Source: Mayamaea pseudoterrestris (taxonomy: Eukaryota). From it: a stretch of DNA of 44,239 nucleotides. Position 1 is the stretch's first letter; every line of letters begins with the position of its first letter. Under the pieces are notes generated by a model. It saw only the letters and a program-made list of their open reading frames with translations, ran no database searches and had not been told where the DNA came from. The DNA is taken from NCBI GenBank assembly GCA_027923505.1, contig BROI01000015.1:744001-788239 (forward strand), given 5' to 3'. A program made the translations under genes and the position numbers. Shown piece after piece: positions 1 through 44,239 of this stretch.

Positions 1-53
1 ATGCAACAGCAGTCTGCTCCCCAGGTTCAATGTTGCCTGACAAAGTAAATTGG

Positions 54-253
54 TTCTGATTGAGCATTTCCGGCAAACCCAACTGCTCCGCTTTGCTAGA
101 GTCAACGTTGCCCAACAAAGCAAAGGATTCTGATTGAGCGTTTCCGGCAAACCCAACCTACCAATAGCAGTAGCCAATGCAAAAGCAATCTGCTCCGCTT
201 CGCTAGGGCCAAAGCTGCACGACAAAGGGAAAGAATTCTGATTGCGCATTTCC
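54..253. repeat. Three dispersed imperfect copies of TTCTGATTG(A/C)GC(A/G)TTTCC(GGCAAACCCAAC)
   Basis: Copies at 54-83, 128-157 and 236-253; TGCTCCGCTT(T/C)GCTAG also recurs at 84-99 and 191-206. Confidence 0.7.
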
Positions 254-409
254 AACAATGGCGGAGCCTTCTGCTTGAAACAAATGCCTAGCACTCTGAG
301 TCGTCAAAATGGTTGCGTCGAAAGCACTTCCAATTCACCATTTTCACGGTGCGCATACAAGGCCTGCTGTGTTTTGCACCAGCATTGGAGAAACGATCCA
401 TTGACTAGC

Positions 410-1282
410 TCAAATGCCAAGGTTACATGTGTTTTGATGCTCTTTTGGCTGCTGGTACATGTCGCTCCATGAATCATTGGCTTCGGTTTCTGCCCCCTCG
501 TTAAAATTTCCTTGGCACTGCCTTTTTCGGGCATGCAAAGCTTTCTGCACGTTCTCCCCTTGTGTCTGGTGCGTCTCGATGCTACGTTTGCGAACGTCCA
601 TTGCCGGCTCGAGTGCAGCCATCTCACGTCGGTGTGCAGCATTACGCACTCCATCTCCGTCATAATTTCCATGAACTGTGGCAGCCACATGGGCAACAAC
701 TGGGGCCATAAAAGGAGCAGCACTGGGAGCCAGAAGAGAAGCAGCAGCTGCAGCTCCACCAAAAGCAAAAAGTCCAGCCACAACAACTAAATCCGCGTCG
801 TTAGCAGCAGCTCGCTGAGTCGGAGCTGCAACAGGAGCCGGAGCGGCAGCCATAGGAGCATACACTTCTAGATCCAACATGTGACATTCAAATTTGCCAT
901 CCCAAGCATTTGGAATCTGCGTATATAAGTCATGGCAGCTATTGTTGTTGGAGTCGCTTAATTCTTCCTTTACGTCATCGTTGGAGTCATTATTGTCATC
1001 TTCCTGCCGCATATCGTGGACACGCAAGGGATCGTTCCAGTTCCAAGCAATTTGAATGCCAAGACCATTCAACTTGTCCAAGACACTCTCCTCGAAAGTC
1101 TTGGCAATCTTTATGATACGCAACCATTCAAGCCAGAGCGCCAAGGCATTCCATCCCTTGTTAAATGATACGTTGCAATGCCCATCTCGGCAAAATAGGT
1201 GAGTAGCTGCTTGTGCATGACCTCCTGGTGTTTGAAGTCTTTCTTGAACTAGCCACTGGAAGTGAAAACAGATCTGCATCAA
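410..1282 (-). CDS. Hypothetical protein, possibly the remnant of a longer degraded gene (about 50-1625)
   Basis: 290-aa ORF with an acidic patch and an Ala/Pro-rich linker; no recognisable motif; flanked by broken reading frames. Confidence 0.3.
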   Translation of the reverse strand: MMQICFHFQWLVQERLQTPGGHAQAATHLFCRDGHCNVSFNKGWNALALWLEWLRIIKIAKTFEESVLDKLNGLGIQIAWNWNDPLRVHDMRQEDDNNDSNDDVKEELSDSNNNSCHDLYTQIPNAWDGKFECHMLDLEVYAPMAAAPAPVAAPTQRAAANDADLVVVAGLFAFGGAAAAASLLAPSAAPFMAPVVAHVAATVHGNYDGDGVRNAAHRREMAALEPAMDVRKRSIETHQTQGENVQKALHARKRQCQGNFNEGAETEANDSWSDMYQQPKEHQNTCNLGI

Positions 1283-1786
1283 TCATTGCTTGACGCAAAA
1301 TAGAGAGCACTGTCGTATTTGCCAACGATTCAGCTTGTGGTTCAGTCCAGTCACTTTGTTTTCACGCTGAGCAATTGTAAGCAAACTCAGCGAATACTTC
1401 CATTTGCGTCAGCTGTGATGAGATACATGAGCAGGGTCATCAATGTTGTCTTGCTTCTTGGACTTTGTCTTCTTGTTTGCTGTCGCATTTGGTGCATTGC
1501 GTGTGACTTTGTGGGTGTTCTTGCAATCGCGGTCCACTCAAAATTTTCTGCGCCACCAACGCAGGGGAGCCAGCCGACAATGCTTTCGTGCCAGACTCCT
1601 TTCGCGTGGCTTGTCTACTGAGCATACGTTACAGACAGATGATTGTAATTTGCAAATTGTAGCATATCAAGCTGCTGCACTTGTGGCAGTGAAGGGTAAA
1701 AGAAGCTCAATGAGCCAGTCATGGGTGATTTAAAGCAAAAATGATTGAACCTAATTTAGATTAATAAATGTTGCTTTCATTTGAAG

Positions 1787-2974
1787 CTATCCGGCATCCG
1801 ATCCATTCTCTTCTGTAGTGCTCTCATTGTTGTATTCATTGTCTGATCCATCCCCATCAGCACATTTGCTTTTGTCATGGTCTTCTTGCTCACCAGTCGC
1901 GAGCAAAAACACTTCCACCAATTTCTCACGTGTAAATCCGACTTGATGATGTTTGCAAATGAATGCAGCTGCGGACTGGTCTATAAACTTTACTTCATTT
2001 GACGCCGTAGCCGCGCCAGGTGCCTTCTTCGTGCCGCTTGATGTCGTTCCCCTCGTTGCAGTCTTGTGCTTGCCTGCTTTCTTTTTGCCTGGCAATGTCG
2101 CTGCTGAAGCCGCTACATATGCCTTATGTTTCTTCTTTTGAACAGGCTGGTTGGCAGCCAAACGCTTCTGTTTCATACTGCTTGGCGTAGGCACAATTGG
2201 CCTTGCAAGGACAAATGTGTATGGATACTGAATTGTAGCTCATCCATTCTTCACTGCAACAGTCTCATCAAGAGTCATTGATTCTTTCAGTTCCTCTGCA
2301 GTCAGCTTGACCCAGATGTCACCCATCTTACTTCTCCCGTCAGTCATCCCTTTAGTCACCAAAACATATGCATGATGAGTTTCTGGTGATGGGCCAATAT
2401 GTTCCTCTACTCCAGAAGGCAAGTCTTCTATTGCACATGCTTGTATACTTGCATCAGTCATCTCATTGATGGTGATCTTGGTGAGGTAATAGTCACATAT
2501 GTCTGGGCCAACCTTGTCCACTCTAGATCTGCTAACAGACTTTTTGGTGGCGGACTTCTCTTCTTGGATATATAACTTGGCTTTGAATCCTCTGCATTGC
2601 ATGCTGTGAGAGGCGGGTTGTTGGCTACAACCTTTTTTGATGAGCGATGAGATCTCTTGCCAATGACTTCATCATCTCCCATGGCGACCACTATCACAGT
2701 ATCAGCATCAATTGTTCAGCCACCTTAGCAACCAACTCACTGGTGTTTGTGTTGACTCAGTTAAATTAGAAAGTTGTGATATTGTTTCTACTATTATGTA
2801 CCTCATCATCTTTAGGGGCATTGCTGTTTTTGATTGGCGCACTTGCAGCAACAGCCATCGCAGGAGCAATATCATCCGAGCTTCCACTGGGTCCATCTTA
2901 TCATCGCTCATTGCTGACATGAAATAAGTACACAAGTCAATGGATGGTATGTTGTAGTTTGGTTGAAAACACAA
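1787..2974 (-). pseudogene. Decayed ORF of unknown family (Lys-rich and acidic segments)
   Basis: Chain of short same-strand ORFs (2708-2974, 2458-2697, 2240-2602, 1787-2194) in different frames; the sequence is CpG-poor and TG/CA-rich. Confidence 0.35.
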
Positions 2975-4362
2975 AGCGTTTGTGCAGTAGGAATTGATGG
3001 TGGATGGTGTTCATGGCCGCAAGTCGAAAGCGTGCGTGCGTGAGTGCGTGCGTGCTTGAAGTCAGGTCTGTACCGGTACGACATAAATGCGATGAAAAAT
3101 AGCAAGCAGTCCAAGGCCTGGATGGAACTCAACACAAAAGGTGTCGCGGCGGGATCAATACTCAATGACAAAGCAAAACTAATTACACCGTTAGAACCTG
3201 CTTGACTTACTTAGTAGATCTAGTCCTTTAAATCAATGAAAACGGTCTACTATAAGCTTTAGAAGGCCAATGATTTGTGATGCGGGGTGGTGGGTCAATT
3301 TTTGAAAACTCTGCGTTAAGTCGCTGAATGAACAAAAACCCCAGAGCGTATACCGGTATGAGCGCACAATGCCCTGCCATTACCATGTCCAATGGCCAGC
3401 AACAAAGAATACAACGACAATGATGTAGGCCATTCAGTACACAACATGTCAAGAAACTCACACCATAATATTCCAATAATCTATAACATGCTTGCAGGAT
3501 TGGATCCTAAGCTTGCTCTCTTGATTCACACCACGGCTACTCAAGTTAGCAAAACAGCTACTCAAGTTAGCACCATGGCTGCTCAAGTTAGCCAGCAAGG
3601 TACTCAAGTTAGCCAGCAAGGTACCACCCTGGACACCATGGCCAAGAACGTCGGCAATACTTCGCAACTTGTCATTAGCATGAATAATGGTATGGCTAAC
3701 AACCATCAGGCCACCCTTGCCAACCAGACTGCCAACCAGCAGCAGATCCTTGACACCCTCACCAACCAGCCAACAACCCTTGTGCACCAGGAGCAGACCC
3801 TTGCCATTGTTGCCAACCAGGCTGCCAACCAGACGGAAAACCTTGCCAACCAGCGGCAGATCCTTGACATCCTTGCCAACCAGCCGAAAATTCTTGTGCA
3901 CCAGCGGCAGATCCTCACCAACCAGGATGCCAACAAGCGCACCACAACTGGGCAGCTCAACACTCTCCTGGCCAACCAGGCTGCCAACCTGACGGATAAC
4001 CTTGCCAACCAGAAGTAGATCCTTGACATCCTTGCCAACCAGCCGACGATCTTTTGCACCAGGAGCAGACCCTTGCCATCGTTGCCCTCCAGCAGCAGAT
4101 CCTCGACAACCAGCCAAAGATCCTGACCAACCAGGAGCAGATCCTCAACATCCTCGCCAACCAGCCGACGATCCTCACCAACCAGCAGCAGATCCTTGAC
4201 AACAACCAGCAGCAGATCCTCAACATCCTCACCAACCAGCCAACAATCCTCACCAACCAGCAGCAGATCCTTGACATCCTTGCCAACCAGCCGGATGTCC
4301 TCACCTGCCAGGAGCAGATCCTTGCCAACCAGCAGCAAATCCTCGCCAACCAGGCTGCCAAC

Positions 4363-4515
4363 AAGGATGCCACTACTGGGCAGCTCAACACTGTCCTTGC
4401 CAAACAGGATGCCACTACTGCGCAGCTCAACACTGTCCTTGCCAAACAGGATGCCACTACTGCGCAGCTCAACACAGTCCTTTCCAAACAGGATGCCACT
4501 ACTGAGCAGCTCAAA
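4363..4515 (+). repeat. 42-bp coding tandem repeat (KQDATTAQLNTVLA), about 3.5 copies
   Basis: CAGGATGCCACTACTGCGCAGCTCAACACTGTCCTTGCCAAA repeated near-perfectly. Confidence 0.9.
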
Positions 4516-4851
4516 TCTCTTCTTGCCAACCAGATGCAGATCCTTGCCAACCAGACTGCCAACACGCGGGTCATCAACGAGATGAATCAGACCATCAACC
4601 AGTCGAATCAGGCCATCACTAATGTGTACACGGCTATCGATACTAAATTCAACAGTTTCACTGAGCATATCACCGACAAGATGCGTCGCATGAATGACCA
4701 ATTCAGTACTTCTGTGCACACTTATCATGACTTGATGTTGCCGCCTCTTGCAAATATTGATACACGCATTGGTGAGGTTATGGTTGGGATGCAGGTCTTG
4801 CTTGGAGGCATGCAGGCAGGCCCAGCTGGTGTAGGCCAAGGCCAAGCTGGC

Positions 4852-5040
4852 GGCAACGAAGAAGCCGAGGTTGGCGCGGATGCTGAGGCAGGCGCCAACG
4901 AAGAAGCCGAGGTTGGCGCGGATGCTGAGGCGGGCGCCAATGAAGAAGCCAAGGTTGGTGCGGATGCTGAGGCAGGCGCCAACGAAGAAGCCAAGGTGGG
5001 CACCAACGAAGAAGCCGAGGTTGGCGCAAATGCTGAGGTG
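4852..5040 (+). repeat. 42-bp coding tandem repeat (NEEAEVGADAEAGA), about 4-5 copies
   Basis: AACGAAGAAGCCGAGGTTGGCGCGGATGCTGAGGCAGGCGCC repeated with few substitutions; one copy is shortened. Confidence 0.9.
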
Positions 5041-5526
5041 GGCGACATTGGAGCTGGTGAAGATGGTGCCAACAAAGACGCCGAAGATGGCGGCAACAAA
5101 GTTATCAAGGAGATTGACATTGCGGCAGATGCCTAAGACTTGAGTTCAAAGTTTGAACATGGAGGGACGGCGTTTGGAAGGGCCGTTTGTTGGTGGAACA
5201 ATATCATTACATGTTTATTTCATGGTCATTTGAGACTGTCGCTCAAGCTTGACGCAGCTTTGACCAATTATAGTTTTAGTTGATGACTATTTCAATATAC
5301 ATGTAGTTGTCGTCAAAGGTGATACATAGTAAAGTAGTTGATGCTGCTTACGGTAGCAAAGCCATGGCGAATCTCCGCGAGCCGCTCGTTTCCATGTCGC
5401 AGCGATTATAAATGAGTCATGCTGCGACGTTTTACGAGTTGGCAACTTGCAGCCATGAAGATTCCACTCGATTCTTTTGTTGGCATGTGTCTCTCCTTGC
5501 CGTTTACATTACCCTACACTAGCAAT

Positions 5527-5988
5527 ATGTCATCTTCATCATCATCTATGTGCCTGTCATACTCGACTAAAGAGCTTGTTGCCGCCGCCAAGCGCCACTG
5601 GCAGTTTCTGGCCGACCTGCATTGCCTCGGCATCACTCTCGCACCAAGGAATTGGCAGGCTTTGAGCATTCATCGCTACTTGAATTACTGGATTCCGCTA
5701 CTGCAGCAGCAGCAAGACAATGAAGAAAGCAATCACAATAATATACTCGTTCCTCCGGCTGACATTGCCTGGGTGTGGCACTGCGATCGGCTGCAGCCAT
5801 TGGAATACTTGAAGCGATTCGACGATGGCAATGGAATAAGCGACGCCAATTTACAGCATCACATGGCATCGGCCTTTTTGTTTCAGATGCCGAGCGCAAA
5901 CATTCATGTTCCTACAATTGAAGTTTGGAAGAGTATGTATCCAAATGTACCATTCTTCACGACGAGCATGACAAGCGCAAAACAATTC

Positions 5989-6045
<57 letters not shown>

Positions 6046-6397
6046 CCGATATGCAGTCACTCCAATCACTCTGCGCCAGTCAAGCCAACTTTTTCTACAA
6101 AATATCCAGTCCAAATTATAGTGACGATGAATTTTTGAGCAAGGCCGTTCGTCGCTACCAGCTGTTTCTGACGTTACCGATGTCATGCACGTCACTTCCG
6201 CTCGTTCCGACGCACTCGATTGATTTTGTTTGGCACACGCACATGGTGTTAAACGCGCAGACGTATGTGAAGGATTGCCAAAGGCTGCGCCAAGACGCGA
6301 GCGTACTCATGCATAGTCACAATGAAAGTGCAAACGACAATCAGCAGCAAATGCAGGAATTACTTTCACACAATCATGCTCGAGACGCAAACGAGAC

Positions 6398-6430
<33 letters not shown>

Positions 6431-6770
6431 TCAGCAACACGACGCATGGTCAAACACGCTGGCGCTGTGGAAGCAGGTGCATCCAACAAAAGATTTTGTT
6501 GTTGACGGTGACTGCCTCTGCCATGGTGCGCCGCCGCGAGAGTATTATGAGCAGCATGAAACATGGAAATGGAGCAGCAGCAACAGCAAAGATGTTATCA
6601 ATGAACATGGCATCGGCAATGGTGACGCAGCGACAAGGCACGAGTCGGAGGAAGCAGAGGTGCATCCGCACGCGCCTCCGCCGCCATGTGCGTTCGTTCC
6701 CATGCATGCGCCGCTCCGTGGCAAGCCATCGCCACCAGCATTTATTAGCGCAAGTGCTGGTCAATCATTA

Positions 6771-6814
<44 letters not shown>

Positions 6815-7250
6815 CGAGTATTCCAACGCCAAGCATCCTCCAAAAGACCATTATGTGTTTGGCATGGGACCGTGCGGCGTGGGCTACTACTCGCTCGAGC
6901 CTAGCAGCAACAACCATCACTTGGCCGATGCATTACTAATTATGAACCAGCGCTTCAAGCACAAGCAGCACACTTTAGAAGCGCAAGTGCGTGCGATTGA
7001 TACGAGCTATTGCTTGTGTGGATTGTTTGGATACTTGCCAGCGCCAACTAGGCGAAAACGTGAGTCTCTGGAGGAGGAGATTGTCACGTTGAGCAACATG
7101 CGGCGAAGCATTTGGCGCGCCGTCAAGAAGGATTCATTGAGGAGCAGGAGGCGACATCACAGCAGCAGCAGCAAAATCTATGTATTGGGCTACAGAGCGG
7201 TATGTTTATCTGCAGGAAAGCCATACTATTTCAACTTTAAAACCATATAA
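5527..7250 (+). CDS. Glycine-rich domain-containing protein-like (GRDP/DUF1399 family), one frameshift near 5950-6045
   Basis: Two family signature motifs in successive frames: LVPPADIAWVWHCDRLQPLEY (ORF 5419-6138) and AVRRYQLFL...LVPTHSIDFVWHTHMV (ORF 5925-7250). The start codon is uncertain and the 3' end may be chimeric after about 7172. Confidence 0.75.
5990..6043 (+). repeat. (CAG)18 microsatellite
   Basis: Perfect CAG run; further runs at about 6398-6426 and 6774-6812. Confidence 0.95.
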
Positions 7251-7353
7251 TTTGTAACATTCTATATATTTAGTTTATATAAAAGGAAACTGATTGTTGA
7301 AAGGAAGGGCGAGAAGGAATGGACAGTATAAAAAACTTGAACACAGCGTTCGA

Positions 7354-7475
7354 TTAAAGGCCCAGCATTTCCTTCGCATGATAAATCTCCTGCAATTTTT
7401 TTCTGCATACACGCGCTCTTCATTTGACATATATGATTTATACTTGTCTGGATGATAAATAAGTGCCATGCCATG
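7354..7475 (-). pseudogene. C-terminal J-domain (DnaJ-type) fragment
   Basis: Reads MALIYHPDKYKSYMSNEERVYAEK. Adding one A to the A7 run (7396-7402) continues it as KLQEIYHAKEMLGL-stop, giving the HPD motif plus J-domain helix III. Confidence 0.6.
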
Positions 7476-7479
7476 TTAA

Positions 7480-9010
7480 CCCTTCCTCAGAGTTGCCCGA
7501 CTACGGCAGAAGAGGGAGCAGATGGAGTATGAATTGACAGCGAATGGTTCAAGCTGTTTGAGGTATGGAGGTTCGTGAGAAGGACATGGAACTGCTCGGT
7601 CATTACATTGCCGAATTGATGCGCTGGAACTACGTATCCAACGTTTCTGCGGAATCACTTTCACCTGGCGTGGAAGATCTTTTCGCACAATAGCGTACTG
7701 GCAGGCATTTCTTATGGAATTTCAAGGACGAAATGGAATGATGATGGGTAAAGACGGAATCTTTCGTTCGGCACTTTGGAACGCTTATGCTTGCTACGCG
7801 ACAATATACTAGAACTTGACGGACGAAGACGCCAGCGCACTACTTGTTGATTGATGCACCCGGGTCGTTGTCGACCGAAAAATCGGCCAGACGGCCATGG
7901 AGCGGGCTCGAAAGCATTTATACGATGTGACTGTGCTCACTCGATGACTCCAGACGAGAAAGAATATTACCAGGCGCGGCAGCAGCTGAGCGAATACATG
8001 ACATGTTAAATGAAATAGAAACAGCCTTGGTAGATTGCAGCACATTTATAGAAGACGATGAAAGGTACTTTTAAAGGGTTTGAAGGGGAAGCGCCTGCTG
8101 CGCCATTGGGGCGGATCGACGGAGTCATTGATTTGTGACTGGAGCAGCCTTGCCCGCAAGCACGGTGTGACGAGTTATCAACTCCCTTTCTGTCATGCCC
8201 AGCTGCAGCAACAACGAGATGGTGGCACTAGGGCGCGTGAGTTATTACCAATGATCCTTGCCGACGAGAAACAGGCGCTTGAAATTTATCATGAGGCAGG
8301 TCACAACCTGTTGCTGGCACGAGACCACGTTGTCAAGCAGCTGGAGAAAGATGTGACAGATCGCCTGCCGTCTCTGTCGATGGAAACCACGATTTTGCAT
8401 CGAACTACTGCAGATTCGATCACTTACGGACGCGTCGGTCTCGAGCGGCGCTAATTATGCAGAGTCCATAGCATTTAAACTGTGGACAGAACGTAGCAGT
8501 GAAATGGGTGGTGACGTGCATGATGTGGCGAGCTCAGGCGAAAAGTCTCGCTTTCTGTTGGCTTTAGAAAGTTCGCTACCTGGCTGCGTTGGCGCTGTTA
8601 GGCGGAGGAACTTGCATGGCGGGGCGTTGTTACCGTCTGTACCACCGATCGCCGTCATCTACGACGAGATTGACGCCCACGTGGGCGGTTCAGCAGCCGA
8701 CGCGTTGGCAACTATGCTTGCTTCTCAGGCACGCAACTGCCAAATAGTGGCAATCACACACAGCCCGCCGGTTGGTGCCCTTGCTGATCTCCATTTGGTG
8801 GTCAGAAAGTCGTATAATATCGACGAGTTTAACAAGGGAGTTGGCCCAAGAACAGTCGTTAATGTCACGGAGGTTGATAAGAGTGAGCGGCGACTGGAAC
8901 TCGCACGAATGGCCAGTGGGGATTTGGCTACGAGTGAAGCGCAGATGTTTGCTGAAGCTTTGATTCGCGAGGGTGTAATTCGAAGAGATGCGACAAAGGA
9001 GCTGTACTGA
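7480..9010 (+). CDS. recN: DNA repair protein RecN-like (SMC family), C-terminal part, multiply frameshifted; N-terminal Walker A region not seen
   Basis: ASSGEKSRFLLALE signature, IYDEIDAHVGG (Walker B/D-loop), QIVAITHSPPVGALADLHLVVRK (H-loop) and RRLELARMASG in ORF 8504-9010; LARKHG in ORF 8080-8454. Confidence 0.85.
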
Positions 9011-9174
9011 CTGACACATTGATACTGATGTCTTGCTATGGAGTCGCGTTATCTAGTTACCTGTAAGCTGGTATTTCGCTATCGACACGAAGCTGATGGA
9101 CCTCGTGAGACCATCGTATGACCTACTCGTAGTAGATAAAAAGAAAGTTGATTAGCATCAAAATGAATACATAT

Positions 9175-11395
9175 CTAGTCTTCCCTATCAAATTCGTTGA
9201 CAAAGTGCTGATGTAGTTCAGCTCTTTCGGCCTCTTCAATCGAAACACATGACGTTGACGTCCACACTTCCTGTAAAAGAAAGCTAAAGGTTCAGATGTT
9301 TTGCTTCAGCTATGTGATTCTATCATATCCATCAACAGATACTTACCAAGTTGAGAACATCGAACTCATTTTTAGTTGGCGATAACCTCGACGCCAGACG
9401 CGGATTATTAAAAGTCCCACACGAATTCGTTTCTCCACCTTGCAAATCGCCGTCAATCATGAAGCCTATACCCGTCGGTTCATCTGGAAAGGGCAATCCA
9501 CTTGAGCCAAACTCGCCACCTCCAACTCCAAGGCTCTTTTGTGAGCAATACTGAATCATGCGGTCATTGCCCGTATACGGATACACCTCCATTTCGTTGT
9601 CAAACGCAAAAGTTCTCATTCTGCATCTATCGAGTCGCGAACGCTTCAGCCTCCAAAGGAAGCATCCACTGTTGCCATACCACGTAGACTGGACGCGCCA
9701 CGCCGCCGAGCAGAATGCGCCAAAGACATGGCCATCTCGAGTCTCCACGCCAAGCACCGTATACTTGGACGTTCGCACTTTTGATAGAAGGATAGGCAGA
9801 GACACGCCGTCACGCTGCATGGAATATTTTAACCAAAAGTTTTGGTCAGCGATGGCATAAGGGAAAAAGCTCCGCAACGATTCCATGAGCGATGGAGTCA
9901 ACACTCCAACTTTGAATGCAGGAGTAACGCCAAGTATAAAGAAAGGAAACTCGCGACCATCGAACCTAGCCATCGAAGCAACCTTGCTTGTACCATGCCG
10001 GTATGTGATGGAACTTGACACGGTTGTATCAACGTCGGTGGCTTCGTCATCAATAAGATTGGGCAACAAGGCCACGTCGCGTCCTTCATAATGAATGTCT
10101 GCTTGAGCATAGTGGCGACGGCGTTGCTGCAAACAGTTGCGGTCACCATGAGCAAGAAAGCGATGCTGCTTGTCATCGTACTCTTCGTCACTCAACGTTT
10201 CATTGATTTGAAATAGCGGATCCAACTTCAAGGTGGTCGAGGCAGTTTCAACCGCATGCAACTGTGCTTCAGACGGTGCGCGTTCAGTCTCTTCCAACAG
10301 ATCATAAAGAAATGTCTTTTCGCTTGGCAAGAGCACATTCTCTCGTTCAAGGAGTGCAGCCTTGAGCAGGCGACATGCAAAGAGGTATCGTTCTTGGGAA
10401 CCTGAATCCACTTCGCTGTCCATTTTGCTGATCGCGAGTGGAGATTGCTTTGGTTGGCAATACGGTGTGCAAGAGTGCGTACTAGCTTCGACAGACTTTT
10501 TTGATTGGGGTTGTTGAGTGAGCATGCGACGTGGACGACTGTCGAGCGCAGATCTTTGAGTAAACGACATTTGCATCGGCGTTGCTGCTGGCGATGGCAC
10601 TTTGCTGTTTTGCTGATGCGCTCTTGTTTCTAGCTCATCTCGGATCATTATTTCGTTTTTTAGAATAAAAACAGGATTTTGCTGATGAGGGGTTGTTCGA
10701 CGCAATACATTCGAGTTAGATTTCGAAGGTAGAGCTTTACTGGCGGAACTGTTGTCTCGCCCTTGCAAGAACAAAACAATGGCGTCGAGCTCGTCTTGAA
10801 TATATCCCGAGTCGCCACGTTCAAATCGTTCCACACTGGAGTATCTATCATCATCAAGTTTTTGAAAGGTTTCTGTTGATAGCTCTCCAACTGAGTTTCT
10901 TTTTTCAACGTTGATTGGTGCTGCATCGGATTGTGGTTTGCTGTTGTCCTCGTATGATCGCATCGCTGAGTGTAGCATCATCTCCTTGCCGCGTGTTTGT
11001 TGGGAGAATCTTCTGTATGGTGACTCAAGAGATTTCTGTCGCGTTTGTCGTTCTGTGGCGGATGATTGAAATTGCGGTGCAGTCGTTTGAACCTCTTCTT
11101 GCTTGGGCATCATGTCGGGAAACGCCCAGGTAACCGCTTCAGTTTCCGACAATTCGACTGGTCGCTGCGAATTTTCAAGAGGCGATTCTTGACACTTTCT
11201 CATCCAAGCAACTGTCCGACGATCTGATCCAGTCGTTGACGCATCATGACCAATCGCTCGGTCCATCCTTTGTAGAACTGGTTCTTCCTGCACGACGTTC
11301 GTTGACGATCGATTCGCAACGTCTGATTTCGTCGTGATTACGTCGTCATAGTAGTCATCGTTCTTGCCGCAACAGCAACAAAGCGTCATTTTCAT
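9175..11395 (-). CDS. TLDc-domain (OXR1/NCOA7-like) protein; exons 11395-9347 and 9270-9175
   Basis: FWLKYSMQRDGVSL...GHVFGAF...WYGNSGCFLWR...LGVGGG...SCGTFNNPRL. A 76-bp GTAAGT...TTACAG intron (9346-9271) joins FDVLNL to EVWT, the canonical TLDc end. N-terminal CCCC cluster. Confidence 0.9.
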
Positions 11396-11743
11396 ATTCC
11401 ACCGTCTATAGCAAGCGTTGCAAGTCTAATAATAGGTCTATGAATCGATAATTCGCACGTCGCGTTGGTCATCGCTTGAGATGGAATGGATGCGTTGTTG
11501 GAAAAAACGTCTCAGTACCGCTACGACTATTGGAAATTCAACGGAAGGAAACTCAAGTATAGAGCTTCAAGTACACAATTGACATTTCTGTCATTCACAA
11601 AACGTCATGATACGAATGGCTTCACTGCTCGCTCGAGTGTCGTGCTGCCAACCGCCACCCATCCATTTTCGATATTCGATCCGTCAATCGTTCTCGCTGG
11701 CATGGTCCCGCAAGTTGAGGTTCAAGAATAATACTGTAGCACC

Positions 11744-12628
11744 ATGGTTCTATACTTGATAGGCCTTGGACTTGGCGATGAGGACGACATCACCGTCAAG
11801 GGCCTCAAGCTCGTCAAGCAATGTGACCATGTCTTTCTCGAGGCGTACACTTCTGTTTTGGGAGTCGACCAGCAACGCCTCGAAAAACTCTATGGATGTT
11901 CCATCACCATTGCGGACCGCGACCTGGTCGAACAACAAGCCGAAGACTTGATATTAGAGCCTGCGCTGACGCTAAAAGTCGCTTTCTTGGTAGTAGGAGA
12001 TCCGGTCTGCGCAACGACGCATTCCGATTTGATCCTTCGCGCCATGCAACGAGATATACGCGTTGAAGTGGTGCACAATGCATCAATCATGGGAGCTGCT
12101 GGAGCATGCGGACTGCAGCTCTATAATTTCGGACAAACGGTCAGCATTCCGTTTTTTGAGGAGAATTGGCGACCGACGAGTTTTTACCCTAAAATTCTAT
12201 ACAATCGACAAGGCGGAATGCATACCCTTTGTTTGCTAGACATCAAAGTCAAGGAACCTGACTTTCAAGCCATGATGAAGAATCAAATCAAGTACTTGCC
12301 GCCAAGGTTTATGACTGTGAATACGGCGTGTCAGCAGTTGCTCGAGGCGGAAGACACGCATCAGGGAGGCGCGTACGATGGACGACGAACGCTATGCGTC
12401 GGCTTGGCTCGCATGGGTTCCCCCACGCAGTGTATCAAGGCAGGAACATTAAACGAACTATTGGAGCAGGACTTTGGAGGTCCTTTGCACTCGCTCATTA
12501 TTTGTGGGGAGCTACATGGCCTTGAGCTTGACATGCTCATTCCGTTTCTAGTCGATGGTTCAACCTATGAGCTCCACGAACTTGTACCAGCTGAAAATTT
12601 TACGCTAGAAAACAATGAAAGTAGTTAA
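11744..12628 (+). CDS. DPH5: Diphthine methyl ester synthase
   Basis: LYLIGLGLGDEDDITVKGL, FLEAYTS, VAFLVVGDP..ATTHSDL, GLQLYNFGQTVSIPFF, HTLCLLDIKVKE and DFGGPLHSLII; intact 294-aa ORF. Confidence 0.97.
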   Translation: MVLYLIGLGLGDEDDITVKGLKLVKQCDHVFLEAYTSVLGVDQQRLEKLYGCSITIADRDLVEQQAEDLILEPALTLKVAFLVVGDPVCATTHSDLILRAMQRDIRVEVVHNASIMGAAGACGLQLYNFGQTVSIPFFEENWRPTSFYPKILYNRQGGMHTLCLLDIKVKEPDFQAMMKNQIKYLPPRFMTVNTACQQLLEAEDTHQGGAYDGRRTLCVGLARMGSPTQCIKAGTLNELLEQDFGGPLHSLIICGELHGLELDMLIPFLVDGSTYELHELVPAENFTLENNESS

Positions 12629-12967
12629 ACACGTGTTTACTTACACTAATGATGTGTGGCATGTGAATGCGTACTCGACTTTGTAATTGAAAATGACCGG
12701 CAGATACGAAAACCGGTAGTCGCTCTGGTCGAATGGACTGCCATACGAACACATTATCACTTTGGTCAGCAATGGCCATTCCATCGATCGATCAGCGCCT
12801 GCTATCTACTTGTAGCCTCTCGTTTCTTTTCAGTAGTCATGTTTATTTCAGTTGTTTACCAATGAAATTATGGTTGACAATAACGCGTCTGCAACGTTAT
12901 AATAGATGTATACTTATGTATATGACTACAGATCGTCAAAATTTCTCTCTAATCGGCCTTGCAGTGA

Positions 12968-14017
12968 CTATTTTTTGTGCTGCTGCCATCCTAGAAACGA
13001 ATGAAGCGCTCCGAGCGGATTAGTAACGGGCAAGTTGTTACTACCAGTATTGCCGGGCGCATGAGAAGGAACTCGAATGTAAAACTCATTAACATTTCCG
13101 GGCGGAATCGTTGCCTCAATGATGCGGCCGTCGGGTGCCGTCACCTGGATCTGATCGCCCGACCAACCTCCATTTGGAACTTGGACGAGAAGAAGATTGC
13201 TATCATCGTTGGTTGTTTTGTTGATAGGAGTCTCCGGTTGCGGAGGTTGACGAGCAACTCCATGCGCTGGTGGTACAGAAAAATGATTGTTTCCAATTGC
13301 AGCTGCAGGAATTCGAACATAGAACTCGGTTGAGTTGGGTGGTACCGTGGCTTCGATCACCTGGCCCTTATTCGTCGATATGTGCAGCTTGTCTCCCGCT
13401 TTGCCACCAATCGGAACCTTAACAAGCACTAAATCTTGTCCATGGTGATCTGATACGGCAGTTGCGCATGGGGCGCTCGAGTCGTTGACCGCCGTAGCGA
13501 CTGGTGGAGGTAAGGTTACCAGGGAGTCGAGCGCTATACTCGTGGCCGTTTCCATGTCCAAGTCCAAACTAGCAACCACTGGGCGTTCCGTTGGAGAAGC
13601 TGGAGTCCCAACGACAAAAACAGGATGCGAATTCGTCCCATGAAAATCTTCTGGTCTTGGAGGAAGACGAACTAGAAACATTTGCCCGACGGAGATTCCT
13701 TGCGGAACAATAGTCTCAATCTCTCGACCACTACCATCAGGTGCAATTATACGAATGCAGTCGCCAGCATTGACGTTTTTCGGACAGCTTACCGCAACAA
13801 AGTCATCGTCGTCATGAATCTCGTGGCGGCTAAATGCTTGAAGAGCGTTCCCCGCAGTTTTGAGGAGAATCGCATCGGAAGGAGGACCTCGACTTCCAGC
13901 AGCGTACAGTGAGTTCGTCGCTGCTCGAGAACCAGGAAAGTCTAGACCTTGGAAAGGAGCTTGACTCAACTCCTGGGTTGAACCGACAGACTCGTATTCG
14001 GTTGTCGTATTCGTCAT
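12968..14017 (-). CDS. Hypothetical protein with three copies of a roughly 42-aa VxVPxGxxxGDxIxVxxPDGRxIEATIP module
   Basis: Modules VAVSCPKNVNAGDCIRIIAPDGSGREIETIVPQG, VLVKVPIGGKAGDKLHISTNKGQVIEATVPPN and LLVQVPNGGWSGDQIQVTAPDGRIIEATIPPG. The start is placed at ATG 14017; an upstream ATG at 14110 is possible. Confidence 0.75.
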   Translation of the reverse strand: MTNTTTEYESVGSTQELSQAPFQGLDFPGSRAATNSLYAAGSRGPPSDAILLKTAGNALQAFSRHEIHDDDDFVAVSCPKNVNAGDCIRIIAPDGSGREIETIVPQGISVGQMFLVRLPPRPEDFHGTNSHPVFVVGTPASPTERPVVASLDLDMETATSIALDSLVTLPPPVATAVNDSSAPCATAVSDHHGQDLVLVKVPIGGKAGDKLHISTNKGQVIEATVPPNSTEFYVRIPAAAIGNNHFSVPPAHGVARQPPQPETPINKTTNDDSNLLLVQVPNGGWSGDQIQVTAPDGRIIEATIPPGNVNEFYIRVPSHAPGNTGSNNLPVTNPLGALHSFLGWQQHKK

Positions 14018-14265
14018 GGTAGTTCTTGTAACTCGTAATAAGTGATTGGGCAACAAGTTGGAAGTTTTGGGGTCGTCCGTCGATAAAATAATATCGCCAA
14101 TCGCGTGCATGCGTGATGACTGCCCGCCTGGCGCGGAGAAACTCCGAATGTCAATCGACCCAGTCAGCTATCATACCAGTGCTTGTGCCAAGTACGGTAC
14201 AGTATACACACTATGTCGATGATGGATTGCTACAGTATGTCAAACAAAACGAAAATCATGTCTCG

Positions 14266-16290
14266 CTAGCTGAAAAAGTCACCAAAATACTCCTCCATAT
14301 CATCGAATCGCAAACCCAATCCAGAAAAATCACTCTTGAGCTCGTTCCAACGATTTCCTCGCGATTCAACCTTGTCCAAAAGTTTAGCCCGTCGCTCAAG
14401 TTCCTCCGCTGGCCATTTTACCTCGTTGCCACTAGAAAAGCAGCCAAAGTGGCCATGTGGAATTGCAATGCCGAGTGGTATTCTAGTGATAGGCCCAGCA
14501 GCAATGTTGCGAGCCTCAAGGACGATTAAATCACTCTCACGCCTCTTGCCGTCATACAAGACGGAAAGTATGTAGCCAGCATCTTCGGCAGCAGACTCGT
14601 CGACTCCCGCTTGTGAAGCGTACATTGGCTCGCCACAGAACTCGTGTGTGTCAGGCATCCATGTTCCGGCAAGGACATTTCCATCGGCACATTTAGTAAC
14701 GTCAACCTTGGCAATTCCTTGTGGCGGTGCCGCGTCGTTTCCGCAGGCACCAACGTTCATGTACACGTATCTATGCCGGCTAGAGCTCTTGCTCGGATTC
14801 ACTCCGGCAAAATAGCAGTGCGTGTCGACCAGCAACCTCCTCGTGATGGTTTTAGTGGACAAATCCACCGTGTATCTCCAAAGCGATTTAGCCGATGCAC
14901 TCGACTGATATTCCTGCAAGGTTTGCGCCCATGGCCAACACAACGGCGGCTGCTCACCGCTTTGTAGTTTGGTGGTATCTGATCTGATGCAGTCTATAAT
15001 TATCGTGCCACTACCACCTTCATCTTCCTCGTACGCATTGACAAATTGCAGGTTGGCGTCGGAAAGACCATCGGCAGCAAGTGGAATTCGCATAACGTCC
15101 TTGTTGCTGCCGACGCGCGGAACGAGAATAACAGTAGCATCTCCATTCGCATTGAGGTTCAAAGCTTTTCCTGGCTCCTTGGATCCGCCAATGTCAAGTA
15201 AACTCCCTCGTTTGACTGTTACTGCAGGCGCAATGAAGGCGGCGTAGTTGGCAGTGGCTGCAAAATCAGAAATTAAGGCGTAGCCTGGCAAGTCCACCGT
15301 TTGCCGATCGACGAGGCGAAAGCTTTGATTAAACTCATAGAGTGTCAATTTGGAGTTGCCGAGAAAGTCTTGCTCGACGGCATGAAAGAGTGCGCGATCG
15401 CCGGATACAACCATCTTGCCGCCAAATGGATTAGTCTCCTTCAAGATAGCTCCACCAAGTTGCGACTTTCCTTCGGTTTGCAAGGCGCGTGCATCCAACT
15501 TGTAGGGCAATCCGCTCTCCCACAACGTCATGAGTCGCTTGCCCCAGTAAATGGTTCTGAGATTGCTGGTATTTTTGCGAAACTTGTTGAGACCAGCCTG
15601 CAAATGATGCGTAAACAATGGAATTGGATAGTCGTTTCCCAAGCCATTTCCCGCAAAGACACTCATGGCGCGCGTCGACTCCATGCCGTCATAAAGCTTA
15701 GCTCCCTTTTTGCGTTCATTAGTAAATGCTGTCGTTCGAACGAATCTATATCTCGCAGTACAAGTAGGAGCGACATTGTGTTCGTTGTCGAGTGTTTCAT
15801 TCTTCGTTGAAAAGGTGACTCCAATGACAGCTCCATCTCCGTCGAAAGGATGCTGCACCATGCGATCTGGATCTGCTCCATCTGGTACTGGGGGCTGCTT
15901 TGGCTGCACGATAAATGTCTTTGGAGGAACAATGGATCCAGCGCTGAACATGGCTGGGCCAGCTCGATAGTAGGTTCCTTGAAGATCGGATGGAATGCTC
16001 CCAACCGATGGTTCACAGATGCGAAATGGGAGCTCCTTGAAAACAGTCTTGTAGGCAGATGCGTATGCCATCATGTCTGGCTCCGAATATTGCGGATGCT
16101 GATGGCGATGTTGATGCTGCGAGTTGAGGCTGGATATTGATGAATCATTCGTCGGAGCGGATAACAAGAGAAACGATGGCCGCCGGTTGACAATGATAGC
16201 TGGTCGCCTTGCCGCAGCCCAATGCAGGTGGAGGAGAAACCCATCAGTCACTGATACAAATAAAATCAATATTCGTAGCGATATGTTCAT
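14266..16290 (-). CDS. Carotenoid oxygenase (RPE65/CCD family), predicted plastid-targeted
   Basis: GSIPSDLQGTYYRAGP, HPFDGDG, RYRFVRT, LWESGLPYKLD, FCGEPMY, EDAGYILSVLYD and IPHGHFGCF; N-terminal signal peptide ending TDG-F. Confidence 0.92.
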   Translation of the reverse strand: MNISLRILILFVSVTDGFLLHLHWAAARRPAIIVNRRPSFLLLSAPTNDSSISSLNSQHQHRHQHPQYSEPDMMAYASAYKTVFKELPFRICEPSVGSIPSDLQGTYYRAGPAMFSAGSIVPPKTFIVQPKQPPVPDGADPDRMVQHPFDGDGAVIGVTFSTKNETLDNEHNVAPTCTARYRFVRTTAFTNERKKGAKLYDGMESTRAMSVFAGNGLGNDYPIPLFTHHLQAGLNKFRKNTSNLRTIYWGKRLMTLWESGLPYKLDARALQTEGKSQLGGAILKETNPFGGKMVVSGDRALFHAVEQDFLGNSKLTLYEFNQSFRLVDRQTVDLPGYALISDFAATANYAAFIAPAVTVKRGSLLDIGGSKEPGKALNLNANGDATVILVPRVGSNKDVMRIPLAADGLSDANLQFVNAYEEDEGGSGTIIIDCIRSDTTKLQSGEQPPLCWPWAQTLQEYQSSASAKSLWRYTVDLSTKTITRRLLVDTHCYFAGVNPSKSSSRHRYVYMNVGACGNDAAPPQGIAKVDVTKCADGNVLAGTWMPDTHEFCGEPMYASQAGVDESAAEDAGYILSVLYDGKRRESDLIVLEARNIAAGPITRIPLGIAIPHGHFGCFSSGNEVKWPAEELERRAKLLDKVESRGNRWNELKSDFSGLGLRFDDMEEYFGDFFS

Positions 16291-16494
16291 ATCTGGATTG
16301 AAAGGAGGAGAATGACGGTATTGTAGCCCAGGACATGCAAATGATCAATCATCATGGTCGAATGCTTCGGATGATAGTACTGTTAAATAGACAGTCATTA
16401 TGTGTTTCACGTTTGTGAATAAGATGAACTACAATTTGAGGCTATAGTGGCAGTAGTGATAAACCATTGATATTAACTTTGTACACTTTGAGTG

Positions 16495-16752
16495 ACAGTT
16501 GACGTACGTTGGGGAAAATCAAAGTTTTTGGCACCACTGTTCAAGCCACAGTCATCGTCCGTTGAAAATCAAAGTTTTTGGCACTACTGTTTGATAGACA
16601 GTCAGCGTACGTTGAAAATCAGAGTTTTTTGCACAACTGTTTAAGCAACAGTCATCGTCCGTTGAAAATCAAAGTTTTTGGCACTACTGTTTGTGCCACA
16701 GTCATCGTACGTTGAAAATCAAAGTTTTTGGCACCACTGTTTAAGCCACAGT
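16495..16752. repeat. Minisatellite, 5 x 50 bp, each unit with an ACTGT-N7-ACAGT dyad
   Basis: GAAAATC at 16514, 16564, 16614, 16664 and 16714; ACAGT at 16548, 16598, 16648, 16698 and 16748. Confidence 0.95.
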
Positions 16753-17180
16753 GGACCATCGACGACATGACTTCGATTACCCATCAAAATGACCCTGGCG
16801 AAAACAATCATCGGCCATGCGTATGGCGTCTTCATGCGTCTTTGTCCAGCCCATCCAGAGACAGCATACGAAGCTCAATAGGCGATCCCTGATACTGATA
16901 TAACTGTTTACCCTATATGGCGTGGACTACCGACTTGGTCTGGAATTTCAACAGTGCATGGCGCAGGCATTCATGCTTTCCCGCATGCACTCATACTACT
17001 AACTTGTCGGCTGCATTCCCTCAAGACGACCTAACGGTGCCCTTATTGTCGGTATCAAAGCGACACCGATTCGCGTAGATCTAGGCTTCTGTTTGTTCAT
17101 TAAGCAGCCTACTTTTGCGACGAGAGACACTTGAAATCGCAACTCTCGCAGGCGCAGGCCGACGCAGTCGATGACTTGTA

Positions 17181-17421
17181 TGATAAATAGCTGCTACTCT
17201 ATCCTATAGACTGTAATGGCCCGTTAGCGCCCAGGACAGAAGATAGCAACAACCCGAGTCCTTTCGAACAACAAGTGGTCCTCCGTCCCGTATTTCTAGT
17301 TGAGTTACCGCTATACTAAACTCGTCTCCGTCGACTAGTTAGTATCGCCTTCAGTGTACTCGGCCAGTACCGTTGCGTCAGTTGCAGCGTGTCACACTCT
17401 CCGGAAACCTAGTTTCTATCA
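17181..17421 (-). repeat. 3' LTR of outer copia element
   Basis: Matches 29612-29852 base for base on my reading; preceded in element orientation by the purine tract AAGAGGAG (17422-17429, PPT). Confidence 0.97.
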
Positions 17422-17510
17422 CTCCTCTTGAGACGCTGGAGAACCCTGCTCTCTTCAACAGACCAATATACTAATAGATTACTAAAGCAGCGCTCCTCTG
17501 CAAACTCGCC

Positions 17511-19832
17511 TTAGCCATGCATGAATCCGCCGACACACTTACTGAACGCCTTCTGCGTTTGCCCCTTCGTGAGGCAGTCTGCAAAGTTGTCCAATCCATC
17601 AATCTTGATAGGGTGGCAGATCCCTGCCGCTGACGCTTCTCGCGTTTTATGGTAAGCAATAGCAACATGCTTCTTCTTCAAGACGCTGCTGCTCAAGGTC
17701 GCGTTCTGAATAACGCCCATATTGTCACCACAAATGAAACTGGCCGTCGACACCTTGACGCCGAGGCATCGAAGCATATAACGTACAGCAATGAGCTCCT
17801 CTACAGCTGTCTTCATCGCACAGAATTCGGCTCCGTATGTGGACGTCTCTATTGCCCCTTGACGCTTGCTCATATACATGACTGGCGTCCGCCCGACGAC
17901 AATCAGCATCCCCGTTATGGACCGTCTTGTTAACTGATCGTGCGCATGATCAGAATCAACAAAGACTGTAATGAGCATCTCGTCTATAAGAGCTGGCGGA
18001 AGGCTCGCGTCAATCTCTTCGAACGCGTTAGCGTATTGCTCGGATAGCTCCTTGGTAAGATCCATCGCTCGCGAGTCTTCAGCGCCTGAATAAACTGGGT
18101 CTCTTGAATCAACGACGATCCTACGATTCGCTCGCTTCTTTAGATACCCAAATACTCGCAGCACTCGCTTGAGATGACCGTCCCTTGGAGCTGCAGTAAA
18201 TCTCGAGAGGGAGGACGTGGCGTGAGCGACATCAATTCGTCCAATCGTAACGATCCAAACGAGCATTCCAATCAACATTTGATACTTTCGATGCTCATCA
18301 TCATTAAGCATTGTACTCGTATCAATTTCGGGGTGGTCGCCTGTTTCAGTTGGATTCGTATACTTCTTGAGCATTCCAAACATGCGCTCGACCCGTTTGA
18401 TTGCTTCCGTCAAGTACTTCTTGCAACCGATGCACCATCGTCCTTTCCGATCCTTCTTATAATCATTACCCAAGTAGTAATCGGGAGGGCCGATGGATTT
18501 GACTGAATAGACGAGTTGAATGGCCTCCATTATTGCCTCTGGATTCTTGCCGACCAACATGAAATCGTCGACGTGAGTGCAAACGTATTCATAATGGCTG
18601 CCGTCTTCTGCAAGACGGATCCAAACATCCTTATCATATCCAGTAGGAACAAAGCCAAGGCCTCTGAGCGTATCGGCAAAGTGCGCGTGCCATCGTTTGC
18701 CCGAAGACGATAGCCCGTAAAGAGCCTTAACGATAATGACCACCTTGCCTTCAAGCTCTGGTCCAAACTCTGGTCCTGCAATAGCGTATACTTTTTCGTT
18801 AGTAAAAGCGTTCCGCGTAAGCATTAGCAACGTCGCCGCAAACTTGTCGAAGATTCGCCTTGTGAGCGATGACGTGGAGAAGCTTCACGCTGATGCCTTT
18901 TACCGTCGACGAGTATACGTTATGATCCAAAGCATCAATCAAATGGCCTCCAGCAACAAGCCTAGCTTTGCGCCGCATATCTTGTTTGACAGTAAAGATC
19001 ATCATGAGCGTAGTCTTCTGATAGCAAGAGTCGGGTACGAAACCGGCGCCCTTGAAATCAAAGCACTCGAGCTCCGTCAACGATCCAACCTCGGCCTTGA
19101 TAGCGTCTTGCCAATGTGTATCGCCGTTAGCTTCATCCAATCGAATAGCCTCTCGAACGTTCTTGGGTACTTGAACGCCGTACTTGAACTCTGGTTTAGC
19201 CGTGTACGTCTTCTTCTTCTTTCGATTCTGAGTCCGTCGAACAGCGTAAACTTCGTCGTTGTCGTCCAGATGAAAGTCATATAGTCTCGTCACTCGCCTC
19301 ACGGCTCGATTCAAGTCTCTAATAACCTTTGTAGCCCACGAAAGCGTTCGATCGGTTGCTCTGGCTCGAGTTACGTTCTTGTCGAGGATGTACTGAGCCG
19401 TCATCCTTGGATAATCTTCCTTCATGTCACGAAGCTCTTCCCAGGATTTCTGCTCCGTATTCCAAACGACTTGCAGTCGCAGTCGCCCTTCAGTCCATTC
19501 ATGACCAAGGATCGCTCGGAACACGCCAATGGATGGTTCGTTCTCGAGCGTGGAGGAATACGCGTTGTTAACTTCCTCCGCCATCTCGATTCCATCGTTC
19601 TCCAATGGATTGAAGCCTGGCAAAAGCTCCTCTCGAGACCGGCTCCCATTGTTAGCAGTGCTTGGCGTTCGGTTCTCCTCGTCTTCCTCTTCGTCCGACT
19701 CGTTGACCGTCTCGACCTCCACGTTGCGGTGGCTGCCGAGTCTATCCGAGGCTTCTGTTGAATCCAAATGGTCTTCCGCTGACTCGAACCTTACTCGCTT
19801 GTTCTGATTGCCTGTAGTAGCTGCGTCCGCTG
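17511..19832 (-). CDS. pol: Outer element pol, 3' part: linker, chromo-like domain, reverse transcriptase, RNase H; +1 frameshift at about 18813
   Basis: RKARLVAGGH, CGDVANAY, KALYGL, YVCTHVDDF, FVDSDHA..TRRSITG, ETSTYGAEF and NFADCLTK. TAC GCGG AAC contains one extra base between ORFs 18799-19767 and 17511-18830. Confidence 0.93.
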
Positions 19833-20076
19833 TGATAAGATGTAATTCAATAGCACCAGTCCAATAGAAGGCGAGCAGCTAGTATAAAGGCGATCAACCC
19901 TCTACAACAAGCAACAAGCAAACAACAAACCAATTTTTAGTAGACTGACTTAAAAAACAAACCACTCGAGGCAAATCCTTGATCGTGGACTGTCTTGTTT
20001 GCCCGTTGACACCGTAGTCATTTAGTCATAGGCTTAAATAATCATGTACACTGGTCACACACTTCAACTTCAATCA
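19833..20076 (-). repeat. 3' LTR of inner element (244 bp if GAAACGGGAA at 20077-20086 is the PPT)
   Basis: In element orientation reads TGATTG...CTTATCA; identical to 26115-26358. Confidence 0.85.
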
Positions 20077-20086
20077 TTCCCGTTTC

Positions 20087-22290
20087 AGAGTCCAGCCTTG
20101 TGCGACTCCATCATCCATCACAGTTTTGCCCCTCCAGAAAAGCATTGGCCAAATCATGGTCCAAACACAGGATGAGGAAGAAACTTGGTAAGCATATCAC
20201 TTGGATTCTGCTTGCCTGAGATGTGCTTGAAATGCAGCAGTCCAGAGGCAATGGCTTTGCAAACCCTGTGATACACAAGTGCATTTTGTCACTTGGTAAG
20301 CAATGAATGAGGAAAATTGATGAAGTGACAGTGCTCTCATTGTCTCAAAATATCCACGAGGGTCCATCCAATGGTGCACCCATCATACGCAGAGTGTACA
20401 GGAAATCCATAATTTGGTGGAGACAAACTTGGATCCATATGTATGTGGCTGTTTCAATTGTGTTCTGCCTCTTGGAGCACCACTCACCTTTAGTCTGGTT
20501 CAGAAATTGCAGGTCACCCATAGTAGTGTGACCCGTAGTGTAATCATGGTACAGGTTGGCATCTTCAAAAGTTGTCAGACAGATGAATTTGCCCTTAGCA
20601 TGGACATGTTCCATGGCTCTCATCAGCGCTGTCTCCATAGACAGTCTTGTTCCACTCCACTGGCTCAGGCACATCATGGTAAAGAATGCCTAAGCATTAC
20701 CTAACAGCATCATCTGGGTACCGAGCACAGTAGCCCACAATCCGCTTCAAACGCTTGAGATGGCCATACTGCAGTGCAACTTTAAAGCGACCCATAGTCA
20801 TCACAGCACAGTGAATATTATGACTACCTAAGCTTACCACCCACTGTAGAGCCCCAATCAAAAACTGATACATCCAAATACCCTTTGTATCCAATTCATT
20901 GGTCATACCAAGCGCAGGATGGTTGGAATTGTCTATGGGGGTGATATCCTTGGCTTTACCTTCTGCCAAACATGCTATCTCAGAAGGACTCTTACACCTT
21001 TAGTGCAGCGTCCAAATTCTTGTTCTTGAGCAGCCGACCAATGTAAGTCTTGGCACCCATACACAGCGTTCCATCAGGATTGTGGCAGATGTCTGCACCC
21101 AAAGATAGGAAATCATACCCACACCTTACAATTTGTAGTTGTACTTGGACTTGAGCTCATCGGTAAAGGCCTTGGGATCCTTCATCACCAAATCATTGAC
21201 AAAGACACACAGACACTCTCATAATGCGTCAAGCAGTCCTTGATCCAAATGTCGGCATCTGTGAAACACTGTGTAAAGCCCATATTTTACACAAAGTGTC
21301 AGCAAAATGTTCACAGTCAAGCCAGCACACACCGGAGGTCCACAATCCACACAGAGCCTTGTAGATAACCAGAGTGTGGCCTCCAAGCTCTCCAGATTCA
21401 GGATCAGCAACAATGCGGACCTTCTCCTTGGTGACTGCCTCCAATAGGCAATGCCATCATCAGTGCCCCAGAAATCCAAGCCACTTAATTTGGCAAATCC
21501 TTGGGAGGTTTATCATATGACCACCTGCAACAAGCCAAGCCTTGTGCCTCAAATCATGCTTGCAATTAAAAATTAAATGCACATTGATGCGCATTCAACT
21601 TGCATCCATGTGCCCCATGACCCTTGTCTTGGAAAGTATTGCACTCATTCAATTGATCCATCTTAATCTAGATGGCTTCTACCCAGAGCGTATTGCCATT
21701 GGCAGAGTCAAGACACCAAACTTGAATTGGTCTCCATGATTTGCTGATTGCTTGTGAGCAGCCTTGAGCATCCCTTTGAAATTGTTCTTGTGGCACGTAT
21801 ACATCTCTAACCATTTCCAACCAGGCTTAGAGAGCAGTCCATTGGCCTGTTCATAAGCAGCGAGTGTGATCAAATCATACTTAATCATCATGGCGAGAGG
21901 CTCCCATGTGTGCTGGCCACTCATCCATTGCACTAAGACATTGTAGTTAGACCCCTTGTAGTCAGCATCACAATGCATCAACAGTCTGGCATGCCCTTCA
22001 ATTGAATTAAATGGTTAGTGCATGGGTTGATCAAGTCAGATAGCTCATTGTAGGTGATGCTATGAGAACTTGAGGTGTTTGTGAGCAGCAGCATTGCAAT
22101 CGTTGATTTGCTTCACAATGGTGTAGTGCATACACTGCCATCCATCTCATCCAACAATACTGTGCATCCACGTAACTCATCTGGTGAGAAGAATGGAACA
22201 TGGTTGGTACCTGAACCTAAATTGAGTCCAGCAAGCTCAGCGCCAGACTCAAGGTTGAATGAGGATCCCCCATTGCTTGGTGCTCCACTT
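20087..22290 (-). pseudogene. Heavily decayed chromo-like/RT/RNase H region of the inner element
   Basis: Remnants YNVLVQW..GQHTWEPL, QFKFGV, KALCGLWTSG, VFVNDL (YVDD eroded, 21192-21203), YQFLIGALQW, SKRQNTIETATY and DMLTKFL amid many stops and deletions; strongly CpG-depleted. Confidence 0.9.
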
Positions 22291-25200
22291 GGCGCTTCGA
22301 TTGGATCCTCCTCGTCGACAGTCTCAACGACCACCGCTGGACGCGACTCCTCCCCCTCAGGGACTGACTGTGCTTCCGCGCGCAGGTTGCGCTCCCCAGG
22401 CGTGAATGGGCGCACATTGGAACGTGCCACAGCCTTACCAGTCTTGTCGCTCAATATCCAGTAGGTCAAGGCGTCACCCTTGTTCTCGGCGATACCAACC
22501 CATCGGCCAGTACCTTCATTGGACTCAGGAAAGCTAGCCGACTCGCTGGCATCCAGTTCATAGTACACTCGTTCCCACCAATGAAATTGCAAGTAGGCGG
22601 AAATATCAGGCTTGACATTGAAGGCAGCCTGCAAAGGCGTGCGCCAACCGAGGGACTCCGTCGCCAAATGGTTGAACAAACCGACAATGAACAAGGCACA
22701 CAAGAGCCAAGAGCCAGGCGGCGATCCAGTGCGGTTCATAGCACCTTCAACGGCAACTTTGACCTCCTGGATGCGGCGCTCGGCAGGATTCTGATTCTGA
22801 TAACCAGGCTCACTCTGTTGATCCTTGATGTTGTACATGCGAAGAATCGTTTCAACTTGCTTGCCCAACTGCACGCGAGAATTGTCGCTCATCAGAACAT
22901 TGGGCGCACCGACCTCACGGATGAAGTCCTCCAAGGTTTGCGGCATCTCAAACTCGTGACGCATCGGGTAGGCCTTGGTGAGCAGGGTGGACTTGCCCAC
23001 ATAGAGCTGGATCATGCGTGATCCCCCATGACCGGTAATGCCATCATCAAAAGCGGCATGCTCGGAGAAGAACGGGTCGGTAGCAAAGGTGTCATCGACA
23101 CGGCGGCAATTCGCTCCAGGGAAGCGAGTCTTCTTGTGGTGGCGGAACGGGACGTGAGCCGACGCGCGCCAGAAGGCCGTCGTGTTTTGCAAGGTCATCT
23201 TGACACGGTTCAAGGGCGTCCAACCAAGGTATGGCCGGAGCGCAGCATAGTCTGGCTGACGAGGCTGGATGTTGCGGGCATTGGCCTGTCGAGAGCAAGA
23301 AGTTGACTGCGACGCAACAAACATGAGACGTTCAACAGCAGTCATATGCTCGCGATACACGACATTACCATAGTCGTCGCATCGAGCATCCACAAAACCA
23401 AGGTCTTCATCTCGCACTGGAAGCTCCTCAATCGCATCGTCAGTCCATTCATTGTCAATGGAAGTTGGAGTCCAAGCTTGGTCCGCCGTGAAATCAACAT
23501 GAGGAAGCGAAGCAATCTCCTCATCCGTCGGAGGACGCATATCCATATGCGGCAAGCCATCGCGAATAGCTAACGGAATAGTCTTGCCACAAGCCGTAAC
23601 AATGCACTGACGGCCGCCATGCAAGCGCGGCAAGTCGTCAACCGTATGGCCGAAGGAACGGAGCTGCGCCGGTGAATGAATCGACTCAGCGCCGTCATAC
23701 AAGGCATACTGATGGAAGAAGCCGACAATGGCGCCACACCGGGTCTTGATGTAGGCCGCTCCCGTTCCAATCTGTAAACCATCCACAGACATGTCATTGA
23801 GGCCAGTGACATTGCAAAGCGCGTCAGTCGTCGACATTATGCGCATATCACTGCCGGCGAGGCCACCATTGGCTCCGCCATCAACCAGCGCTCCATTGCT
23901 GGCGGTGTGTCCACGGGCGTGTTGGACACGGTACTGAATGGCACGGCAAGCACGGTAAGTGCGGCCATCACTGCCAAGGAAAGACTGAACTGAGGCACCC
24001 GAGCTTGGGTTGCGCTGCTGAGCAGTCTGTGCCAGGAATTCTCGCATAAAAGTGCCAGGCTGGGGAGGAGGAGTGGCGCCAGGGGCGACAGAGCCTCCGT
24101 CATTGGGAAACAACACAACTCCAGGGACTTGACTGCTAGCTGGAGCAGGAGCAGGAGCAGGAGTAGACGCCGGAGGAGCGGCTTGACCACCGCCACCTTG
24201 ACGCGCTGCATTGGCTTGGCGTTGCCGAGGCGGCGGGCGCGGGATCCGACTGCGTGCCTCCATCACTTGGGTGAGCTCCCCAGAATCTCGCAACGCGTTG
24301 TACCGGTCCTGTGACAAGAAGGACCAGGGTTGCTGCAACAGTTGAGCCAGAGTCATACTGTCGCCAGGATTGGGACGGTTGGCGTCGCCACCGCGTCCCC
24401 CATTGCCGCGGCCTCCATTGCCACGGCCTCCACCACCACCGCGACCAGCTCCACCGTCACGGCCTCCACCTCGCCCTCCACTGGATTGCTTGGCGGAATT
24501 GGCACTTCTTTTAGCATTAGACTTGGTCTTCTCGTTGACTTGATCCATTTCCAAGGCTTGGCGACACAAATGATTGTACAAATGGTCATAGTCGGAACCG
24601 TCGTCAGGGCTTGGCTCACCGCCGGCGAGAGACGCACGGTAGGCGGCAAAAGAATCAAACTGATTAACGGACGCCTTCATCTCGACATTGGCTTGCACCG
24701 CAGAGCGAAGCCATTGATAGCGCTTGGACTTGGTTACACTTGCCGGACGGAACTCCTCGAGCTGCTGAGTCAATTCATATTGATAGACAATGAACTTGTA
24801 GGCTCCTTTAGACCAGCTCGCGTCGAACTTGAGCGTATTCAACTTGAGCTCCAGTTCATCGGCACGTAGGTTGCCGGCAGTGCCACTGCCGAACTGCAAT
24901 GCAAGATCCTTGAAGACTGCCTGAGCGTCGAGGGTCTTGCCATGTTTTGTCAATATACTGTTGGCGCCAGGAACCTTGAGAATGTGACGGAAGGCGGTGT
25001 ACATGAAGATGTTCATATCCTCGAACTCGGCCTTGTCTCGGTCCGTTGACGGCTTGTAGGAAGCATCCAACACTTTGCTGCAGCCATGGAGGCGAGCGAG
25101 AGTGTGGACTCCTTGGCTCCAATTGTACCAATGAGCGGGGTTGCTAAACTCTTTGTAATCCTTGTGGTCGCGTTTCGACTTGCCAATGTTGAATCGAGTC

Positions 25201-25700
25201 GACTGGGCTTCAGTATCATTGGCGGCGACACTAGCGGCGGCTGTATTGCCCGAGGCGACGGCCTCAGCGAACTTTGCAGCGGCCTCCGCGGAACTCTTGG
25301 CGGATTCCACAGCAGCCAAATTGGCGGCGGCGACTTGCTCCTTCTCGGCAATCACGGCCGCACTTTCGGCAAGGAACAGACTCTCTTGGAACTCGGCAAA
25401 CATGTCGGGTGACAACTCCAGCCAAGTCTCGAACGTCGGGTTGGCTCGACTGGCGTACCAGGCCTTACAATCTTCGACGGTCGTCCGCTCAGACTCAACA
25501 AGAAACATTGCTTCATCATCGTCGGGCACTCGATACTCCGATGACAGGACTTCCTTGGACATTCGAAGCATGAGGACGGGCGTTGTAATTCGCCAGCTTG
25601 CAAATGCTGCAGCATAACAAGGCGCTGCAAGCACTGTGGCGAACAAATGGTCCATGACTTGCTTATCCTTGGCGGCGCGAGTCGTCATGGTCGTCGACAT
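22113..25700 (-). CDS. Inner element gag-protease-integrase polyprotein (about 1195 aa; last ~60 aa lie in decayed sequence)
   Basis: Uninterrupted ORF with protease ALVDGGANGG, integrase FATDPFF / LMSDNS / QNPAERRIQEVK and GRWVGIAENKGDALTYWIL; RGG-rich segment at the end of Gag. Confidence 0.95.
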   Translation of the reverse strand: MSTTMTTRAAKDKQVMDHLFATVLAAPCYAAAFASWRITTPVLMLRMSKEVLSSEYRVPDDDEAMFLVESERTTVEDCKAWYASRANPTFETWLELSPDMFAEFQESLFLAESAAVIAEKEQVAAANLAAVESAKSSAEAAAKFAEAVASGNTAAASVAANDTEAQSTRFNIGKSKRDHKDYKEFSNPAHWYNWSQGVHTLARLHGCSKVLDASYKPSTDRDKAEFEDMNIFMYTAFRHILKVPGANSILTKHGKTLDAQAVFKDLALQFGSGTAGNLRADELELKLNTLKFDASWSKGAYKFIVYQYELTQQLEEFRPASVTKSKRYQWLRSAVQANVEMKASVNQFDSFAAYRASLAGGEPSPDDGSDYDHLYNHLCRQALEMDQVNEKTKSNAKRSANSAKQSSGGRGGGRDGGAGRGGGGGRGNGGRGNGGRGGDANRPNPGDSMTLAQLLQQPWSFLSQDRYNALRDSGELTQVMEARSRIPRPPPRQRQANAARQGGGGQAAPPASTPAPAPAPASSQVPGVVLFPNDGGSVAPGATPPPQPGTFMREFLAQTAQQRNPSSGASVQSFLGSDGRTYRACRAIQYRVQHARGHTASNGALVDGGANGGLAGSDMRIMSTTDALCNVTGLNDMSVDGLQIGTGAAYIKTRCGAIVGFFHQYALYDGAESIHSPAQLRSFGHTVDDLPRLHGGRQCIVTACGKTIPLAIRDGLPHMDMRPPTDEEIASLPHVDFTADQAWTPTSIDNEWTDDAIEELPVRDEDLGFVDARCDDYGNVVYREHMTAVERLMFVASQSTSCSRQANARNIQPRQPDYAALRPYLGWTPLNRVKMTLQNTTAFWRASAHVPFRHHKKTRFPGANCRRVDDTFATDPFFSEHAAFDDGITGHGGSRMIQLYVGKSTLLTKAYPMRHEFEMPQTLEDFIREVGAPNVLMSDNSRVQLGKQVETILRMYNIKDQQSEPGYQNQNPAERRIQEVKVAVEGAMNRTGSPPGSWLLCALFIVGLFNHLATESLGWRTPLQAAFNVKPDISAYLQFHWWERVYYELDASESASFPESNEGTGRWVGIAENKGDALTYWILSDKTGKAVARSNVRPFTPGERNLRAEAQSVPEGEESRPAVVVETVDEEDPIEAPSGAPSNGGSSFNLESGAELAGLNLGSGTNHVPFFSPDELRGCTVLLDEMDGSVCTTPL

Positions 25701-26100
25701 TCTTGTCAATCAATCAATCAATCAATCACTTGGATGAATACCTCGCTTGCGGCGCGAGTCGTTCCAGGAACAATGGCAATGGCAGACGAGACGCGGCAAG
25801 CAGTCGGTCGGCAGGAGACTCCTTTTGAAGAACTGTTTATAACTTGACACCGAGTATTCGAACGGCGGCAGGCGACAGCAGGATGGTCTCTCGAGTGCTA
25901 AAGGCCAGTAAATCGAATGAGATAGACTGGTTGAGTAGCACCGTTCAATTAATCAAACAAAGATTCAATTGAACAAAGGCAAAGGCAAAGGCAATGGCAA
26001 AGGCACAAACGAGGAGGATTCGTCAATCCGTTTCGTCGTCCAAAAAAGCAATCAAAACAAGCCAAACAAACCACCACACTCGAGGTTTAAGGCAAGATCA

Positions 26101-26114
26101 CAAGACTGTTAATC
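26101..26114 (-). promoter_or_regulatory. Primer binding site of inner element, complementary to a tRNA-Asn(GTT) anticodon arm
   Basis: Plus strand reads CAAGA-CTGTTAA-TC directly against the LTR, i.e. tRNA positions 27-40 with a GTT anticodon. Confidence 0.75.
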
Positions 26115-26358
26115 TGATAAGATGTAATTCAATAGCACCAGTCCAATAGAAGGCGAGCAGCTAGTATAAAGGCGATCAACCCTCTACAACAAGCAACAAG
26201 CAAACAACAAACCAATTTTTAGTAGACTGACTTAAAAAACAAACCACTCGAGGCAAATCCTTGATCGTGGACTGTCTTGTTTGCCCGTTGACACCGTAGT
26301 CATTTAGTCATAGGCTTAAATAATCATGTACACTGGTCACACACTTCAACTTCAATCA
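26115..26358 (-). repeat. 5' LTR core of inner element (terminal repeat may extend to 26436)
   Basis: Identical to 19833-20076; identity continues 10 bp further to 26368; the TSD is reached only at 26437. Confidence 0.85.
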
Positions 26359-26436
26359 TTCCCGTTTCGAACATGGTATTCAATAACGATCCATGTCGCA
26401 TAAGACGCAGGCTCTCCATTCGCCTACATCGCGTCA

Positions 26437-29400
26437 CGCTGCCCCCTGCTCCTCTGGAAGGACGCCCCGTCGAAACTGAGGAGCACTTGCAACGCAGTCT
26501 TCATTATCTCCATGGTCGTCGTCAATTGATTCCACGCTCGAGTCGCTGTCAGAACCGGAGCGATCACGCTGAGCGTTGGTGTCGTTCCGCGACCGTTTGC
26601 GACGGTTTTGGCGTCGACGTTTTCTGCTCCTAGCAGACCCTCCTCCATCAAGCTGTCGTTCGAGTAAAAGATCAGTTTCTTTTATAGCAATTAAACTACA
26701 AACTTCCTCATCGTCGCGGCGTGGTTGGACCACGTTTCGAATGAGCTCGCGCCCCTTCTCCCAGACGCCTTCCGGGGTCGTCCAGATGCGATACGTAAAC
26801 GCGTCGCCGTGATCCCAAGCAATCCCTACAAAACGTCCTGGAAGAAAGTTCTTGTGAGGAAAGCTTGCAGTCGGTTCATAGTACCAGACTGGTTGCCAGA
26901 AACTGAAGCGAAAGACTGATATATCGGGAGTCATCCCATACATCCTTTCGTGTGGCGTGCGCCATTCGAGTTCCTTGCGCGCCGTGAAATTGAGGCAGTC
27001 GATAACAAAGAGCAAACAGTAGCACCAGAATACAAGAGGAGCTTGTGCCGCGCGCAGTACAAGTATGACTCGCTTCTTGACAAGATGGACTGCTCCTTCA
27101 GCTTGATTCTGCTGCTGGTTGTGAGGTACCGTATTTTTTTGTCGAACCGCAAGGTTGCGACTGGTCGCTGTCCACTTCTTTCCAATCTGCGTTTGAGCAT
27201 TATCAGTGATAAGAACGTTAGGAGCGCCAATGTACCTTATAAAATCCTGATAGGCGCCATGCGATTCAGATTCCTTGCGCATGCAACGCGCAAACAGAAA
27301 CTTGCTTGTCACAGCGACAAAGATTTGGACACACATGTAACCTCGAATGGATTTTATACTGTAGAGAAGAAAGTATCCGAATCCGTGCGTCCTTCAACAC
27401 GCCTTGGATGCAAAGCAAGCAAGCGTTGTTTACGATGCTGTCGGGGACTCTCTCTATTCTCCATCTCGACGGGAGCTTCGCACAACTGCGTAGTCGCCTC
27501 CAAAGTCTTGGCAGCAACGAACTCAGGACAGTTTCCTAATCTGATTCGCCAGTCGGCCTTCTCTGGGATTGATTCTGCAGGCGCTCGCCTCGATGGTGTA
27601 AACTTGTGTCCGGATTCCAACCCGAACTTTCGCGGTATGAGCCACAGTACGTTTATCTCTGTTAGCTCCTTCTGTGTTGGCCTGCGTATGTAGAAGGAAA
27701 GAGTCTTTTCGTCGACGAAATCGAGTTTAATAGTCGTTCCTTCTACCTCAATGAGTGACGCTCCGCCGTCGCGCTCAGCCTTGTCTTCAACCGTAACACC
27801 TGCCTCGCGTAGCATGTGTGAGTTGAATAGAGACTCAGTTTGAGCAGGCGACTCGTCCCACGCGGCGCTTCCAACTCCAAGAAGAATAGGTCCTTTGCTG
27901 GGGTGCTCATAAACGGTCACCGCACACACGATTGGCAGCCGCTTGCCTTCCATTCCTGTCAATGCGCCATCGACCTTGGCAGACATGTTAACCGCAGCAA
28001 TAACCTCCCATCCAACGCCACCAATGATGTTAATTTCCGACCCTGGATCGATGATTGCCCGGGGTCTGTCCGCCGAGCGTCCTCGACGACTCCTTGGGTT
28101 GCGGCGAGTCTTCGCCGCAAGCTTCTTCGTTGCCTTCTTCCTCCTGCGCGAGGACTTGCTAACGGAAGACTCATTCTGATCGGCCTGTTCATTAACACCA
28201 TCATCTTCATCATCGCTACACGAGTCTTCGGCGTGTTCGTCCTCATCCTTGAGGAACACCTTCAAAGCAGAGTCTCCAAGACCGGTAAGCTTCGTTTTGG
28301 TTTGTCGCGCCTTGACGGACGGCGCACTGACCGTCGCCACTCGACGACTCTTTAAACCACGCTTTCCGCTCTTGCGAGCACTCTTCGGGGTAGCGGTGTG
28401 GCTCTTGTTGGATCCTTGAGTAGCCCTATCATTGTTGTCGCCGCCTTGATGGCCGCCGGCATCTGGATCAGGGATCAACTCGTCAGGACGAATTTCTCTT
28501 CCTTCGTCATTTCGAATAGCGCGCCACTTCAACAGATTCTTGCGAATATGATCTTGTTTAATGGTGTTCAATAGGAAATTCGGAATGAATGGAATAGCGT
28601 TCCTCGATCCATTGTTATTCGCGCCCCCAGGAGCGCGGCGAGCCTTGGTCGAAGGAGTGTGTGTTCCTGTAGCGTTCGCCTTGTCTACAAGATCTTGCTC
28701 GCGCCCTCTGATAGCTTTAACAGCATCATCAAAGGTTAAACCAACTTGGCGCTTCATTCCTTGAACGACGACGTCGTAGTCTTCGTCCACAATGCCTTCT
28801 AAAAAATCTTGCAACTTGATCGAGTCCGTCAAACCAGCGTTGAGCGAGTCGAGCTTGCGAGAACTTGTCATGAAGGTATTAATGTAGCTGCTAGCCGTAC
28901 AGTCCTCGTCCAATCTAGCATCCTGCAATTTCTTGCGATGAAACTGAACGAGTGAACGCCCCGTTACTGGCGACGTGTACCAGTCGACTAACTTTTTCCA
29001 AGCGATGAAACCGTCTTGATTTTCAACACCCTCGACAATGTGATACGCATCACCATCGGCGACGGCTCGCGATAACATTGAGTAAAACTCTCTGCTTGCC
29101 GTCTGCGCGTTCGCATTGTCCGCGGCCGGCTCTGTCGTCAACAGCGTCGAGTACAGCGATTGATTGATCGTGTCCCTCGCTTTGATCTCCCAGCGCTCCC
29201 AATCCATAATGGCTCCCGAAAACGGATCCAAAGGATTCACCGTAATCCTAAGATTGTTCTTCGGGCGCCGCAGCACCGCCGCAGGCGCTCCAGCTGGTTG
29301 CTGAGGATTGCCTTGATTCGACAGGTATTCGCGAATGGAAGGAATCGTCGTCTCCACCGTTAGCTCTTGTCCCCTGAAAACGTAATCGCCAATGAGCTCA

Positions 29401-29558
29401 AGCTTGCGCCGAACCATCACAGGAGCTTGGGGTAAAGCCTCCGTAATGTCGAGGCGAGATACGATGCCAAGATCGTCTTTAGAGATGATTCCACCTGCTG
29501 CCAAAGCAGCAACGTACTCGTCCGTCAGACCAGCCAAAGCGATGACGATTGCCTCCAT
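26437..29558 (-). CDS. Outer element gag-protease-integrase; frameshift at about 27355
   Basis: Gag core (DGFIAWKKLVDWY), protease AIIDPGSEINIIG, integrase RTDSDTFFS / LITDNAQ / QNQAEGAV and GRFVGIAWDHGDAFTY. Removing 2 nt from ACAGTATAAAATCC gives TFFSTVKSIRGYMCVQIF. Confidence 0.93.
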
Positions 29559-29600
29559 GTTTATCTTTCTGGTTTCGTTTGTGACAGTGATACAGACTAC

Positions 29601-29611
29601 GTCTCATAAGC
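29601..29611 (-). promoter_or_regulatory. Primer binding site of outer element, complementary to a non-initiator CAT-anticodon tRNA arm
   Basis: Plus strand reads GT-CTCATAA-GC directly against the LTR, i.e. tRNA positions 30-40; it lacks the GGG/CCC stem of initiator tRNA. Confidence 0.7.
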
Positions 29612-29852
29612 TGATAAATAGCTGCTACTCTATCCTATAGACTGTAATGGCCCGTTAGCGCCCAGGACAGAAGATAGCAACAACCCGAGTCCTTTCGAAC
29701 AACAAGTGGTCCTCCGTCCCGTATTTCTAGTTGAGTTACCGCTATACTAAACTCGTCTCCGTCGACTAGTTAGTATCGCCTTCAGTGTACTCGGCCAGTA
29801 CCGTTGCGTCAGTTGCAGCGTGTCACACTCTCCGGAAACCTAGTTTCTATCA
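29612..29852 (-). repeat. 5' LTR of outer copia element
   Basis: 241 bp, identical to 17181-17421. Confidence 0.97.
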
Positions 29853-30300
29853 TGTAGGCGACGCAATCAAGACTTTACCGGCAGCTTGCTAGAACGCTGG
29901 AACAATTGAAGCTGTGATTAATTCAGTCGCCTGTTTTGAATTGAGAAGATCAGCAAAATCGCGTTGCAACAGCCAAGTAGAAGCAAATGTAGGTGCACAT
30001 GCTTTCGGCGATGCATCATGCGTGATTCAATCGGCAATTGGCACGCGCAGAAAGGATGTTGGTGGATGAATGCTTACTCTTGTAGAATGGACGATAATTC
30101 AAAGCACGCTCGACGATATTGGAACCATAGCTACCAGCACGCCTGCGCAGAGTTTCTCGTCGTCAGCATTTCACCGTCGCGACGAGTTGCCCAGCCAAGA
30201 TCAAATCTGCTGGAAGTTTCACTACAATTACATAAAAGACGTTCATTCATTAACAACATTATTATCAATTAATGTTCCAATAGCGACTCTCCTTTCACTC

Positions 30301-31299
30301 CTATTTGTCCGTCAACAGTGACAATGATGCAGCGGCACATACACCAGCTCCAGCAAAACACAAGTACTTTTGGATCTTGGTCGAAAGAGGCGTCGACGAA
30401 ACGTTTGACTTGTTAATGCGATCTACCATGCCCGAGCCGCATGCCGCCAAAGCCCAAGCAAGGGTTGCTCCATACGCTGGTGTTCCATGCGTCAATGTGA
30501 CTGCGACGCCAAGTGCGCTCGCTAAAATAACCGATGCATGTCCTGCTAGAGCCACCAGGTTATCATTGTCGCATACAGCCGCAACGGCTGAGTTCAAGTT
30601 GACCAGAGTGGCAGCCGTCAGCCAACCAAAATGCATGGTGAGCGGCACCATTAGCAAGTGACCTGCCGCAAAGGCATTCACTTGAGACATGGAGTAGGTT
30701 GCTCCGGCAAGCATAGCTGGACTCAAGAAGGTCGTCCAGCTCTTGCCGTCGAACGATTCCGGTCTAAATGACGCGCACCAAAGTGACTGAAACAAGTTCA
30801 TGGCCGCAAAGGGTGCCGTAATGTGAGGCAAAATGATTGGCGTCGCGCCGGCAAGCGAGGGAATGCACTGGGCGACGCAAAAGATTGTTTCGCCAAGGTA
30901 TATGGGACCCCAGATGCTAAAGGCCCAAGGTGATGGTGTGATCAATGAGCGATCGCGAGCCTTGACATATGGAGAATGAAGGCCTGTCACGGCATCCTTG
31001 ATGTCGTTTTTCAACGCATCCGCATAGCTCGGGTTCGCGTTTCCATGTCGCATACTCACCTCATCCGCACCATCCAATCGTCCGGGAATGGAAACTGTTG
31101 TGCAATTAATGACAAAACTGATAATGTTGGTGGCAAATAACGGGAGAGCTGCATTGCTTGCTGCTCCCATGGGCAACAAGGTGGAGCTTAAGTTGACGTG
31201 CGCGATTGGCAATCCATACAAGACTGCAGCGCCAGCTGCCGCCGTGAGGCTTGGATTGCTGACAAAGGCAGAGAAGGGAGATTGATTACGGAGGCTCAT
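30301..31299 (-). CDS. Multi-pass membrane protein, tryptophan-rich sensory protein (TspO/MBR)-like
   Basis: SLITPSPWAFSIWGPIY motif, LTMHFGWLTAATLVNLN and several hydrophobic helices; intact 332 aa. Confidence 0.7.
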   Translation of the reverse strand: MSLRNQSPFSAFVSNPSLTAAAGAAVLYGLPIAHVNLSSTLLPMGAASNAALPLFATNIISFVINCTTVSIPGRLDGADEVSMRHGNANPSYADALKNDIKDAVTGLHSPYVKARDRSLITPSPWAFSIWGPIYLGETIFCVAQCIPSLAGATPIILPHITAPFAAMNLFQSLWCASFRPESFDGKSWTTFLSPAMLAGATYSMSQVNAFAAGHLLMVPLTMHFGWLTAATLVNLNSAVAAVCDNDNLVALAGHASVILASALGVAVTLTHGTPAYGATLAWALAACGSGMVDRINKSNVSSTPLSTKIQKYLCFAGAGVCAAASLSLLTDK

Positions 31300-31638
31300 G
31301 GTAAATACACCTTGTTTTGTGCGTTGGATGAAGAAAGAGCCTCTGCGCGTGGAAGATCGAAGGACGCGATTGGAAGACCAGCGCGACGCGGATTGGATTG
31401 GATTCGAAACTTTGTGACGCGTGACGCACCTGGCGACGATGAGAGGCCTTTCGAACGATTGAATCGCTCATTTAGCTATGTATTACATGTTTATTGATAG
31501 CAACGATGAGGCCCTACCTTGCCATGTAAAGAAACTGCTGATCGTTAACATCATATATAGTTCTATGTTGCATACAACAACAAGGACGTGAAATCATCGT
31601 TGTAATTGTTGCCCAGTTGCCACTTTATTGATTGCACC

Positions 31639-32409
31639 TCATTTGACTGTGGATACAGCACCATGAGCAGTCTTGTCCTGGCACGCAGCATGGTGTCCCC
31701 CATTCGCCTGGTAGGCTTGACAAACGATATTCAAGAAAGAGTCCTTGTCCTCGTCCATAGCATGCTGGCCGTCAATGACGACCCATGGCACGTACTTGTG
31801 CTCCTTTGGTGTCGCTTTCGCTGCCTTGCGCTGCAATCTCCACGCCTGCTTGACATCGTCATGGCAAGCTGCAATGACGCTAAAGTCCATGGCAGATTCT
31901 CGAGCGCATTCGGCAAATAGTGATCTTGGAATCAATTTATCATCATAGCCCATGGAAAGTGATTGGTCGAGGCAATAGATGAATGGCAGGTATCGGGATG
32001 CATACGGATAAAGCTGGATGGCGCATTGCTCAAAGCTATTGGCGTCGCACTCGGCGGCTCCATGCTGACAAGTGACTTGTTTCTTGGCAGTGTCAATCTT
32101 GGCATTGCCGTAAGGAACAATTGTCAAATCCATGACGGAATCGCCAAGAAGCGCGTACGCTGGATGCAGCTGCTCGAGCATGAATCTCTGGCAGTCAATG
32201 CACAGTGATTCCATGTAAAATTCGACCTTGACCTTTTTGGGATCTGTACGTATGACGGATACATTGTCGCTGCCACCGTGTTGCATGCCAATGTCAAGTA
32301 CGGATGATGGTTGCAGAAAAGTTGCGCAGCCGACTCGAACGGAGACAATGAAAAGTCCAATGATGGAAGCAATAAGCTTCAATACAAGGCCAAACGTGCA
32401 CGTTATCAT
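31639..32409 (-). CDS. Gamma-interferon-inducible lysosomal thiol reductase (GILT) family
   Basis: VKVEFYMESLCIDC (CxxC), VPYGNA, CQHGAAECDAN signature and YVPWVVIDG; N-terminal hydrophobic segment. Confidence 0.93.
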   Translation of the reverse strand: MITCTFGLVLKLIASIIGLFIVSVRVGCATFLQPSSVLDIGMQHGGSDNVSVIRTDPKKVKVEFYMESLCIDCQRFMLEQLHPAYALLGDSVMDLTIVPYGNAKIDTAKKQVTCQHGAAECDANSFEQCAIQLYPYASRYLPFIYCLDQSLSMGYDDKLIPRSLFAECARESAMDFSVIAACHDDVKQAWRLQRKAAKATPKEHKYVPWVVIDGQHAMDEDKDSFLNIVCQAYQANGGHHAACQDKTAHGAVSTVK

Positions 32410-32745
32410 AATCGATGATCAGCTTCTTGCTTACTCGTAAACGCTTCTGTGGCGAGTGCATGCCACGGCCATGGTGCGATGGGCGTCCCGATTCGTGGTG
32501 GACGACATTGTAAACCGTTCGGACAAAAGACGAAAGGCTTATGTGATAATGACGATCTTTTCACTAAAGTTTTTACACACTTAGGCATATATGACTGCGT
32601 CATTACTCGTGGAAAACATCTAGAGGGCATAAGCGTAATGCCACTTTTCATTGATAATAAGAATACGCACGACTCATGTTTCTCATTCATTCTTGGTGAG
32701 CAATTCATTAGTTTTGTTTACAAAAGGTCACACAAGGGACGAACC

Positions 32746-33619
32746 ATGACATCCACACAGCAGCGCAACCGCCTCGGCAGCCTTTTCTTCGCAGCCTGGC
32801 TTTGAACCCGGAGCCTCATGAGAGGGCAATATACATTACAGTGCTTTACACAGATTGCACACTGTGCATACTGCGGTTTGCTACATTGCTACGGACAAGT
32901 ATGAGTACGAGGCAAACGCCAGTTGCGAGGCTACAGGATCGCTGAAACAAAATAGACTTGGCAACTTTGAGGCCATCGTCATATTGCCGCATGCCGACGA
33001 CGATCGCCTTTTGAAAAATTGGGAGACGAGCTCGATGACGATGAGACGATGATGAATCAGCTGAATCGCATCGTCGTCTGGAGTCGTCCGACGAGATGGT
33101 TGGAGATTGGAGATCACCAAATTGACAGCGAAAATGAGTCGCAAGCCAATAATTGCTGGGCGTTTGTTCTTGATGTGGCTCTCAGCGTCACTACCGACTT
33201 GCAGATCAACTATCCACACGTCACGCGATACGATCGATCAGGCCGAACCCGATTGACGGTCGAGAAGCTGAGTACTCGGAAGCATCACGGCAAGTGACTG
33301 GCAAGCTGTAGCAGGATGTTTAAGGCAATCGGCATGGCATTTTCATGCTCGTGGTGACCGACCAGTCTTCCGGCTTGCCGCTGCGGGTGTTGCGTTGGAG
33401 CGCAAGGCCGACCTGTTAAAAATGGCCAGTGCATTGCGTCATGCATGCAACTCGCGCTCAGACGATGCCAGTGGCATTCGGGTGTGCAAGCAGATGCCCT
33501 GGAGAACACGAGGTACTCCTGTATGGTACCGTATATCATTGTGTGGAGTGGAGCACGAGGTCAAGGTGCATGTTGATGCTACAGATACAGTAGTTTATTC
33601 ACGAGGAATGCTATGGTGA
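32746..33619 (+). other. Possible frameshift-ridden gene of unknown function
   Basis: Chain of overlapping short plus-strand ORFs with coding-like composition between GILT and MsrB; no motif recognised. Confidence 0.25.
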
Positions 33620-33777
33620 GTTTGTCATTTTAGAGTTACTGAATTTTTGCAGCAGCGCCAGTCGATGCAGCAATGTTGGCGTGGACGTTGGTAAGGGTGT
33701 TAAGTGGATAGTCGCGAAACGTTCGACGTTCAAATAAATCTATTTTCAGTCACCTTCAACCTCTGGTCTCTCTATAA

Positions 33778-34395
33778 TTAACGTTCCTCGTGTTCGTCTC
33801 GCCGGCGTTCAAACTTGAGCGCCGCTCCATTGACGCAAAACCTAGGTAGCGGTGCGCTAAAGGATTGTCCCCGAGGATCTGTCGATGGACTTCCCAGCAG
33901 TACGGATGTTTCCACCCTCGTTGGTTTCGGCCCATCCAAAAAGACATGTCCGAGATGACTCTTGCAGTTTCCACATTGGCATTCAAGGCGATCCAAGTCT
34001 CGTTCGTAGTGAATCGCTCCTTCGTCCACCGACCTCCAAAACGACGGCCATCCCGATCCTGAGTCGTACTTGGCTTTTGAGTCAAAGAGAGTGTTTCCGC
34101 AGTAGGCGCAGTTGAAAGATCCATCGTATGTTCCGTAGTTGAATGGACTTGTTCCCATGGGTTCCGTCAATCCCAGTCGAAGCACTGCGAGCCGCAATGG
34201 GTTCCGAGTTTGAGTCGGGATCTTCGTTGAATCTTCCATATGACAAATATTGGTTTCCTTTGATTTCATGTACAATGAGTATTTCTCAGTTGCTTCGGTC
34301 GATCGTTGCGTACGTGTCGATGAATGGAAGAAACTGTTAATTGGAAGAAAAGCGGCCGCTTCACGAAACAGCAACAAAAATGTGATTGCTCGCAT
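33778..34395 (-). CDS. msrB: Peptide methionine-R-sulfoxide reductase MsrB, predicted plastid-targeted
   Basis: CAYCGNTLFDSKAKYDSGSGWPSF, CGNCKSHLGHVFLDGP and RFCVNGAALKF; signal peptide ending AAA-FLP. Confidence 0.95.
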   Translation of the reverse strand: MRAITFLLLFREAAAFLPINSFFHSSTRTQRSTEATEKYSLYMKSKETNICHMEDSTKIPTQTRNPLRLAVLRLGLTEPMGTSPFNYGTYDGSFNCAYCGNTLFDSKAKYDSGSGWPSFWRSVDEGAIHYERDLDRLECQCGNCKSHLGHVFLDGPKPTRVETSVLLGSPSTDPRGQSFSAPLPRFCVNGAALKFERRRDEHEER

Positions 34396-34824
34396 TCGTA
34401 TCGCTAATCTTTGTATGTACTGTACATGGAACGTAAAGAGGAGAAAGGAATGATATTATGGCCAGGAGGATGCGCCAATGGAAGAATGAAAGAATGAAAG
34501 AATGAATGAATGAATCAGTCAATCGTCAATCGGCAAGCGTGACAAGCGTGACTCGAATGCGTGACTGACGCAATGGCGCGCCATTCGAAACCCACCAACA
34601 ACCCCTACCGTACCGTGCGACGAAACTTTACTGTATGCATCTAGTAATGAGGCGATAAGGAGTCTTTACTGTAACTTACTACTACTATTGTTCAATCACC
34701 ATTTCTAGGTGCTGCAGTACGCACCGCATCATTCCGATGCATTAGTTCGATGGTGTGCTGGTGCTGATGCGATGAGCAGTGTGTGCTCGAGCATGTACAT
34801 GTATTCTGTGTGCATATAGACAAT

Positions 34825-35759
34825 CTATTCGATACCCATGTCACGAAACTGCCTCAGCAATGGGTCTTCGTCTGGGAGAGAGAGCTGCTCCAACGTGAGG
34901 ACCTTTTGCATTGCCTTGGCGCCAACGGTTCGTTGTAGCAACGTTTCGATATCCATAGCTTTGCGTTCCAGCACGCCAACGTTCCGTTCCATGACTTCCA
35001 ATCGACTCTTCATGACAATGCAATCCTTTAAAGTCGTTTTGAGCTTCTCCAGCGTGAATTGTCGTTCCAGCAGAATCTTCCTCGCCTTTTCCTCGTCTTC
35101 GTCAATGGCCATGGCGACTTTCGCCTTACCCATGAGCGCATTGGCATCAGTTTCAAGGCGCTCGGCAAGTCGCTGCAACGAAAATAAACTGTCTTGAACT
35201 GTTTTCAAGCCTTCACTTGCACGTTCCAGTGCCTCCGCCACCTCTTGGGCAGCCAGTAGCATGTCGGAATCGATCCCAAGTTTTGCCATGTCACTTTCTC
35301 GTGCTTGATTCCGCGCCTTTCTTGCTCCAATATTCGACCCAATGGTCGCTCCAAAGATTGCTCCTGAAATGATGAAAACAAACGAGTATAGCATGAGAAG
35401 GGTCTACGGTAGCGAAATGCACGGGTCATGTCGACATGAGGTGCGTTATTGCATACTGCATGACTGCACGACTCACCAAATGGACCGCCGATCAGTCCAC
35501 CAAGGACAGCTCCTGCAAACGTTTCTCCACCCCCATTCTCTCCTGGTCTCCGTTGACTGACTTCCTGCAAGTCTCGGTTCCATTCATCGGAGCCTGGCTT
35601 CGGCATTACCATCTTCTGCAACGTTGAAACGTGTGGTCGATGAAGCAATGGAATTGAAGGAGAAAAGGCTGATGCGTGAAAGAATGTTTCAAATCCTTTC
35701 CACTGCCGCCAGCATGCGAATAACAAGAGAATTCTCCAGCTTTTGAAAGCAATTGACAT
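34825..35759 (-). CDS. Plastid-targeted glycine-zipper plus coiled-coil protein (PspA/IM30-like); exons 35759-35477 and 35363-34825
   Basis: ASAFSP presequence motif. A 113-bp GTGAGT...TTTCAG intron (35476-35364) joins GAVLGGLIGGPFG to AIFGATIGSNIG in frame. Coiled coil with AKVAMAIDEDEEKARKILLERQ. Confidence 0.8.
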
Positions 35760-36056
35760 GATCTATTTGATTTTGTTCCTAGTACAAGTATAGCAGAGGA
35801 AGACGGACGAGCTGCAGTTTATTTGAATGTGAATGGGAGTCGGGTCGTTGACGCAAGCGTTTCGTGTCATTGCATGACCCTGAAGAAAATTGAGGCAATG
35901 GTTAATGACTCATTTCAAACAACAGGCATGAATAATATTATATCAATGCTATTTCGAGGGTCATGTCTTGATGTCGTTCCGGTAAACTCGTTCCTAGGCC
36001 ATTTCTGACTGCGAAAAACAACCATCCATCACCCACCTCACTCATCTCGCCGCACC

Positions 36057-39000
36057 ATGGCACATTTAGTCGTCTCGGCAGCGACATCATACTTGTTCAG
36101 TCCTTTAGACGAAGAATCGTACCTGCGTGATTATCATGGGTAAAAATCACCAGTCGCAGAAGCGCAAGTCCTCGAAACACAAGGCCAATGGCAACGCCAA
36201 AACTCGGACGCAGGCGGTTGACGTAGTACGTCGGAAACCCATCGGAGTCTAAGGTAGTCGTTGCATGACAGTATATATTCATAACCGTTCTCTATTTTTG
36301 TCTCAGGTGACTGGAAAGGCCACAGTCGAGTACTTTTTCGATCCGTGTCTCTTGATCAAAGGGAAAAGGACGGACAAGATTCCAGTCGACCACGAAGATC
36401 CCCTCTTTTTCGCATCGAAACATCTATTCATGCCGTGTACTATCATCAAGCCATTGGAAGGAGAAAAGGATCATGCAGGAAACACACATACAGCTCCAGC
36501 GCTTGTCAAGACTACGGATGGAACCCTCCACAAGATCACAGACAGCTCAAAGTTGATTGCGCTCGTTTCACCTGACGACTATGTTGGTTGTGACGACGTT
36601 TTGCATCTTCCACAAATTTCAGAGGGAAGCTTGCTTCATACAATTAGAACCAGGTTTCAACGCGACGAGATTTACACCTCGGCTGGTCCAATTCTTATTT
36701 CAGTTAATCCATATCGCGCGACATTTACGGTCGAGGGCGATGACATTTACGCCGAAGAACAAATGCTTCTATATCAGTCATCGCATCATCACGGGAGCTT
36801 TCTTCCAAACAAGCCGCCGCATTTATTTCTGACGGCGAATCGTGCCTACAGTGCTTTGATTGAGTCGGTTCATGCTTCGCAAACTTTACAGTATACAGGA
36901 GAGGACCCAGTGTTGGTGCAGGAGCACCACCTTCATGCACCTGGAACGGTCCGCAACCAAAGCATTATCATAAGTGGCGAATCGGGTGCGGGCAAGACGG
37001 AAGCAACGAAAATTATTATGAAGTTTCTCGCGCGAATTACGCGACGAAAGCAGGCCTCGTTACCGCAGTCGACCTCGATTGATCACCTGGAAGATCAAGT
37101 TTTATCTTCAAATCCTTTATTGGAGGCTTTTGGCAATGCACAGACACTGCGCAACGACAACTCAAGTCGCTTTGGCAAATTTATTCACATTTTTGTGAGT
37201 ACAAATACCGGAGTCATAACGGAGCGTCCATTTCAAAGTAAGTTCATATGTCGTACCATTGTTAATCGAGTGTGTAGCTACTAACGCTGCGTTCTGCCAT
37301 TACTGACTGTATAAAGCTATTTGCTTGAGCGAACACGAATCACGCAGCAAGCGACTGGCGAACGCAACTATCACGTTTTTTACCAGCTACTGTCGGGCGC
37401 GAATCCCGAACTGCTGCATGAGCTTGGCTTGGATGCTGAAGAGGCAAACAGTCTCTCGTACTTGGGTGGAGGGTTTACCAAGACGAAGCACGATGCGGTA
37501 GCTTTTCAGGAAACAATTCACTGCCTCACCAGCATTGGCCTATCAGAGGACGAACAAAGGCACGTTTTCGGTATGGTCGCTGCTGTACTTCATTTTGGGC
37601 AATGTGCGATTCAATGACAACAACGATAATGCCGACCACAGCCGACATTTCGGATGACTCTCGAGCCAGTCTGCAAAAGGCATGCGAGCTTGGAATCAGC
37701 GAACCCAAAATGGCGGGAGGCCATTCTTACCAAAAATCTTGTCGTTGATGGTACATTAATAAAAAGGAACAAAAAACGCCCTGATGGCGGCCGACAAGCG
37801 CGACGCCCTGGCCAAACTGACGTATTCGTCTCTTTTTCTTTGGCTGATTCAGCGAATAAACCAAACGCTAGATGCCGCCTCCCACGGAAATGCCAGCGCG
37901 AAGATTGAAAAGTGACGGTCAAGGTTACATTGGTGTACTGAGATATGGATTCGAGTGTTTCGAGACTAATGGTTTTGAACAGCTGTTGATTAACTACTGC
38001 AACGAGAAACTACAACGCCACTTTAACCGGCAACTTGTTTGAGGTTGAACAGCAAATGTACGCGCAGACGAAGGAGTTGACTGATCGTATATAACGTTCA
38101 ACGACAATCGGCCTTGCGTTGAACGCATTGAGGGCGGTTCTGGAGTAGTGGGGATCTTGGTTACTCTAGACGATGCGTGGGGCAGTGGAATGGGTTCGGC
38201 GGTTGAAAAGGATGCCAAATTTGTCGCCCAGCTACACAAGCGGTTTGGACTGGGAGCGTCATCGTCAAATCTCACCTGGAATGGGAAAGCCAGTGAAACA
38301 ACTCTCGATCGGTGCACATAAGAATTTTTCGACCCCAAAGATTGAACGGACAAAGAGTTTATAATTCAGCATTATGCAGGAGAGGTAAGAGTCGAGATTT
38401 GGGTGGACATGCTTGTCTATTGTAAAAGTTCGACTGACACATATTGCGCTTATATTCGTTCAGGTTCGATACATAGCCGAAGGATTTAACGACAAGAACA
38501 TGGACAATTGAGCAATGAACTTCGCGACCTTGGCGTCGATGCAACGGTAGAACTTGTGACAAACGTGTACGCTTCTGCAGTTTATAGTTCAAACAACTCG
38601 AATAATCTTCGCTCATCCATTCGTGGAGTCGTATCGGTTCCCAGTTTCGGAACATCCTTGCAAAACACTGGTGGACGATTTAGACGAAACACAGCCTCAC
38701 TACATCCGATGGAAAGCCAAATCGCACCAAGACAGCAGGTTCATTTGTCTCCGGGCGAGGTTTTAAAAAGAATTGCGCTATTCGGGTATGATGGAAGCGA
38801 TTCGCATCCGTCGCGAGGGATACGCTTTTCGCGAGGATCTTGAAAGCTTTTCCATCGCTTCAGTGTCCTGCTGACGGACAAAGTTCTGGCGATGGCGATT
38901 TTGGCATTGTTCAACTGGTCAAGACACTGTCCGAACAGTTATGTGACAGGCGCTGATTGGCAGATAGGTCACACGAAGATATTTTTGAAGGCGTGAGCTG

Positions 39001-40704
39001 GCAGAGAAGTTAGAACGGCTTGAGCAAACTTCGAGTCCGCGTCGCAGCTCGCACACTCACAAAATTTGAGCGTCGCTTGGTGCGCGACCAAGTTACAGCT
39101 CTTTTTGATCACGTGGGTCAAGTTTCGCCTCCACACGGTTCGTCGCAAGCGACAGCACGAGGCAGCTACGCGGGTGGCTCTTCCGCTGAGCGACGTCGGC
39201 GTAGACAAAAGCAGTATGTCAAGACGAGACAAGGAATTGTAGCGATTCAAGCTCGTTTTCGATCCATGCTAGCATCACACCGCGTGAATAAGATGAAAGA
39301 CCCTTTCTACGATCTTTCGTTTAAGAATGTAAGGTTTTAGTCGCGTTACAGCAAGAGCAACTCGAAAAGGCTGTGGCGGCCAGCGATTATAAGGCAGCAG
39401 CTGAGTTGGAATCGAAAATGTAAGCGCATGGCCAGTGTTTTAAAGCGCCTTATGTGATATATACACTTAATCTCTTCTTTCTCCACCAGTGCATGCACCC
39501 GGCTTGCAGTGGAAAGTAAGCGGCGCTCACTGCGCAGTCATTGAGAAACGAATTGCTGAATACAAACGCTCTCAATGAAGCAATGAGGACAAAAAGATTT
39601 TAAGGTTTTGCAGTGAACTGCAAGACTCAACTTGAGAATCTTTGCAGCGAAACGGGTGGAAATGCGGACCTAGCGGGAATTGCGCGACAATATACGCGTG
39701 ATCGAATCTGAAATTGCGTCTGCGGCCAGAAATCGTGACTTCGAGGCGGCAGCTGCTGGCCAGACTCGACTTGAAACGCGCTAAGCTCAGGTTTCAGGAT
39801 TGTCTCGACGGAGATGACATTGATGAAGCTCATTTGACAGAAGTGACTCAGCGTGTAGCTCTAGGGAATGCAAGTAATGAGTCACCTACGCTTGACGGTG
39901 TTAAAAAGGAAATACACTCACGCTTTGATCTTGAACAAGCTATTGCGTGTGGCACAGACCCGGTAAATAGAGCTGTCGCATCCAGCAATTACAAGAAGGC
40001 GGAAATGCTACGATCGGAGGTTGACAACCTCACAGGACTACGATCAGCCTATCCAACCGCTGTTGATTGCCAAGAACGTTTACGAGGTCTAAAGATAGAG
40101 ATGGACCATGCGATATCAAATAAGCATTTTACTTTGGCAGAGGAGATTCATGGAAGATGAATGCGCTAGGAAGCAAGACTTGGTCGAGAAGAACCGTTGG
40201 AGCATAAATTTACAAATGAGCCTAAGGGCTCGGAAATGTCGCGTCGTACGATTGCTGGACCACTTCCTACAGTTTCGATTGCCTCCATCTGTGGTGAGTG
40301 TAATTAAGTCGAGCACCTCGGTGCCAGTTGGAAAGCTAATCGAACCGGAGTCTGTGACGAAGTCCGCACAAACTGGCAAGACGGTGGGAAAACTGACCCG
40401 CGAAAACCGTTAACCACGAACTCTTTCGCGACGATTACAACAGTGGCAAAAATTGTTGTCGTCTAAGAGAGCCAGTTCATGCATTATCCTTGGTGATCAA
40501 GAGGAAGTGATGGGCATTGTAACAGATACTGATTTTACAAGGCGTGTTGTCGCCAATCCGGGCATTGACCCAGACTTGACCCTATCGCTCGGCATTGCAG
40601 ACTCCTGATCCTACTTGCATGTCCATTGGAGATTTTGCCATGGATGCCCTCAATACCATGCTGGAGAAATCAGTTTCGCCATCTTCCAGTTACCGATTTG
40701 ACGG

Positions 40705-40739
<35 letters not shown>

Positions 40740-42980
40740 TCGGAACAGTTGATATAGGCAATTGCTTGCACGAAGCCATTGCGAAGCTGGAAACGCTGCA
40801 ATCTCGCAGTCCAAAGGTAGCAGAGGACGCTGTTCATCAAATAGTTCAAGGAGCGACGAATGAGCACCAGAGCTTTAGCATTGCATACCCTTCTTTCGAG
40901 TCCTCATGGCCAAGGACGGGCGGGAAGGCTATTCCGACCTTGCGGGAGCTTATTGCAAGGGCGACCGACCACTATCATTGGCCCTCAAACTAGTAATCAG
41001 GGAAGCTGTAAAGCATGCATGGCGGAAAGCAAACATGCCGCACTGATTGCGAAGATGGACGTCTTGTTGGCATTTTTGATTTAAAGACATGATGTCCCGA
41101 GCAATTGCTACTAGCAACTTTTCTCGCTCGATAAAACCTCAGTGTCTGCTGGTGATGACTCGAGAACCTGAATGCATTTCACCAGACATGACGGTTATTG
41201 ATGCTCTCTATGCTATGGCTGACAACAAATTTTTTATTCCCGTCGTCGAGGATGACGGCCGTGTTGCTGGATTGTGGACGTACTTGATGTCAAATGCATC
41301 GGAGGGCGGTTGGGTGAGATCGTTTTTAAGCAAAGCGTTGGAAGTCGATGATGCATCGACAATTTCAGCTCCAAGTAATTACGGTCCAGTGAGCGTCGCT
41401 TCTATCCGAGCAGAAGGAAGTTGTTGGCGGCAAAAAAGACGGCATTGACAAACCTCCGTCCTATGAAAGCAGTCTTGTCGCTCACCAACGAAAGTATTCT
41501 AAACGTCGCTAAACTTTTTGCAAAGAAAAGCGAAGCGACGCATCACTCGTCGTCTATCCAGAAGGAGCGCTCGCTGGCATAGTAACCGACACAGACTTCA
41601 CTCGGCGGGCTGTTGCAAGAGATCTGGATCTTGCGCAACAACTCCTATTTCTGCCATAATCACGATTGATCCAACGTGCGTAGCACTCGACGAGATCCTG
41701 CCATAGATTGCTCTTGAGTGCATGATCCGAAAACCATTTCCGTCACTTCGCCAGTTGTTGACAGTGAAGGAGCTGTGGTTGGTGGTAGCGTTGATATTAA
41801 GAAAATGTGTGACTGCTGCTATAGCGAAGCTGGAGCGCGCTGGTTCAGACAAACAAATGTTGAAAGGTTCAGGAAGAATTGGTCAAGACGCTTGGCCTTC
41901 GAGGATAATGCAAATGATGCCGCAGGTTGCCTTCAAGAATCTACTTGGCAGTCTACTGTCTCAAGCCAGTGGCGGCGAAGCGCTGCTTTCGACGCTTGCT
42001 GGGCTTTAAAAGGGAAGCCGTCTACTATGGTCAGCCCAACAAAATTCACGGAGGTTGCATTGCGTATGGCGGCCAGTCGGCATGCCGCGCTCATCGTCGA
42101 GAATGGAAAGTTGTTGGGCATTTTTGGCTTTAAGGATATGATGACGCGCGCCATTGCGAATGAATTACCGCTTGATACTCCTGTATTCGATGTAATGACA
42201 TCGGAACCTGAGTCCGTTTCCCCAGATTTGACGGTTCTTGATGCACAGCAAATCATGTACGACAACAAAATATTGACGTTGCCAGTGGTCAATGACTTCA
42301 GGAAACGTCGTTGGCCTTTTGACATCATGGATGTATTATGGCTGCGGTGGAACGGGCTGGATGGCGGTCGATCTTTAGCAATGCAATGGGACCTTGAGGA
42401 ATCGCAGTCAAAGAGCACAGCCAAGAGCGAACTCAAATCCCACCGCCCAGAAATGGTGTTTGCATCGCAAATCCCTTCGCATATTCCAGCAACGCTTGAA
42501 TTTGAAGAGGACAAGCGCTTTGCCGGTAGCACACCTTGGAGAGCTCGGGAAGAGCGCCAACAAAATGGCCTATCAAATGGACGATTTGAGTCGCAGCACT
42601 GCAAATGCAAGCGTTTTTAAAGTCGGATCCTGAACACCCATCGGCAAAATTGTCCTCCAAGCATTGCTTTGCTTCTCGAAAGCGTTTCCGAAAAGTCTGG
42701 CATACCGCATGATAAAATTCGGCTACAATATACAGATGACGAGGGCGATGCAGTGGATAATTACTGGCGACGATGATGTGCGGATGCGAAGCGCTGGGAT
42801 GTCGCGCGGCAAACAGGCAAGGTCATCAAACTCTGCAGTCGCGCGCTTGGAGCCTATTAAGACCAGTACTCTGCTCGCTGACATGCCCCATGAGCAGTTG
42901 CTGCGCGCTTGGAATTGCCGGAGCTTTGGCGATCGTTGGCTTGGCCCCTCCTTGCCCTATCGAAACCAAGAAAGGCATAA
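36057..42980 (+). CDS. Unconventional myosin: motor, IQ, UVR-like coiled repeats, about four CBS pairs, PB1, C-terminal hydrophobic helix; many frameshifts and several introns
   Basis: [88 protein letters not shown] motif [49 protein letters not shown]1 [12 protein letters not shown] (about 42720-42755). Exact start and end are uncertain. Confidence 0.88.
40705..40736 (+). repeat. A32 homopolymer inside a CBS-coding segment
   Basis: 32 consecutive A between the HLPVTDLT and IVGTVDI codons. Confidence 0.9.
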
Positions 42981-43039
42981 TATTTGGCGTAATAAAGCAT
43001 GCTTAGAATAAAACGAACTGCAGGAATTGGGCATTATGC

Positions 43040-44229
43040 ATTAGTCTTAGCAATTTTTGGCAGAAAAATCACACCGCCAACGAGTGAGTTGGTCATTGAC
43101 ACGCTGCTTTCATCATCCGCACCAGTAGTAGCTTGCAGGCCCAGGAAGAAAAAACGGAAGGGTACCAGACAAACTGCCTTGTCGAAACCATTCGAAGGCG
43201 ATGATCATTGATGATGGGAACTAGTTTGGGTTGCCGGCACGTTTCCAACAACCACCGAACGATGCCTTCATTTTGCTGCTCCTGACAATGAGCACGTTGA
43301 GTAGACCATGCTTTCTCCTGGTGCCAGTAATCGGAAATCCATTCGCCTGGGCAAAGACCTTGCAGGGCAATGAGTCGCTAAGCTCCGCCTTGTCCGTCAA
43401 GGAAGCAATGAGACTGCCTCTGCGATGATTGTTCGACTGGTCTTGGTGTTGTTTTTCGAAGAAACGTTCTTGCATGTGCTATCGGAGCCATCCGTGCTAC
43501 ATTCTGCATCAACAAGCACGCGGTCAAATAATAGCAGAAGTTTTGTCGTTACTCCGAAATGTAAGATTCTTCCTGCTCGTAGCAGCTTAGGGCCTGTCGC
43601 GCCTTGGCGCTCTTGTTCATGCGTTTCCCTCTTGCCACAGTGCAATAATTCCTCCGCAGCAACCTGCGAATCAAACACCAAATTGTAAGCTGCAGCTTCG
43701 TCTTGTAGAATAAGTTGTTCCGTCATTGCAGCTATAACTGGATGCAAATATCACTTGTTGGTGTTGCGCCGTCAACAGTATCTGTCTCCGAACTAGACCC
43801 AACCGATAGTTGCTGTCAGTTTCCAAATCAATCTTGATACTTTTGAATGACTCGCACGCAGATATTCGTTCTCCTTCAGATATATCGACTCAATTAATCA
43901 GTGATGCAGTGTTGTTGGTGCGAAGATAGTCTGCCATGGCGCAAAGCTTGAGTCCAGGAGCGCAGCACGTCAAGGACTCTGAGATTTGGCTTGAAATGCA
44001 TGAGAGGATTGCTGCGTAGTAGCGGTTCTGTCAACCCTATTCCTTGACATGTCGGTTCAATGTCAAGCTGATTGGTCAGTAACGCAGCAACGGCTGCTCC
44101 TGAGCTCACGTCTTGGCCGTAGACTCGTCCGATCGAAAGCAAGAGGATTGCGCCAACCAAAGTCACCAGGCAGGGCATAAAATCCCCAAGCTGCGTCAAG
44201 CCACGGAACAAGCATTGGATATTCTTCAT
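43040..44229 (-). CDS. Hypothetical secreted or membrane protein, frameshifted
   Basis: ORF 43894-44229 has a hydrophobic segment (LVTLVGAILLLSIG) followed by broken same-strand ORFs 43397-43747 and 43221-43475; the 3' end is approximate. Confidence 0.4.
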
Positions 44230-44239
44230 TCGCTATAGT

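Follow-up and report, generated by a model that had tools for sequence, protein, structure and literature searches.

What primes the reverse transcription of an LTR retrotransposon that lacks a TGG beside its 5' LTR? The question is raised by an LTR retrotransposon, the inner one of a nested pair on the minus strand, in a 44,239-nt stretch of DNA (the whole of which we call the window). An earlier reading made from the letters alone (the sequence-only reading) had noted the missing TGG, and none is indeed present in the first 14 nt inside the 5' LTR of this element.

Kind and state of the inner element

The inner element is bounded by a 254-nt repeat in direct orientation whose two copies are 100% identical (Table 1), and the long minus-strand ORF at 22113-25709 identifies the copy at 26115-26368 as the 5' LTR. 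A Pfam search with this ORF and six pieces of the element returned 0 families. A search with residues 600-1198 of the ORF product (P0001) yielded 114 relatives of at most 48% identity, mostly 1300-2000 aa long and carrying the copia-type reverse transcriptase (RT) domain PF07727 (Pfam RVT_2) downstream of integrase, with the integrase core PF00665 in a few; one relative bears the name of the diatom Mayamaea pseudoterrestris. A flanking host gene encodes a carotenoid oxygenase, and its nearest Atlas clusters are mostly Bacillariophyta; the host is thus probably a diatom. The intact 1974-aa polyprotein of a related contig, C631, is colinear with the inner element over C631 aa 486-1831. Judged by the domains of its relatives and by this colinearity, the inner element is a Ty1/copia-type (Pseudoviridae) LTR retrotransposon, with integrase before RT.

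The two LTRs show no difference in 254 nt, from which the insertion is young. Alignment of the C631 polyprotein by tblastn produced six pieces in frames 3, 2, 3, 1, 3 and 2, i.e., five frame changes between 22029 and 20113, indicating by comparison with the intact C631 that the RT/RNase H region is broken despite the identical LTRs. Either the element is a defective genome mobilised by the enzymes of another copy, or its LTRs have been homogenised. Ty1/copia elements are flanked by target-site duplications of 4-6 bp, in most cases 5. No such duplication is present at the inner element (CGCTG at 19828-19832 vs GAACA at 26369-26373), and the base outside the repeat is T (20087) before the 3' LTR, giving TG...CA ends, and C (26369) before the 5' LTR. 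These mismatched flanks suggest an aberrant insertion, an adjacent deletion, or recombination between copies. Purines do not predominate right beside the 3' LTR; a purine-rich run is first reached about 20 nt away, and no clear polypurine tract abuts the LTR. With no duplication, no clear polypurine tract and a broken RT, this particular copy may at no time have been primed by enzymes of its own.

Table 1. Positions of the features discussed, in window coordinates, and the leaders of related contigs.
Feature	Position	Strand	Sequence or basis
Inner element, 5' LTR	26115..26368	minus	254 nt, 100% identity with 19833-20086; coding strand minus
Inner element, 3' LTR	19833..20086	minus	100% identical repeat of 26115-26368
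Gag-protease-integrase ORF, P0001, 1198 aa	22113..25709	minus	relatives; colinear with C631 polyprotein
Reverse transcriptase/RNase H region, broken, five reading-frame changes	20113..22029	minus	tblastn with C631 polyprotein
Putative core primer-binding site (PBS)	26101..26114	minus	element RNA GATTAACAGTCTTG; complement (plus strand) CAAGACTGTTAATC, matching tRNA-Asn(GUU) positions 27-40
Spacer, 7 nt, between core and second block	26094..26100	minus	AAGATCA; sequence
D-arm-like block, candidate second tRNA contact	26084..26093	minus	GGTTTAAGGC on the plus strand
Outer element, putative PBS	29598..29611	minus	complement TACGTCTCATAAGC; CAT (Met) anticodon arm whose end lies 2 nt beyond the loop, flush with 5' LTR 29612-29852
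C214 leader			block TTGGTTAAAGCG; spacer 4 nt
C379 leader			block TTGGCTAAGCGAGCG; spacer 4 nt
C438/C803 leaders			only GGCG; spacer 3 nt
C887 leader			CTCAGCGGTAGTGAC, a different D-arm-like stretch; spacer 2 nt

The anticodon arm beside the 5' LTR

The plus strand reads GGTTTAAGGCAAGATCACAAGACTGTTAATC at 26084-26114, and the 254-nt repeat starts at 26115, so that the last 14 nt of this stretch (the 14-mer) adjoin the LTR without a gap. The sequence-only reading had seen in them CAAGA-CTGTTAA-TC, an anticodon arm with a GTT loop that ends at tRNA position 40, and this description proved exact. CAAGA (26101-26105) forms the stem strand, CTGTTAA (26106-26112) a 7-nt loop with GTT in the middle, and TC (26113-26114) pairs back to the GA of CAAGA, as expected of positions 39-40. 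The loop features C32, U33 and A37 flank GTT, and there are two closing pairs. Counting both strands, the window contains a single copy of the 11-mer GACTGTTAATC, with 0.03 occurrences expected (100 shuffles, of which 3 contained a match). At one fixed place an exact 11-mer has p = 2.4e-7, or about 3.6e-5 when some 50 anticodon loops and 3 offsets are allowed. A structural scan for anticodon arms in the first 400 nt of each of the two window elements revealed exactly one match in both, in each case at the LTR end, where the chance of a structural match at one fixed place is 0.0088 per element.

ARAGORN found no tRNA gene in the window. The tRNA-Asn genes used for comparison come from other organisms, and the host's own arm may differ from theirs. 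Scanning metagenomes with a pattern composed of the D-arm motif, a short gap and GACTGTTAATC returned at least 120 matches at at least 114 loci; 113 of the 120 matches listed had the tRNA-like spacing of 24-25 nt, and no element-type site was present among the matches listed. In 17 of the 20 metagenome loci checked, the match coincided with an ARAGORN tRNA-Asn(gtt). Two near-identical gene types (10 loci) read TAAGACTGTTAATCTTG, which agrees with the window at 13 of 14 positions. The exception is position 27, where T stands in the retrieved eukaryote-type tRNA-Asn genes and C in the window 14-mer. The fully paired 17-nt arm CAAGACTGTTAATCTTG occurs at 57 loci of a viral collection, with an ARAGORN tRNA-Asn(gtt) in 10 of the 14 checked, and the window 14-mer matches at 14 of 14 positions within the exact arm of these genes, which lie on phage or giant-virus contigs, not diatom ones. 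The sequence-only reading had staked itself on host tRNA-Asn carrying this arm; in the genes of other organisms, all 14 positions agree in some cases and 13 of 14 in the eukaryote-type genes. When the contigs of sequencing runs X1, X2, X6 and X7 were searched at 80% likeness with a 74-nt tRNA-Asn gene (L030:984-1057), 0 matched.

A near-identical stretch that contains the exact 17-nt Asn arm is common to five viral contigs (L136, L137, L145, L148 and L166); in L137, the one checked, ARAGORN makes no tRNA call. A search for integrase in L137, L148, L166 and two tRNA-bearing viral contigs was negative in all 5 records, and viral contigs contained no relatives of the inner element by protein, by a 19-mer made of the LTR end and the PBS, or by a 20-mer that includes the LTR start.

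The same 19-mer hit 4 loci in a prokaryote genome collection, which is about the chance expectation; two of these are in G001, a record labelled as a Sphingobacteriaceae metagenome-assembled genome (behind L115 and L117). The inner integrase region has 40 matches in G001 (best identity 48%), with ORFs of up to 1988 aa; the retrotransposon contigs of this record include C214, C225, C379 and C631. G001 is evidently contaminated with eukaryotic retrotransposon contigs, probably derived from a diatom. The 11-mer has 6 matches in G001 vs 1 for a reversed control, one of the 6 being a bacterial tRNA-Asn. At the other 5 sites the 11-mer is preceded by CAA, giving the identical 14-mer, and directly followed by TG or TT, as at an LTR junction. 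The sites in C214 and C379 lie 52 and about 115 nt upstream of intact gag-pol ORFs of 1940 aa and 1747 aa, respectively, whose integrases are 40% and whose gags are 25-28% identical to those of the inner element. No gag ORF was found in the short contigs C438, C803 and C887, in which the LTR junction is therefore read from the sequence pattern alone; C438 and C803 are sisters of each other. Because the 19-mer that first led to C214 and C887 contains the PBS, the identity of these two is partly by design, which leaves C379 and the C438/C803 pair as sites fully independent of the pattern.

Among relatives with a 5' end the closest is C631 (integrase 48% identical); it has no recognisable Asn-type PBS, and its structural scan gave one match (a GGT loop) at chance level; this fits the primer switching in the literature. 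No eukaryotic tRNA-Asn was found in G001, where the only real tRNA-Asn among 30 tRNA matches is bacterial-type (C529). In C887, a 1233-nt contig without gag, the minus strand of locus L124 carries at 674-745, about 230 nt from the Asn-type site, a sequence resembling a decayed tRNA. ARAGORN calls it tRNA-Asn, but its loop is abnormal and its acceptor stem unpaired. L124 may be a non-autonomous element that carries a tRNA-derived sequence.

The outer element offers an internal control. Its LTRs, 241 nt each (17181-17421 and 29612-29852), are 100% identical, and TACA flanks it on both sides. Of 13 viral loci with the arm ACGTCTCATAAGCGT, 5 have it within a tRNA-Met gene called by ARAGORN, and the outer-type site GTCTCATAAGC has 0 matches in G001. 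Outer and inner elements are only distant kin (best local match 33% over 81 aa), yet their Met and Asn arms, both flush with the LTR, show the same half-tRNA geometry, with different tRNAs, within one locus. Three G-C pairs next to the anticodon loop mark initiator tRNAs. The stem of the outer arm does not have three G-C pairs beside its loop, from which the outer primer may be an elongator tRNA-Met. The half-tRNA geometry proposed by the sequence-only reading thus holds at the inner element, at the outer element and at related elements elsewhere.

Priming by a tRNA-Asn half and the alternatives

Taken together, the anatomy of the site, the matches to tRNA-Asn arms, the outer-element control and the conservation in diverged relatives support well the proposal, already made in the sequence-only reading, that a tRNA-Asn half serves as primer. 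From these comparisons of sequence, the inner element probably primes from a 3'-truncated tRNA-Asn(GUU) cut after position 40. The element RNA directly after U5, GAUUAACAGUCUUG, would pair with positions 27-40 of cytoplasmic tRNA-Asn(GUU), i.e., with the 5' strand of the anticodon stem, the entire loop and two bases of the 3' strand, and host tRNA-Asn would accordingly be predicted to read CAAGACUGUUAAUC at these positions. For DNA synthesis to begin, a 3'-OH has to face the final base of the LTR. A tRNA-Asn severed within its anticodon stem, just after position 40, would provide it, as a 5' half some 40-41 nt long. We infer the presence of the arm in host tRNA-Asn, the cleavage of this tRNA, the cleaving enzyme and the timing of the cut. 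The 14-nt length could also be taken for a block to copying at modified G26; we do not rely on this reading, because the Ty1 primer sequence is reported not to be inherited.

Would the same half hold on at a second place? A D-loop-like block 7 nt further inward, at 26084-26093, was read correctly from the letters, and the second contact with the D arm that was proposed from it is no more than suggestive. After a short unpaired spacer opposite position 26, the block would pair with the D arm of the same half, for which the host D loop and stem would read GGUU(U)AAGGC. In eukaryote-type tRNA-Asn, GGTTAAGGC stands 4 nt before GACTGTTAATC in 90 of the 120 matches listed, where the search pattern itself required the motif. 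The window block is of the GGTTAAGGC type but longer by one T, and 7 nt come after it where the tRNA has position 26 alone; the D-arm-like blocks of the relatives have spacers of 2-4 nt. Two copies of CAAGA, at 26093-26097 and 26101-26105, are separated by 3 nt, so that the D-arm-like block is directly followed by a second anticodon-stem strand, which offers an alternative register of pairing with the tRNA.

We aligned locally the 45 nt inside each core with the 5' parts of 30 eukaryote-type tRNA-Asn genes and compared the scores with those of 300 shuffles. The observed score was reached by 12 of 300 shuffles for the window, 3 for C214, 22 for C379, 265 for C438, 297 for C803 and 184 for C887. 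A Fisher combination over five independent leaders gave p = 0.015; when the window was left out, its motif having shaped the panel, p was 0.047. A D-arm-like block is present in 3 of the 5 independent leaders. Against 14 tRNA-Asn genes with a CAAGA arm, only C887 stood out (4/300; window: 298/300). The cofold energy of the extended duplex was not significant (-34.8 kcal/mol vs -32.5 on average in the shuffles, with an sd of 3.0; an energy as low was reached by 105 of 500). On the sequence comparisons, a second anchor for the tRNA half in the D-arm-like block is possible, though doubtful, and such a contact would depend on a host D arm of the GGTT(T)AAGGC type. If the two-part site is true, only a cleaved or unfolded tRNA-Asn half would be loadable. 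Diatom copia elements are stress-activated. That there is a clade of diatom copia elements with a two-part site (14-nt core and D-arm block for the same 5' half), which would tie their mobilisation to the supply of tRNA halves from stress cleavage, strikes us as unlikely.

Other explanations of the site start from the same sequence. As in Tf1, the 5' end of the element's own transcript might fold onto the PBS and be cut, the likeness to tRNA-Asn being incidental. Such folding could use 26271-26280 (minus strand), inside the 5' LTR, which is complementary at 9 of 10 positions to 26100-26109 (pair I4; estimated chance about 0.04) and which lies, in element sense, 42 nt after a TATTTAAG motif and could thus be near the transcript start. 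Pair I4, however, has an internal mismatch and covers only 10 relevant bases, and the same 339 nt contain five inverted pairs of similar size. Three relatives with at least 218 nt upstream (L121, L123 and L124) have no complement of at least 8 nt with at most 1 mismatch, and self-priming leaves unexplained both the exact tRNA-Asn arm and the Met arm of the outer element at the same place; we regard it as very improbable. The complement between 26271-26280 and 26100-26109 could be an intramolecular stem that hides the PBS, or chance.

It is also conceivable, if improbable, that RNA derived from tRNA-Asn binds here mainly for silencing by tRNA fragments, or that a full-length tRNA is cut only after annealing. 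Fragments of about 19 nt of the "D loop/anticodon" type have been described in a diatom, in 9 cases (Rogato 2014, PMC4247016), and an extended D-arm-like block would favour the annealing of a longer molecule; under both versions replication would still need a 3'-OH flush with the LTR. A likeness by chance, or a dead relic in which the LTR-adjacent sequence of a defective copy has no function, would be in keeping with the five frame changes in RT/RNase H and the missing target-site duplication. This explanation is extremely improbable in view of the identity of the LTRs, which makes the insertion young, of the motif's chance at the LTR-adjacent place (about 3.6e-5), and of the identical 14-mer in elements with intact ORFs of 1747 aa and 1940 aa. 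Priming by a cut tRNA-Asn remains our preferred reading.

Comparison with known half-tRNA primers

Half-tRNA priming is known but uncommon. It is stated for Drosophila copia and yeast Ty5, with a PBS complementary to the tRNA anticodon stem-loop, and is given in the ICTV profile as the criterion that separates hemiviruses. Like these two (genus Hemivirus, Pseudoviridae), the inner element belongs to the copia superfamily and has a putative anticodon-arm PBS flush with its 5' LTR, a likeness of PBS type; unlike them, for which the primer is initiator tRNA-Met, its loop is GTT (Asn).

The sequence-only reading knew of no description of this primer, and its apparent novelty is not borne out. For rust fungi, tRNA-Asn-GTT is reported to have been adopted once as primer in fungal Helenus, and rust-fungus Helenus and Copia elements have PBSs complementary to anticodon loops (Kojima 2024, PMC10886601); section 3.6 of that paper gives "tRNA-Asp" in two places and "tRNA-Asn-GTT" in another. 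According to its supplement, the internal sequence of Helenus-3_PGr starts with c followed by GATTAACAGTCG, so that this element and the inner element have a common 11-nt core, GATTAACAGTC. Helenus-3_PGr differs in its fungal host, in being non-autonomous and in its tRNA-like LTR; it has one base between LTR and core and the stem bases CG, whereas the window site is flush with the LTR and has CAAGA. Since a tRNA-Asn half primer is already in print for fungi, the primer type itself is not new.

The tRNAs for Ile, Lys, Tyr and Arg have likewise been published as sources of half-tRNA primers. In plants, 1/2 tRNA-Ile is given for Bianca and 1/2 tRNA-Met for Osser, Bryco and Gymco-II, with half-tRNA priming known only within Ty1/copia; the PBS of fungal FunCo1 matches an internal region of tRNA-Lys; and families of Candida have PBSs that match internal regions of tRNA-Arg(UCU) and iMet, tRNA-Arg UCU being that of the gamma/Tca2 class. 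All of these resemble the inner element in their internal-tRNA PBSs and differ in tRNA and host, i.e., the half-tRNA species varies by lineage. The Candida gamma LTR belongs to Tca2. For the candidate second contact, the analogue would be the bipartite PBSs described for Ty1 and Ty3, in which, besides the main PBS, further parts of the template base-pair with the tRNA at its D and T arms; 26084-26093 would correspond to these extra boxes. Unlike the inner element with its anticodon-arm site, Ty1 and Ty3 prime from the intact 3' end of the tRNA.

Among diatom elements, the CoDi families (Maumus 2009, PMC2806351) are copia-like, as is the inner element. The main text of that paper has 0 occurrences of "tRNA" and uses "PBS" only for a buffer, and the CoDi primers are not described there. 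No description of a primer for diatom elements was found in the full-text literature covered, which leaves out most subscription journals and some supplements. The site in the window would add tRNA-Asn to the half-tRNA primers outside fungi, in a probable diatom lineage, and one locus would hold two nested elements that use two different tRNA halves, Asn and Met. Annotation pipelines whose search is confined to tRNA 3'-end complements will record "no PBS" in families of this kind, for which the identical 14-mer, kept at only 40% integrase identity, provides a simple handle. Should both the second contact and the link to tRNA cleavage be true, they would provide a route, open to testing, by which stress leads to retrotransposition in diatoms.

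Elsewhere in the window, four tandem 50-nt repeats lie at 16514-16763, just beyond the 3' end of the outer element, and coding-looking sequence at 3711-5069 contains extensive periodic repeats of 21-42 nt.
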